Source of the DNA: Candidatus Cloacimonadales bacterium
Lineage (GTDB): Bacteria > Cloacimonadota > Cloacimonadia > Cloacimonadales > JAIOQZ01
NCBI GenBank assembly: GCA_963674825.1
Contig: OY771587.1
Coordinates: 1,312,001-1,376,000, forward strand
Direction: 5' to 3'
Length of the DNA: 64,000 nucleotides
Of the stretch, positions 1 through 64,000 are shown piece after piece. The notes under the pieces are model-generated. The model was not told the DNA's origin. It did not search any database and saw nothing but the letters and a program-made list of their open reading frames with translations. The first letter of the stretch is position 1. Each line of letters begins with the position of its first letter. A program made the position numbers and the translations under genes.

Positions 1-1058
1 GGCTGTGCGCCCAGTGCGCGGATCTTCTCGGTGCAGAGGAAACCAACGATCTGCTCGGGGTAAACGGCACCGGTGGGGTGATATTGCACCGAATCCATGA
101 AAAGCAGCTTTGCGCCGGCCCTGTAGCCCAGTACCAGTCCGTCGGCAGTAGCGCCGTAGTGATTAGTCGTCTCGAATCCGCGTATATGAAGACGCCCGAA
201 GCCTCCTGTAGCAATGATGATCGATTTTGCGCGGATGGTGGAGAATTGCTTGTTCTCGAGATGGAACATCACTGCACCGGCAGCCTGGCCTTTGTCGTCC
301 ATGATCAGCTCGATCACGGCAGTGTATTCTATGTATTTGATCTTATCGGGACGGTTATAAACTTCATCGCGAAGTACCTTACAGATGGCAGCTCCGGTGT
401 AGTCGCGCGCGGAATGCATGCGGCTGCGGCAGGTACCTCCACCGGGCTTGACCAGCATGGTTCCGTCTTCGTTCTTGTCGAACATCACCCCGAGGTCTTC
501 CAGCCATTTGATCGACTGCGGAGCGTCCTTCACCAGCGCTTCCACCAGCTCAGGCTTGTTGTCGAAGTGGCCACCTCCGATTACATCGAGGTAGTGCAGT
601 GTAGGGGTGTCGTCAGTTTGGTCCGCCGCCTGAATACCACCCTGCGCCATCATGGAATTGGAATCCCCCAGGCGCAACTTGGTGACAACAGTGACATTCG
701 CACCGGCGGCCTCGGCTTCCAGCGCTGCGGCCAGTCCGGCCGAGCCAGCTCCGATCACCAGCACATCCGTCTCTTCGGTGACGCTGCTCAGATCAATTAT
801 ATCGGGATCAATGCGCGCGTAAGATTCGAGAAGATCTGCGATTTCCGTCGTGATTTTCTCACCTTTGTTCGGACCCATGCGAATAACGCGCCGCGATTCG
901 TCCTTGTAGTCGGGATGAAACTTTCTGAGGATCTCTTCCCGTTCGGACTCACTCATAGCTTCATAGACTTGCTTGCCAAATTTCTTTGCCAGTTCGAGTC
1001 GCTTGGGGCGGGTCTTTTCCACCATCTTTATGGATTCCATCATATATTCTGGATACAT
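1..1058 (-). CDS. FAD-binding fumarate reductase/succinate dehydrogenase flavoprotein-like subunit (3' end outside window)
   Basis: Not in the ORF track; translated by hand from ATG 1058 (RBS GGAG): MYPEYMMESIK...DVLVIGAGSAGLAAA...SNSMMAQGGI...ATGGFGR...VQYHPT, which are FrdA/SdhA motifs. Confidence 0.85.
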   Translation of the reverse strand, partial: MYPEYMMESIKMVEKTRPKRLELAKKFGKQVYEAMSESEREEILRKFHPDYKDESRRVIRMGPNKGEKITTEIADLLESYARIDPDIIDLSSVTEETDVLVIGAGSAGLAAALEAEAAGANVTVVTKLRLGDSNSMMAQGGIQAADQTDDTPTLHYLDVIGGGHFDNKPELVEALVKDAPQSIKWLEDLGVMFDKNEDGTMLVKPGGGTCRSRMHSARDYTGAAICKVLRDEVYNRPDKIKYIEYTAVIELIMDDKGQAAGAVMFHLENKQFSTIRAKSIIIATGGFGRLHIRGFETTNHYGATADGLVLGYRAGAKLLFMDSVQYHPTGAVYPEQIVGFLCTEKIRALGAQ

Positions 1059-1088
1059 AGTTACTCCTGCTTCATCGTGTAAATGGTT

Positions 1089-1772
1089 TTATAGCTTGAT
1101 TTGGCGACCGTAGTACTTCTTCGCCAGATCTTCGCGCGAGGATGACATCATATCTTTGAACTCGGGGTCGTATTTGCCGTCAGCGACTTCCCGAATCCGG
1201 ATTTCGAGCTGCGGATGCTTGGGTGAAAGGTAGCGGCCGTAGAGCCTCTGCGCCAGAATCGCAGCGTTGTATTGCACGATCTCGGCCGGGCAACGCAACG
1301 CGCAGAGTCCACACCTGATGCAGTCGAAGGAGAGGTCGGCAGCACGCGCAATATCTCCACGGATAAGCGCTTGAATGTAATCCATCACCTGGATTTCCTG
1401 TGGACACGCCTTGGTGCAAGTATTGCAGGCGACGCACCGGAACACGGTTGGAAATAGCCTTTGGAACGTGTCTTCGTCTGGTGTGAGGTCTTCAATATTG
1501 TAGATCGGTTTTTCCGCAGGAACAAACGGTATCTGCGCGATCGCCATCCCCTCCGTAACCACCGTCTGGCACGCCAGACCGCCCTTCAGTTTGTAGTCTC
1601 CGGCTTCGCGATAGATCGTACCGCAAGCCCCGCAATAGCCTTCGCGGCAACCGACGCCACGTTTCAGTTGGAATCCCGCATATTCAATCGCCGTCAGGAT
1701 CGTCGATCCGTCCGGTACCATATAGGATTCGCCCATGATGTACACCTTAACCATCTTACGCTGGTTATGCAT
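1089..1772 (-). CDS. SdhB/FrdB-like iron-sulfur subunit (2Fe-2S plus two 4Fe-4S)
   Basis: GCREGYCGAC...C 2Fe-2S motif; CVACNTCTKACP and CIRCGLCALRCP; directly upstream of the flavoprotein gene. Confidence 0.85.
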   Translation of the reverse strand: MHNQRKMVKVYIMGESYMVPDGSTILTAIEYAGFQLKRGVGCREGYCGACGTIYREAGDYKLKGGLACQTVVTEGMAIAQIPFVPAEKPIYNIEDLTPDEDTFQRLFPTVFRCVACNTCTKACPQEIQVMDYIQALIRGDIARAADLSFDCIRCGLCALRCPAEIVQYNAAILAQRLYGRYLSPKHPQLEIRIREVADGKYDPEFKDMMSSSREDLAKKYYGRQIKL

Positions 1773-1930
1773 AGAGCCTCCAGGATTGTATTGTAGTAGT
1801 CTTTAGTCTGTGAATTGTCGGTTCGAATAGTAACTGCATTTCGAGATGACTGAGTTTCAAATTATACCCCAATTATTCATACAACTTCCGCTTCGATGCG
1901 CTGTATATCCGCATCTCGGGAGCACGAAAT

Positions 1931-1967
1931 TGTTCTCCGGGAACACCCTGTTCGTACATACGAACAG
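1931..1967. promoter_or_regulatory. Two adjacent palindromes, putative transcription-factor operator
   Basis: TGTTC-tccgg-GAACA (1931-1945) and CTGTTCGTA-ca-TACGAACAG (1948-1967), upstream of the Fe-S/flavoprotein pair. Confidence 0.45.
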
Positions 1968-2298
1968 CAAGATATTTTCGAATCCCTTGTCAAATCGGCC
2001 CTGGAGCCAATAGTTCCGCCATCAAACGGCTTCCTGAATACGGAATGAGCCTTCTTTTTCAAATTCTGTCAATTATTTTTTCTTTCAACAACCACCTAAA
2101 TCCTTTCTTTTGCGATAAAATGCGATTTCAGCTTGAATGAACTTCAATTACCGCCACACTGTCCGAGACCAGATTTAGTGTGACAATTTAACAAATACGC
2201 TATAATATTTTTAGTAATCAATTGACAATCTGCCTCGAATCCCCATAAACTGAACCTCAAACTCAATTATAGCTTCATTTACTTCGGAGGAGGAATCA

Positions 2299-3393
2299 AT
2301 GGTGAATATCAGACGATCTGTATTGCTATACACAATGCTATTGCTGCTGACTTGTGGCGTATTGCAGGCTGACTATTACAGCAACTCCGTTTTAGTGAGG
2401 CAGCCTGCCTCCGCACGGCAGATCGCGATGGGATATCAATCCTGCGGTGCGTACATCTGGAGTCAGAATCCACTCACTGCGCTGAACAACCCCGCACTAT
2501 TGAGTTATCAGAATGGCTTCCGATATGCACTATCCCGCTATATTCACTCGACTGACACCGTCAGCAACACCACATCCTATGTTGGCTTTGGCGGAAACGG
2601 CTGGGGAATTCTGCTGCCTTCGGGGAACATGACGTCCGGCTTCGGTAATGATCTGGAGATTGAGGAAGAGCATTTTTCTATAAGTACACAATATTATGGA
2701 TTGGGGATCAATCTTTCCAAGCTCTCCGACCTTCGCCTTGGAGCAGAATCGGATCCCAGAGTATTCAACTTTTCAATGGGTTTCTCCCTCATTCGATACG
2801 CAGAGGATCAATGGGGAGGTGATGATTATAGCGGCGAATCGCTGGATGGAGGTGTTCTGATGGAAATCACGCCAACAGCGGTATCCGATAAACCCGTCGA
2901 TTTTTCGATAACCGCAGCAGCCGATTTCTACAATATCTTCCAGGGCGAGATCGAAAATCGCTGGGACCACAGTGAACCACTGATATACGGCATGGTTCTT
3001 TCAGCCGCATCCAGAATCGCCTATCGCACTGACAAGGTCGAAAACGAGATGCTTAAAAAAGTATGACCGACCTTTTTCAGCGTTGCCGCAACCGTCAACC
3101 ACGATGATATCTGTTACGACAAGGACAAGCAGGATCGCGGCTCATTCGGCGCGGAACTGGGGCTGATGAATATCTTCTTTGTGCGCTTTGGCGAAAGCAG
3201 CCACCTCTCTCAATCGAAGACACCACGAGATAAATTCAGCACATTCGGAGTTGGGGTGAACCTGCAATATGAAGATCTGGTTCAATATGAGTGGAATTAC
3301 GCCGAATACAATCCGGGCTACTCGAAGGTACGCAACTGGGACATGATGCTGCATGTGAATATCTGGAAACTGATGACACTCGGGATGAAATAG
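2299..3393 (+). pseudogene. PorV/FadL/UPF0164-like outer-membrane barrel, paralog 1, interrupted by in-frame TGA at 3064-3066
   Basis: ORFs 2299-3066 and 3166-3393 share a frame with no other stop between them; both halves align to the three downstream paralogs. Confidence 0.7.
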
Positions 3394-3400
3394 GGAGACA

Positions 3401-4576
3401 ATGATGAAGATGAACAAACTCGGTATCAGTATCGCGATGACAATCCTTTGCAGCATTCTGATGGCCTTTCCGCATACAATCGCACAAGCACCCGTCTCCG
3501 CAACCCAGAGCAGCATGGGTTTTATGTATTCCGGTGGAGCTTACATCTGGAGCAATAATCCCCTGAATGCCTGGACGAATCCCGCTAAACTCGGTTTCCA
3601 GCAAGGTATATCCAATGGGTATTTCTTCGACGACTATGATACTTTCTCGAAAGTTAAAAAAGACGCATCCATGATGGCGATCGGTTGGAATGGAATCGGT
3701 ATTTTGCTTCCCACAGTCAATACGTCCGGAAAATTCGGCCATACGATTGATTACGGGGAATGGTCATTCAATAATTATAGCGACGGAACATACCTGGGAA
3801 CAGGCAATTGCTACCACACAATCCAGCAATACGCCCTGGGCGTTAACTTTATGGAGCTGATGCGAGACGGAGATCCGTGGGACAAGATCAACAGAGGCAT
3901 GTTTGATCTTTCGCTGGGGGTCGCTGTGACGCACTACCTCACAAATGCAACGTACAACTTTGATCCAGAAGAAGAGGGATATACATCTTCGACATCTAAT
4001 GATGTTGACGAGTATTTTTACAATGCCGGGATGATAGCAAAGTTCTCTACCTTCGCGAATTCAGATCTTCCCTACCGGCTGGACTTCAGTCTTGGTACAA
4101 CCTGGCTGAATATAACGGAAGTCGATGCCTTTATCTGGGATTATGAATACATTGACGATGATGACAAAAAAATGTTTTCGAATGGTCTCCTATACTCGGG
4201 TTCCGCATATGGCGCGATCCTTCCATTCAACAAACCCTACAGCTTCTTTGATCATACGATCAATGAGCTCCTGAGCGTTGCATACACTTACGACTATTTC
4301 GATAACGAATTTGGCAGCCACGATAACGACGTGCAGTCGTGGGGTCTGGAGTATGGCCTGCTGAACACCTTCTACATCAGGCACGGACAGTACAATTTCA
4401 ATCCGGTCAAATGGGGATACACAAATGACTGCTTCGGTCTTGGGCTGAAACTCCGGTACCGCGACCTGATCGAATACGAATGGAATTACGCCGAGACCGA
4501 GTATTTGACCGATATGAGTAGATGCTGGGACATGATGCTGAACGTAAACCTGATGAAGATTATAGACGTACTATAG
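3401..4576 (+). CDS. Putative outer-membrane beta-barrel, PorV/UPF0164-like, paralog 2
   Basis: Signal peptide; GGAYIWSxNP...NPAKLG motif; amphipathic strands; C-terminal EWNYAE...WDMMLxVN shared with paralogs. Confidence 0.65.
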   Translation: MMKMNKLGISIAMTILCSILMAFPHTIAQAPVSATQSSMGFMYSGGAYIWSNNPLNAWTNPAKLGFQQGISNGYFFDDYDTFSKVKKDASMMAIGWNGIGILLPTVNTSGKFGHTIDYGEWSFNNYSDGTYLGTGNCYHTIQQYALGVNFMELMRDGDPWDKINRGMFDLSLGVAVTHYLTNATYNFDPEEEGYTSSTSNDVDEYFYNAGMIAKFSTFANSDLPYRLDFSLGTTWLNITEVDAFIWDYEYIDDDDKKMFSNGLLYSGSAYGAILPFNKPYSFFDHTINELLSVAYTYDYFDNEFGSHDNDVQSWGLEYGLLNTFYIRHGQYNFNPVKWGYTNDCFGLGLKLRYRDLIEYEWNYAETEYLTDMSRCWDMMLNVNLMKIIDVL

Positions 4577-4593
4577 ATAGTTACGGAGGATTT

Positions 4594-5724
4594 ATGCGAA
4601 GAGACACATTCCTTACAGTTGTGATTATACTACTGATTGCTGTAACTGTTATTCCATGTTTTGGACACGCATTCTATTATGACAATTTCAATACGATGTC
4701 CCCATCTGCCTCAACGATCGGACGCGGAGGCTATATATCCGGCGGCGCCCATATCTGGAGCCAGAATCCCCTGGAATATTGGGATAATCCAGCAAAACTC
4801 GGCTATGCAAAAGGCTTTGCATACGGACACCACACACACGAGTATAAAGATTGGCCAGCAAGTCGTAGAGCCGCCTGTGCTACTTTCGGGTGGAATGGAA
4901 TCGGTATCATGGTTCCCGCCCTTAATGACTACGGCAGGTTCGGTCATTCGATAGACTATGATAGCGAGTTCTACGACGAAACACCTTATGAAGATACCGA
5001 ACGCTACGCAATTGGCGTTAATCTTTTTGATGCGATATTCGATCGAAACGGTCATGGAATTCGTAATCGATTCCTGTCCGAAATATCGTTTGGTGCTACT
5101 TTGCAGAGATATATGTTCGATTGGGGTGAATACACGCATGTTACAGAACAATCATCCGTCAATATCGGATCGCTCATCCGGATGACACCGATTGACTGGA
5201 CGAATTCCGATTACTCACTGGATGTCGTGGCAGGTTTGAACTGGACCAATATCACCAAAGAAAAAGTAACTGTTCGCCTCATTGGAGATGGCAATTATTT
5301 TATGTATGATTATCCGCTGCTCTACGGCATGAAATACTCTCTCGCGGCAAAAGGAAGCTATAGACCTGTAAATATGCTATCGACCATGAATCGCGACTTC
5401 TTCGACGAAATCCTCAGCATGGCTCTGACACTGGATCATTATGATTTCGGCTTTTCAGAAGATGATGAAGACTGGTCGTCCATAGGCCTTGAACTCGGCG
5501 TAATGGATATCTTCTATTTCCGCATGGGAAACATGCATCTCGTCTATGAGAATCATCCCGATTCCGATTGGTTCACCTATGGTTTCGGCATTAAGGTTGA
5601 CTACCGGAACACCTTTGAATTCCAATGGAATTATGCAGACTCAGAAACCGATCTTGATAATTTCACAATGTACGATTTCATGCTGCGAATTAACTTTCTC
5701 GAGCTTGGTAATCTGAAGCAATGA
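4594..5724 (+). CDS. Putative outer-membrane beta-barrel, PorV/UPF0164-like, paralog 3
   Basis: ATG 4594 after GGAGGA; signal peptide; WDNPAKLG motif. Confidence 0.65.
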   Translation: MRRDTFLTVVIILLIAVTVIPCFGHAFYYDNFNTMSPSASTIGRGGYISGGAHIWSQNPLEYWDNPAKLGYAKGFAYGHHTHEYKDWPASRRAACATFGWNGIGIMVPALNDYGRFGHSIDYDSEFYDETPYEDTERYAIGVNLFDAIFDRNGHGIRNRFLSEISFGATLQRYMFDWGEYTHVTEQSSVNIGSLIRMTPIDWTNSDYSLDVVAGLNWTNITKEKVTVRLIGDGNYFMYDYPLLYGMKYSLAAKGSYRPVNMLSTMNRDFFDEILSMALTLDHYDFGFSEDDEDWSSIGLELGVMDIFYFRMGNMHLVYENHPDSDWFTYGFGIKVDYRNTFEFQWNYADSETDLDNFTMYDFMLRINFLELGNLKQ

Positions 5725-5771
5725 TATTCTCGACGTTTTGAGCATGGCATGATTTGCACGTCGGAGGGCTA

Positions 5772-6884
5772 TTGAAGAACAGGTATGGCTTCACATCGGC
5801 AATGATCTTGCTGGTTCTTGCAGCATCGGTATCCTGCCACGGTGAAGTCTATTACTGGGATATGGTAAATCTTCAGGCTGTGTCGGCTTCTGCATTGGGT
5901 CGCGGTGGCGATATTTCGGGCGGTGCATACATCTGGAGTCAGAATGCGCTCGATTTTTGGGATAATCCAGCCAAGCTCGGCTATGCAAGAGGATTATCTT
6001 ATGGGCATCTCGTTCATGATTACGACGATTCGCGCAACAGAAGAGCCGCCTGCATGACCCTGGGCTGGAAGGGAATCGGAATCTTGCTACCAGCGTACAA
6101 TGACTACCGGAAATTCGGGCATTCCCTCGATCACGATGACCACTACTACAAAGAAGACGTCTACGAGCGCACCGAGCGCTATGGATTGGGCGTCAATCTT
6201 CTCGAAGCACTCTTCAATCGCTTCCTCCCACAGAATCCGCTCATTTCCGAGGTCTCGGTTGGAGTCGCCTATCAGCGTTATATCTACGATTGGGGTGAAT
6301 TCACCCATTCCACGGAACAATCGACCATCAATCTCGGAGCGATGATCCGCATGGCACCCATTCAGTGGGGAGATTTTTCCTGCGAGATGGTCACCGGATT
6401 TACCTGGACCAACATTGATGAGAAGACAATCAGCTACTACAATCTTTATTACAGCGATAACGAATTCGAGTCTCCGCTGGTTTATGGCCTGAAATACTCG
6501 ATGGCAACAAAGGGATCGTATTGTCCCAACGATCTGCTTGACCGGATGAACCGCGATTTCTTTAATGAAATTGTCAGCGTGGCTTTTACCATGGACGACT
6601 ACGATATCGGCTATAAAGAGGATGAAGAGGACCGGCTTTCCATGGGAATCGAATTGAGCCTGCTGGAATGCCTTTACTTCCGAACCGGGACAATGAAGGT
6701 CGTCTATGAAGTGTACGATGATTCAGACTGGTCCGACTACGGATACGGCCTTCGGCTTCACTACCGCGATGCCGTTGAATTTCAATGGAATTGGGCACAG
6801 ACCCAGACCGATTTTGAGGATTATGAGATGTACGATTTCATGCTGCGCATCAACTTATTTGAGCTTGGAAATTTGAGGGACTAA
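5772..6884 (+). CDS. Putative outer-membrane beta-barrel, PorV/UPF0164-like, paralog 4
   Basis: TTG 5772 after GGAGGG; closest to paralog 3 (WDNPAKLGYA, MYDFMLRIN.FELGNL). Confidence 0.65.
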   Translation: MKNRYGFTSAMILLVLAASVSCHGEVYYWDMVNLQAVSASALGRGGDISGGAYIWSQNALDFWDNPAKLGYARGLSYGHLVHDYDDSRNRRAACMTLGWKGIGILLPAYNDYRKFGHSLDHDDHYYKEDVYERTERYGLGVNLLEALFNRFLPQNPLISEVSVGVAYQRYIYDWGEFTHSTEQSTINLGAMIRMAPIQWGDFSCEMVTGFTWTNIDEKTISYYNLYYSDNEFESPLVYGLKYSMATKGSYCPNDLLDRMNRDFFNEIVSVAFTMDDYDIGYKEDEEDRLSMGIELSLLECLYFRTGTMKVVYEVYDDSDWSDYGYGLRLHYRDAVEFQWNWAQTQTDFEDYEMYDFMLRINLFELGNLRD

Positions 6885-6885
6885 T

Positions 6886-7815
6886 ATGCTGAGAACTCTT
6901 ATCCTCGAGGCGATGCCGGAGCGATTCCATCGCGAGATCGAAGCACGTGGATGGCAGCAGTGGTTTCACAATGTTGAAGACCACCCGCTTGCCGATGGAG
7001 AGAATCCCGGCTGGCAGGCGATCATCATCCGCACGAAAACGCAGTTCGACCGGAGGATGTTCGAACGCTTCCCCGACCTGAAGCTACTCATTCGCGCCGG
7101 TACAGGCTTCGACAACATCGAGTTGGAAGCTGCTGGCGATATCGTCGTATGCAACACGCCGGAAGCCAATGCCACTGCGGCGGCAGAGCATACGCTGTCG
7201 TTTATCCTGGCGCTAATCAAAAACCTTCAGCAAGCCCGTCAGAATGTCCTGCAAGGGAAATGGCGCGACGGAATGCCGTTCAATATGGAATTCGACGAAC
7301 TCAGGGCACTGATTGTAGGCGTGGGGCGTGTCGGCGGAAGAGTCGCCAAAAGCCTGCAAGCGCTGGGCGCGTCAGTACGGGGTGTCGATCCGTATCTGAC
7401 GGATGACGAACGGCGTGCACGTGGAATCGAGTTCGTGAGCTACGAAGACGGCCTTAAGTGGTGCAACCTCATCAGCTTTCACTGTCCACTCACCGAGGAG
7501 ACTCGCGGCTATTTCAATGAACACCATCTGGATATCCCGACCAGCCCGATCTGGCTGGTCAACACCTCGCGCGGCGCGGTGGTATCTTGGGACGCAGCAG
7601 AAAAAGGCGTGCAAACCGGTAAAATCCTCGGCGCGGCACTGGATGTGTTCGATCCCGAACCGTGGCCTGCTACCCATTTCGCGCATGATCCAAGGATACT
7701 TCTATCACCCCATACGGGAGCTCGAACCGATGCAGCGCGTGAACGACTCGCTATCGAGACAATCGAGGTGTGGGAAGCTTTCGCGATCCACAACAAACCG
7801 ATTCATCGCGTGTGA
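6886..7815 (+). CDS. D-isomer 2-hydroxyacid dehydrogenase, SerA-like, without ACT domain
   Basis: RAGTGFDNI, GVGRVG, VNTSRG, LDVFDPEP and SPHTG motifs. Confidence 0.85.
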   Translation: MLRTLILEAMPERFHREIEARGWQQWFHNVEDHPLADGENPGWQAIIIRTKTQFDRRMFERFPDLKLLIRAGTGFDNIELEAAGDIVVCNTPEANATAAAEHTLSFILALIKNLQQARQNVLQGKWRDGMPFNMEFDELRALIVGVGRVGGRVAKSLQALGASVRGVDPYLTDDERRARGIEFVSYEDGLKWCNLISFHCPLTEETRGYFNEHHLDIPTSPIWLVNTSRGAVVSWDAAEKGVQTGKILGAALDVFDPEPWPATHFAHDPRILLSPHTGARTDAARERLAIETIEVWEAFAIHNKPIHRV

Positions 7816-7929
7816 ATCACCCTTAAAAAAACGCACCTTCCCCACCTGACGTCCTGAGGTCTAATCCCAACAAATATTCGTCTTGACGGGATGACGCGAC
7901 TGCGATTATCGTTCTTCATGGTGAAACCT

Positions 7930-8511
7930 ATGAAAACAAAATGGATAGCAATTTTATTGATCGTCGCAGCGCTCGCAGCCTGCACACCGGGCTACATGCC
8001 CATTCGCGAAGGAAATGTACGCGTTCGCGAGGATATCGCCTTTATCGACACGCCAGACTACTCCATCGCGGTGCAGCCTGCCCTCTGGACCTACAAGCCA
8101 GATAACCTCTCCGACTATTACACAACTTTCATCATCCAGGTCGAGAACAAGACCAGGCACAGCATCAACGTGCAGCCAACCGATATCGTGCTGCTCAACG
8201 AAAACCGGCGACAATATGACCCGGTTTCCATCGACAGGATCATCAGTATGCTGGTGGATGAAGCACCCGCCTTACGACACTTCTCCGAAACCCCGGTCAA
8301 CCTCCGCGAAGAACAGGAATACGAGATGGACCGCTTGGAAGCGCGCCAGAAGCTGATGTCGGAGTCATTCCACTTTGGAGATATCAGCGCCAAGGCATCC
8401 AAGTCCGGGTATGTGTTTTTCCCAAAGGTTTCTCAGCGGAACATGCACCTTTCTTTTGTCTTCAAGGATCAGACGATCCGGTTCACACGCGAAAAGAAAG
8501 AAGAAAAATAA
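7930..8511 (+). CDS. Lipoprotein, unknown function
   Basis: MKTKWIAILLIVAALAA-C lipobox. Confidence 0.75.
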   Translation: MKTKWIAILLIVAALAACTPGYMPIREGNVRVREDIAFIDTPDYSIAVQPALWTYKPDNLSDYYTTFIIQVENKTRHSINVQPTDIVLLNENRRQYDPVSIDRIISMLVDEAPALRHFSETPVNLREEQEYEMDRLEARQKLMSESFHFGDISAKASKSGYVFFPKVSQRNMHLSFVFKDQTIRFTREKKEEK

Positions 8512-8523
8512 ATTGGAGCTATA

Positions 8524-10059
8524 ATGAAGCATGAACTTGTCCTGATCCTCGATTTCGGATCGCAATACACGCAGTTGATCGCCAAGACGATCCGTAAAAT
8601 GAACATCTACTCTGAAATCGTCCCCTTCAATACACCATACGACGAGATCGTCGCCAAGGAGCCTCAAGCGCTGATCCTCTCAGGAAGTCCTTCCAGCGTA
8701 AACAGCCCGGAAGCCCCCATCCCCGATACACGCATCTTCGATCTGACCATCCCGATCCTGGGCGTCTGCTACGGCATGCAGCTTATGACCCATACACTTG
8801 GCGGAAGCGTAATTCGCTCCGACAAGAAGGAATACGGCTACGCAAAAATCCACGTGGAAAACCACGAATCACTCTTCAAAGGCCTTGCTGAAAACGAAGA
8901 TGTCTGGATGAGTCACGGTGATGCGGTTAAGCAGCTCCCCGATGGATTCCATCGAATCGCCTGGAGTGAAAACTCGCCTTACGCCGCCATCGCTCACAAC
9001 AGCAAGCCCATGTACGCCTTGCAGTTCCACCCAGAAGTGACGAACACAGCACACGGCTTTACAATGCTGGATAATTTTTGCACAATCGCCGGTTTCACCC
9101 GCGATTGGACCCCCGTATCGTTCATCGATGCCACCATCGACGCAATCCGTAAGCAAGTCGGAAGCGACAAGGTGATCCTCGGCCTTAGCGGCGGTGTGGA
9201 TTCATCTGTGGTCGGCGCGTTACTGCACAAGGCCATCGGTGAAAACCTCATCCCCATTCTGGTCGATACTGGCCTGCTGCGCATGAACGAAGCGCAGGAA
9301 GTGGAAGAGGCGTTCCAGGAAGCGTTCGGCATGAAGCTTATCGTCATCGACGCGGCAGAAGAATTCTACGCCCGGCTTGAAGGCGTCTCCGATCCTGAGA
9401 AAAAGCGCAAGATCATCGGTAACACCTTCATCGAGATCTTCGAGCGTGAGGCGGCCAAACATCCCGACGCGCACTACCTTGCGCAGGGAACGCTCTACCC
9501 GGATCTGATCGAAAGCGTATCGTTCAAGGGACCATCCGCAACCATTAAATCGCACCACAACGTCGGCGGCCTACCGGAGAAAATGAACCTGAAGCTGGTC
9601 GAGCCACTTCGGGAACTCTTCAAAGACGAGGTACGCGAGGTGGGCAGACAGCTTGGCCTTCCGGCAAAGCTTGTCGAACGGCACCCGTTCCCGGGTCCCG
9701 GCCTGGCGATCCGAATCATCGGCGATATCTCGCGAGAAAAGGTCGATGTCCTGCAGAAGATCGACGCAATCTTTATCGGCGAACTCTGGGAGAAGAATCT
9801 TTATCACACTACATGGCAGGCGTTTGCTGTGCTCCTCCCGGTGCAATCGGTGGGTGTAATGGGTGACGAACGCACTTACGAGAATGTCTGCGCCCTCCGC
9901 GCTGTAGGAAGCTCCGATGGCATGACAGCTGACTGGACGGAGCTGCCATACAGCTTCCTCAAACGCGTCTCAAACCGTATTATCAACGAAGTCCAGGGAG
10001 TCAACCGGGTGGTCTATGACATCAGTTCAAAGCCACCTGCAACCATCGAGTGGGAATAA
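8524..10059 (+). CDS. guaA: GMP synthase (glutamine-hydrolysing)
   Basis: [43 protein letters not shown]. Confidence 0.98.
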
Positions 10060-10060
10060 T

Positions 10061-12892
10061 ATGCGCAAGATTTTCATCGCCCTGATCCTTCTGGGAACGC
10101 TGTCTCTAAGCGCCCAAGTCGTTGCCCGTGTGGGTAAATATTACGTTACTGAATCCAGCTTGGAAGAGGAAATCGATTACCTCTTCGACATGCAACGCAC
10201 GCCGAGTACTTACTACGCGCTACGCCGACAGGCTATGGATAATCTGATCGAAGAGAAGCTGATGGCCAGTTTCGCGGACGAATATGGTATCATCGTCGAC
10301 AGCAGCGAGGTGGAAGCCTATTTCATCAATGAATACGGTGATCATCCGCAGTTCCAGGAAAATGGCGCGTTCAGCTACCTGAAGTTCAAGAGGCTTTTGC
10401 AAAAGCCACGTATGCAAAAGATATGGCAGGATCTCTACAACGATCTTCTTTTCAGCAAGACCAGGAAGATTATCGAAGAGAGCTTCGACCTCACGGACGA
10501 GATGATCCGCGACCAGTTCGTAACCAGCAGCTTCCAGTTTGACATCGGCTATATCACCATCGATGGTGAACTGCTTGACGTCCCGCAAGGTTGCACGCTG
10601 GAAGGCGCAATGAAGTTTTACCAGAAAAATTACCAACGATATAAATCACCCAAACAGGTACGTCTGGAACTATATGTAATGCAAGATGACGCTCTGCCCT
10701 TGCCCCCAGAAGTGAGCGAGGCGGATCTGATGGAAATCTACCTGCCGCTGGCCTCTGTCAAGCCGCTGGACGAAGTTCGAGATAGCCTTGTCGCGCTACT
10801 CACCGTTCGCAACCGGCATCAGGCTGTGCTGGACTCTCTCGAAATTATACGTCAACTGGTGGAAAACAACAGGCCCTCACCAATATCACCCGTTTTGACC
10901 GATTATCTGGAGTATTCTGGGACAATTGGTGATTTCGAGCAATCCAGGCAAATCCTCGAACGCGCATTCGAGCTCGATGAGCGAAGCGTATCCGAGATCT
11001 TCGATATCGGGTTCGGAAGCATGTTCTTCCGCGTGCTGGATATCATTGAACCACGATCGGAACTCACTCCGGAAGTCGGCATGAAGGCGTGGAAGGATTA
11101 CATCGAAGATGCAGCCACTATGCAGAACGCCGGCGATTTCCGCGAATACTATTACCAGAATATCGATCGCTTTATCGTACCGGCTGCTTACGTGACGCGG
11201 ATCGTGGTCAACCCTGAGAAATATCGCTCACAGATCGACATCCCGGAAGCGGCATTGCAGCAATACTATCGTTCGAACCGGCAGGAGTTCAACCGCCGGG
11301 GAAGAACGATGTCCTATGATGATGCACGTGAACTTATCCTCGAAAAGATGCAGAATCAGGCAATTCAGGAACGGCTCGAAGAGATCCGCGGCAGTGTCCT
11401 GCCCGTCCTGCGTGACGACTCCACCCTCAAAGCCCTTCAAGCAGAAATGGGTTTCAATATGGACAGAGCCATCGTTTTCATGGAGCGACTGGAAAACGTG
11501 GAACCGATCGACGACTACATCGCCTATGCTATCAAACGCAATCCAGACGCTTCCAGTGGTGTACTGAACTATCGCGACAACCTGGTGATCTACCGCCTCG
11601 ACTCAGTATTTCCGGAATACATCCCATCTTACGAACAGATTCAGAGCCAGTTGCCCGGTATTAAACAGGAGATCACTCCTGCTGATACCTCTGCTTATCG
11701 GCTTTTCTACGACCGCAACCTGAGCTATTTCACCACCCCAGACAGCCTCAGCATTGGTGGTGCGCTCTTCCCGCTCGAGACAGACTCGGTGTATGTCTCC
11801 GATATCGAGGTGAAGAACTATTTCCAGAAGCACAAAAAAGAGTTCTATATGTCGCCACGCGTCGACTATGAGGCGTTCTTCCTGCGTGATCCGAACGGAA
11901 CCCGGCAGGAATATCTGCAATACCTCTACAGCTACGCCAGTCGGGAAAAAAGCCTCAAGCTGCTTCAGAAGCTTGTCGGTTCAGAATACAAAGCGCCCAT
12001 GTCCGGCTCAGCGTACTTAGATGAGCTGCCTGTTGAGATGCGCAACGCGTTGGAAGATATCTATAGCAATGAAGTCTCGGAACCCATCTTCGTTGATGAC
12101 GGATGGCTGATGGTTATGAAAACCGGATCAAAAGCCGCTGGTGCAGCACAGTTCTACGAAGTAAGAGAAAGCATTCGCCACAAGCTCGAACTGCGTGAAG
12201 CGGACAGTCTCGCATATAAAAAGGCACGCTATATCTTTGACAACGCCAACTACTTTTCCGATGTGCTGACGCTGACTGATAGCACATATATCTACGACAC
12301 GGAAAAGAAAGCCATCGACGAAGATTTCGAACCCTTCGGTAGCGTGTGGGAATTCCGCCAACGCTTCATGCAGCTATATCGTAACGAAAAATACACCAGC
12401 GTCGTCAAAACACGAAACGGTTACGCAGTGCTCTTCATGCGTAAAAAGAAGTACGGACAGCAAATTCCGTATCTGGACGCGCTACCACAGATTCGCAACA
12501 TGTACGAGGACGAAACCCGTAAGAAACAGCGCAAAGAGTTCCTCATCCAGCTCCTTCAACAGCTTCGGAGTGGCGAAAACGATGAATCTCAACTGGTATT
12601 CCTCGGCGAATGGAAGCACGCTTATGATTTAACCATCGATGGTGAAATTCCGGGTGTCGAATATAGCGAATACATCCTTGCCGATGCCGCCAAGAAAGCC
12701 AAGGGTGAGTACAGTTACCCGATCCGCTTGCAGGACGACAGCTATCTGCTCTATCGCGTGGAAAATGCACACAAGACCGATCGGGCCAGCATCGAAAAAG
12801 ACCTCAAGAGCTTCAAGAAAGCCCTTCTTCAGAAGAAGTTTGAGGACTGGATGCACGAATATCGCGCAACGGTGGGCGTCGAAATCTATTAG
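10061..12892 (+). CDS. Large SurA/PpiD-like periplasmic chaperone
   Basis: Signal peptide; VVARVG...LIEEKL SurA-N-like start; repeated (F/Y)Y..N...F..P motifs; GEYSYPI-type parvulin-like segments. Confidence 0.65.
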   Translation: MRKIFIALILLGTLSLSAQVVARVGKYYVTESSLEEEIDYLFDMQRTPSTYYALRRQAMDNLIEEKLMASFADEYGIIVDSSEVEAYFINEYGDHPQFQENGAFSYLKFKRLLQKPRMQKIWQDLYNDLLFSKTRKIIEESFDLTDEMIRDQFVTSSFQFDIGYITIDGELLDVPQGCTLEGAMKFYQKNYQRYKSPKQVRLELYVMQDDALPLPPEVSEADLMEIYLPLASVKPLDEVRDSLVALLTVRNRHQAVLDSLEIIRQLVENNRPSPISPVLTDYLEYSGTIGDFEQSRQILERAFELDERSVSEIFDIGFGSMFFRVLDIIEPRSELTPEVGMKAWKDYIEDAATMQNAGDFREYYYQNIDRFIVPAAYVTRIVVNPEKYRSQIDIPEAALQQYYRSNRQEFNRRGRTMSYDDARELILEKMQNQAIQERLEEIRGSVLPVLRDDSTLKALQAEMGFNMDRAIVFMERLENVEPIDDYIAYAIKRNPDASSGVLNYRDNLVIYRLDSVFPEYIPSYEQIQSQLPGIKQEITPADTSAYRLFYDRNLSYFTTPDSLSIGGALFPLETDSVYVSDIEVKNYFQKHKKEFYMSPRVDYEAFFLRDPNGTRQEYLQYLYSYASREKSLKLLQKLVGSEYKAPMSGSAYLDELPVEMRNALEDIYSNEVSEPIFVDDGWLMVMKTGSKAAGAAQFYEVRESIRHKLELREADSLAYKKARYIFDNANYFSDVLTLTDSTYIYDTEKKAIDEDFEPFGSVWEFRQRFMQLYRNEKYTSVVKTRNGYAVLFMRKKKYGQQIPYLDALPQIRNMYEDETRKKQRKEFLIQLLQQLRSGENDESQLVFLGEWKHAYDLTIDGEIPGVEYSEYILADAAKKAKGEYSYPIRLQDDSYLLYRVENAHKTDRASIEKDLKSFKKALLQKKFEDWMHEYRATVGVEIY

Positions 12893-12895
12893 ATT

Positions 12896-14977
12896 ATGAA
12901 TCCCTGGAAGGAAGAAATACTTTATCTCAAGGGCGTTGGTGAGCATCGCGCCCAGCTTCTGGCAAAGCTCGACATCCAAAGCGTGGGCGATCTGCTGGAA
13001 TGCTTTCCGCGAGCCTACATCAATCGTCAGACCATGCAGCGTATCCACGATTTGCAAGTGGATCAGCAGTGCGCAGTCGTTGGGAAAATCCAGCTTATCG
13101 ACGAACATCGCACCGCTCGCGGACGTAAACAGCTCAACGTCTCCATCACAGACGGCGAATCGGTGCTGATGTGCACCTGGTTCCGCTACGGGCAATGGAT
13201 AACCAAGCAGCTCCAGGAAGGAGCATCCATCTGGGTTTCGGGTATGGTGAGCGGTTTCCAGGGCCTTCCGCAAATCATCCATCCAGAATATGAGATTCTC
13301 GACGATGACGACAGCCCCGATGACTTCTGGAAAAATCGCGTCCTGCTGCCCATTTACCCGCTTACAGACAAGCTCACCGTCACCACGATGCGCAAACTGG
13401 TGGTCAACGCCTTCAGTAAATTCCATAGTGATATCCCGGAAATCCTTCCGCAGCATATTATTGAGCACTACGATTTTCCACCACGAAAGGCCGCACTCGA
13501 GAAAATGCATTTCCCCGTTCCGGAGACCGACGTCGAGACAGTTCGGCACAGGTTCATTTACGAAGAGTTCTTCTATCATCAATTATTGCTGGCTCGCGTT
13601 TACGGTGACCGCAAGAAGCAGCCACAAGGCGTATCTCTGCCTGTACAGAAGACCTTCACCACAGCCCTGAAGAACAGCCTTCCTTTCCGACTAACCAATG
13701 CCCAGAAGCGCGTGATTCGCGAGATCGTTCAGGACATGGAATCTCCCAGCCAAATGAATCGCCTCCTGCAAGGCGACGTTGGATCGGGAAAGACCATCGT
13801 GACACTTTTCGCCATGCTGCTGGCTGTCGAAAACGGATACCAGGCGGTACTCATGGCCCCAACGGAGATTCTGGCCGAACAGCACTATCACAGCGCAATC
13901 GCTTTGCTTAAAAACCAGCCGGAGCTGCGCATCGCGCTCATCAAAGGTGGTAATTACAAGGGCAAGAAAGCAATGCTGGAAAAGATCGCAGCCGGAGAGA
14001 TCAACCTGATTTTCGGCACCCACGCGCTCATCCAGAAAAACGTTCACTTCCACAATGTCGGCTTCGTCTGCATCGACGAGCAACACCGTTTCGGTGTAAA
14101 CCAGCGCGCGCTTCTAAGCGAAAAGGGCATGAAGCCGAACCTCCTGCATATGTCCGCTACACCTATCCCGCGCTCACTGGCAATGACCGCTTTCGGTGAT
14201 CTTGATGTCAGCATTATCGACGAGATGCCGCCTGGTCGTAAACCCATCCAGACTTCCTACAAGAAGCAAGAGCAGAAGTACGAGGTCTATAACGAGATTC
14301 GCAAAGCGCTCCGCAAAGGTCGTCAGGCATATCTAGTCTGCCCGTTGGTGGAGGAATCCGACAAGAGCTACTTACTTGATTCGGAGACGCTCTACAAGGA
14401 TGTTTCGGAGAATATCTTTCCGGAATTCAAGTCGGCTCTACTGCATGGGAGGATGAAGTCACTGGAGAAAGACGAAATCATGCAGGCATTCAAGGAGCGG
14501 AAGTTCTCTATCCTGGTGGCGACTACGGTAATCGAGGTGGGTATCGATGTACCCAACGCGACCATTATGGTGATCGAGCACGCGGAACGGTTCGGGCTCA
14601 GTCAGTTGCATCAGCTCAGAGGGCGGGTTGGACGCGGTGCGGAGCAGTCGTCCTGCTTTCTGATCTACTATCCGCCTATTTCGAAGAACGGCTGGGAACG
14701 CATCTCCACCATGGCGAAAACCAATGACGGTTTCGATATCGCCGAGAAGGACCTCGACCTGCGCGGTCCTGGAGATTTCTTCGGGACGAAGCAGTCCGGC
14801 ATGCCAGATTTCCGGCACGCGAACTTGCTTCGGCACCAGGATTGGCTCAAGCTCGCCCGTAAGGATGCTTTCGACCTCATCAGCGACGATCCCAAGCTCG
14901 ATAAACCGGAGAACCTACCCGTGAAAGAGCATTACGCCGCGTTTTACGTTGAGCGGGAGAAGTTGTTTAAGTATTAG
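12896..14977 (+). CDS. recG: ATP-dependent DNA helicase RecG
   Basis: MNRLLQGDVGSGKT, DEQHRFG, SATPIPR, QLRGRVGRG, RGPG.FFG.KQSG. Confidence 0.97.
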   Translation: MNPWKEEILYLKGVGEHRAQLLAKLDIQSVGDLLECFPRAYINRQTMQRIHDLQVDQQCAVVGKIQLIDEHRTARGRKQLNVSITDGESVLMCTWFRYGQWITKQLQEGASIWVSGMVSGFQGLPQIIHPEYEILDDDDSPDDFWKNRVLLPIYPLTDKLTVTTMRKLVVNAFSKFHSDIPEILPQHIIEHYDFPPRKAALEKMHFPVPETDVETVRHRFIYEEFFYHQLLLARVYGDRKKQPQGVSLPVQKTFTTALKNSLPFRLTNAQKRVIREIVQDMESPSQMNRLLQGDVGSGKTIVTLFAMLLAVENGYQAVLMAPTEILAEQHYHSAIALLKNQPELRIALIKGGNYKGKKAMLEKIAAGEINLIFGTHALIQKNVHFHNVGFVCIDEQHRFGVNQRALLSEKGMKPNLLHMSATPIPRSLAMTAFGDLDVSIIDEMPPGRKPIQTSYKKQEQKYEVYNEIRKALRKGRQAYLVCPLVEESDKSYLLDSETLYKDVSENIFPEFKSALLHGRMKSLEKDEIMQAFKERKFSILVATTVIEVGIDVPNATIMVIEHAERFGLSQLHQLRGRVGRGAEQSSCFLIYYPPISKNGWERISTMAKTNDGFDIAEKDLDLRGPGDFFGTKQSGMPDFRHANLLRHQDWLKLARKDAFDLISDDPKLDKPENLPVKEHYAAFYVEREKLFKY

Positions 14978-15056
14978 CCTGGATGAGAAAGACGTCCAGG
15001 TTGCATATTTTCCATTTTCCTAAAGTAACGTATCATGAATGACTGAGAGATAAGAG

Positions 15057-15078
15057 ACGCAGACGAGGACGTCTGCGT
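15057..15078. repeat. REP-like palindrome
   Basis: ACGCAGACG-agga-CGTCTGCGT: 9-bp perfect arms, no U-tract. Confidence 0.4.
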
Positions 15079-15090
15079 ACCCAGAAATAT

Positions 15091-15120
15091 AAAACACCCG
15101 ATCGTGATGACCGGGCGTTT
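15091..15120. terminator. Terminator between convergent recG and atpC
   Basis: aaaacacccg...cgggcgttt hairpin with A/T flanks. Confidence 0.6.
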
Positions 15121-15149
15121 GTATTATATCGAATCCTAACGGATATTCG

Positions 15150-16959
<1,810 letters not shown>

Positions 16960-16985
16960 CTATCGGATACGTTCTTTCAATTTCA

Positions 16986-17843
16986 CTACTGGTTAATTGC
17001 TTCCGCGCCGGAGGCCACCTCGATAATCTCGGTGGTAATGCTCGCCTGGCGCGCACGATTGTAATGTAACGTTAATTCACCGATCATCTCGGTGGCGTTG
17101 TCGGTAGCGCTTTCCATCGCCGTCATACGAGCGCCCTGTTCCGCAGCAGACGATTCCAGAAGGATTCGCCACACTTCGACATCCAGATACTTACGTCCCA
17201 ACTCGGTGATGATGGTATCCTCGTCAGGTTCATACAGGTAGTCGATATTCGATACGATCTCCGATTCGAGCGGAATGATCGGCAGAATCTGCTTGAATAC
17301 GATATCCTGCTGGATGGCGGATTTGAATTCGTTGTAGAGGACACGAACCCGGTTGTAGCCTTTGTTCAGGTACAAATCGAGGAACAGGTCGGCAATCTCT
17401 TTGGATTGTGAGAAATTCATCTCGTTGAAGAGCCCCGTATAGTGCGCGATCATGTTGTCTGTGCGCTTTTTCAGGTGGTCGTAGCACTTCTTACCGATAC
17501 AGATGATGTCTTCGTCCTCGGTTGTGTCTTCGAGCAGGCGCGTTGCTTCGCGGATGATGCTGGTATTGAAGGAACCGCACAGTCCGCGGTCGGCGGTGAC
17601 GACGACCATGAGCGTCTTGCCGCCCTCTTCGGGTTCGACCAGGAGAGGATGCTGCGACTGAGCGTTCTTGACCTTCAGCGTACGCAGCATGGTATCGATA
17701 TAGTTGGCATAGGGTCGCGCGGCGATAATTCGCTGCTGAGCCTTACGCAGATAGGCGGCGGAGATCATCTTCATCGCGTTGGTGATCTGCCGCGTATTCT
17801 TGACGCTGTCGATCCTGGTCTTGATATCGCGTAAGTTTGCCAT
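16986..17843 (-). CDS. atpG: F1 gamma subunit
   Basis: QITNAMKM, TADRGLCG, YNRARQASIT. Confidence 0.97.
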   Translation of the reverse strand: MANLRDIKTRIDSVKNTRQITNAMKMISAAYLRKAQQRIIAARPYANYIDTMLRTLKVKNAQSQHPLLVEPEEGGKTLMVVVTADRGLCGSFNTSIIREATRLLEDTTEDEDIICIGKKCYDHLKKRTDNMIAHYTGLFNEMNFSQSKEIADLFLDLYLNKGYNRVRVLYNEFKSAIQQDIVFKQILPIIPLESEIVSNIDYLYEPDEDTIITELGRKYLDVEVWRILLESSAAEQGARMTAMESATDNATEMIGELTLHYNRARQASITTEIIEVASGAEAINQ

Positions 17844-17854
17844 GATTTATCCTG

Positions 17855-19363
17855 TTAGGCCTTGAATTTCTCGACGACTTTCTTGCACACAGCGTGCATT
17901 TTATCTTTGAGTTCGTCGTTGAGCTTGGATGCTCCCACGATTTCCTTCATGATGTCCTGATATTCGGACTCAAGGGTCAGGTTGAGCTCGTGCTCCACAT
18001 CTTTAACCTTGTGAATATCGATTTCATCAAGGTAGCCCTGATTACCCATGAAGATAATGAAGATCTGCTTCGCAACCGAAAGCGGCTGATATTGGGGTTG
18101 TTTGAGGATTTCACGCAGACGCTCGCCACGACGCAACTGGTGCAGCGTTACCTTGTCGAGATCAGATCCGAACTTCGCAAACGCTTCCAATTCGGCATAC
18201 TGTGCCAGATCCATACGGAGCTGGCCGGTAACGGCCTTCATGAGCTTGATCTGTGCGCTACCACCAACACGGGAAACAGAAATACCCGCGTTGATCGCCG
18301 GACGGATACCGGCATAGAAGAGCCGGTTACTAAGATAAATCTGACCGTCGGTGATGGAGATCACGTTGGTGGGAATGTACGCGGTAACGTCGTCCGCTTG
18401 AGTTTCAATAATCGGTAGTGCTGTAAGCGAACCGCCACCCAATTCGTTGTTGAGCTTGGATGCGCGCTCGAGCAGTCTCGAATGCAGGTAGAAAACATCT
18501 CCGGGATATGCTTCACGTCCTGGTGGACGGCGCAGAAGCAGCGAGATTTCACGATATGCGACCGCGTGCTTGGAGAGGTCGTCGTAGATGACCAAAGCAT
18601 GCTTGCCGTTATCGCGGAAGTACTCGCCGATGGAGCAGCCTGCGTAGGGCGCAAGATACTGGAGCGCAGCAGGCTCTGAAGCCGAAGCGGAAACGATAAT
18701 GGTGTAATCCATCGCGCCGTTGGCTTTCAGGGTTTCTACAATCTTCGCGACAGAAGATTTTTTCTGACCGATTGCCACGTAGATACAGTACATATCGGTC
18801 TCTTTCTGGTTGATGATGGTATCAATTGCGATAGCCGTCTTACCTGTCTGGCGGTCACCGATGATCAGCTCGCGCTGTCCGCGTCCGATGGGGATCATGG
18901 AGTCGATCGCCTTCAGACCGGTCTGGAGCGGTTCTTTCACCGGCTGCCGCTGGATAACGCCCAGCGCTTTACGTTCGATGGGAAAAGTCTTATCTGTCTT
19001 GATGTCGCCCTTTCCGTCGATCGGATGACCCAGCGCGTTCACCACGCGACCGAGCATGGCATCGCCAACCGGGACCTGAAGGATCTTCTTGGTCCGGCGG
19101 ACAATGTCGCCTTCCTTGATATAGTGCGTATCGCCGAAGACGATGCAGCCTATGTTGTCTTCTTCCAGATTCAGCGCCATTCCATAGATGTCGTTGGGGA
19201 ACAGCACCATCTCGCCTGCCATCACGTTTTCCATTCCGAAAACGCGAGCGATACCGTCACCAACCATGACCACTTTACCGGTCTCGGCGATGTCGATATC
19301 AAATTTGAAACTGTCGATCTTTTGCTTTATGATCGAGCTGACTTCATCGGGATGTATCTTCAT
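17855..19363 (-). CDS. atpA: F1 alpha subunit
   Basis: [30 protein letters not shown]. Confidence 0.98.
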
Positions 19364-19370
19364 AATACCC

Positions 19371-19913
19371 TCAATTCTGCGGTATTTTTTCTTTTATAAA
19401 ACGTTCGAGGTTGTTTTTAACGGAACCGTCTATGATCAGCGAACTCGTTTCCGCGTGGAATCCGGCGATCAATTCAGGCCGGATGCGCGTCTTGAATTCG
19501 ACCTTCTTTTTCAGGATATCTTCCAGAAGTCTGGTGATTTTGCTCATCGTCTCGCTATCGTGCTCTCTTGCTACCGAAAGTTTGACGATGATCTGGTTGT
19601 TCTCCTCCAGAATGATATCTTCCATCCGCGAAAGGATCATAATGATCGCAGAGAAACGCCTCTTCTGCACAAGCAGCTGGAACAGCGACTCCCACCGTTC
19701 GCTGAAGTTCAGCTTTTCGGCCAGGGCTGCTGCGAGCTTCTTCTTTCGTGGCATCGAGAGAATCACCATATCGATCGATCGGATGATTTCGGGATATTGG
19801 GAGAGCAATTCCTGTAAACCACGGATATCTTCCAGAAGCTTTGCATGGTCTTCAGGAGCGATCAGCTCGATGAAAGCCTTTGCATATCGTCCGGATACTT
19901 CGATGTCTCTCAC
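19371..19913 (-). CDS. atpH: F1 delta subunit
   Basis: RYAKA, PELIAG..IIDGS; position in operon. Confidence 0.9.
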
Positions 19914-20392
19914 TGGCTTAACCTGTCTTGCAGTAGTTTATCGATCAGTTTCTTGTCCGCTTGAGGATCCATTTTATCGGCGATGATCTTCGCCGAGACG
20001 GACGCGATCATGCCGGCCAGTTCGCTTTCCAGGCTTGCAATAGTTTGCTTGCGAACGTGAGCGATCTGCGCTTCGGTATCCTGTACGATTTCCTTCTGCT
20101 GTTTGGCAGCGTTATCCAGGATATCCTTTGCTTGATCTTCCGCTTCACGCTTGGCGCGATGCTGCATTTTGCGAATTTCTTCGGACGATTCGATAAGCTC
20201 CTGCTTCTGTTTATCCAGGAGTTGTGCCGCTTCCTCTTTGGTGCGGGTTGCTTCATCGATATCGCTTGAAATCTTCTGCGATCTTTCGGTAAGCCACTTT
20301 GTCATTGGCTTATAGAGAATCTTGTTCAGAATGATCAGAAGCAGAACAAAGTTCGCGATAACGATCAAGAGAGAATAATCAACTGTGATCAT
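19910..20392 (-). CDS. atpF: Fo b subunit
   Basis: N-terminal TM helix (NF.LL..IL..ILYKP) followed by coiled coil. Confidence 0.93.
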   Translation of the reverse strand: MITVDYSLLIVIANFVLLLIILNKILYKPMTKWLTERSQKISSDIDEATRTKEEAAQLLDKQKQELIESSEEIRKMQHRAKREAEDQAKDILDNAAKQQKEIVQDTEAQIAHVRKQTIASLESELAGMIASVSAKIIADKMDPQADKKLIDKLLQDRLSQ

Positions 20393-20432
20393 GTCTTCTC
20401 CATTCGCTGAAAAATTTAGGGGTTATGCTGTA

Positions 20433-20684
20433 TCAGGTGGAGAAAATCAACAGCAGTGCGATAACCAGAGAATAGATACCGGTCGATTCGGATACGGCCT
20501 GACCCACCAGCATGGTACGCATAAGCAGGTTCTGATTTTCGGGTGAACGTGCGATACCTTCACATGCCTTACCGGCAACGAAACCTTCACCAACACCGGG
20601 TCCGAGCGCTCCGATACCCATACAGATGCCCGCGCCAAGAAACGCCGCAGCTTTTGCGATGCCTTGTGCCAATGTCATTTCCAT
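20433..20684 (-). CDS. atpE: Fo c subunit, single hairpin, Na+-type signature
   Basis: GPGVGE33G and AV64SE66S67T68GIY71. Confidence 0.95.
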   Translation of the reverse strand: MEMTLAQGIAKAAAFLGAGICMGIGALGPGVGEGFVAGKACEGIARSPENQNLLMRTMLVGQAVSESTGIYSLVIALLLIFST

Positions 20685-20723
20685 TTTTTCCTCCTGTTAT
20701 GTAACAGTCTTTATGTTTTCAGT

Positions 20724-21476
20724 TTATAATGCAAAGATTAACAGGAACGCGATCACAAGCGAGTAGATCGCGGTTGATTCGGAAACCGCAGCTCCAAGGA
20801 ACATGGTTCGAATCAGGTTGTTCTTCTGCGCAGGGAAGCGTCCGATCGAGTCGTTCGCACGACCCGCAACGAATCCGATACCAGAGCCAGGACCGAGCGT
20901 ACCGAGTCCGATGGCAAAGCCGGCACCAATATAGGCAGCCATCTTCATGATGATGTTCGCCATGCTCGCGTTCTCGGGCTGGAAAGGCGTCGAGAACATA
21001 AGAAGGAGCGATACAACCAATGCGAAAATGGAGCTCGATTGCGAAAGTGCCTGGCCGATCAGCATGTTACCCATCAGGATGTTCGATTGGCGCGGATTGC
21101 GTCCGATCGATTTACATGCTTCACCACCAGCATAACCCGCACCAAATGCAGGACCGACCGCGCCAAGCCCGACTGCGATACCAGCCGAAAGAAGCGCTGC
21201 GAAACGATACCACCCACCTGCTACGACGTCAATTCCACCGAACAGCAGCAGCAGCGCTACAACCAGCGCGAAAATACCGCCGGTCTGTGTGGCCGCCTGG
21301 CCGATCAGCATCGTGCCGAAGAGACGGTCATAAGCCTTGGGTTGCCTGGAAAGAGCCAGGGTCGCCTGGTCGGCAATCGTTCCACTGCCGATACCGCTTG
21401 TTACCGATGAAATTCCAACGCCGATTCCGGCGCCCAAATAAGCCGCGATCTCTACGATCTCTTTTGTGAATACCAT
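20724..21476 (-). CDS. atpE: Triplicated Fo c subunit (3 hairpins, 6 TM); only hairpin 3 retains the Glu
   Basis: Three c-repeats with RQP, RNP and RFP loops; site residues Q64, Q146 and E233. Confidence 0.92.
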   Translation of the reverse strand: MVFTKEIVEIAAYLGAGIGVGISSVTSGIGSGTIADQATLALSRQPKAYDRLFGTMLIGQAATQTGGIFALVVALLLLFGGIDVVAGGWYRFAALLSAGIAVGLGAVGPAFGAGYAGGEACKSIGRNPRQSNILMGNMLIGQALSQSSSIFALVVSLLLMFSTPFQPENASMANIIMKMAAYIGAGFAIGLGTLGPGSGIGFVAGRANDSIGRFPAQKNNLIRTMFLGAAVSESTAIYSLVIAFLLIFAL

Positions 21477-21479
21477 TGA

Positions 21480-22373
21480 TTACTCCGAAATCGCTACACT
21501 GATATATGACAGAGCCAGCATAGTGAAGACGAATGCCTGCACCGTACCGACAAACAATCCAAAGAACAGGTTCAGCCCAACCGGCAGAACCACAAACTTG
21601 ACCAGAGACGAAACCACCAGGATGATGATTGCACCGCCGAGGATGTTACCAAACAAACGGAAGGAGATCGAAACGACCTTCGCCAGTTCGCCAATGACAT
21701 CGAGGATAACCATCGGTGTGACGTAACCCTTCAGATAACCACCGATTCCCTTGTGCTTGATCGCCGTGGCGTGAACCACGACACCGACCATGATACCCAT
21801 ACCCATTGTCACATTGAGCGTACGGGTAGGTTCCATGAAGCCGGGGATCGGGATCATACCGATGACGTTACAGATCCACAAGAATATGAAGATGGTTACA
21901 ATGTAAGGTGTGAAGCCTGCAAGCTGGGGTCCGAGTGTCTCAACCACGAATCCCTCCAGCATCCCGTAGATAGATTCGAACAGGATTTGGATCTTGCTGG
22001 GGCGTTCAAACAAACGCTTGCGGGTGAAAAACGCGAAGAAAAGCAGTGCGATATCGACGATCAGCAACATCCGCAGAAGCTGGAAAGTGCCGACTGGGGT
22101 TCCCTTGGCGAGAACTGTCATCGAATTGTAAAGCTCTTCGCTACCGTAGATAACCTTCTCTTCACCTTGGTCTTCGATGAACTTATCGCGCTGGAAATCT
22201 TCGGTAATCCTGTCGGAAAGGACAAATTCGTGCGGTGTATTGCGGAATACAAACTTGCCGTCTTCGTCAAATCCGATCTGGATTTGTTTGTTGAGAAATC
22301 CCGAGAGGGCAAGCAGAATGATTTCAATGACTGCGAAAATGATAATAATCCGGAGAATTCCGCCTTTCTTCAT
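21480..22373 (-). CDS. atpB: Fo a subunit with N-terminal extension
   Basis: SISFRLFGNI conserved Arg; VQAFVFTML. Confidence 0.93.
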   Translation of the reverse strand: MKKGGILRIIIIFAVIEIILLALSGFLNKQIQIGFDEDGKFVFRNTPHEFVLSDRITEDFQRDKFIEDQGEEKVIYGSEELYNSMTVLAKGTPVGTFQLLRMLLIVDIALLFFAFFTRKRLFERPSKIQILFESIYGMLEGFVVETLGPQLAGFTPYIVTIFIFLWICNVIGMIPIPGFMEPTRTLNVTMGMGIMVGVVVHATAIKHKGIGGYLKGYVTPMVILDVIGELAKVVSISFRLFGNILGGAIIILVVSSLVKFVVLPVGLNLFFGLFVGTVQAFVFTMLALSYISVAISE

Positions 22374-22374
22374 T

Positions 22375-22758
22375 CTATCCCCTGAAGTATTTATTGTTTT
22401 TCAAGCTATCCCAGCCAGCGCTGATAAAGATCACGATCTGAGAGGATAACAAACCGATACCGAATGTGAGGATATTCAGCCGAATAAATTTTACGATAAC
22501 GACTGAATATACAATCAGGAAAACGTATTTCAGATAAAAAGTCTTAAAGGCCTGAACCCCGGCTTTTCCTGAAACAGAATCAAGGATCTTTCTGGTATCT
22601 CGTGCCAGCAGCAGAAAATAGATCACGCTGCCGATTGAACCGAGGATATACCCCAGCGCTTCATTGAAAAACAATGATAATGTCATCGCCGCAAGTACGT
22701 CTGTCAAGAAAATAATCACGATTACTTGTGTAACCAGCTTCCTGGGGTTATCGAGCAT
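22375..22758 (-). CDS. atpI: ATP synthase subunit I (4 TM)
   Basis: Likely ATG 22758 after AGGA; four hydrophobic helices; upstream of atpB. Confidence 0.75.
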   Translation of the reverse strand: MLDNPRKLVTQVIVIIFLTDVLAAMTLSLFFNEALGYILGSIGSVIYFLLLARDTRKILDSVSGKAGVQAFKTFYLKYVFLIVYSVVIVKFIRLNILTFGIGLLSSQIVIFISAGWDSLKNNKYFRG

Positions 22759-22777
22759 GGCAATTCCTGAGTCGCGT

Positions 22778-23059
22778 TCAGTCCTGTTTGAAGTCATCAT
22801 TCGGTTTGTGCACTTCAGTCGTGTTCGCGTTTTTGTAGAGCTTAAAGGCCGCCATCCATCCAACGATCAATCCGAACAGCACGCCAAACGGTGTTATGGC
22901 GTTTCTCGCGTCCAAGATCCTGTCGATCAGGAGAAACAGAAGGAACCCGATCAGCATAGAGATGAAGATGGTGAAGATCAATTGAGGGATCATAGGCCAG
23001 AAGTTTGTCTGTGCTTTATCACTTTTACTGGCATTGATCCGTTTGGTTTGTCTGAACAT
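22778..23059 (-). CDS. AtpZ/AtpI-family small membrane protein
   Basis: Two TM helices with IGF.....D and FG...G pattern; first gene of the atp cluster. Confidence 0.6.
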   Translation of the reverse strand: MFRQTKRINASKSDKAQTNFWPMIPQLIFTIFISMLIGFLLFLLIDRILDARNAITPFGVLFGLIVGWMAAFKLYKNANTTEVHKPNDDFKQD

Positions 23060-23063
23060 TCTG

Positions 23064-23453
23064 TCAATCCGTTTTGGGTTGTGGACTGTCGTTTTTCATC
23101 GAGCAGTTCCCGTTCAAGATAGCTCCGGCATGTATTCGTAGCGTTCTGGCGATGATATTACCGTTGACTCGAGCGTTTTTCTCCAGCTCAAGCTGGTCCT
23201 GCACCTGTATATCGCCTTCGACATTTCCGCAGACCAGGCATTCTTTTGCCTTGAGATCTGCTTTTGCGACACCCGATGAACCGACCAGGATGAATCCGTC
23301 GGCCTGGATAGAACCTTCTACTTCACCATCTACGCGGATGCCGCCTTTGATATCGAGCGTTCCCGTGACGACGCTCCCCTTCCCTATCATGGTGGAGAGC
23401 TCAATCTTACGGTTTTTCTCCATGGATTGTCCTTTCGTCAGTTTTTTGGACAA
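23064..23453 (-). CDS. Bactofilin (polymer-forming cytoskeletal protein)
   Basis: T.IGKGS...G.L...GGIRVDG.VEG.I beta-helix repeats; GAILNGNC.M end. Confidence 0.92.
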   Translation of the reverse strand: MSKKLTKGQSMEKNRKIELSTMIGKGSVVTGTLDIKGGIRVDGEVEGSIQADGFILVGSSGVAKADLKAKECLVCGNVEGDIQVQDQLELEKNARVNGNIIARTLRIHAGAILNGNCSMKNDSPQPKTD

Positions 23454-23463
23454 CGATCGTAAA

Positions 23464-24168
23464 CTACTTCTGTTTCTTCTTTTCGATGATCGTCATCGGA
23501 TCGATGTTTTCGCCTTTATACAGCACTTCGTAGTGCAGATGCGGATCAGTGCTGTTGCCTGTATTACCCACATACGCGACGGTTTCCCCCTTATCGACGA
23601 ACGTTCGCGGTGGGAAGAATGTCCTGTTCAGATGCGCATACATCGTTATATAGTCGTTCAAGTGATCGATGATGAGCACATTGCCGAAATACTGGTCCTC
23701 GTAAACCGATTTGATCACGCCTGCTCCGGTAGCTATCACTTCCGTCCCAAGCGGCGCAGCAAAATCGACTGCTTTGTGGTCTTTATTGAATCTCCGCGAG
23801 ATAATATGTTCTCCGCGGATAGGATCCATGTCAGGAATCAAACGCTGCTTCATCTCGAGTTGATGCAATTCGTCGCGTAGCTCTCTGGTCGTAATCTCTG
23901 GCATAGCAGGCTGATCGCCCTTTTCCTTGAAATACTCGTCCAGCAACTTGTTGAGGCTTTCCTGCCTGGGGATCTCCGGCATATCGGGGTGTCGTTTTGA
24001 AAGCTCGTTCATTCGGACTCTTAGCGAGTCATTCACATGTTGAAGCTGATCGCAACGGAACTCGGTATTGCGCAAATGCTTCTTTACGCTGGCTACTTCC
24101 GATGCCAAGAAGATCATAACAGCAATGGAAAAGATCAGAAGCCCGATCAGATAGCGTTTCATAACCAC
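23464..24168 (-). CDS. M23 family metallopeptidase
   Basis: HKAVD, YAHL, GNSTDPHLHYEV; typical pairing with bactofilin. Confidence 0.92.
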   Translation of the reverse strand: MVMKRYLIGLLIFSIAVMIFLASEVASVKKHLRNTEFRCDQLQHVNDSLRVRMNELSKRHPDMPEIPRQESLNKLLDEYFKEKGDQPAMPEITTRELRDELHQLEMKQRLIPDMDPIRGEHIISRRFNKDHKAVDFAAPLGTEVIATGAGVIKSVYEDQYFGNVLIIDHLNDYITMYAHLNRTFFPPRTFVDKGETVAYVGNTGNSTDPHLHYEVLYKGENIDPMTIIEKKKQK

Positions 24169-24208
24169 CCGTTACGTTGTTTGTCGGCACTGAGCCGTTT
24201 GGATTACA

Positions 24209-25066
24209 CTACTGGTCCTGAAACTTACGCAGGCGCTCCAGCAGCGCGATTCGCTCCTCTTCATTGGAGTATTGGAATACGACTTTTCCTTTCTTGGGAT
24301 TGCCCTTGATGCTGACTTTGACATTAAACCGTTCGGTAAGTTGCTTCTGTACTTGCCGGATCAGATCGGGAAAGAATCCCTTCTTGTCTTCCTGCGGCTT
24401 GGACTGATCGCTATTGATGCGCTTCGCTTCTTTCTCCGTCTGCCGTACGGACCAGCCCTTCGACGCGATTGTTTTCGCGAAATCTAATTGCATTTCAGAC
24501 TCTAACTGAAGCACAGCGCGTGCGTGGCCAGCGGAAATCAGACCTTCGAGAAGCATCTGTTGCACATCCTCGTTCAGCTTCAGAAGACGCAACGAATTGG
24601 AGATCGTAACCCTGTCCTTGCCGATGATCTCCGAGATCTGAGCGTGCGTCAGGCTGAATTCGTCGTGCAGAACATTATATGCCTTCGCTTCTTCGATGGG
24701 GTTGAGATCTTCGCGCTGGATGTTCTCGATGATAGCGAACTGAAGCTGCTCTTTCTTGGTGACGCTGCGAATGATAACCGGCACCTCTTCAAAGCCAGCT
24801 ATTTTCGACGCTTCCAGCCTGCGTTCACCCGCAATCAACTCGTAATGTGTCTGGTCGCGTTTTGTTACGATGATCGGTTGGATCATGCCGTTTTCTTTCA
24901 ACGACTGCGCCAGATCTTCCAGTTTTTCGCGTACGAATACCTTGCGCGGCTGGTAGCTGTTCGGATGGATATGCTCCACCCGTACGGTAGTAATACCGGT
25001 ACTGCGGTCGGTCGATTCCGGACCGTCGTTTATAAGTGAATCGAGTCCTCGTCCTAATCTGGTCAT
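24209..25066 (-). CDS. parB: Chromosome partitioning protein ParB/Spo0J
   Basis: LGRGL, QPRK.F, AGERR, ENIQREDLNPIEEA, SAGHARA. Confidence 0.96.
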   Translation of the reverse strand: MTRLGRGLDSLINDGPESTDRSTGITTVRVEHIHPNSYQPRKVFVREKLEDLAQSLKENGMIQPIIVTKRDQTHYELIAGERRLEASKIAGFEEVPVIIRSVTKKEQLQFAIIENIQREDLNPIEEAKAYNVLHDEFSLTHAQISEIIGKDRVTISNSLRLLKLNEDVQQMLLEGLISAGHARAVLQLESEMQLDFAKTIASKGWSVRQTEKEAKRINSDQSKPQEDKKGFFPDLIRQVQKQLTERFNVKVSIKGNPKKGKVVFQYSNEEERIALLERLRKFQDQ

Positions 25067-25084
25067 ATTATCTATCCATTATTT

Positions 25085-25843
25085 CTATCGTTCTATCACT
25101 TCGGCAGCCAGCGAGAAGTAGTCGCCAGCGCCTTTGCACTTGATATCGTAGTGGAAAATCGATTGCCCGAAGCTTGGCGCTTCGCTCAGTTTCACATTTC
25201 GATGAATAATCGATTTGAATACCTTGTCGCCGAAATATCGGCGCACCTCTTTCGCCACCTGATTGGAGAGATTCAAGCGTTTGTCGTACATCGTGAGCAG
25301 CACGCCCATGATGCGCAGGCTCGGGTTCAGGTTCTTCTGGATCAACCTGATCGTATTCAAGAGCTGACTGACACCTTCCAGCGCATAATATTCGCACTGG
25401 ATCGGGATCAGAACGTCGGTACATGCGGTTAGCGCGTTGACGGTGAGAAGCCCGAGCGACGGTGGACAATCGATCACGATGTACTCGTAGTCGTCGCGGA
25501 TAGGCTCGATCGCCGATTTCATGCGCTGCTCGCGCGCAAATTCCTTCACCAGCTCGATCTCAGCACCAACCAGGTCGATGTTCGTCGGTGCGATGCTCAG
25601 TTTATCGATATAGGTCTTTTGGATGATATCCTTGAGCGCTTTCTTCTGGATCAGCACGTCGTAGATATGATCCTTGAGCTCCTTGGTGTCGATCCCGAGT
25701 CCGCTGGAAGCGTTCCCCTGCGGATCGAAGTCGATCAGAAGCGTATTTTTTTCATGAATCCCGAGTGCAGCAGACAGATTGACCGCTGTGGTCGTCTTCC
25801 CAACACCACCCTTTTGATTCACAACAACGATAATTTTTTTCAT
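25085..25843 (-). CDS. parA: ParA/Soj ATPase
   Basis: NQKGGVGKTT, DPQGNAS, DCPPSLG, QCEYYALEG, SEAPSFG. Confidence 0.96.
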   Translation of the reverse strand: MKKIIVVVNQKGGVGKTTTAVNLSAALGIHEKNTLLIDFDPQGNASSGLGIDTKELKDHIYDVLIQKKALKDIIQKTYIDKLSIAPTNIDLVGAEIELVKEFAREQRMKSAIEPIRDDYEYIVIDCPPSLGLLTVNALTACTDVLIPIQCEYYALEGVSQLLNTIRLIQKNLNPSLRIMGVLLTMYDKRLNLSNQVAKEVRRYFGDKVFKSIIHRNVKLSEAPSFGQSIFHYDIKCKGAGDYFSLAAEVIER

Positions 25844-25858
25844 GTATTCTCTATGATA

Positions 25859-26494
25859 TTAATTCCTGATAACTTTTAGCCAGGCTGCGATTTTTCGCTC
25901 ACCAAGGCTCGGATGCGACGCATCCAGAAATTCGATTCCGCGAAACGGCTCCAGGTCGTCAACCTCTTTCGCTTTATAAAAGAGCACTTTACCGCCGGGC
26001 TTGACCAGCTTTTTCAAACAGACCGCGAATCGTGGTTCGATCCGTACTGAGCGGCACACGACGGCGTCGAAGTAGTCGCGCCATCTTCTCATCTCGAGCT
26101 CTTCGATACGTGAAGGTATGGTTTGACAGCCTTTCACGTCAAGCATTTTAACGATTTCAGCTACGGCCTCGCACTTTTTCTTTCTGGAATCGAGCAGATA
26201 CATTTCGCAGTCGGGATAGAGTATCTTCAGCGGAATACCGGGCAAGCCGCCTCCAGTACCGAAATCGAGCACTTTTAGCCCTGCGAAATCGAAGAATCGT
26301 ACGGGTGTGATGGAATCGAGGTAGTGTTTTGTCCAATAGTCATCGGCCGATGTTGCACGTGAAACGAGGTTTATACGCGTGTTCATGTCCGTTAAAAGTT
26401 CGTGGTATCGGTCGAATAACGGTATGACACGCTCCGCGTTAAACTTACCCATATCTTCCAGAAATTCAATGAATTGCGCTCGTTGTTCCGACAT
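25859..26494 (-). CDS. rsmG: 16S rRNA m7G527 methyltransferase
   Basis: NLVS, H.LDS, DFGTGGGLPGIPL, DSRKKK. Confidence 0.95.
   Translation of the reverse strand: MSEQRAQFIEFLEDMGKFNAERVIPLFDRYHELLTDMNTRINLVSRATSADDYWTKHYLDSITPVRFFDFAGLKVLDFGTGGGLPGIPLKILYPDCEMYLLDSRKKKCEAVAEIVKMLDVKGCQTIPSRIEELEMRRWRDYFDAVVCRSVRIEPRFAVCLKKLVKPGGKVLFYKAKEVDDLEPFRGIEFLDASHPSLGERKIAAWLKVIRN
26351..26366. promoter_or_regulatory. parS-like site inside rsmG
   Basis: TGTTGCACGTGAAACG matches 14/16 of TGTTTCACGTGAAACA. Confidence 0.65.
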
Positions 26495-26591
26495 CCTTCG
26501 CCTGCTTTCCTCTTCTTTTTTGTTAAATTCTCACAGACACGTGAATCGGTCAATTGAAATGTGCGAGACTTCCACTCACAAATGTGAGAGG

Positions 26592-28736
26592 CTATTCATC
26601 AAATTCTTTGTGCTTGTACTCCAGAACCATGATCTTCGTGGTGGCAGACTGCCCACTAGCTTCAAGATGGCAGAAATAAATACCGGTCTTCAGGCTGGTT
26701 CCATCCCATTGCATGACATGTTCTCCAGCCGGGAGACCCTCATCGATCAGCGTCGTAACCTTTTGTCCACGAGCATTATAGAGCATTATCTTCACACGCC
26801 CTTCGTCTGGAACAACAAACGCAATCCGAGTTTGATAATAGAATGGATTTGGATAGACCTTGATGCTTGTTTTCCTATTAGAATTTGGCGGTTCAACCGA
26901 TATTCCTGTGGTATTCCACTCATAACAGCCTATGTCGATCAAACCATCATGGATGCGCGGATTACCGGCGAAATCAGTCTCGGGCATCGCTACATACGGG
27001 ACATCGAGAGTACCGCTATCGATGCAAGGCGAATCGTCTGAAAGAAGGAAGGGATTACTTCCGTATCCATAGAACGCAGGATCATCCGCGATATTCCCCT
27101 CGCCGTCGTATCCACCTTCGATATCGTTGTAGCGGATATACATCGGCTTACCTTCGTAGATCTGGCCACCCATAAAGAAAATGTTTTCGTTGCCGTAAAC
27201 GATGTTATTGTATAGAATTGGCTTGGATATAAAGTTGTGCACCGGTAGCGTGTTGTCAAATTCGCTTTCGTTCAGCAGATTATTGCCGGTGAACGTGTTG
27301 CCGATCATCTTTGGGTAGGAGTAGTTACTGCTGATAATCGAGCCCATGGCCAGCGCATAGCATTTGTTGACCAGGTTGCCGACAATCTCGGGATTGGATT
27401 GCGCGTCGCAATAAAATGCTCCGCCGTGGTGCGCGAGGCAGTTGTGAATATAGCAGTTCTCGATCCTCGCCTTGGAGAAATCGAAGAAGTAGAATGCGCC
27501 GCCCCGCTCAGCCTTGCTATACGCGATTTCACAGAATTCCAGTCGCGAAGCATCATTCAGCGACGAAGTGTTATCGAATCGGATACCGTTCCAGCAGCTG
27601 GTTTCAGCATCGTCGATAGTGAAATTCTCCGGATCGCTGGAGATGAATCGAATCCTGTCGTCTGGTGTACCGATCGCCGTGAGCGTGCCCTGCACATTCA
27701 GCGCGTAGAAACCATCGAAGATCACCTGCACGCCCGGCTGGATGACCAGCTCAACACCATCCGCAATTGTGACATCGTCTATCACATGAATGGTCTCCGC
27801 CTGCCACACAGTGTCCTCGTCGATCACACCACCTACATCCTCGCGGAATCCACTGTAATAGCGATAGTGCCGCATTTTCTGGACAGGTTGCGAGACGCTT
27901 ATAGTTGACGCGAAGGTCTGACAGCCATAGCCTACGGCGGCAGAGCCTGCGACCGGCATAAAGAGTCCATTCTCGGGATCGGTGAGTTGTGGATTCTCAC
28001 CCAGGATATTGTTGTAAGGAGCCGACCCGGCATCCTCCCACGGTTCCGGGAGTACTCAGCCCCAGTCACAGAGCAAGCTGAAGTGCGTCAGCAAGCCTTG
28101 GTTGAGTTCCTCGTCGCTATGCCACGACCAGTTCTCTATGACATCCGGAATACCGAAGAAACCATACTGGATGCTGTAGGAGTAGCTTGTACCGGATGGA
28201 AGCCATTCGGAGGCGATACCGGTATTGTATATATAATCGTAGCCGGTGTCGATGACATCGACGCAAAGATTTCGTTCCAGCAGGATTCCCTCGCCCGAAG
28301 CCTGTAAGCGAATGCCGTAGTCTTGCGGCTTGTAGAACGTTACATAGCGAACGCTACCCTGCGGAAGCGCGACCAACTCCGAATTGATCCCACGAAAGCG
28401 GATATTACCGTTGATCACCACACAATCGGAAATATCCAGACGATTCTCGCAGAAAGAGATACAAATCTGCTCGCCCTGCATGTCGAGAATCGCTCCGTTT
28501 CCGATGATGCGGGTATCGACACCCTCTTCGCCATAGAGCTCGTACAGCGCTGGGTCCAGCAACCCGCCGATCAGCAGTCCTCCCGTGTAAGTAACGCCGG
28601 TTTCCAACTCGACAAGCTTCTCGTAGTAATGATCCTGATCGTACCCTGCCTCAGCAGCATCGAACACTTCCTTCAGAGAAAGTCCGTTCAAAACAGCGGT
28701 CAGCAAAAATATCAGAATTACTATAAACGTTCTCAT
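26592..28736 (-). CDS. Secreted beta-helix protein with T9SS-type CTD; in-frame UGA at 28056-28058 (candidate selenocysteine)
   Basis: The two ORFs are in frame and joined by 32 stop-free codons; signal peptide only in the 5' part, CTD only in the 3' part. Confidence 0.7.
28018..28063 (-). promoter_or_regulatory. SECIS-like hairpin
   Basis: GGGGCUGA pairs with UCGGCUCC, CCCGG pairs with CCGGG, G-rich apical region; folded by eye. Confidence 0.5.
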
Positions 28737-28838
28737 AACGCAACACAGAGACATTCCAATACCTTCGCGTCAACAAATTTCTGCAATTGCCCGATTATTT
28801 TCATTGACAATATTTGATACCATCAAGCATTATTGAGG

Positions 28839-28930
28839 TGTTCATAGAATTTGATGCGATGATCCATCATCAGTAAGCAACCTTCCATTTCATTGCTTAC
28901 AGCTCCCGGGGAAACCCGGGAGTTTTTTTT
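28839..28930 (+). ncRNA. Candidate small RNA (about 90 nt)
   Basis: TTGACA at 28804 plus a weak -10 (CATTAT); hairpin GTAAGCAA/TTGCTTAC; strong terminator with no + strand gene upstream. Confidence 0.5.
28903..28930 (+). terminator. Rho-independent terminator
   Basis: CTCCCGGG-gaaa-CCCGGGAG followed by T8. Confidence 0.85.
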
Positions 28931-28961
28931 ACACTATGCCCAGTCTTGGATCAATCTCCCC

Positions 28962-28998
28962 AAAAAAAATCCCCGACGCGGGATAACCACATCGGGGA
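28962..28998 (-). terminator. gyrA terminator
   Basis: 12-bp stem including G-U pairs on the minus strand, followed by U8. Confidence 0.8.
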
Positions 28999-29020
28999 CT
29001 GATTTATTTACCTATCGTTT

Positions 29021-31621
29021 TTACTCTTCTTCTTCTTCGTCTTCGATCATCGATTCATCCATGATCTCTTCGTCTTCGCTTTCTTCATCGTCATCAACTA
29101 CATATTCATTATTGTCTTCGATGATTTCGTCTTCATACTCGGCATAGAGTTCTTCTTCCGAGATCGGTTCTGCGTTTTCGTCCTCTTCCTCATCGTATTC
29201 TTCTTCTGCCTGAATACGTGAGACATCGATCACCTTGTCGTTCTGATTCAGCCCGATCAGCTTGACACCCTGCGTGTTCCGTCCGATTACGCTGATATTG
29301 GCAACAGCTTGGCGGATGATCATGCCGTTCTTGGTGATGATGATCAGGTCGTCATTATCGACCACTTCAAGGAGCGATACCAGATGTCCGTTGCGATCGG
29401 TTGTCTTGAGTGTGATAACACCTTTTGAACCACGTTTGGTCACGGTGTAGCTGTTGATTTCGGTACGCTTACCATAGCCGTTTTCGCTGATGGAGAGCAG
29501 CGTGCCTTCACGCTTGACGACAACCATAGCCATCACCCGGTCTCCCGGACGCAGGCTAATACCTCTGACACCCTGTGAGTTGCGGCCCTGAGCTCGAACA
29601 CCATCTTCGTTGAAGCGATTCGCAAAGCCATTCCAGGTTGCAAGGATAATATCGTTGGTTCCTTCGGTGATCTTTGCATCGATGAGCTCGTCGCCTTCGA
29701 TCAGCTTAATCGCGATAATACCATTAACACGTGGACGCGAGTATGCTTCAAGCTCGGTTTTTTTGATCACACCATTACGGGTCACCATTGTTATGAAGTG
29801 CGGATTGCTGAAATCGCGCACGGTCACGAATGCCTTGATCTTCTCGTCTTTGAGCTGGAGAAGGTTGACAATCGCCTTACCTCGAGCCAGACGGCCCATA
29901 CGTGGAATTCTATGCACCTTGAGCCAGTAGCACATACCTTGATCGGTGAAGAACAGAATATAAGAGTGGGTTGAGGCGACGAAGATCGTCTCGATGAAGT
30001 CTTCATCCTTCAGGTTCGAACCCGAGAGTCCCTTTCCACCACGGCCCTGTTTGCGATAGGTGTCGATCGGAAGGCGCTTGATATAGCCTTCGTGCGAGAT
30101 CGTGATCACCATCTCTTCGTCCGCAATCATATCTTCTGTTTCGATATCGCCGGATCCGTCGAGGATGACAGTACGACGATCGTCGCCGTATTTTTCCTTG
30201 ATTTCAAGGGTCTCATCCTTGATGATCTGCATCCGAAGCTCTCGTGTTGCCAGGATATCCTTGAGATCCTTCACCGTCTGAACGAGATTAAGATATTCTT
30301 CTTCCACCTTTTCGCGTTCGAGCCCGGTAAGCTTTTGAAGACGCATTTCCAGAATCGCTTTCGCCTGGATTTCCGAAAGCCCAAATCTTGTCTGCAAGTT
30401 GTCGCTTGCATCCTGAACGGTCTTGGACTCGCGAATCGTCTGAATAACAGCGTCGATATTATCCAGCGCAATGCGATAACCTTCGAGGATATGGAGGCGC
30501 TTTTCGGCTTTGTCCAGTTCGAACTGAGTTCGGCGCACCACCACTTCGTGGCGGAAATCGATGAAGCTCTGAATCATCTGCTTCATGCTGAGGATCTTCG
30601 GCTCGCCATTGACGAGCGCGCGATTCATCACGCTGAAGGTTCCCTGAAGCTGTGAAAATTTATAAAGCTTATTGAGGACACTGTTGCCCTCATAGCCGCG
30701 CTTGATGGTTATAACGAGACGCATTCCCTGGCGACCGGATTCGTCGCGGATATCGGAGATGCCATCGATACGTTTGTCCTTCACCAGCTTTACGATGCGC
30801 TCGATAAGGAGCGTTTTATTGAGCTGATAGGGAATTTCGCTGATAACGATCTGCTCTGAATTGTTGTTTTTCGTCTCGATTGCTGCCTTACCGCGAAGCG
30901 TCACTTTGCCGTGACCGGTCGTGAAGTATTCCTTGATACCTGCCCTACCGATCAGGAATCCACCGGTCGGGAAATCGGGGCCTTTGATATATTGCATCAG
31001 ATCCAGCGATTCGATATCGGGATTATCAATCTGCGCCACGATACCGTCACAGACTTCGCGAACATTGTGCGGAGCCATGTTGGTAGCCATACCAACCGCG
31101 ATACCGGAAGAGCCGTTGCAAATAAGGTTGGGGAATTTTGACGGGAATACCTTCGGTTCCTTACGGGTATCGTCGTAGTTTCCCTGGAAATCGACCGTAT
31201 CTTTGTCCAGATCGGCCATCAGATCAACAGCCGCCTTGTGAAGTCTCGCCTCAGTATAACGCATTGCAGCGGGAGGATCACCATCCTGCGAACCGAAGTT
31301 ACCCTGACCATCGATCAGCAGATAGCGCAAACTCCACGGCTGCGCCATACGAACGAGCGTCGGATAGACGACCTGCTCACCGTGCGGATGGTAGTTACCG
31401 GATGTATCACCGGCGATCTTCGCGCACTTACGGAAGCCTCTTCCGGGCGACAGGTTGAGTTCGTTCATCGCATAGAGAATACGACGCTGCGAGGGTTTCA
31501 GTCCATCCCGTGCATCCGGCAAAGCTCTGGAAACAATAACGCTCATGGAATATTCCATGTACGCTTTTTTCAGAACATCCTCAATTTCAATATGTTCTAT
31601 TCTTGATCTGTCATGTATCAT
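29021..31621 (-). CDS. gyrA: DNA gyrase subunit A
   Basis: YHPHG, AAMRYTE, GyrA-box QGRGGKG, acidic tail. Confidence 0.97.
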
Positions 31622-31641
31622 TGTGCCTCCAACATCATCGC

Positions 31642-33558
<1,917 letters not shown>

Positions 33559-33980
33559 TTATATTTCACAGCTGTTTAAGAACAGCCTATTTTCTTGCCC
33601 ACAGGGTTCAATGTCAATCTTTTTTTTCTATAAAAATGCTTTTTATTCCCCGGTTTTCCAACATGCTCGAAATGCCCATCTGGAGCGGATTTAGACGCAC
33701 TCGGATTTCTAGTTTTTTTGCGTGTTTATTAACCACTTGGTTAAATCGCACATTTCCGATTGTATTCATTTCTTTTCGATGATGATCATCGCTCAAGATT
33801 TGGATCAAAATGGGGATTTCGATGAGATTTTTTCGCTTTCGATTCTGCCAAATTGTCATCCCAAAACGAAGTGGAAGTGAATCGAATCCACTTAGACGTA
33901 TCTCATCCTGAAAGCTTTAATCACATAGTAGAGTAAGTCAGCATGGAAAAGTAGCTCTATAAGCCCGGATATGTTGATCT

Positions 33981-34016
33981 AAAAAGAAAAAGACCCCGAG
34001 TTTCCTCGGGGTCTTT
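33981..34016 (-). terminator. Terminator after giant adhesin gene
   Basis: aaagaccccgag-tttc-ctcggggtcttt with A-tract. Confidence 0.85.
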
Positions 34017-34034
34017 GGTTATTGAATGACCTGA

Positions 34035-37000
34035 TTATTTCAGCAGGATCATCTTCTTGGTAGCTGTGTAGCGGCCGCTCTTCATCTTGTAGAAGAAGAT
34101 ACCACTACCAACGCTGCGGTTGGTGTCGTCCGTACCATTCCATACAACCTGGTGGTTACCGGCATCGTACTTGTCGTTGACCAGGGTTTTAACCTTCTGA
34201 CCCTTGACGTTGTAGATTTCGATGGTGACCTTTTCTGCTGTTGCCAGCGAGAAGTTGATCTTGGTTTCCGGGTTGAACGGGTTCGGGTAGTTGCCATTGA
34301 GGCCTGTGACATACTCATTAACCGTTCCACCGTTGGTACCAACGAATGGTCCAAGGATGAGCGGATCAGCTTCGCCAGTCGAGTAGACGGCGTAGATGTT
34401 GTATGTCCAGTTTCCGGACGGCATGTTCATATCGAAGTATTCAGTGTCTGACTGAAGTTCAACGATGGTGGTACCGTTACGGCTGATTCTGTAGCCGAGG
34501 AATGAGCGGTCGTTTGTGGCGACATCTTTCTGGGCTTTAGCAGCGTTACGGGTACCGGAGCCGAGCGTGATGGTTTCACGAGCTGCAGTGAGTTCGATAT
34601 CGTCGAGTTTCATCCAGTACATGTCGGTTACGTCGCAGTGGTTAAACGCGATGTAGACATTGTTTCCAGCGAAATCGCCGAGGTCCACGGTCACCTGATG
34701 CCAGTCACCATCAACAAGTGTACTTTCGTAGACGTCTTCGGTGAAATCATTCGGGCTTGCGCCACTGGTGGAGACGCGGACAACGTAGTGTTCTTGTGGC
34801 CAATCGGCATCCTGAGCTGCAACCCAGAAGCTGAGTGAGGAGTTAGCTCCGATCTCAACCTGCGGGGTGATCAGCCAGTTATCCGGAGAGAGTGCGCCAA
34901 CACCATTGATGTAAGAAGCGGAACCGATTGCGTAGTCGCTATCATGAGCGCCCATTTCGCTATCGACGATTTCCCATGAGTAGGTATCGCCGTCTTCATC
35001 AAGAACGGTCCAGCCGGTAGGAATTGCGCCATCTTCGAAGTTCTCGCTGAAGTCTTCACCGCCACCCTGGCCAGGAGCCATCCAGGTGAGGTAAATGTCG
35101 TTGCCATCAACCTGGCCGGAACCAGTAACAACAGAAATCAGTGTTTCTTCGAGTTCGATGTCGAATTCTTCACCATCGAGGTCTTCGACAACCACGTTGT
35201 TTTCATTATAAGTGTCATAGCCTGCAAGTTCGCAGTTCATGGTGTAGAGACCCAGCCATACAACCGGGAATGTCACCGTACCGCTTGCCGGAACGACAGC
35301 TTCGTAAACGTGATCTTCGTTTCCATCGATATTGGTAAGTGTAAGAACAGCACCCTGAGTTGACTCTTCCGTATTCGCGGTAACGTTGACCACAACGGTT
35401 GTGGTCATGCTACGCGGAATGATGTTTGAGTATGAGAAATCAGAGTAGTTGTTGTTCGTGTAGACGGCTCTGACGCCCCACTGATATTCACCTGAAGGAA
35501 GTCCATCCCAACCGGTATCGGTGTAGGTGGTATCGACAACAGGAGTGGTTGTCAGAAGTGTCCACTGGCTCGGATCGTTGATGTTTTCTGATTCGAAGCG
35601 ATAGACTTCGTAACCTTCGAGCGAACGATCGCGAGTAATGGAACTGTTGTTGTTGCTGGTGCCGAAGACAGCCGCTTCTTCGCGGGAAGCTTTGACAACC
35701 GAGCTACGAGTTTTGTTTGTATCCATGGTGAAGCCACCGATCCAGATCGGAGCTTCGGTTTGGATCTTCTTAGCACCCTGGTGGTTAGCAACAGTCTGGC
35801 TACGGTAGTTGATCTCGCCGTAATCGTATCCGTTTGCGCGGATTGAGAAGTTCAGCGGATAACCGTATTCTTCAGGATCGTGCCAGTCGTTGGTGCTAGC
35901 AGCGTTAGTAACAAGCTGGGTACCAGGGATGTACGGATAAGGATCGCCTGTTCCGTCATCGGTTCCGATACCGCAGAAGCCAGCAGGATAGTTCACTGCA
36001 ATGAAGAAGCCGTTCGGTGCATCGACCGGGCTCGGCAGTTCAAGCAGGTTCCATTCAAGATCTGTATTGGCAACGCCAGTCTGTGAGAAGAGTTCGTCTC
36101 CAGAATCCGGCATACCAGTTCCATCAAGACCGTAGATATAAATATCTACAGCAGTGTGAGGACCACCTTCTCCAGTCAGGTACCAGGTCACTTCTTCGAT
36201 GCGAGCATCGTGATAGTGACATGCACCAAGACGGACGTCATCGCCACCGCTACCGTAACCAAGCTGGCCGGTGATGGTACCGTCGTCATAACGGAATTCG
36301 GTCAGCGTGCCGGTTCCCGGGGTTCCCCAAGTCAGTTCGACTTCGGTCTGGTTGCTGTTTTCTTCAGCAATCACGTCGCCCGGTGCGGGGGTCTGTTCGA
36401 TCAGAGTAATGGTTCCCAGATCGATATCAGCGTCAGTCACAACGAGTTCAGTGGTATATGGTTCATAGAACACGCTTGTGCTTTCGTATGTGATCGTGAG
36501 AGTATAGGTCTGCATACCGTTGACATCGAGGAAACTGAAGTCACCATCAACGGTTGTAGATTCGAAGTAGAAGTCTTCATTTTCAAGGACTGCAACCGCA
36601 CCGTCGAGGCCGTTGTCAAGGTCATCGCTGGCGTTAACGTAACCGATTACGTTAAGCGGATAAACCTGAACGGTGATCGAAGTAGGATCGGAGTCGCCAG
36701 TTGTGAAGTTAGCGACGATATCATAGGTATAGACGCCATCAGCAAGGTCCATATCGACATACACGGTATCTGCCGGAGCAAGGGTATCGTCGATCATGGT
36801 GCCGTTACGATAAACGGTGTAGCCTTCGAGCGAGCGGTCGGTGCGGCTTGCATTGTTGCGAGTGAGGTGTGTACCTGCACTGCGATCCTGCGGAGTGCCA
36901 ACATAAACATCGTCGATGTACCAGCCAATGTAGTCGCTAACGGATGAGTCTGTACCGAAGTGCCAGCGGAACATAGCCATTTCACCGGAATAAGCTTCCA

Positions 37001-40000
37001 GGTCGAATGTAGCCTGTACCCAGCCGGAAGGACCGTCTGTGTATCCAGGTTCGCCGTTGAGACCGGTAATAGCATCGTCCGGATAATCGCCTACAGGATT
37101 GATAACGGTCCAGGTAGATCCACCGTCAACGGAGATCTTCACGTTACCGCCATCATATGAGTTCTCAGTGTCGTAGTAATGCCAGAAGGTCAGTACATTG
37201 TCGCCACCGATTGTGATTTCTGGTGAGTCGAGGGTGAGGCTCATGCTGTCATCATAGTTACCGTTAAGGATAGTACCCCAAACATTCGGTTCAGAGTGTG
37301 ATCCAGCGGTTGCATCTTCGCCCCACTGCCAGCCAGCAGTATTGTTGCTGACAAAGTCACCGTTGTCATTATCGAAGTCGTATTCCGTCGAAGCAGACGG
37401 TGTACGCCATTCAAGAGTTACGTCGTTACCAGTAACGGTTCCAGTGAGACCGTTGATGGGCGGTGTAAGCTCGGTAATGGTCACGTCGATGGTAGTCGGG
37501 CTTACGATTTCATAAACACCTGTGAACGGTTCGGAACCTTCAAGGGTTACGGTAAGTTCATAGGTGCCAAGCCAAACCATCGGGAAGTAAGCTGTAGTGT
37601 TACCTTCAGCAAGTTCGATTTCGTAAGCCGGGTGTACGCCATCGGGATCTGTTCCCTGGCAGTCCAGGCTGACGACTGTTCCGTCAAGCGGATCGCCAGT
37701 AGCGGAAATGACGTTGACGGTACAGGTTGTGTAGTAGTCCTTGGCAAGCCAGTCAGAAATCGCTGCGTCAGACATAACACCATTGGTGTATTGAGCTTTC
37801 ACTGCGTATTTGTAGATCGCCTGATCAGCATCTGCCCAGGTACCGTCGGTATAGGTAGTATCGGAAACAGCATCGTTGATCAGTACCCATTGATCTTCCA
37901 TATCTTCCTGTCCGAGAAGCAGGCGATAGACATAGAAGTTTTCAAGAAGGCGATCGGTTCTGTTGTTTTCATTTCTTACCCAACGAAGATGATCGTTGTC
38001 CTGCTGAAGTGCAAGACGATCTTCCGGCATACCGACGCGAACATCATCAATGAACCAGCCCGGGTAACCGTGGACGGATGTATCCGTACCAAAGTGCCAG
38101 CGGAACATGACTTCTTCGCCACTGTATGCGGCAAGTTCGAATGTTGCGAGAACCCAGCCAGAAGGTCCATCGGTGAAACCAGGTTCACCGGCAAGACCGG
38201 TAATGGCATCGTCCGGATAATCGCCAACAGGATTGATTACAGTCCAGTTCGCTCCACCGTCGATGGAGACCTTGATGTTACCGCCATCATATGAGTTTTC
38301 AGTATCATAATACTGCCAGAAGGTCAACTGATAATCTTCTGTAGCAACCATGATTTCCGGTGAATCCAGAGTCCAGCTTGCACTGTCGATATATTCGGCA
38401 TTAAGTGCTGTACCCCAAACATTCGGTTCGGAGTAGGAGCCGGCACCAGCGTCTTCGCCCCACTGCCAGCCAGCGGTGTCGTTGCTGACAAATTCGCCAT
38501 CGTCGGTGTCGAAGTTATAGAAGGTTTCGATGCTGCCTGACGGGGCGTTCCAGATCAGATAAGCTTCGGTACCATCATTGTTTTGTGTCGCAATCAGGCC
38601 GTACGGCGGGCTTGCGATTTCCGGCAGGATGATGTCGCCGAGATCGGTATCTGAACCGCCGACGATTGCTTCACCGACATAAATGTCGTAGCCTTCGACC
38701 ATTGCAGTGATCTGATAGGTATGGTTTGCCCATACACCTTCGATCGTGAAATAGCCGTTGGCATCGGTGAATCCCTGATATGTGTCATAACCGGTAATGT
38801 CGATCTGAACGTTCTCGAGACCAACATCCGGATAGTCGCTACCAACGCAACGACCGGTAAGGGTCACGTTTGGAAGCGGGTTGAGGTTGAAGTCGATATT
38901 AGCAGTAACTTCGCCTTCAACAACGTTTACGCCTTCGACGGTCACTTCATCGTATCCGAACAGATATGCGGAAACGTCGTAGGTACCTTCGGAGATATTC
39001 AGTTCATAGGTTCCATCCTGGTTCGGATGAACAATAAGGCCAGAAGCGGAGATTTCAACTTCGGTCATGACGCCGGGGCCACCGTTAAGAGTAACGGTAC
39101 CGGTGATGGTTCCGGGGTTGAGTTCACCTTCAAGAATCACATCATCAATGTACCAGTAGTTGATATTGAAGGAGTTTCCGCTAAGATAGAAACAGATCTG
39201 GAATGTTTCAGAACCAACGTCGGTGTTGTCGAGCGTAAGTTCGATTGTTTCCGGGCCAACGCTCTCGGTCGGAGCAATAGTCCAGACATCGTTCCAGGTT
39301 GTTCCATCGCTGGAGGTAGCCACGCCAAGCGTGTAACCCTCACCTGCATAGTCGTTGAGGTAGTGCTTGAATTCGAGATCAAGCGTTGCTGCGCCAGCGG
39401 TGTTGATTTCATAGGTGCAAAGACGGCCGATACCTTCAAAAGACGGCGACCAGTTAAGTATTCCTTCAGGAGCGATTCCACCAGCGTTATTGGTTTCGCT
39501 GATATTCCAGTTCGGTCCACCTATATCTTCGGTGTACCAGCCAGCCGGGAATTCGTTGAATTCTTCGTACAGCAGCATACCAGGTGTAGCGATAAGAGCT
39601 GCATTTGATGTAGCAGATCCACCTTCGCCGATAGCGTTGACGGTGGTAACCTGGTACATATAGGTACCGGTTGAGGTAATGGTTTCATCATCGAAAAGGG
39701 TGGCGGAGCCAGTTACATCGAACTCTGCGCCATCGTTACGAACGATGTGATATCCGTTTACCGCGTTATTGAAAGCGCCGCCATGGAGACCCGTGGTCGG
39801 GTTGGTCCAGGTAAGACGGCCAGAGAAATTGTTGTTGATAAGAGTCAGGTTGGTAACTGCTGCGGGAACGTCTTCGCCCACCCATGCGTTACCGTTGACA
39901 GGAAGACCTTCGCCGAAGGAGTTCACGCCAAGTACCTGATAGTTAAAGAGGCCGGAAGCGGTCATACCGGTATCGGTCCAGGATGCGTTTCCGCCGATGG

Positions 40001-41060
40001 TCGGGTTGTTGTCGGTATAGACAACTGTACCATTGCGAAGCACGCGAACTTCGGACAGTTCGGTAAGGGTTGCGCCGCTAACGTCGTGTGTCGGGTTGGT
40101 CCAGCCAATGACACAGGAAAGTGCGCCACCTGCATTCGGGGTGAGCACGAAGTTCGTCGGAGCTGCGGGAGCGCCGGGATCTGCGGGAACACTCGGAATT
40201 GCAAAGCCGGTAACTTCCATACCACCCGGGAATGCGCCAATCAGATCGGTCGTAGCATCAGCTACGTTGATGGTGCGAAGTTCGCCAGCGGTTGTGTAAG
40301 CTGCCCAGTACAGGGTATTGTCTTCGTGATCGAATTCCATATCCTGTGCGTAGTTGGCATTGACGTCGAGGGTAGCTACCAGGGTGGCCGAACCATCGGT
40401 TTTGTCAATAGTGAAAAGACCATCGGCAACGATATCGACAGCGTAGAGCTGACCATCGTTGTCACAAGCAAGCGTGATCGGCAACGTAGAAGTTGTGTTG
40501 GTACCGATCAGAGTAACTTCGTAAGTGTCCAGATCGATGGTGCAAAGCGCCATGTCTACGCTGCTTGATGTACATACAGCGTACATTTCCATTTCGGTAA
40601 AGTCGTAAGCTAAACCGGTCCAGGAACGTCCACCAGGTGCAGTAACCGTAGCGACTACGGTACGAGCACCGGTTTCGGTGTCGAGTGTGGCCAATTCGTT
40701 CGTACCATAGACGAGTCCCCACCAGGTTCCATTGATGTCAGTACTTGAATCAGCGATAAAGTCAACAGTACTCTGATCTTCAAGCTGCGTGATGGTTCCA
40801 GGTGTTTCCAGTTCGAACGTAATGGTTCCTTCGGGATATGTGCCTGATGGATCGTACGCATTGTACGCAAACGCAACATCCGTTCTGAAAATCTGTGGTA
40901 ATGTGGGTTGATTAGGGGTGCTGGGTGCAGTTGATCTTGGAGCCAATCCCATTGAGTGTTCAGGAGATACCTCAGGGTATTCCCTTACACCAGCAAACAG
41001 GGAAGCGCACAGAAAGATTCCAAGAATCAATAGAATCCACGCACGAGAACTTTGCTTCAT
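34035..41060 (-). CDS. Giant (about 2340 aa) T9SS-CTD surface protein: propeller-like N-terminus, FN3-like, carboxypeptidase-regulatory-like and cleaved-adhesin-like domains
   Basis: ATG 41060 after GAGGAGG; signal peptide; PDNWLITP/DDI adhesin motif; NYPNPFNPET...TKKMILLK. Confidence 0.85.
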   Translation of the reverse strand: MKQSSRAWILLILGIFLCASLFAGVREYPEVSPEHSMGLAPRSTAPSTPNQPTLPQIFRTDVAFAYNAYDPSGTYPEGTITFELETPGTITQLEDQSTVDFIADSSTDINGTWWGLVYGTNELATLDTETGARTVVATVTAPGGRSWTGLAYDFTEMEMYAVCTSSSVDMALCTIDLDTYEVTLIGTNTTSTLPITLACDNDGQLYAVDIVADGLFTIDKTDGSATLVATLDVNANYAQDMEFDHEDNTLYWAAYTTAGELRTINVADATTDLIGAFPGGMEVTGFAIPSVPADPGAPAAPTNFVLTPNAGGALSCVIGWTNPTHDVSGATLTELSEVRVLRNGTVVYTDNNPTIGGNASWTDTGMTASGLFNYQVLGVNSFGEGLPVNGNAWVGEDVPAAVTNLTLINNNFSGRLTWTNPTTGLHGGAFNNAVNGYHIVRNDGAEFDVTGSATLFDDETITSTGTYMYQVTTVNAIGEGGSATSNAALIATPGMLLYEEFNEFPAGWYTEDIGGPNWNISETNNAGGIAPEGILNWSPSFEGIGRLCTYEINTAGAATLDLEFKHYLNDYAGEGYTLGVATSSDGTTWNDVWTIAPTESVGPETIELTLDNTDVGSETFQICFYLSGNSFNINYWYIDDVILEGELNPGTITGTVTLNGGPGVMTEVEISASGLIVHPNQDGTYELNISEGTYDVSAYLFGYDEVTVEGVNVVEGEVTANIDFNLNPLPNVTLTGRCVGSDYPDVGLENVQIDITGYDTYQGFTDANGYFTIEGVWANHTYQITAMVEGYDIYVGEAIVGGSDTDLGDIILPEIASPPYGLIATQNNDGTEAYLIWNAPSGSIETFYNFDTDDGEFVSNDTAGWQWGEDAGAGSYSEPNVWGTALNAEYIDSASWTLDSPEIMVATEDYQLTFWQYYDTENSYDGGNIKVSIDGGANWTVINPVGDYPDDAITGLAGEPGFTDGPSGWVLATFELAAYSGEEVMFRWHFGTDTSVHGYPGWFIDDVRVGMPEDRLALQQDNDHLRWVRNENNRTDRLLENFYVYRLLLGQEDMEDQWVLINDAVSDTTYTDGTWADADQAIYKYAVKAQYTNGVMSDAAISDWLAKDYYTTCTVNVISATGDPLDGTVVSLDCQGTDPDGVHPAYEIELAEGNTTAYFPMVWLGTYELTVTLEGSEPFTGVYEIVSPTTIDVTITELTPPINGLTGTVTGNDVTLEWRTPSASTEYDFDNDNGDFVSNNTAGWQWGEDATAGSHSEPNVWGTILNGNYDDSMSLTLDSPEITIGGDNVLTFWHYYDTENSYDGGNVKISVDGGSTWTVINPVGDYPDDAITGLNGEPGYTDGPSGWVQATFDLEAYSGEMAMFRWHFGTDSSVSDYIGWYIDDVYVGTPQDRSAGTHLTRNNASRTDRSLEGYTVYRNGTMIDDTLAPADTVYVDMDLADGVYTYDIVANFTTGDSDPTSITVQVYPLNVIGYVNASDDLDNGLDGAVAVLENEDFYFESTTVDGDFSFLDVNGMQTYTLTITYESTSVFYEPYTTELVVTDADIDLGTITLIEQTPAPGDVIAEENSNQTEVELTWGTPGTGTLTEFRYDDGTITGQLGYGSGGDDVRLGACHYHDARIEEVTWYLTGEGGPHTAVDIYIYGLDGTGMPDSGDELFSQTGVANTDLEWNLLELPSPVDAPNGFFIAVNYPAGFCGIGTDDGTGDPYPYIPGTQLVTNAASTNDWHDPEEYGYPLNFSIRANGYDYGEINYRSQTVANHQGAKKIQTEAPIWIGGFTMDTNKTRSSVVKASREEAAVFGTSNNNSSITRDRSLEGYEVYRFESENINDPSQWTLLTTTPVVDTTYTDTGWDGLPSGEYQWGVRAVYTNNNYSDFSYSNIIPRSMTTTVVVNVTANTEESTQGAVLTLTNIDGNEDHVYEAVVPASGTVTFPVVWLGLYTMNCELAGYDTYNENNVVVEDLDGEEFDIELEETLISVVTGSGQVDGNDIYLTWMAPGQGGGEDFSENFEDGAIPTGWTVLDEDGDTYSWEIVDSEMGAHDSDYAIGSASYINGVGALSPDNWLITPQVEIGANSSLSFWVAAQDADWPQEHYVVRVSTSGASPNDFTEDVYESTLVDGDWHQVTVDLGDFAGNNVYIAFNHCDVTDMYWMKLDDIELTAARETITLGSGTRNAAKAQKDVATNDRSFLGYRISRNGTTIVELQSDTEYFDMNMPSGNWTYNIYAVYSTGEADPLILGPFVGTNGGTVNEYVTGLNGNYPNPFNPETKINFSLATAEKVTIEIYNVKGQKVKTLVNDKYDAGNHQVVWNGTDDTNRSVGSGIFFYKMKSGRYTATKKMILLK
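36897..38528 (-). repeat. Two copies of a jelly-roll-like domain of about 160 aa (about 38030-38528 and 36897-37390)
   Basis: Both copies share TAGWQWGEDA.AGS.SEPNVWGT, YYDTENSYDGGN and INPVGDYPDDAITGL. Confidence 0.9.
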
Positions 41061-41239
41061 AACTTCCTCCTCAGTGTAGTAGAAATATGTGTGAAACTTC
41101 TTCTTCATTCTTTAGAGACATTATTTCGTAAATTGAGCAGATGTGCGGGTGCACTGTCAATTTTTTTTTCGTTTTTTTTGTTTCATATTTTTAAAGTTAC
41201 GAATTTCACGCCCCACACAGTGTGGGAACCTCCCTACTT

Positions 41240-41542
41240 TCAGTCTGTTTCCTTCTCTTCCTCAAGAAAGAACCGATAGACTTCCTCACCCTTTTTTTGC
41301 ATGCCCAGCTTTTCTCTGGCGATTTTCTCGATCGCTTTAGGGTCGTTCTCAAGTTCCTGATTCAACGTTTCGAGTGAGTCCCGCTCAGTACGGTATTGTT
41401 CAATTTGACTACGAACTTTGTTAACCTCCATCCTAGTCCGGATCAGTCGATAAACACTTGAGCCATCAAGGAAAAATATGTAGACCAGTCCCAGTACAAT
41501 CGCAATGCGCAGAACCAGTCCGCCCTTCTTCTTTTTTGCCAT
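41240..41542 (-). CDS. ftsB: Septum formation initiator (FtsB/DivIC family)
   Basis: TM helix, coiled coil, IEKIAREKLGM.K.GE.VY. Confidence 0.88.
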   Translation of the reverse strand: MAKKKKGGLVLRIAIVLGLVYIFFLDGSSVYRLIRTRMEVNKVRSQIEQYRTERDSLETLNQELENDPKAIEKIAREKLGMQKKGEEVYRFFLEEEKETD

Positions 41543-41546
41543 CCTG

Positions 41547-42197
41547 TTATTCCATATAATTCATGGTAATGGTTTGTTTCTGTTGGAAATCATGCTCTTC
41601 CAGCACCAAAACGTTCGAATCCACCGTCCGATGGTTTCCGCTCATTTCGAGAAACGATTCGACGCCTTGAATCTCGAAACGCAGGTTGGGGGTCTTATAG
41701 TGCATGGGAAACACAATTGTTGGATTCAGTGCCTGAACCTGTTTCCATGCTTGTTGCGGATCAAGGGTAAACGTTCTGCCCACCGGCACAAACATCACAT
41801 CGATAGCGCCGACTTTCTGAATCGTATCTTTGTCGAGTAAGTGCCCCTGGTCACCGCAATGAAGGAATGTTCTGCCAAACATCTCGAATTTCATCAGGAG
41901 ATTCCTGCCACGCTTACTGCCAAGCTCGTCGTCGTGCCAGATGGGAATCATCTCGATGTTGATACCTTTTTCTGAATACCTGCCTTGCTGATTTATTTTC
42001 CTGAAATCGCCGTGGATTAAATCGAAATTGTTATGATCATGATGGCCGTGGCTGGACAGGACGATATCCGCAGTTTCTCCCTTGGGCATCGGATAGCCGA
42101 TATCCGAGAAGGGATCGGTGATAATCGAAACGCCGTTCGATTCCACCTTCCACATGCTGTGTCCAAACCACTGAATTCGGTAGTGCGCCATCTTCAT
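41547..42197 (-). CDS. MBL-fold metallo-hydrolase
   Basis: WFGHS, TDPF, SHGHHDH, HCGD, PMHY. Confidence 0.92.
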   Translation of the reverse strand: MKMAHYRIQWFGHSMWKVESNGVSIITDPFSDIGYPMPKGETADIVLSSHGHHDHNNFDLIHGDFRKINQQGRYSEKGINIEMIPIWHDDELGSKRGRNLLMKFEMFGRTFLHCGDQGHLLDKDTIQKVGAIDVMFVPVGRTFTLDPQQAWKQVQALNPTIVFPMHYKTPNLRFEIQGVESFLEMSGNHRTVDSNVLVLEEHDFQQKQTITMNYME

Positions 42198-43336
42198 TTC
42201 TCTCTTCGTAAAATCAGGTTCGCCACAAAAGTGCCTTTGATCTCCATTGCATCATGAGGACAGAACTCATGACAGCATAGGCACTTAATACATTTACTGC
42301 GATCAATCACAGGTACATTTGCACCTTCGGGTAATGATATAGCTTTGACGGGACAGCTTTCAATACAAATCCTACACAACTTACAGTTTGACTTATAAGT
42401 GGGATAGTAGTCAACGATTTTTCGAAGTATTTTTCGAACATCTCCGGGCAAAGACCCAAGAAACCTGCTTCGCCAAAGCACACCACGGATATCCACTTTG
42501 CCGAAATCGAGCTGCTCATTTTGCGGAATCGTGTGAATTTGATCCGGATCAATGCCCTCGCGCACGAGCGCGTCATAAATATATCCTATTTGTCTCAGCT
42601 TGAATCCCATTGCTTCCAGTGCGAGTTTGTCCAATGAAGGTGCATTCTCCGATGCAAGCATCACATTGTATTTCCGGGGCTTGCCCGATGACGGGCCGGT
42701 CCCCTCCATTCCCAGGATGCCGTCCATGATGTTGAACAGGATCTTCTCTTTCAGTGCAAGATAGATCTCGGTAAGCAGATTCCCGAACTGCGGTGGCTTG
42801 GGAAATTCCCGGTGGAAATCGACTTTCTTCAGTCCCGGGATTACACCGTAGAGGTTTTTGACCGCACCGGTATAACGCATAAGGCTATGGGTTTTCAGCT
42901 TGCTGAGGTTAATGACCGCGTCCGCGTCGAACCACACCTTGGAGAAGATCAGCTCAGTAGTGGATCCGTCCGGAAACGTCACCATTCGTTTAACCGCACC
43001 GCTCTTTTCGAAGCTGACCGCCGTCGCACCGTATTTTTCCACAACCTCTCTCACGCCTGTACCGGAATAGACAAACTCACTGCTGACCGTTCCGCCGGAT
43101 GAATCCCCAATCCAGATGGTCTTTCCCTTCTCGTGCAACAGACGTGCTACCGCATTCATTACCTCGGGATGTGTTGTTACCGCTTTTTCTACAGCAAAGC
43201 GGCCGAGCAGGTTCGGTTTGAGCAAAAACGTCTGCTTTTCTGGATGCGCGTCCAGAACCGGCCCAAGTGTTCGCTTGACGAAATTGTAGATTCGCTCTGG
43301 ATCGTATGTATCAATCTTCTCTATGTAAACGTTCAT
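42194..43336 (-). CDS. DUF362 domain protein with C-terminal 2x4Fe-4S ferredoxin
   Basis: LKPNL, TTHPEV, KLKTH, GAVKNLYG; CKLCRICIESCP and CIKCLCCHEFCP. Confidence 0.9.
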   Translation of the reverse strand: MNVYIEKIDTYDPERIYNFVKRTLGPVLDAHPEKQTFLLKPNLLGRFAVEKAVTTHPEVMNAVARLLHEKGKTIWIGDSSGGTVSSEFVYSGTGVREVVEKYGATAVSFEKSGAVKRMVTFPDGSTTELIFSKVWFDADAVINLSKLKTHSLMRYTGAVKNLYGVIPGLKKVDFHREFPKPPQFGNLLTEIYLALKEKILFNIMDGILGMEGTGPSSGKPRKYNVMLASENAPSLDKLALEAMGFKLRQIGYIYDALVREGIDPDQIHTIPQNEQLDFGKVDIRGVLWRSRFLGSLPGDVRKILRKIVDYYPTYKSNCKLCRICIESCPVKAISLPEGANVPVIDRSKCIKCLCCHEFCPHDAMEIKGTFVANLILRREK

Positions 43337-44600
43337 ATTCTCCCTGCCTGTAGGCAATACTCAATGTTATTTGATACGGGACTTCAAGCTCCCGCTCTGG
43401 TATATCGTCAGTGCAAAACTCACCCTGAAGTGTGAAAATCCAGCTACTCAATCCCTGATAGGACACAGATGCACCATACTCGTATTGGTCGTACGTCTCC
43501 CCCTGAATACGGATATCGTGCTGCCACTCCGCGCCAAAGCCAAGATAAACGAACGGTACGATCAGATGCCCCCACGATACGGAAGCCTGGTGCGCCGGAT
43601 AAAATTCGAATCGCTCGTCATCTCTCCAGAGATACGTCAGCGAAAGCTGCTGCAAGTCGAAGCTGTATTCCATCTGATGCCGATCGACGGATTCATCGAG
43701 CTGCACGATTGTGTAGATATCATTTTGCCAGATCGCTTCATAACGCGAGTCCGTATGATGATAATTCCACATTATTCGATGCTTGGTTTCACCAAGACGA
43801 AATTCAAAACTGCAATCGATTCGGTCACAGACAATCGCTTCGTCGGTGTCTTCCGGTTTGTCAATAGATTCCCACTGCAACTCAAGCGGATCGAACCATT
43901 TTTGATACGGATAGATTTGCAGAAATCGACGGTAGTTTCCCGAAATAAGAAATCGATTCCCGGAATGCCACAGAAGTCCCAACCACGGGGCGGCCTTGTC
44001 ATCCGAATCGATAAACGCCCCAGCACGTAATCGCAGCGACTCACCACTATAAGCGGTACAGAGGCCTCCTACGTACGGACGATCACCGACATCTACGCCC
44101 TGGAAGCTTATCTGCAATCCATAGTCTCCGATAGGTACCAAATGATCAAACTCCCCAAGGAAAAACTTGTCTTCCACGCCTGTATAACCCGCGTCAAGCT
44201 CGGTTGAGCCTAAAACGGTGTCAAATGACATTTTTCCGCGCAAAGCAGTCCATGCAGGTTTATGAGCCCAGTTTTCCTTACGGTACGCGATGGTGTTTTG
44301 CATGAAACCGATACGGCTGTTGATCGAGTAAAGTCCATCACGATAGCACTCGGTAGTATAGAAGGTAAGAGTGGAATCCTGAAATCCGGCGTAGGTCGTC
44401 CACCATGATTCATTATATGCATTGGATAGCTCGATAACCATCGGTCTCTGGCGATCCGCATCCTCCGGCTGGAAGATTTCCAGCACGCTCAGGCGGCCAC
44501 CGATCAACTCGTCATATCGAAACGGCGGATCAGCGCCTTTGATGGCGTAAAAAGTCTGTATCGCGCAAATCAAGATGAGGCCGATCAGACATAGACGCAA
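43311..44600 (-). CDS. Hypothetical exported protein, possibly an outer-membrane barrel
   Basis: Signal-like N-terminus; aromatic-rich amphipathic strands; fills the gap in a co-directional gene run. Confidence 0.55.
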   Translation of the reverse strand: MRLCLIGLILICAIQTFYAIKGADPPFRYDELIGGRLSVLEIFQPEDADRQRPMVIELSNAYNESWWTTYAGFQDSTLTFYTTECYRDGLYSINSRIGFMQNTIAYRKENWAHKPAWTALRGKMSFDTVLGSTELDAGYTGVEDKFFLGEFDHLVPIGDYGLQISFQGVDVGDRPYVGGLCTAYSGESLRLRAGAFIDSDDKAAPWLGLLWHSGNRFLISGNYRRFLQIYPYQKWFDPLELQWESIDKPEDTDEAIVCDRIDCSFEFRLGETKHRIMWNYHHTDSRYEAIWQNDIYTIVQLDESVDRHQMEYSFDLQQLSLTYLWRDDERFEFYPAHQASVSWGHLIVPFVYLGFGAEWQHDIRIQGETYDQYEYGASVSYQGLSSWIFTLQGEFCTDDIPERELEVPYQITLSIAYRQGEYERLHRED

Positions 44601-44602
44601 TG

Positions 44603-45643
44603 TCAGCTCCCGGGATGCCAGATCCCCGTGTTGGTGATGATCGCGGCGATGTTTTCTGCAGGTGTAACATCGAACGCGGGATTATAAACTTTGCAACCGT
44701 TGGGTGCAGTGCGCACTTCGCGGAATCCCACCACTTCCTCCGGCTTGCGTTCTTCGATATCGATCTGCTCGCCGGTGGGGGTATCGCGATCGATGGTCGA
44801 TTCGGGTGCTACTATGTAGAGAGGGATATCATGATGTTTCGCTAGAATAGAGAGCCCGTACGTACCGATCTTATTCGCGGAATCGCCATTGGCAGCGATC
44901 CGATCTGCACCTGTGATAACGCAATCGACTGCGCCGGTAGCGATGACCGATGCTGCCATGTTGTCGGTGATCAAGGTGCACGGGATACCTGACTGCATCA
45001 GCTCCCACGTGGTAAGTCGAGCACCCTGGAGAAGCGGCCGTGTCTCATCGACGAAAACGTGGACGGGACGATCCTGCGCGATGGTACGGATCACACCCAG
45101 TGCGGTTCCGATTCCGACTGTTGCCAGCGATCCGGTGTTGCAGTGGGTCAAAATACCCAGCTTTTCACCCTTGATCTCCTCAGCGCCGTGTATGCCCATG
45201 TTTTTACAGGCTTCGATCTCGTAATCGATGAGATTCTCCGTAAATTCGAGGATGCGACCGGCGTCATTCCCCTGTATAATCTTGCGAATGGCCTGAGTAG
45301 CCTTGAAGAGGTTCACAGCGGTTGGCCTGCTCGCTTCGATCTCATCCAGCGCTTTGTGCATAAGCTCCAGATAGTCCCCTTTTCCTTCGAATTCCATTGC
45401 CGCCAGCCACGCGGCAGCGCCTGCGGCTACACCGATTGCCGGTGCACCCCGGATGCGCAGCATTTTGATGGCTTCGATGCACTGCCGGTAATCACGGATC
45501 ACCAACGTTTCTTCTTCGATGGGCAACAGGGTTTGATCGAGCATAAGGATCTCATCCCGCACCAGGCGAATACTACGGATGAATTCGTTCAGTGGTTGAG
45601 TCGCGGTTCCATATTGAAGCGATGATTTCATACGAATTACCAT
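44603..45643 (-). CDS. mtnA: S-methyl-5-thioribose-1-phosphate isomerase
   Basis: IRGAPAIG, RPTAVNL, THCNTGSLAT, ETRPLLQGARLT, NKIGTY, NPAFDVTP. Confidence 0.95.
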   Translation of the reverse strand: MVIRMKSSLQYGTATQPLNEFIRSIRLVRDEILMLDQTLLPIEEETLVIRDYRQCIEAIKMLRIRGAPAIGVAAGAAAWLAAMEFEGKGDYLELMHKALDEIEASRPTAVNLFKATQAIRKIIQGNDAGRILEFTENLIDYEIEACKNMGIHGAEEIKGEKLGILTHCNTGSLATVGIGTALGVIRTIAQDRPVHVFVDETRPLLQGARLTTWELMQSGIPCTLITDNMAASVIATGAVDCVITGADRIAANGDSANKIGTYGLSILAKHHDIPLYIVAPESTIDRDTPTGEQIDIEERKPEEVVGFREVRTAPNGCKVYNPAFDVTPAENIAAIITNTGIWHPGS

Positions 45644-46087
45644 AATCTCCCTTTGTCAGGCATATAAATTATTCGATTAAGCCATGCGTTATTAATGAGC
45701 TTCACGTCAAGGAAAATTGATTGGCAAGTCCATCCAACTATGCAAAATTCATCCTGATACGCTTACTTCTTTCATCAGCACAATAATCCAAACAACCAAT
45801 ACCATACCATGAAAAACATTCGCGGATATCTCGCATTGAGAATCAATATTTTCCATACACATACAACAGTTTAACATCGATAACGAATCAGCACACCCTG
45901 ATTGACCCGAAGTGCGTTAGTAACAAGTATTTAACACTATATTATTCTTGACAAACGAATCACGAAGATTCTCGCTATGCCAACTCGTGAAAGCAATGAT
46001 ATTGAACCTGGCATACTGTGTTCACGCATTTCCCAGGAAATACTCTTGCTGCATTGATTTCTGAAATGAAAAAGAAAGGAAACAGTA

Positions 46088-47704
46088 ATGATGAAGTATT
46101 CGACTCTACTCGTTCTGATGCTGATTGCGCTTAGTTCCAGCGCACAGAGCCTTGATTGGCAATGGGTTACATCCTATGGATCCGGAGATAATGATATAGC
46201 CAATGATATTGCTGTCGATTATCTGGGGAACATCTACACGACTGGCGCATTCTGGGGTACTGTCAACTTCGGTTCAATCGAATTGCAGTCCACAGGTGGA
46301 ACGGACATTTTTGTTACAAAGCAAGATTCACAAGGCAACCTGGTTTGGGCAGTCAAGGGTGGCGGCGCAAACGACGACAGCGGAACAGGTATCGCGGTGG
46401 ATGGCGCAGGCAACGTCTTCGTTCAAGGCAGCTTCGTTACTTCCACAGCGATAGGCAATGTTTCCCTGAGCGGCTACGGTGGTACCGATATATTCGCTGC
46501 AAAGCTTAATAGCAGCGGCGAATGGCAGTGGGCAATTTGTGCAGGCTCTGGCTATTGGGACACTCCTGCAACGATTGAAGTTGATACGAATGGGAATGCA
46601 TATGTTGTCGGTGAAGCTGGCCCAAGCTCCGCTTTTGGAGATAGCACCATGACATCAAACGGATATTACGATATCTACGTAGCAAAAATCAGCAGTAACG
46701 GCAATTGGCTTTGGGTGGCAAACGCAGGTGGACAGAATTGGGACTACGGTAGGGACATCGCGATTGGGCCAGACGGCAATATATATGTTGCAGGCAGCGG
46801 ACTTCTTACCGTGACCGCAGGTAGCTACACATTCAGCGCAAGTCATTACGATGTTTTTGTGGGCATCCTGAATCCCTCCGGCGAATGGATCGGTATTGCC
46901 AGATCATCCGGACCAGCTCCAGAGTACGGCGAAGCGATCACGGTAGCCAATGATGGCAGCGTTTACGTAACTGGCTATTTTTACACGCAGATGGGAGCGT
47001 CTGTATTCGGCACTCATTCTCCTGGCATATATGGTGTTCAGACCATATTCCTCGCAAAGCTTTCAAGCGCGGGTGGTTGGTCATGGGTTCAAAGCGCGGG
47101 TGGTATCGGATCATATTCTCAAAACAATAAGGGATTCGCTTTGGATACGGATTCGGAAGGCAATGTCTATATGACTGGAATATTCGACTACACAGCCACT
47201 TTTGGAGATATTCAGATACCCACTATTGGGACGTATGATATATTCCTTACGAGCCTCGACAGCAGCGGTAACTGGCGCTGGGTTACAAGCTGTGGAGGAG
47301 CAGGAGCAGACAGCGGAAACGGTCTTATCGTCTCTACCGAAGATGAGGTTTTCTATTGCGGATTTTACCGGGCTACGGGGATGTTTGGCGACATTATTCA
47401 CGAATCTGTCGGCAATTCCGATATTTTCATCGCAAGATACAGCTATGGAGCTCCTGCATTGCCCAAAGCGCCTGAGAACATGAATATAGAACTACTCGGT
47501 AACGATGTTCTGTTAACGTGGGACCCCGTAACCGAAGATACGGATAATAATCCCGTAAGCCCCACAGGATACCTCATTTATTACCATGACACTCCTGAAG
47601 GTGAATACATCCTATTGGGCCAGAGCCCGACAAATAGTTTCGCGCATGCTGGTACACTACCATCCGATCGCAGTTTCTATAAAGTTACAGCTATCATCGA
47701 TTAG
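46088..47704 (+). CDS. Secreted SBBP-repeat beta-propeller protein with FN3-like C-terminal domain
   Basis: Repeats of IAVD..GN.Y.TG.F and DIF.AK....G.W.W; signal peptide. Confidence 0.85.
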   Translation: MMKYSTLLVLMLIALSSSAQSLDWQWVTSYGSGDNDIANDIAVDYLGNIYTTGAFWGTVNFGSIELQSTGGTDIFVTKQDSQGNLVWAVKGGGANDDSGTGIAVDGAGNVFVQGSFVTSTAIGNVSLSGYGGTDIFAAKLNSSGEWQWAICAGSGYWDTPATIEVDTNGNAYVVGEAGPSSAFGDSTMTSNGYYDIYVAKISSNGNWLWVANAGGQNWDYGRDIAIGPDGNIYVAGSGLLTVTAGSYTFSASHYDVFVGILNPSGEWIGIARSSGPAPEYGEAITVANDGSVYVTGYFYTQMGASVFGTHSPGIYGVQTIFLAKLSSAGGWSWVQSAGGIGSYSQNNKGFALDTDSEGNVYMTGIFDYTATFGDIQIPTIGTYDIFLTSLDSSGNWRWVTSCGGAGADSGNGLIVSTEDEVFYCGFYRATGMFGDIIHESVGNSDIFIARYSYGAPALPKAPENMNIELLGNDVLLTWDPVTEDTDNNPVSPTGYLIYYHDTPEGEYILLGQSPTNSFAHAGTLPSDRSFYKVTAIID

Positions 47705-47728
47705 GTAATACCACCCTTTTTGATAAAC

Positions 47729-47760
47729 AAAGGCTGCGGACCGGGGATCCGCAGCCTTTT
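47729..47760. terminator. Bidirectional terminator
   Basis: aaaggctgcgga...tccgcagcctttt between convergent genes. Confidence 0.85.
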
Positions 47761-47786
47761 GAGGTTGAACCATGTGAAATGGCTTT

Positions 47787-49856
47787 TTATGGGTTATTAA
47801 TACACGTGATTCTGAAGAAGCGATAGCCAGAGGTCAGCGGAATCGAACAGCTTGTTGCCGATGTCTCCGCAGCAACCGACCAGGTTAAAATATTGGGATC
47901 GTACGCACCATATACGACGTATGAATCCGGTGTGATCGGGCCACCGCCGATCGATTGACTGACAGGTTCCCAACTGAGTACAATGTTGCTGCCTTCCAGC
48001 GCAATAGACACGTTCTGAACCTGGCCCGGTGTCTGGTCGCCTATCAATGAAAGCAACGCCGCTTCGACATCGATTTTTCCATAACCGAACTTTGGATTGG
48101 GGACATCGCCGGTGAATTGATCCATTCGAGCGTGATTTTGCAGCAGCACCACCAACTCCGTTCTCGATATATCCGGCACAAATTGCTTGATCAACGCTGC
48201 CGCGCCGCAAGCGACAGGAGAAGCCATTGACGTCCCGCGTAGCAGTACGTAATCGGCAGGAAGCCCACCGGTAGAGTCACCCTCCGCGTAGGCATTGCTG
48301 ACCACAAGTGTCGTAACGCCAATATATGGGAAACCCCATGCATCGTCGTCCCGGATGGAGGCGATATAGTTGCCCGGCGCGCTCAATTCCGGCTTCTGGA
48401 CTCCGTCGATACGCGGTCCGCGTGATGAAAATGTCCCGTATTCACCGATAACATCTTCCGTCCAACAATACAGGTGATTCCAGGTATTCCAGTCGTTCCG
48501 AACAGTCCAGGCTCCAACCGAAACCGCGAAATCGGCATCTGCCGGCGCAGAAACAGTGTAGCATGAATCGGGATTGGAGAACTTACCGCCCCCACCCATG
48601 CTGAAGAGGTGATAGTCCATCGTCATACCGGACAGGTTCTCAACCTTGATATAAAACGAGCTCGAACCAGTGCGGATAACGCTTCCCCATCGTGCTTGTG
48701 TGCCACGCGGTGACTGGGTCATGCTATCCACATCCTGCAGTAGATTACTGATCGGGTTCATGTTCTCGTCATAAAAGCTGTATGTCATCGGACGCTGGAT
48801 AGAGGTATCCGAACCATCGTACCAGACAAGGTTGAAGAAATAGGTTCCGCGCGTGGATTCCGTTGTATCCGGGATATTGACAGCAACAAACTCAGATCCG
48901 CCGCCCGAGAGCGTCCCAGAGGCGTGCTTGTTGTCGTCAGCCTCATTACCGGATGATTGAAATACAACGCAACCATCCATCGAGATCTGGTCGATGATCT
49001 GCGCAACAGCTCCCGAGCCGTCGTGATAATCGTCCCAACCACCGAGACTTGCGTTGGTCATATCACAGTCGTACTGATTCCAGGCAGCCCAATAAGACTG
49101 TGCGACGGCGGCTTCGGTGATAACATGCGTGAAATCGGCAGCCACTTTGAGGGCGACCCAATCCGCGCCGGGTGCCATGCCGCGCCATACGCCGTTGGAA
49201 TTAGTACCCAGACCAAGGATCGATCCGGCGACGTGGGTTCCGTGGCCAGTGCCAGTATTGGCGTTTGAAACGGTGAAATCGCTGTCGGGATATGCGCTGT
49301 AATCAATACCGTATTCTGGCTGACTGAGATCGAGACTGGCGATTTCGAATCCTGAATCGATAATACCGATGCGAACACCGCTTCCATCCAGTCCATACGA
49401 TTCACCCTGTAGCACTTCAGCTCCGGTTTCCAGGCGTGCGCGATCGTTGTTGAGCTTCATCAGACCTTCCGCGCTGCGTATCTGTACGATGCGATCATCG
49501 GCTTCGAGCATTTTCAGCATATCCAGTGTCGCCGGTATTCGTGCCGTGTAGAATCCCCACGGGTGCCGTTCGTTCGCGGGACGCCAGGAACCTTCGAAAA
49601 CCTCAACGTTCATGTCATGAAGCTGGTAGAGTAACGCACTATTCGGCTTCTCCTGGAAATACAGGAACACAAGCTGTGTTTCCATGGACGGCGCGTTTCG
49701 GTTCATTTCCGATTTGCTGTCCAGCAACCCGTCCCGATACAGCTGTTTTGACTTTATTTCGAAGTAGAGTTGACCGGTGTAGTTTCGGGCGAACAGACTT
49801 GTCACCACAAGCATCAGAAGCAATATTGAGATGTAAGTTCTTATCTTCCATAACAT
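47787..49856 (-). CDS. Secreted S8 (subtilisin-like) serine peptidase
   Basis: IGIIDSG, GHGTHVAG and GTSMASP catalytic triad; signal peptide. Confidence 0.92.
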   Translation of the reverse strand: MLWKIRTYISILLLMLVVTSLFARNYTGQLYFEIKSKQLYRDGLLDSKSEMNRNAPSMETQLVFLYFQEKPNSALLYQLHDMNVEVFEGSWRPANERHPWGFYTARIPATLDMLKMLEADDRIVQIRSAEGLMKLNNDRARLETGAEVLQGESYGLDGSGVRIGIIDSGFEIASLDLSQPEYGIDYSAYPDSDFTVSNANTGTGHGTHVAGSILGLGTNSNGVWRGMAPGADWVALKVAADFTHVITEAAVAQSYWAAWNQYDCDMTNASLGGWDDYHDGSGAVAQIIDQISMDGCVVFQSSGNEADDNKHASGTLSGGGSEFVAVNIPDTTESTRGTYFFNLVWYDGSDTSIQRPMTYSFYDENMNPISNLLQDVDSMTQSPRGTQARWGSVIRTGSSSFYIKVENLSGMTMDYHLFSMGGGGKFSNPDSCYTVSAPADADFAVSVGAWTVRNDWNTWNHLYCWTEDVIGEYGTFSSRGPRIDGVQKPELSAPGNYIASIRDDDAWGFPYIGVTTLVVSNAYAEGDSTGGLPADYVLLRGTSMASPVACGAAALIKQFVPDISRTELVVLLQNHARMDQFTGDVPNPKFGYGKIDVEAALLSLIGDQTPGQVQNVSIALEGSNIVLSWEPVSQSIGGGPITPDSYVVYGAYDPNILTWSVAAETSATSCSIPLTSGYRFFRITCINNP

Positions 49857-49898
49857 GTTTCACCTTCCTCCAGGTAGTTTATATCTTCCGGCATCATT

Positions 49899-52313
49899 TC
49901 ATTTAATCAGGAGACACTTACGGATTTCAACCGTGTCTCCCGCCTTGATTCGTACGAAGTAGGTTCCGCTGGATACCGCCTTTCCGCTCGCATCCACACC
50001 TTCCCAGGTCACGCGGTGCAAACCTTCGCTCTGCACGCCCTGATCGACCTTTATTATGCGCTGTCCAAGCACATTATAGACAGAGAATTCCACCGTCGTT
50101 TCCTCAGCGAGATAGTAGCCCACCGTCGTCGAAGGATTGAACGGATTCGGGTAGATCACAACGATGCCTGTAACCATAGGGTTCACAGCTTCGCCGCCCT
50201 CACCATCTTCGCCGGGTGTGGTCAGTTCCAGGAAAATCGGGCCAAACACATCGACCCGGCCATTGAGCGCGATGCTCTCCAGCCAGTACCAGCACTCGGT
50301 CTCGCCATCCAGGTCGTCATCGACGAAGTTGTAACTGATGGCTGTTCCTTCCGTCTGACCTTCGGTGATGATCGCAGTATTCAAGCGATAGGCTTCTTCA
50401 AGAACATCCTCGGAGTAGCGATAGAGGTTGTAACCCAGGTGATCGGTCTCAGACTCGGCTGTCCAGGCGATGGAGACTGCGCCACTGGATAGAATTCCGG
50501 CTGTGAAGGAAGACAATGTGACGGGGAGAGTCTGCCCGTCATCAATTTCGCCGGGCGTTGCGTTGTCCGCTGAATCTTGCGGCAGCCAGTCTCCCTGCTC
50601 AGCCTGGACGATGCGATTTCCCGCATTAACGACCGGTGCGGTATCGAGAACCGCCCGGCTCGCACCCGATTGAATCTGGTATCGCTTTCCTGTTGTCAGT
50701 TGAAGCTCGGAGCTACCCTGCACAAACCACGCGACTGTCGTCTCCCAATCGCTTTCAAACGTAGCCTGATCAGAGCCATTGGTTACTACACAGAAGCTAC
50801 GCGGTGGGATGGAGTAGTTCGCCGGTAAGGTGAATGTATAGCCATCGTATTCGAATACGCCGCCGTTATCGATTCCTCTGAGGATCTGCAATCCGCCCAG
50901 ATCGAGCGAGAATGGACGCGTATTGCCCAGCTCCAGATAGGCAGAGCCTTCGTTTGCTCCCGTGCGGTTATCGGATACTTCGGTGATGTAAAGATCACCT
51001 TCGTAGGGTACATCGAAATATTCGTCGCAACCCTTGTAGTATACGAACCGGACATTGATATCGATGTCGCCGCTGCATCCCACATAATCGCTTTGCAGTT
51101 CCGAAAGCAGCGCAGCCTGATGCGTCAAATGCAGATTGCCGGTCGATTCATCAACGAGCGGGATGTCCATGCAGTATGAATTGGCATCGAGGCCGGTCGT
51201 CGCTTTCCAACTGGCGAAAGTGTAGATTTTGTCGTCGTATTCGCTGGGACCGAAGCGACCGTAGAATCCGCTGGAGGCGTTACGGCAATAGTAAATGTTC
51301 TCGTCGATGTCGTAAGCTGTTGCCGTATTTTGCAACATGATCGCCTGGTTGTATGCACCCGGCATGTCGATGCAGTCATTGATGAAGATATTGTTTCGCG
51401 CGGCGAACGCTGTCGGATTGGATGTCTGGTAGCTATACAGACAATAACTTCCAGCTGTTGTGTTTCCACCGGAGATCACCACGGTGTTATGATACACGTA
51501 CACCTGCGAGGAGGCGTTGTTGGTCGAGCAGTCGATTCCACGTTTGTTGTCGTTCTCATCCCAGATGTACACCATATTGTTCATTGCCGATCCGCTTCCC
51601 AGGTAGATACCAGTTGGAGAATTCTGATTGGAATTTGGAATGGGCATTATCACATGATTCCGTTCGATTACTGCTGTGTTCGTAGCCGAAGCCAACTGTG
51701 TAATACCCATGACCGACATTCCGGAATTCACCGGATTCCAGTCGGTCGTCCACTCGACGATGTTGTCCTGAATCAGGAGTCCGGACATTCGTACATAGCT
51801 ATAAATGCCACCGAAAGCGGCGTTTTGCACATAGCAATTACGGATTGTGATGTTACTTGTGGTTATCTCGCCTGATTCGTCACGAATGTAGATACCGATC
51901 ATGTAATTCGTTTCGTCGGATGGATATGGATCGGCGATTTTAATGCCATTGATCTCAATATAACTGCTATTGGCGATTTGCAGTGCTCTTCCATTAGCCT
52001 CGTTGAGATAGATGGTGGGGTAGTTGTCGCCACCCGTGGTGGTGGCATTGAAGATCACGGGATTGTCGTGCGTTCCCTCGACGTTGAAGATCATGGGCGG
52101 ATTCTCGTAAAAATCCTGACCCGACGTCACACGGTATCTGACTCCACCGGCGGGAATCGTTTCCAGACTGTTAAGATGGTTAATGGCCTCGGTGAAGGAG
52201 ATGAAATCTCCCGCACCCGTGTTATCAATGAGATACGTGGTTTGCGCGAGGAGTGGAAGTGAACACAGGACGACCAGCAGGCAGACTGTCATCGATTTTC
52301 TCGAGTGTTTCAT
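49899..52313 (-). CDS. T9SS-CTD protein with parallel beta-helix and lamin-tail-like domain
   Basis: Signal peptide; beta-helix Asn ladders; LYITEV...YLEL.N; LPVTLSSFTA; YPNPFNP...RKCLLIK. Confidence 0.8.
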   Translation of the reverse strand: MKHSRKSMTVCLLVVLCSLPLLAQTTYLIDNTGAGDFISFTEAINHLNSLETIPAGGVRYRVTSGQDFYENPPMIFNVEGTHDNPVIFNATTTGGDNYPTIYLNEANGRALQIANSSYIEINGIKIADPYPSDETNYMIGIYIRDESGEITTSNITIRNCYVQNAAFGGIYSYVRMSGLLIQDNIVEWTTDWNPVNSGMSVMGITQLASATNTAVIERNHVIMPIPNSNQNSPTGIYLGSGSAMNNMVYIWDENDNKRGIDCSTNNASSQVYVYHNTVVISGGNTTAGSYCLYSYQTSNPTAFAARNNIFINDCIDMPGAYNQAIMLQNTATAYDIDENIYYCRNASSGFYGRFGPSEYDDKIYTFASWKATTGLDANSYCMDIPLVDESTGNLHLTHQAALLSELQSDYVGCSGDIDINVRFVYYKGCDEYFDVPYEGDLYITEVSDNRTGANEGSAYLELGNTRPFSLDLGGLQILRGIDNGGVFEYDGYTFTLPANYSIPPRSFCVVTNGSDQATFESDWETTVAWFVQGSSELQLTTGKRYQIQSGASRAVLDTAPVVNAGNRIVQAEQGDWLPQDSADNATPGEIDDGQTLPVTLSSFTAGILSSGAVSIAWTAESETDHLGYNLYRYSEDVLEEAYRLNTAIITEGQTEGTAISYNFVDDDLDGETECWYWLESIALNGRVDVFGPIFLELTTPGEDGEGGEAVNPMVTGIVVIYPNPFNPSTTVGYYLAEETTVEFSVYNVLGQRIIKVDQGVQSEGLHRVTWEGVDASGKAVSSGTYFVRIKAGDTVEIRKCLLIK

Positions 52314-52501
52314 TGGTTCCTCCGCTTAGTTCTTGAGATAGATTGTTTGTACACGAATGTGTTTGTTTGAATTATTGAGGCTGAATAGATTCAAATTATT
52401 TGTGTTGCACGCAACACCTTGAGCCCCATTCATTTCCGATAATGGGTACAGCTGTTGCATCACATGAATTTCTCGCTTCATGATCGTTCTCCGTTTGTTA
52501 C

Positions 52502-52528
52502 CGGGTCGGCCCGAATCAAGCCGACCCG
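52502..52528. terminator. Hairpin after lipoprotein gene (weak U-tract)
   Basis: cgggtcggc/gccgacccg 9-bp stem. Confidence 0.5.
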
Positions 52529-52541
52529 TTATAAATCCTTG

Positions 52542-54254
52542 TTAGTTTGTTTCCAGAATAACACTTACCACAGCAGGAGTCCCTTGATAGGAATACACAT
52601 AGGTATAGCGCCCTGTTACGGACTGGTATCCGGTTTTACTGACGTCCATCTGATAGACACCAACCGGTATGTCATTGAATGTACATAGCCCAACGATGTT
52701 TGTCGTTCCGGTGTAGGATGTTCCCTGTAGTGTTACCGTAGCGCCTTGAATCGGGGTAAGGTCGTCTTTCGAAACATACACCTGAAGGTTGTTGGTAGTT
52801 TCTTCGGTGTACATGGTCAGCTCCGCGTCCAAGTTGACTGTCTGACCGATCGTAAACGTTACACCGGTTACGGTATAAGGTTCGAATCCAACTTTTGTAA
52901 AGGTTACATCATAGGTTCCGGCAGTTAAGACCATTGCTTCATAGCTTCCGGTTTCATCGGATGCACCAGCGCCGGCTTCACCGACAGTGATGATCACATT
53001 GTTGATGGGGGTATTGTAACCGGCTGCGGTAACGCTGCCAGAAAGAATCGCGTACGGTTCGTTTCCTTCTTCGATCATCAGGAATGTATATTCTGTTACC
53101 TGGTTTGCGATGATGGTCACATAGGCATCGTCTTCGTTGTAGCCAGTCTTGGAGCAGACTGCCGTGTAATCACCCGCGGGAATTCCCGAAATGATATAGT
53201 AACCAAACGCGTCCGATGTTGCGGAAAAGGACGTACCTTCCAGCATGATCGTCGCGCCGGCAAGGATGTACTGATTGCTGACATCGGTTACATAGCCTTC
53301 GAGGGTTCCGGTACCGTCGCCACTGCCAGGATAAAGCGTAATATCCTGGTTTGTCGTAATACCACCGGAAATACCAACCGTGACTGTCTCCGGCGTGTAA
53401 CCGCTCTTGCTCGCTGTCACATCGTAATCACCTGCCGGAACGTTCGCGATAAGATACAGGCCATCGCTATCCGTGGTGGTAGTAAGCGAAGTCCCATCGA
53501 TCGCTACTGTCGCGCCTTCGATCGCGTCGCTGGTATCGCCATCGGAGACAATACCTGTCAGAATGCCGGTATCGTCTTCGCCTTCTTCTATCTGTACATC
53601 GAGATCTGTGGTTACATTCTGTACGATTTGCACAGCCTCTTCGGTGTAGCTGATGTAGCCGGTTTTAATAAACTGAACGCTGTACACGCCAACGGGTATG
53701 TTGGAAACAGTATAATTTCCATCGGTACCGGTGGAAGCGGTCTTTCCAGAGGTCAGGACGTTGACCATCACCCCGGCAACCGCATTTCCGTTCGCATCGG
53801 TAACGGTTCCGTTGAGGTGTCCAACCACGGTGGAGGTATCTTTATCAAAGGTCATCTGAATATTGTCACCATCAACCGTAATGCTCATCGAGAGTGTGTT
53901 TCCGCTGATCGTGTAGTTCCAGATATAGGTTCCTTCAGGCATCCAGGGATCGTTACTCTCTTGAACGACCAACGTAAGCGAACCGCGCGAAGTGCTCCAG
54001 GTTCCGCTGATGTTAAAAGCACTGGGGTAGTCGCTATCCTGAAGCTCGCTGTCGAAGGTTCCATCTTCATCAAATTCGAGCCAACCGCTGTAGTCACCTA
54101 CTCCGTCTTCATCGGAATAGGAAGTGATATTCCAAAGGTTCACAAGGCTTGCATCGCCGTTGGAACCACCGTCGTCACCGCTGCTGCTACTGCTGCAACC
54201 AAAGATCATTAGAATAGCTGCGAAAAGCAGGATAAAATAGATGCTGACTCTCAT
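52542..54254 (-). CDS. Lipoprotein with lipocalin-like domain and five carboxypeptidase-regulatory-like repeats
   Basis: ATG 54254 after AGGAG; IFG-C lipobox followed by a Ser/Gly linker; repeats of G.L.G.V.D....I.GA.V...PAG.Y...SK.GY. Confidence 0.8.
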   Translation of the reverse strand: MRVSIYFILLFAAILMIFGCSSSSSGDDGGSNGDASLVNLWNITSYSDEDGVGDYSGWLEFDEDGTFDSELQDSDYPSAFNISGTWSTSRGSLTLVVQESNDPWMPEGTYIWNYTISGNTLSMSITVDGDNIQMTFDKDTSTVVGHLNGTVTDANGNAVAGVMVNVLTSGKTASTGTDGNYTVSNIPVGVYSVQFIKTGYISYTEEAVQIVQNVTTDLDVQIEEGEDDTGILTGIVSDGDTSDAIEGATVAIDGTSLTTTTDSDGLYLIANVPAGDYDVTASKSGYTPETVTVGISGGITTNQDITLYPGSGDGTGTLEGYVTDVSNQYILAGATIMLEGTSFSATSDAFGYYIISGIPAGDYTAVCSKTGYNEDDAYVTIIANQVTEYTFLMIEEGNEPYAILSGSVTAAGYNTPINNVIITVGEAGAGASDETGSYEAMVLTAGTYDVTFTKVGFEPYTVTGVTFTIGQTVNLDAELTMYTEETTNNLQVYVSKDDLTPIQGATVTLQGTSYTGTTNIVGLCTFNDIPVGVYQMDVSKTGYQSVTGRYTYVYSYQGTPAVVSVILETN

Positions 54255-54292
54255 ACTTGTTGCTCCTTTTAAAGATTGTGCTCTCATGCTGA

Positions 54293-54928
54293 TCATTGTT
54301 CTTTCTTGAGGTTATACTTCTTGGTGATACCTGCGCGAATCTGCTGAATGTGCTCCCTTCCTTCTGGAGTCAGCACCCCTTCGAACAGGATCGAAATGAT
54401 TTCATCGAACACCTGGGTTGCTGTAATTGCATGCTCCGCCAGGAATTCAGGATTAATTGAAGCCAGTGCTAGGTTGTAGTAAACATGAATCAACAGGTCG
54501 ATATTGGTATCTTCCCTAAATACACCTTTCCACACACCTTCCTGCAGAAGCTTTCCCATGTAGATTCTAATTTTGTCCTTGCGAAACCGGTTGATTTCAC
54601 TCCACAAGTCTGGAAAGCGACGTTGAATTTCTTTGACCAGGGGAGATTGAAACAGCGCCGTCTTGTCGCCCATGAAAGCCATGATGTCGGTCAGGCGATC
54701 AATATATTCCCTGTCCTTGTTATCGACAATCTCATGAACCTCTTCCTCGATCGATTTGAACATCAGATTCAGCACCTGGAACAGCAGCTTTTCCTTGCTC
54801 GGAAAATACTTGTACAATGTCTTCTTACTGATTCCCAAGTCATTCGAGATCTCATCCACGGTTACCCGGGAATAATTGAACTTGAGAAACAGCTCTTTCG
54901 CTCTCTGAATAATTCTCTCTCTAACCAT
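54293..54928 (-). CDS. TetR/AcrR family regulator
   Basis: TVDEIS..LGISKKTLYKYFPSKE HTH. Confidence 0.93.
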   Translation of the reverse strand: MVRERIIQRAKELFLKFNYSRVTVDEISNDLGISKKTLYKYFPSKEKLLFQVLNLMFKSIEEEVHEIVDNKDREYIDRLTDIMAFMGDKTALFQSPLVKEIQRRFPDLWSEINRFRKDKIRIYMGKLLQEGVWKGVFREDTNIDLLIHVYYNLALASINPEFLAEHAITATQVFDEIISILFEGVLTPEGREHIQQIRAGITKKYNLKKEQ

Positions 54929-54963
54929 TTTTCCATTCCGTTTTTTTGTTCATACACATCATC

Positions 54964-54999
54964 GAGACTACGGAAACTATTTTAGTCTCCAAAGTTTCC
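54964..54999. promoter_or_regulatory. Putative TetR operator
   Basis: GGAAACTA-ttt-TAGTCTCC flanked by extra half-sites GAGACTA and AGTTTCC. Confidence 0.55.
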
Positions 55000-55290
55000 T
55001 TTGGCAAGATAAAAATTGTCACATATCATTATCTGAAGTGTATACAGTATCAGTAACTATTTGCATTACAATGCTTAATGAATTATACATTATTTTGGCG
55101 TAATACGAGATATTCAATGAGTAAACACGGAAACTTGGTAAACGCTTTCGGTTTCCTAAGCCCCCGGATACTCCGAAATCCCGAGTTGATTTCCCATCAT
55201 TTTCATGGGCAATGAATGCCATACATTTATCTTGACATTTCCCGAACTCTAATAGCACAATTTGCACATCTCAAAACGTAAGGAGAATCT

Positions 55291-56529
55291 ATGAAGCGAT
55301 TGATTTTCATTCTTGCACTTTGCGCGATTCAACTGTTGGCAGCTGTGCCGGTACAGGATGTTACAGCGCAGTTCGAGCAATCAGCCCGGGCGATGGTCAT
55401 GACCCTCGCGAACCGTACTGATTACTCACACATGTTCGTTACACCGTATCCCTACACACTGATGATGTTTCATCAGGCTCACGAAATGCAGTACACGATG
55501 ATGAATCAGTACATTTGGGACGCAGAAGCTAACGACTGGAATCTCTACAGCGAGTTGACCATCGATTATGATGGCGAATACCCGACTGTTTTTACACAAT
55601 CTCTGGAATATCAGGGAATGGAATTCCTAATGATTTACACGTTCACCCTCACCGATGGTGTTCCTACGCAGCTTGTTGTCAGCGCAAACCTTTCCGGGCA
55701 GATGATGGATACGACCCGCGAAACGTATTCCTACGATGCCCAGTATCTGATCTATCTGTTAGGAGAGGTCAACATGATTACGAGCTGGCAGGAAGATTAC
55801 CAGATAGAATACACATGGACTGGTGAGGATATCACATCCGCTATGCAAACATCCTGGAATGGGGACCAGTGGGAAAATGACGGATGGGAGACATGGGAGT
55901 ACAGCAGATCCAATCCGAGCCTCTACACGTACAGATACTGGGACGGTAACCAGTATGTGAACGAAGAGCAGGAGTCCTTCACATTCTCCGGTGATCTGAT
56001 CATGGATGAAACAGGCAAAGTCTGGGATGGCTCAGCCTGGATCAACGATTATTATACGACTTTCGAATGGGACGGAAACAACATCGAAAGCAGCCTTGAT
56101 ATGGATTGGGACGGCACCGGCTGGATCAACGATCACAGGGCAACCTACTACATGGTCGATGGCTCTCTGGGATATGTCATTTCGCAGATGTGGGAAAACA
56201 ACGATTGGGTCAACAGCGGTAAATACGTTTACGGCTTCGGCGATGCTGTAGATAGCGAAGACGTTCTGCAAGCCACGAGCGCTATCGATGTATATCCAAA
56301 CCCGTTCAATCCAACTACCAATATTAGCTATTGCATGGCCAATGATGGGTTCGTCACAATCGATATCTACAATATTCGCGGACAAAAAGTCCAGACGCTC
56401 TTCAATGGTCACAAAGATGCCGGAACTCATACTCTTACCTGGAATGCGCAGGTAGCTGGCGGTATCTATTTTGCGGTGATGAACGCAGGAAACGAACGGA
56501 TTGTCAAAAAGATGGTCCTCCTGAAATAA
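55291..56529 (+). CDS. T9SS-CTD protein with Trp/acidic beta-hairpin repeats, paralog 1
   Basis: Signal peptide; W(D/N)G..W.N repeats; YPNPFNP...KKMVLLK. Confidence 0.85.
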   Translation: MKRLIFILALCAIQLLAAVPVQDVTAQFEQSARAMVMTLANRTDYSHMFVTPYPYTLMMFHQAHEMQYTMMNQYIWDAEANDWNLYSELTIDYDGEYPTVFTQSLEYQGMEFLMIYTFTLTDGVPTQLVVSANLSGQMMDTTRETYSYDAQYLIYLLGEVNMITSWQEDYQIEYTWTGEDITSAMQTSWNGDQWENDGWETWEYSRSNPSLYTYRYWDGNQYVNEEQESFTFSGDLIMDETGKVWDGSAWINDYYTTFEWDGNNIESSLDMDWDGTGWINDHRATYYMVDGSLGYVISQMWENNDWVNSGKYVYGFGDAVDSEDVLQATSAIDVYPNPFNPTTNISYCMANDGFVTIDIYNIRGQKVQTLFNGHKDAGTHTLTWNAQVAGGIYFAVMNAGNERIVKKMVLLK

Positions 56530-56554
56530 TCCGATTTTCTGAATCATAATTAGT

Positions 56555-56588
56555 GCCCGGAAGCCAACTGGCTGCCGGGCTTTTTTTT
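56555..56588 (+). terminator. Rho-independent terminator
   Basis: gcccggaagc/gctgccgggc followed by T8. Confidence 0.8.
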
Positions 56589-56673
56589 AGATTATTTTCA
56601 AATACAAAAAAAATATTGACGACACGAGAACGAAAAACCTATACTATAGATGAACATACAAAAGGAGACACCT

Positions 56674-57915
56674 ATGCAGCGATTATTCCTCTTTTTACTA
56701 CTCATCGGAATTCTATCCTTGAGCGCCCTATCCGTTCAAGATGTCAAGGCATGCTCAGAAAATGCCGTGAAAGAGATGGTTCAAACCCTTAATGAACGTA
56801 ACGACTACTCGCACATGTTTGTAAACCCATACCCCTACTCACTGATGATGTATTATCAGGCTATAGAATTGCATTATACGCAGATGCTCCAATACGCATG
56901 GGACGAAGATGCGCAGGACTGGATTGAAATCAGCGAGATGATTGTTGAATATGACGGAGAATATCCCACAACATTCTCACAATCCGTGATTGTGCAGGAG
57001 CAGGAAGTCAACATCGTGTATGACTTTACAACCACGGGTGGAGTCCTTACAAATATGACTATGAGCATGGACTATGCGGGCCAGATGATGGAGATATCGC
57101 GTGAGACCTACACCTTCACTGGCAACCAGTGGACCTACCTTATCGCAGAATCCAATATCGTTGTCCAGTGGATAAACGACTTCCAGATCAACGCCACCTG
57201 GAATGGTGGTAATATCACTGAGCTTTTGTGCCAATCATGGAACAGCGATGAAATATGGGAAGACGATTATCGCGAAACGTGGCAATATAGCGGCTCCAAT
57301 CCCACGCAATATCTTCTCGATTACTGGAATGGAGTGGCATGGGAAAATGAGGAGTTGGAGACGTACACGTTCAGCGGTGACACAATCACACAGGAACTGG
57401 GACAGCTCTGGGAAGGCGAATGGATCAATGAAGATCGCACTACCTATACCTGGGATGGCGACATGATCGCAAGTCATATCGAAGAACTGTGGGATGGCAG
57501 CCAGTGGTATGACAGCAAATTGGTCACCTACTACGTAGTCGATGGTGAACTCGGTTATGTCATCTCGCAGGATTGGGTTGAAGGACGCGAATGGGTCAAC
57601 TCTGGCAAGTATGTTTACAACTTCGGCGAAGCAGTCGATGGTGAAGACATCCCGCAGGTCAATAGCTCCATCGATATCTATCCAAACCCATTCAACCCAT
57701 CCACCAACATCAGCTACAGCATGGCTCAGGATGGATTCGTCACCATCGATATCTATAACATCCGCGGACAGAAAGTAGAAACCCTCTTCAACGGACATCA
57801 AGACGCCGGTACACACACGCTGACCTGGAACGCACAGGTCGCTGGCGGTATTTATTTCGCCGTGATGAACACCGGAAACAAGCAGATCGTCCAGAAGATG
57901 GTTCTGCTGAAATAG
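56674..57915 (+). CDS. T9SS-CTD protein with Trp/acidic repeats, paralog 2
   Basis: ATG 56674 after AGGAG; colinear with paralog 1; own TTGACG/TATACT promoter. Confidence 0.85.
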   Translation: MQRLFLFLLLIGILSLSALSVQDVKACSENAVKEMVQTLNERNDYSHMFVNPYPYSLMMYYQAIELHYTQMLQYAWDEDAQDWIEISEMIVEYDGEYPTTFSQSVIVQEQEVNIVYDFTTTGGVLTNMTMSMDYAGQMMEISRETYTFTGNQWTYLIAESNIVVQWINDFQINATWNGGNITELLCQSWNSDEIWEDDYRETWQYSGSNPTQYLLDYWNGVAWENEELETYTFSGDTITQELGQLWEGEWINEDRTTYTWDGDMIASHIEELWDGSQWYDSKLVTYYVVDGELGYVISQDWVEGREWVNSGKYVYNFGEAVDGEDIPQVNSSIDIYPNPFNPSTNISYSMAQDGFVTIDIYNIRGQKVETLFNGHQDAGTHTLTWNAQVAGGIYFAVMNTGNKQIVQKMVLLK

Positions 57916-57937
57916 ACCGAACATTTTCGCATACATC

Positions 57938-57965
57938 AACGCCCGGAAATCCCGGGCGTTTTTTT
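57938..57965. terminator. Terminator between convergent genes
   Basis: aacgcccgg-aaatc-ccgggcgtt followed by T-tract. Confidence 0.8.
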
Positions 57966-57978
57966 AACTCAATCCGTT

Positions 57979-59112
57979 TTAATCGTCCAATAGAAAATCC
58001 AGATAATTGGATGGAGTAACAACCTCAAGCCCAGCATCGGGATATGTATTTTTAAAGGTCAGCGGTATCGTTGCCTTACTGTCGGGATTCCATTTCACCT
58101 CAAACGCATTCATACCCGAGCCGGTCACTTCGATCAAATCTACTTCTTTCTGTGTTTTTGTTCTCCAGAAAAAATGTTCGAATGGCTTACGGCTGTTCAG
58201 CATCATTTTCCTTCGCTCGGTGATGAAATAATTTTCCCAAAGCGCTCCGACATCAGTGCGAAGATTCGACGGATTGAAATTGTTGATCAATGCGTTTCTG
58301 ATCCCGTTATCCCAGAAAAACACCTTCTGACTCTTTTTCAGCTCGATACGCAAATTGTTACTGTATGATCCAAGACGATAAATGATGAAGCATTTCTCCA
58401 ACAAATTCAGATACCGGTCGACTGTCTTGGGATCAATTCCCACCAATTGCCCCAGTTCAGAATTATTGACCTCGTTTCCAACCTGCAAAGCTAAAGCTTG
58501 CAGAAGCTTTTTCAGAACATCGGGCTTGCGTATCTCCTGATATGCAAGAATATCCTTGAACAGGTAGGATCCAGCTATTTCCTGAATAATCTCCTCCGGC
58601 ATCGTCTTATCGAGGTAAACTTCCGGGTAGTTGCCATAGATGATTCTTTGATGCAAGCCACCCTTTACAGCAGAGATTCCATCGTGGTTGTAAATTTCCT
58701 GCGTAGAAAGTGGCGTTACGATGAATTCGAATTTCCTGCCCGTCAACGGTTCGATGGTCGAGTTGGACAGTTCAAACGCCGACGATCCCGTGGCTATGAT
58801 CTGAAGGTCCGGCAGCGTGTCGATGATCGCCTTGAGCTTAATCCCTATATCATGAACACGCTGCGCTTCGTCTATCAACAGATAGCCGTATTGCCCGAAA
58901 CTGCGCTCAATATCCTGTTGATTGCGAAATCCGAATAGCTCCTGTCCATCGATCAGATCGCAATTGATATAAAGATTGTGCTCGAACTCCTTCGCCAGCG
59001 CATTGAGTATCGTCGTCTTCCCAGTTCGCCTCGCGCCAAACAGGATAATCCCTCTTCTCTTGTGAAGGTATCGCGTTATTACGTCATTGTATGTTCTGAT
59101 AATCATCGCCAC
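57979..59112 (-). CDS. AAA_14/DUF4143-type ATP-binding protein
   Basis: GARRTGKTT, IDEAQ, TGSS, LTGR, DNGIRN, C-terminal EVD...FEVK nuclease-like motif. Confidence 0.9.
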   Translation of the reverse strand: MAMIIRTYNDVITRYLHKRRGIILFGARRTGKTTILNALAKEFEHNLYINCDLIDGQELFGFRNQQDIERSFGQYGYLLIDEAQRVHDIGIKLKAIIDTLPDLQIIATGSSAFELSNSTIEPLTGRKFEFIVTPLSTQEIYNHDGISAVKGGLHQRIIYGNYPEVYLDKTMPEEIIQEIAGSYLFKDILAYQEIRKPDVLKKLLQALALQVGNEVNNSELGQLVGIDPKTVDRYLNLLEKCFIIYRLGSYSNNLRIELKKSQKVFFWDNGIRNALINNFNPSNLRTDVGALWENYFITERRKMMLNSRKPFEHFFWRTKTQKEVDLIEVTGSGMNAFEVKWNPDSKATIPLTFKNTYPDAGLEVVTPSNYLDFLLDD

Positions 59113-59160
59113 CTCAGAGAAATACTCTGTTCATCCATTCTCAATGTCAAGCATTTTTTG

Positions 59161-59235
59161 ACTTTTCGGGAATATAATCCCAAATGGTAATTACTTTTCG
59201 GGATTACAATCCCAAATAGTTAAGATTTTCGCGAT
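59161..59235. repeat. 32-bp-period direct repeats, each internally palindromic
   Basis: acttttcgggaatataatcccaaatggt and acttttcgggattacaatcccaaatagt, plus a partial third copy. Confidence 0.85.
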
Positions 59236-59246
59236 CATGGACGAAG

Positions 59247-59274
59247 AAAAACCCCTCGCAATGGAGGGGTTTTT
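59247..59274 (-). terminator. Terminator after the PFK gene
   Basis: aaaaacccctc-gcaatg-gaggggttttt. Confidence 0.8.
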
Positions 59275-59286
59275 ATATCCTAACGT

Positions 59287-60504
59287 TTACACGTTCAAAA
59301 TCTTGGCTACAGCGGGTGCTCTGAGACGATGCGGTTGACGGAAACCGGAGCCCAGGAGCGGACGGATATAGTAGCGGAAATCGTCGGTAACATTATTGCC
59401 TTCCGCGTTAATAAATGAATCGGGCATGATGCGCGTCTTGCCGGCGACTTCATCCAGCTTCACCAGCTTATAATCTACGGAGTAGTAACCGGTGCGTTGA
59501 ATGGTGACAGACCCATCCAGATCGTGCCAGATCGCGAATTGAGCGGCTTTCTCGCCCACTTCGCGCGCTTCATTCTGATCGATATCCGAGACGCATTCGA
59601 TGAACGAGCGTTGCAGATAACCGAATGTATCCGAGCGAACGCGCTTGATCTTCAGGTGCTTCTTGACAGTCTTGGCAAGCAGGTCACCAAGTGCGCCGGT
59701 ACCGGAAAGCTGCACGTTGCCGTGCTGATCGCGCTCAATGTTGTCCATGAGCTGGGTGATGATCTCCTGGCCTGAATTGTCCTTGATACCTTCCGAAATC
59801 GCGATAACGCAGCGACCATACTGGTCATAGACCTTCTTCACGTCATCGAGGAACCTGTTTACATCGAATGCACGCTCAGGCAGATAGACCAAATGTGGAC
59901 CATCATCCGGGTATTTCTTCGCCAACGCAGCCGCTCCGGTGAGAAATCCAGCGTGACGTCCCATCACCACACCGATATAGACACCGGGGATGGAGCGATT
60001 ATCGAGGTTCGCGCCGATGAACGCCGATGCCACGAACCGCGCTGCTGAGCCGAAGCCCGGCGTATGGTCGTTCAGCACGAGGTCATTATCGATGGTCTTG
60101 GGTATATGGATCGCGCGGAAATCGTAGTCAGCGCGTTCTGCTTCGTGATTGACAATGCGCACGGTGTCGGCGGAGTCGTTACCACCGATATAAAAGAAGT
60201 AACGGGCGTTGTGGGCCTTGAGAACCTTGAAGATCTCACGGCAATACGCCTCGTCCGGTTTATCGCGTGTGGAGAGCAGCGCTGCGGACGGTGTCACGGC
60301 GATTTTCTCGAGATTATTGGTCGTTTCCTGTGTGAGATCGACAAAATTTTCATCGATGATGCCACGCACGCCGTGCACAGCGCCATAGACGCGGTTAACC
60401 TGGAAGAATTTGCGCGATTCCAGAACGACGCCAACCAGTGACTGATTGATCACTGCGGTAGGCCCTCCGCCCTGCGCGACAACTACATTACCTTCCAATG
60501 CCAT
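59287..60504 (-). CDS. pfp: Phosphofructokinase, probably PPi-dependent
   Basis: QGGG, GGNDS (Asp at the phosphoryl-donor determinant), PKTIDND, MGRHAG. Confidence 0.85.
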   Translation of the reverse strand: MALEGNVVVAQGGGPTAVINQSLVGVVLESRKFFQVNRVYGAVHGVRGIIDENFVDLTQETTNNLEKIAVTPSAALLSTRDKPDEAYCREIFKVLKAHNARYFFYIGGNDSADTVRIVNHEAERADYDFRAIHIPKTIDNDLVLNDHTPGFGSAARFVASAFIGANLDNRSIPGVYIGVVMGRHAGFLTGAAALAKKYPDDGPHLVYLPERAFDVNRFLDDVKKVYDQYGRCVIAISEGIKDNSGQEIITQLMDNIERDQHGNVQLSGTGALGDLLAKTVKKHLKIKRVRSDTFGYLQRSFIECVSDIDQNEAREVGEKAAQFAIWHDLDGSVTIQRTGYYSVDYKLVKLDEVAGKTRIMPDSFINAEGNNVTDDFRYYIRPLLGSGFRQPHRLRAPAVAKILNV

Positions 60505-60518
60505 AATGATCCTCCAAT

Positions 60519-61730
60519 TTATTTATTCATATGCTTTTTCAGGATGTGCGGGAACGCAGCGTAGAACTGCGTGGCGAAGACCAGATCGCTGATCTTCACG
60601 TGCTCCTCGGTAGAGTGCGAGAGCTCTTCGCGACCGGGAGCAAATCCGATCGACGGAATGCCGAAATGGCCCATGCTGGATACGCCGTTGGTCGAGAACG
60701 ACCAGCGTCCGATCGGCTTGGCCGGGATTATTGCGAGGTCGGCAGCTTCTTTGGCTGCTTGCACCAGTATGTGATCTTCGGGAAGAATCCATGTGGGATA
60801 GACCTTCTCCTGATTGACCTCATAGCCCTTCCAACTGGTGGCGTCGTATTGCGGGATAATGATCTCCGCGTTGTCGCCGGTAATCTCTTTCAGTTCGGCA
60901 ATGACCGATTCTTTGGTCTCGCCGACGGTCATGCGGCGGTCGAGATAGACTTCGCAGCTATCGGCAACCGAGCAGAGCGAAGGGCTGGTCGAGGTGATCT
61001 GCGATATTGTGATGGTGCCTTTGCCAAGGAAGGGATCGTCTTTCAGCCTGTGATTGAGTTGCTTGATGCCTTCGATGATAGGCGCCATCTTATAGACGGC
61101 GTTGTCGCCGAGATGTTCGTGTGCTCCATGCGCCGATTTTCCACGGGTGCGGATGATGATCTCCATCCTGCCGCGATGTCCGCGATAAACGTGAAGGTCG
61201 GTGGGTTCGCCAAGTACCACGAAGTCGGGCTTGATGCCTTCGTTCTCAAAGAGGTGCGTCAGCGGAAGGCCGTCGCAGTCTTCTTCCATCACGGAGCCGA
61301 CGCAATAGAGGGTGATGCCGTCGAGCAGACCGAGGTCTTTCATGATACGCGCGGCATATGCCATGCAAGCGGCTGCGGGTTTTTCGTCCACGCTACCACG
61401 ACCGTATATTTTACCGTATTTCTCGAAAGCGGGAAATGGCGGGTAGTCCCAGCTTTCCGGGTCACCGATTCCGACAACGTCGATGTGCGCGTCGAAGAGA
61501 ACGACGGTCTCGCCGTTACCCATTCTGCCGACCGCGTTGCCCAGCTTGTCGCTGTACGCCTCGTCGAATCCGAGCTTTTGCATTTCCTGTACGATCCGCT
61601 CAACCACCTCTTTTTCCTGGCAGCTATAGGACGGGATCGATACGATATCTTTCAGGAACCGCACCATATCGTCGCGGTATTCCTCACTTTTACGCAGGAT
61701 TTGATTCCACTGTTCCATGCTTGTCTCCAT
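60519..61730 (-). CDS. YgeY-family M20 metallohydrolase
   Basis: DAHID, GRG.VD.K, EEDCDG, RGHRGRMEI, W.FSTNG. Confidence 0.85.
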   Translation of the reverse strand: METSMEQWNQILRKSEEYRDDMVRFLKDIVSIPSYSCQEKEVVERIVQEMQKLGFDEAYSDKLGNAVGRMGNGETVVLFDAHIDVVGIGDPESWDYPPFPAFEKYGKIYGRGSVDEKPAAACMAYAARIMKDLGLLDGITLYCVGSVMEEDCDGLPLTHLFENEGIKPDFVVLGEPTDLHVYRGHRGRMEIIIRTRGKSAHGAHEHLGDNAVYKMAPIIEGIKQLNHRLKDDPFLGKGTITISQITSTSPSLCSVADSCEVYLDRRMTVGETKESVIAELKEITGDNAEIIIPQYDATSWKGYEVNQEKVYPTWILPEDHILVQAAKEAADLAIIPAKPIGRWSFSTNGVSSMGHFGIPSIGFAPGREELSHSTEEHVKISDLVFATQFYAAFPHILKKHMNK

Positions 61731-61859
61731 TCGTTGTTACTCTTTTTCCATACAACAGTTTTGAATGATTTATATTGTCAAGCAGAAAGCAAAAGAAGGG
61801 CAATCACAGTGGATTGCCCCTACATTTCAAGATGAAACGGATCGTTTGCTATAAACAAT

Positions 61860-63758
61860 CTACCACATATGCACTCTCTTCGAGGGCTCGAGATACATCG
61901 GATCACCGGGCTCGATATCGAATGCATCGTAAAATGCATCCATGTTTTGCAGTGGCCCAATCGCACGGAAACGGGTGGGTGAATGAGGACCGCGGCACTG
62001 CTTTCGTTGCGCTTCCTCCGTGATCAATTCCTTCCATTTCTGCGCGTACGAGATGAAGAATCGCCTTTCCTGTTCAGCATCAATGTTCCCGGAAGCATGC
62101 ATGGCGTCGTATGCGACCAAAACCCCGCCGAGATCCGCGAGATTTTCGGAAAGCGTCGCAGAGCCATCCACATGGCAATCGTCAAATGCGTAGAAGTGGT
62201 CGTATTGGTCGATGAGCGGCTGTGAGCGCTTCTCGAACCTGGAAGTCAGCGTCAATTTCTGCAGCCAGTTCAACGGCCTTCCCTTGATATTGTACTGCCG
62301 TCCGTCGCTGTCGATCGCGTGAGAAATCTCGTGCCCGATCGTCGCGGCAATACCGCTGTAGTTTATCGCCGGATCACCATCCTTATCGAAAAACGGCCAC
62401 TGTAGGTTTCCGCCGGCTATCACGACGTTATTCCGGCCCGGCGAATAGTAGCAATCCAGCGAGTACGACCACGATTTGGGTCGTGAAAAATCCCATGGAT
62501 TTCCGATGCGGGAAAGGACAAGCGTTGTGCGCCATCGGCGCGCGATCAATGCCGTTTCGATAAACGTGATTCCTGGATTCGCTTCCGCGATTTCCTTTGC
62601 GCAACTGCTTTCGCGAACAGCTTGGAGGCATGATTCTCCTCCGATGACAAACACCATCTTCGTTAGCTTCTCGCGCGCACGTTTACGCTCAAGCCAACCC
62701 ATCCAGTCGTTTTCTTCAAGCCGATTCAGCCAGGCCTTGCGAATGTTCTCGGTAATGATTGCCAGAAGCTTTCCCTGCTCATCGCCGACGATCTCGTAGA
62801 GGTAGTATTCGTTCAGGAATTCGGGCAGATCGCGCATCATCTGACGGACGACGGCAAGACTATCATTGTCGTTCTGCTTCTTGAAATCTCCATGCAGATA
62901 CTGGCTATATTCCATCAGTAAACACGCGGAGAAATAGTCAGCCAGTTCCTCTCGGTCAACTCCCAGAAGCCAGGCAGCAAGCTTTTTGAAATAGACAGGA
63001 TGATCCATGATGATGGTTCCGCTTCTGTCGATTCCCAGAGCGTCAAACCACTTCCCGAAATCATCAGGTTGAAACCACCCAATTGCCTCTTGAGCAGGTA
63101 TCTCGTTGTAGAGATCGTGAATCGAGCGCGGCTCAGGCTCAAGCATAGCGCTAATTTCATTGGCACAGCGAAGCGCTGCAGCTACTTTCTGATGGGACTC
63201 TTCATTTTCGTATCCAGAAAGCAGGAACAGCCTTTCAAGATTATCTCGTTCATTCTGGCTGAGCATAATCTTTTCATCGGGCTGCCGGAGGCAAAGATAG
63301 TGAGTTCCGCGCACTTCCCACCGTTTCGGATCGTAGACGTAAAAAAGCGGCCCTACACCTATCGAACTCATATATGCCAATGCGTCCATGACATCTGAAG
63401 ATTCGAGCCTTGTAAGCATCTCATTGAGCACCCTCATCTCCCGAACCGTATCGTCATCGCCATCGATCCCGGTACGATAGTAGGTCCGCAAGGCATTCTC
63501 GATAAGCTTCAGCGCTTCGTCGGATTCAGCGGAGATTGATAGCTTTTGAGCGATGTTAATCAATACCTGATGTTCCATCTCGCTGTAGAGATTGAAGCGC
63601 CTGGCACCTTCCGGCAGAACGTTGTTCTTGATCCAAGTACCGCAGGAATACCCATAAAAGTCGTCCTGTGGACGGTAGGTCGAATCGATATTGGATGGTT
63701 CATACCCAAACAGAAAAGCCTGTATGAGGAGAAAGGAGATAAGCAGCGTTTTTTGCAT
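61860..63758 (-). CDS. M13 family (neprilysin/PepO-like) metallopeptidase
   Basis: P.DDFY.Y.CG.W, HEISH, ENLADLGG, HSP..FR; signal peptide; ATG 63758 after GGAG. Confidence 0.9.
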   Translation of the reverse strand: MQKTLLISFLLIQAFLFGYEPSNIDSTYRPQDDFYGYSCGTWIKNNVLPEGARRFNLYSEMEHQVLINIAQKLSISAESDEALKLIENALRTYYRTGIDGDDDTVREMRVLNEMLTRLESSDVMDALAYMSSIGVGPLFYVYDPKRWEVRGTHYLCLRQPDEKIMLSQNERDNLERLFLLSGYENEESHQKVAAALRCANEISAMLEPEPRSIHDLYNEIPAQEAIGWFQPDDFGKWFDALGIDRSGTIIMDHPVYFKKLAAWLLGVDREELADYFSACLLMEYSQYLHGDFKKQNDNDSLAVVRQMMRDLPEFLNEYYLYEIVGDEQGKLLAIITENIRKAWLNRLEENDWMGWLERKRAREKLTKMVFVIGGESCLQAVRESSCAKEIAEANPGITFIETALIARRWRTTLVLSRIGNPWDFSRPKSWSYSLDCYYSPGRNNVVIAGGNLQWPFFDKDGDPAINYSGIAATIGHEISHAIDSDGRQYNIKGRPLNWLQKLTLTSRFEKRSQPLIDQYDHFYAFDDCHVDGSATLSENLADLGGVLVAYDAMHASGNIDAEQERRFFISYAQKWKELITEEAQRKQCRGPHSPTRFRAIGPLQNMDAFYDAFDIEPGDPMYLEPSKRVHMW

Positions 63759-63786
63759 GTTATCTCCATATGCAAAGAATCGTTTT

Positions 63787-64000
63787 CTATTCATACTTGA
63801 GCGCTTCCACGGGATTCATTCTGGATGCTTTGATGGTGTGGTAGAGAATCGTCACCAGCGCAATCAGCATCACAATCGCAGCCGAAATAATGAAGATCCA
63901 CGGTGAGACTGCTGCATGGAACTGGAACGTATTGATCCAGCGCTGAATACCGTACCAGGCGACAGGTATTGCAAGTATATTCGCCAGTAGCACCCATTTC
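63787..64000 (-). CDS. ABC transporter permease (MacB/FtsX-like), 3' end only
   Basis: AN.LA.PVAWY...W...F and KA..NPVEALKYE terminus. Confidence 0.85.
   Translation of the reverse strand, partial: KWVLLANILAIPVAWYGIQRWINTFQFHAAVSPWIFIISAAIVMLIALVTILYHTIKASRMNPVEALKYE

Follow-up and report, generated by a model that had tools for sequence, protein, structure and literature searches.

We propose that two adjacent open reading frames in the window (the whole 64,000-nucleotide stretch that was analysed, from a Candidatus Cloacimonadales bacterium) are, with high probability, the two parts of a single gene for an exported selenoprotein; we are slightly more confident still that the in-frame UGA between them, codon 233, specifies selenocysteine (Sec). 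The ORFs at 28056-28754 and 26592-27959 share one minus-strand frame, which is broken by a lone TGA (28058-28056) after HFSLLCDWG and then continues over a 32-codon linker to join the second ORF, for a total of 720 residues, as the sequence-only reading had described. Homologues of the same genus begin with MKTF, corresponding to Met7 of the window protein, which is the basis for preferring a start that yields 714 codons; the product of 714-720 residues proposed earlier thus agrees with both starts. The features of the locus are the following.

26592..28754, minus strand: read-through gene, one frame with a single UGA; 720 codons if the first ATG is the start, though a start at the ATG of 28736, giving 714, is more likely
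28680..28736, minus strand: signal-peptide-like N-terminus, residues 7-25; a hydrophobic stretch seen by inspection in the window protein and its homologues
27906..28679, minus strand: selenium domain, a right-handed beta-helix, residues 26-283, spanning the UGA and including the post-UGA cap; AlphaFold pLDDT 97.4, pTM 0.94
28068..28070, minus strand: Cys229 codon, TGT; TGA in 31 of 148 homologues
28056..28058, minus strand: UGA233, inferred Sec codon; TGA in 147 of 148 distinct loci and TGC in the remaining one
27960..28055, minus strand: 32-codon linker, coding, which caps the first beta-helix C-terminally (W..A...PxNNI.G.DP.L.DPENGD); conserved in homologues; pLDDT 95-98
28036..28051, minus strand: second small hairpin, +5..+20 from the UGA, loop GAACCG, 21 nt after the Cys229 codon; z -0.4, not significant alone
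28018..28035, minus strand: likely SECIS hairpin, +21..+38; 7 bp with one bulge, loop GGU (3 nt), 28 nt from the UGA, -12.5 kcal/mol
26910..27878, minus strand: second right-handed beta-helix, about residues 293-615; PF13229 at residues 390-546
27050-26916, minus strand: choice-of-anchor Q cap, NF041518 at residues 569-613, which ends the second beta-helix
26625..26858, minus strand: T9SS type A sorting domain (CTD / FlgD-Ig-like); TIGR04183 40.3 bits (cut-off 23), PF18962 E 6.4e-8
26562..26580, minus strand: terminator-like hairpin 3' of the gene, from a consensus scan only

An assembly error is excluded, since contigs from two public runs of one sample (which may be the window's own source) span the locus with 0 differences; the assembled reads, which had been named as a check, show TGA at 28056-28058. 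Elsewhere TGA is an ordinary stop, ending 957 of the 2891 genes in our in-house calling of this genome, and the sole tRNA-Trp has the anticodon CCA, in agreement with the earlier statement that the code is not reassigned. Further terminator-like hairpins, again from a consensus scan only, lie at 29000-28968, after gyrA; their presence on both sides fits a stand-alone gene between gyrA and rsmG.

The main evidence comes from homologues. Of 148 distinct homologous loci, which come from several phyla, 147 have TGA in the U233 column, one has TGC and none has TAA or TAG; the counts are not independent, because the homologues are partly kin and metagenome bins. Conservation extends to both flanks. 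Indeed, of the 115 loci in which the next stop can be seen, 107 have an open frame of 455-573 codons 3' of the UGA (about 490 in the window gene), and the cap motif 3' of the UGA is present in 138 of 142 loci. The homologue comparison suggested by the sequence-only reading, TGA or Cys at this column with both sides conserved, therefore came out in its favour, as did its view that the linker is coding. Its CxxxU motif was also recovered, in a broader form: the Cys229 column itself carries a second TGA in 31 of the 148 loci, making the motif C/U-x-x-x-U, and on the tree the state at this first column switches 15 times, at least 5 of the switches being forced by strong branches. The gene is single-copy in nearly all carriers and occurs in at least 56 of 232 genomes of the phylum, as well as in several other uncultured phyla. 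A distant Delongbacteria protein (P0183) has CESC, offset by one column from the motif; a search of the DNA of 30 genomes gave none of the CG-ending relatives (the P0170 cluster).

Gene callers annotate two genes at such loci (P0006, P0003), about a third of the genome's genes end in TGA and a Met lies 32 codons past the UGA, at which the 3' ORF could restart. Among the database matches listed (n=120), 102 proteins have their C-terminus immediately before the U233 column and 18 immediately before C229. However, it is extremely improbable that the locus consists of two separate genes or that the UGA is a nonsense mutation or a sequencing error: the column is almost invariably TGA and never another stop, the Met after the linker is not conserved outside the genus, the conserved coding linker completes the first domain, and the contigs of both runs are identical to the locus.

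The genome encodes tRNA-Sec(UCA), selA, two selB and two selD, so that selA, selB, selC and selD, the genes by which the Sec reading was to be checked, are all there. Among 61 relatives, all 18 carriers have a tRNA-Sec and none of the 15 genomes that lack one carries the gene. In further carriers a tRNA-Sec was found in 36 of 38, with the anticodon UCA in 30 of the 31 that were read, and selA is present in 28 of 30 distant carrier genomes; for selB, a cut-off of E 1e-100 proved too stringent, as it missed the window's own genome, and that search served for positives only. In two genome-wide UGA scans, which are heuristics that short selenoproteins can escape, this gene was the only candidate that combined a strong coding signal on either side of the UGA with a hairpin and a Cys close by; a third scan missed the gene itself and was set aside. 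Searches for the GrdA and GrdB families in 5 genomes gave no match and neither did the controls, which makes them uninformative.

Read-through could also insert Trp, under a UGA=Trp code, or Cys, through a selC*-type tRNA-Cys. A few database proteins have W at the motif (P0002, P0127, P0139, P0146, P0147), and a tRNA-Sec-like tRNA of the genome is named tRNA-Cys by ARAGORN. We consider this very improbable. P0002 and P0276 also read their C-terminal stop as W, so gene calling under a TGA=Trp code is the most likely origin of the W-bearing entries, and the interchange of Cys and TGA at the first column suits Sec, not Trp. The odd tRNA has the anticodon GCA, with which it is unable to read UGA, and G73. 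The passages of PMC7609411 on selC* tRNA-Cys give it a U73 discriminator, an 8/4 fold and a 51a bulge; the GCA tRNA (C1:2704331-2704420) was rejected as a member of this class, given its G73 and a body near-identical to the UCA tRNA-Sec of relatives.

Sec insertion at UGA233 would need a SECIS element, and the hairpin at +21..+38 fits the bSECIS model (PMC13188914 Fig. 2A) in all four of its constraints. In our own implementation of the published constraints (loop of 3-9 nt, stem of 4-16 bp, G at loop position 1-2, 16-37 nt from the UGA, MFE <= -7.5), a bSECIS-type hairpin was detected in 115 of 143 loci, compared with 542 of 1699 control positions (32%). Across the loci, the 45 nt 3' of the UGA are folded more stably than sequences shuffled among synonymous codons (mean z -0.81; the values at 8 other offsets lie between -0.22 and +0.05), and the codons that follow it are strongly biased: Val6 is GTC in 32 of 32 cases (expected 3.9), Ser7 is AGT in 37 of 37 (expected 7.0) and Ala9 is GCC in 97 of 104 (expected 42.7). 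A hairpin 3' of the UGA thus constrains synonymous codon choice. In the window gene, the 45-nt region is no more stable than dinucleotide shuffles (z -0.41) and the family's commonest hairpin register contains a G-G mismatch; only +19..+42 stands out (z -2.8 against synonymous shuffles). The sequence-only reading had placed the UGA within an 8-bp stem under CCCGG/CCGGG. This stem is indeed the MFE fold of the 60 nt at 28070-28011 (-25.2 kcal/mol, z -2.0, equalled by 6 of 200 shuffles), but decoding of the UGA requires this long stem, in which the codon is buried, to be open, which makes the hairpin at +21..+38 the likelier functional SECIS.

The layout with two hairpins is also seen in many U-x-x-x-U members, which fold better at +1..+24 than Cys members (z -1.19 versus -0.18). 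When the bSECIS-type test is counted from the first codon, only 11 of 31 U-x-x-x-U members pass, against 82 of 114 Cys members, so a separate SECIS for that codon is not established.

The codon at the U233 column follows the anticodon of the tRNA-Sec. A GCA tRNA-Sec occurs in 25 of 46 tRNA-Sec-bearing relatives, alone in 21 and beside the UCA type in 4; TGA stands in this column in all 17 carriers that possess a UCA tRNA, and TGC in the one carrier with GCA only. This last lineage (G025/P0126) has the family's only 'Cys' orthologue, which may still contain Sec, since the gene has retained the hairpin and the single tRNA-Sec of the genome decodes Cys codons. In a second GCA-type carrier (G176), the contig ends just after the first Cys and the remaining half was not found. 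SelD behaves in the same manner, with TGA only in genomes that have a UCA tRNA, and TGY followed by the same hairpin in 8 SelD from GCA genomes. Mukai et al. reportedly described in 2016 that Sec is encoded at Cys codons by tRNA-Sec(GCA). Parts of three papers (PMC8124441, PMC10778597, PMC5330540) deal with Sec at Cys codons through tRNA-Sec(GCA), Aeromonas salmonicida and the Cloacimonetes-type 7/5 tRNA-Sec. The GCA tRNA-Sec of the relatives and their SelD resemble these recoding systems; what differs here is that a new family passes from UGA to UGC with its hairpin kept, and that the window's own genome bears both tRNA-Sec types together with two SelB. A genome of the same genus without the gene is also without the UCA pair. 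One may speculate that Cys229 (TGT) is here decoded as Sec through tRNA-Sec(GCA). A wider proposal, which we regard as doubtful, combines these points: the protein would be an obligate surface selenoprotein with no true Cys orthologue, its demand for selenium would shape the decoding apparatus, SelD (the housekeeping selenoprotein) would receive Sec at Cys codons through tRNA-Sec(GCA)/SelB2, the tRNA-Sec(UCA)/SelB1 pair would be kept mainly for this one gene, and two Sec (UGU229 and UGA233) could be inserted by two tRNAs.

AlphaFold models the read-through protein as two beta-helices (pLDDT 94.5) followed by the T9SS-type tail, and the first domain folds as one unit across the UGA. This selenium domain is the most conserved one and is also found alone with the tail. 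Many paralogues of the 3' half exist in the genome. The window's own selenium domain has no Pfam or NCBIfam match, a Foldseek search with it gave none at E<=0.001 and a PDB sequence search gave none below E 0.045. Its best structural match is the PL6 lyase 7dmk (Z 14.3, rmsd 3.4, 191 aligned, 12% identity); the second beta-helix is matched by Pel9A and rhombotarget A, with Z about 21. The two-domain PL6 alginate lyases (BcAlyPL6 7dmk, AlyGC 5gkd), Pel9A and rhombotarget A share the right-handed beta-helix, and 7dmk also has the tandem two-helix layout (Z 21.6, rmsd 7.6, 432 aligned), but at 12-16% identity and with no Sec in any of them the likeness is in fold only.

The C-terminal sorting domain that had been noticed in the 3' part is recognised by both TIGR04183 and PF18962, and the signal peptide ascribed to the 5' part is seen as a hydrophobic signal-like stretch. 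Since the genome also has SprA and PorV-family genes (matches above cut-off), the protein is predicted to be exported as T9SS type A cargo. Cargo of this type with choice-of-anchor Q beta-helices has the same signal peptide, NF041518 cap and TIGR04183 tail, and the window protein differs from it in its additional N-terminal Sec domain. Planctomycetota-labelled members have dockerin-like repeats in place of the tail, as read from their sequence. In the literature, we found no paper joining type IX secretion, Cloacimonetes and the C-terminal domain.

In every UGA member the UGA lies between signal peptide and tail, so termination must remove the tail. The sequence-only reading suggested on this ground that secretion depends on selenium; the UGA would then be mainly a switch by which surface display reports the selenium supply. 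We find this improbable, and at best a side effect: truncation also deprives the first domain of its cap and probably leaves an unstable short form, the UGA belongs to a conserved Cys/Sec motif, and one lineage (G025) has a sense codon at this column.

We propose the following mechanism for the Sec protein. Anchored at the hairpin that lies 28 nt 3' of UGA233, SelB would bring Sec-tRNA-Sec(UCA) to this codon, as conservation, machinery and SECIS suggest; the 714-residue precursor would be exported by its signal peptide, and the sorting domain would most likely direct it to the cell surface, with the SprA/PorV (type IX-like) system as the route. The N-terminal beta-helix would be the working part, with Cys229 at the end of the last core strand and Sec233 in the following loop, beside the near-invariant His224 (57 of 58 aligned members); these proximities, including that of the Arg residues, are derived from strand registers only. 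The pair most likely forms a redox-active site at the cell surface, cycling between selenol/thiol and selenenylsulfide, or diselenide in U-x-x-x-U members, and its redox or nucleophilic chemistry would act on an anionic substrate held by the conserved Arg119, Arg121 and Arg149 on the face of the beta-helix. Given Sec, we place a catalytic redox or nucleophilic site somewhat short of an even chance. No conserved gene neighbourhood was found among the L036-L195 members of the 148-locus set, where neighbours are lineage-specific or sorting-domain proteins, which leaves no operon clue to function.

Two other functions of a real Sec were weighed. Diselenides resist reduction more than disulfides do. 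A Se-S or Se-Se staple could accordingly lock the beta-helix cap and survive sulfidic, reducing surroundings that open a disulfide; the AlphaFold model places the pair at the junction of last strand and cap, and beta-helices are often non-catalytic surface scaffolds. This structural role seems unlikely to us, because Cys would be expected more often than in 1 of 148 loci, the domain keeps polar surface residues (R121, D145, R149, D173, H224), and very many other sorting-domain proteins are encoded in the genome, with no other convincing in-frame UGA gene in the scans. Equally unlikely is a site on the cell surface that would use Sec, Cys229 and His224 to bind, and so capture or detoxify, a soft metal or metalloid (Hg, Cu, Ag, As). 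The His-x4-Cys-x3-Sec cluster could supply the ligands, and a UxxU metal-binding protein is among the other Sec pairs of the 2026 table (PMC13188914); however, the gene has no recurrent neighbours for metal resistance or transport, and nearly all carriers have it in one copy. A function outside these three is a little less probable again.

In agreement with the earlier impression of an unrecognised family, no family of NCBIfam 20.0 matches the 58 aligned members at E 0.01, and the family has no entry in the 2026 table of 119 families; we found no paper on selenoproteins in Cloacimonadota or on this beta-helix family. It shares with SelB-dependent selenoproteins that have a SECIS in the coding region (FdhA, SelD and the 119 families of PMC13188914 Table 1) the in-frame UGA, the 3' bSECIS-type hairpin, selABCD and a nearby Cys. 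None of the 119 has a beta-helix, a T9SS sorting domain or C/U-x-x-x-U, the nearest spacings being CxxU, UxxU and UxxxxU (TsoB); fold, motif and a location as type IX-type surface cargo are absent, for bacterial selenoproteins, from the catalogues consulted. Nearly all selenoproteins have Cys homologues in greater abundance (PMC12013277, PMC13188914), and the Cys/Sec-pair logic of the literature relies on Cys orthologues (PMC12013277). The beta-helix family is atypical in that these are nearly absent, and it was overlooked because searches filter on Cys homologues. It constitutes an uncatalogued family of anaerobic bacteria, predicted to be at the cell surface, whose gene is split in two by gene callers, leaving hundreds of truncated database entries. 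With the codon following the anticodon, and both decoding systems in one genus, it offers a natural test of selenium retention and of Sec insertion at Cys codons. The C-x-x-x-U spacing differs from that of the thioredoxin-type motif.

On the minus strand of the window, the two ORFs of the gene at 26592..28754 lie in one frame, as had been proposed from the sequence alone, and a TGA at 28058-28056 is their sole separator. When this TGA is read as a residue (Sec233, four residues after Cys229), the protein has 720 amino acids; the ATG at 28736 is the more likely start, since same-genus homologues begin there, and would give 714 residues. The 3' part encodes a T9SS type A sorting domain, which scores above cut-off, as well as a beta-helix (PF13229) and a choice-of-anchor Q cap. 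Contigs assembled in two public runs of a single sample agree with the window throughout 26400-29000, and may be the window's own source. In this genome TGA serves as a regular stop, at the end of 957 of 2891 script-called genes, and the only tRNA-Trp is CCA, in agreement with the earlier view that the code is not reassigned. Those near relatives that have names carry the label Cloacimonadales.

Upstream of the gene, about 70 bases are 94-96% identical in three same-genus carriers:
window about 28792-28860, conserved upstream element
G002:C14:242051-242119 (genome:contig), the same element
G003:C3:311198-311267, the same element
These bases are kept although the gene occupies different sites or orientations in the three carriers; they are likely a promoter or regulatory element moving with it.

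With the 232-residue 5' ORF as query, we found 362 proteins; among the 120 listed, the window's own included, 102 stop just before the UGA column and 18 four residues sooner, just before the Cys column. At the DNA level, 178 loci were examined; 18 came from 61 related genomes, while GTDB contigs and metagenomes supplied 80 each. The motif pattern caught 168 of them, as C-x-x-x-TGA (133), TGA-x-x-x-TGA (33) or C-x-x-x-C (2, from a single genome); among the other ten, six have the same motif and TGA with a variant second residue, one breaks off at a contig edge past the first Cys and three were left unassigned. Collapsing identical DNA left 148 distinct loci, of which 116 have Cys then UGA at the two columns (C/U), 31 have UGA at both (U/U) and one has Cys at both (C/C); TAA or TAG occurs at the column in none of the 148. 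The frame stays open for 455-573 codons past the UGA in 107 of the 115 loci with the next stop in view, and the cap motif that closes the first beta-helix follows the UGA in 138 of 142. Homologues are thus conserved on both sides of the TGA, and the linker, which had looked coding in the sequence-only reading, proves to be so.

Source bins are labelled, as given, Cloacimonadota, Eisenbacteria, Krumholzibacteriota, Planctomycetota, Fibrobacterota, Bacteroidota, Gemmatimonadetes, Acidobacteriota and Armatimonadota. In the phylum scan 56 of 232 genomes match, and all matches spanning the motif have TGA with the sole exception of genome G025. On a tree of 145 rows (quick search, both motif columns masked), the first column switches between C and U 15 times, at least five of them forced by strong branches. 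Of 7980 scored candidates only three are long and unbroken: the form from G025, and two that carry W in both columns of the motif. The latter were most likely called under a TGA=Trp code, since P0002, one of these two, and P0276, which clusters with the other, read their own C-terminal stop as W too.

Several database proteins deserve mention. P0084 is a family member labelled Asgard archaeon, but the same gene lies on a 24528-base contig labelled Cloacimonadota (L069), and P0084 is probably mis-binned. P0126 has a precomputed Pfam hit to PF28492. In P0141, rhodanese-like repeats precede the selenium domain, and the protein stops just before the first motif column. The short forms P0139, P0143, P0146, P0147 and P0152 consist of selenium domain and sorting tail alone, with the motif C/W-x-T-G-W or an end at CETG. 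A more distant beta-helix cluster (P0170-P0172, P0177, P0281-P0289), all members of which end in ...DCG or ...ECG, may form a related subfamily of selenoproteins; a search for their DNA in 30 genomes did not find it.

The decoding machinery called for by a Sec codon is present in the window's own genome (G000), with tRNA-Sec(UCA), selA, two selB and two selD, and with a further tRNA of this type whose anticodon is GCA:
G000:C1:2704331-2704420 (-), tRNA-Sec-type, anticodon GCA, G73 (L002), heading selA-selB and named tRNA-Cys by ARAGORN
G000:C1:2702927-2704273, selA behind the GCA tRNA
G000:C1 about 2700900-2702900, selB behind the GCA tRNA
G000:C1:1965000-1973700, sprA, followed by the gene of a 194-residue membrane protein, tRNA-Sec(UCA) and a second, divergent selB (L001, L305)
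G000:C1:133302-134423 (-) and 153606-155798 (+), two selD genes
One selD has TGT with a SECIS-like hairpin at the Sec position; in the other, a fusion of 731 aa, a cysteine desulfurase-like domain comes first. Among 61 genomes, a tRNA-Sec match was found in 18 of 18 carriers and the gene in none of the 15 genomes without tRNA-Sec; selA is present in 17 of the 18 (one partial), and the remaining carrier has selB. Most distant carrier genomes have SelA (28 of 30), and most further carriers within the phylum have tRNA-Sec (36 of 38); all these counts come from kin genomes and partly incomplete bins and are non-independent tests.

Compared with synonymous shuffles that encode the same peptide, the first 45 nt 3' of the UGA are more stable (mean z -0.81, n=145); at eight other offsets, mean z lies between -0.22 and +0.05. 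In the V-S-W-A group, pairs 13-29 to 18-24 are kept in 86-100% of 35 loci with the loop AGUUG, Val being GTC in 32/32 (3.9 expected) and Ser AGT in 37/37 (7.0 expected). In the W-P-E-A group, pairs 16-28, 17-27 and 18-26 are kept in 98-100% of 107, and Ala is GCC in 97/104 (42.7 expected). Mean pairing in both groups exceeds all 300 synonymous simulations. Using our own implementation of the bSECIS constraints as drawn in Fig. 2A of PMC13188914, 115 of 143 loci pass, against 542 of 1699 control positions.

In the window itself, the long stem described from the sequence is the best 60-nt fold. With the UGA in the ribosome, however, bases are free only from about +10 in E. coli fdhF. We therefore began folding at +10, +12 or +14 and obtained, instead of that stem, a hairpin at +21..+38 with loop GGU, 28 nt from the UGA (-12.5 kcal/mol, z -2.8). 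Against a SECIS here, the 45 nt taken together do not stand out from dinucleotide shuffles (z -0.41), and the window has a G-G mismatch in its group's commonest hairpin register.

The codon follows the anticodon. Among 46 genomes with tRNA-Sec, 21 have UCA only, 21 GCA only and four both; the GCA tRNAs carry G73, and their bodies hardly differ from those of the UCA tRNAs. All 17 UCA-tRNA carriers have TGA. The sole GCA-only carrier, G025, has TGC at the column, keeps the AGUUG hairpin and has selA and selB beside the tRNA. Likewise, SelD has TGA in 19 genomes, all with the UCA tRNA, and in none of the 20 GCA-only genomes with selD found; in eight SelD genes of GCA genomes, among them G000, the codon is TGY and one conserved hairpin comes after it. 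As Sec at Cys codons through tRNA anticodon variants has been described (PMC8124441, PMC10778597, PMC5330540), this lone "Cys orthologue" may also contain Sec. According to a statement in PMC12013277, whose method filters on Cys homologues, these apparently exist for all known selenoproteins; against that, a family without a true Cys orthologue would be unusual. True Cys relatives may exist at a distance, since CESC stands one column off in P0183, a distant protein from Delongbacteria.

Within the genus, the gene occurs together with both tRNAs and two SelB in G000, G002 and G003; in G001, which is 98% complete, the gene is missing, and the syntenic site lacks the selC(UCA)-selB cassette. Two heuristic scans of G000 gave no other convincing in-frame UGA gene. 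G015 has both tRNAs and lacks the gene, but has TGA in SelD. Cys229 (TGT) might also be decoded as Sec: the gene groups weakly with U/U members (support 86) and shares their two-hairpin layout, but when the SECIS test is counted from the first codon, 82/114 Cys members pass against 11/31 U/U members.

Elsewhere in G000, two genes have Cys codons followed by SelD-type hairpins and are candidates for Sec at Cys codons, and one has an in-frame TGA:
G000:C1:79061-81286 (-), WCGYC motif, secreted beta-helix/sorting-domain protein
G000:C1:925649-927190 (-), FCMCPGG motif
G000:C1:3348397 (+), L340, TGA at the Trp place of a LamG-like repeat (DEFRV-TGA-NVVRT) in a large secreted protein, with no hairpin; a nonsense change or an error is probable

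Taking homologues, machinery and SECIS results together, we hold it very probable that the gene encodes Sec in an exported 714-720-residue protein with a CxxxU site. The family is a real, uncatalogued bacterial selenoprotein family, which the sequence-only reading had not recognised either. Searching with 58 aligned members gave no match in NCBIfam 20.0 and, in Pfam, generic beta-helix matches only (32/58 at E<=0.1). Beta-helix, sorting-domain or CxxxU/UxxxU entries are absent from the 119 families in Table 1 of PMC13188914 and go unmentioned in the main text on BSepDB (PMC13326102); nothing on the family was found in the literature outside subscription papers. Compared with known bacterial selenoproteins, decoding is the same but fold, motif and location are new, and the family is marked by its unusual lack of Cys orthologues and its link to dual Sec codons.

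In structure models with U replaced by C, residues 26-283 form one right-handed beta-helix spanning the UGA (pLDDT 97.4), and residues 26-617 two beta-helices (pLDDT 94.5, pTM 0.93). The first domain matches PL6 lyase 7dmk (Z 14.3), and the two-helix pair matches 7dmk, rhombotarget A and Pel9A (Z about 21), a likeness of fold only, at 12-16% identity; Foldseek gave no match for the first domain at E<=0.001. This domain appears to be the working unit, since the shorter relatives P0139, P0146 and P0147 have only it and the tail. By DSSP, Cys229 closes the last core strand and U233 lies in the next loop; conserved polar residues include R119, R121, D145, R149, D173 and H224. SprA and PorV-family genes are present in the genome, and no conserved gene neighbourhood was found. 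Given Sec, the reading we favour, tentatively and by inference, is a redox-active or nucleophilic Cys/Sec site working at the cell surface. We rank this ahead of metal binding and of a reduction-resistant structural staple, each of which seems rather unlikely.

The genome has well over 100 sorting-domain matches. Two other genes in the window are also of note:
34035-41108 (-), secreted protein of 2357 residues that combines MAM-like, cleaved-adhesin and carboxypeptidase-regulatory domains and ends in a sorting tail
20724-21476 (-), ATP synthase subunit c, 250 residues long and made up of three fused c domains
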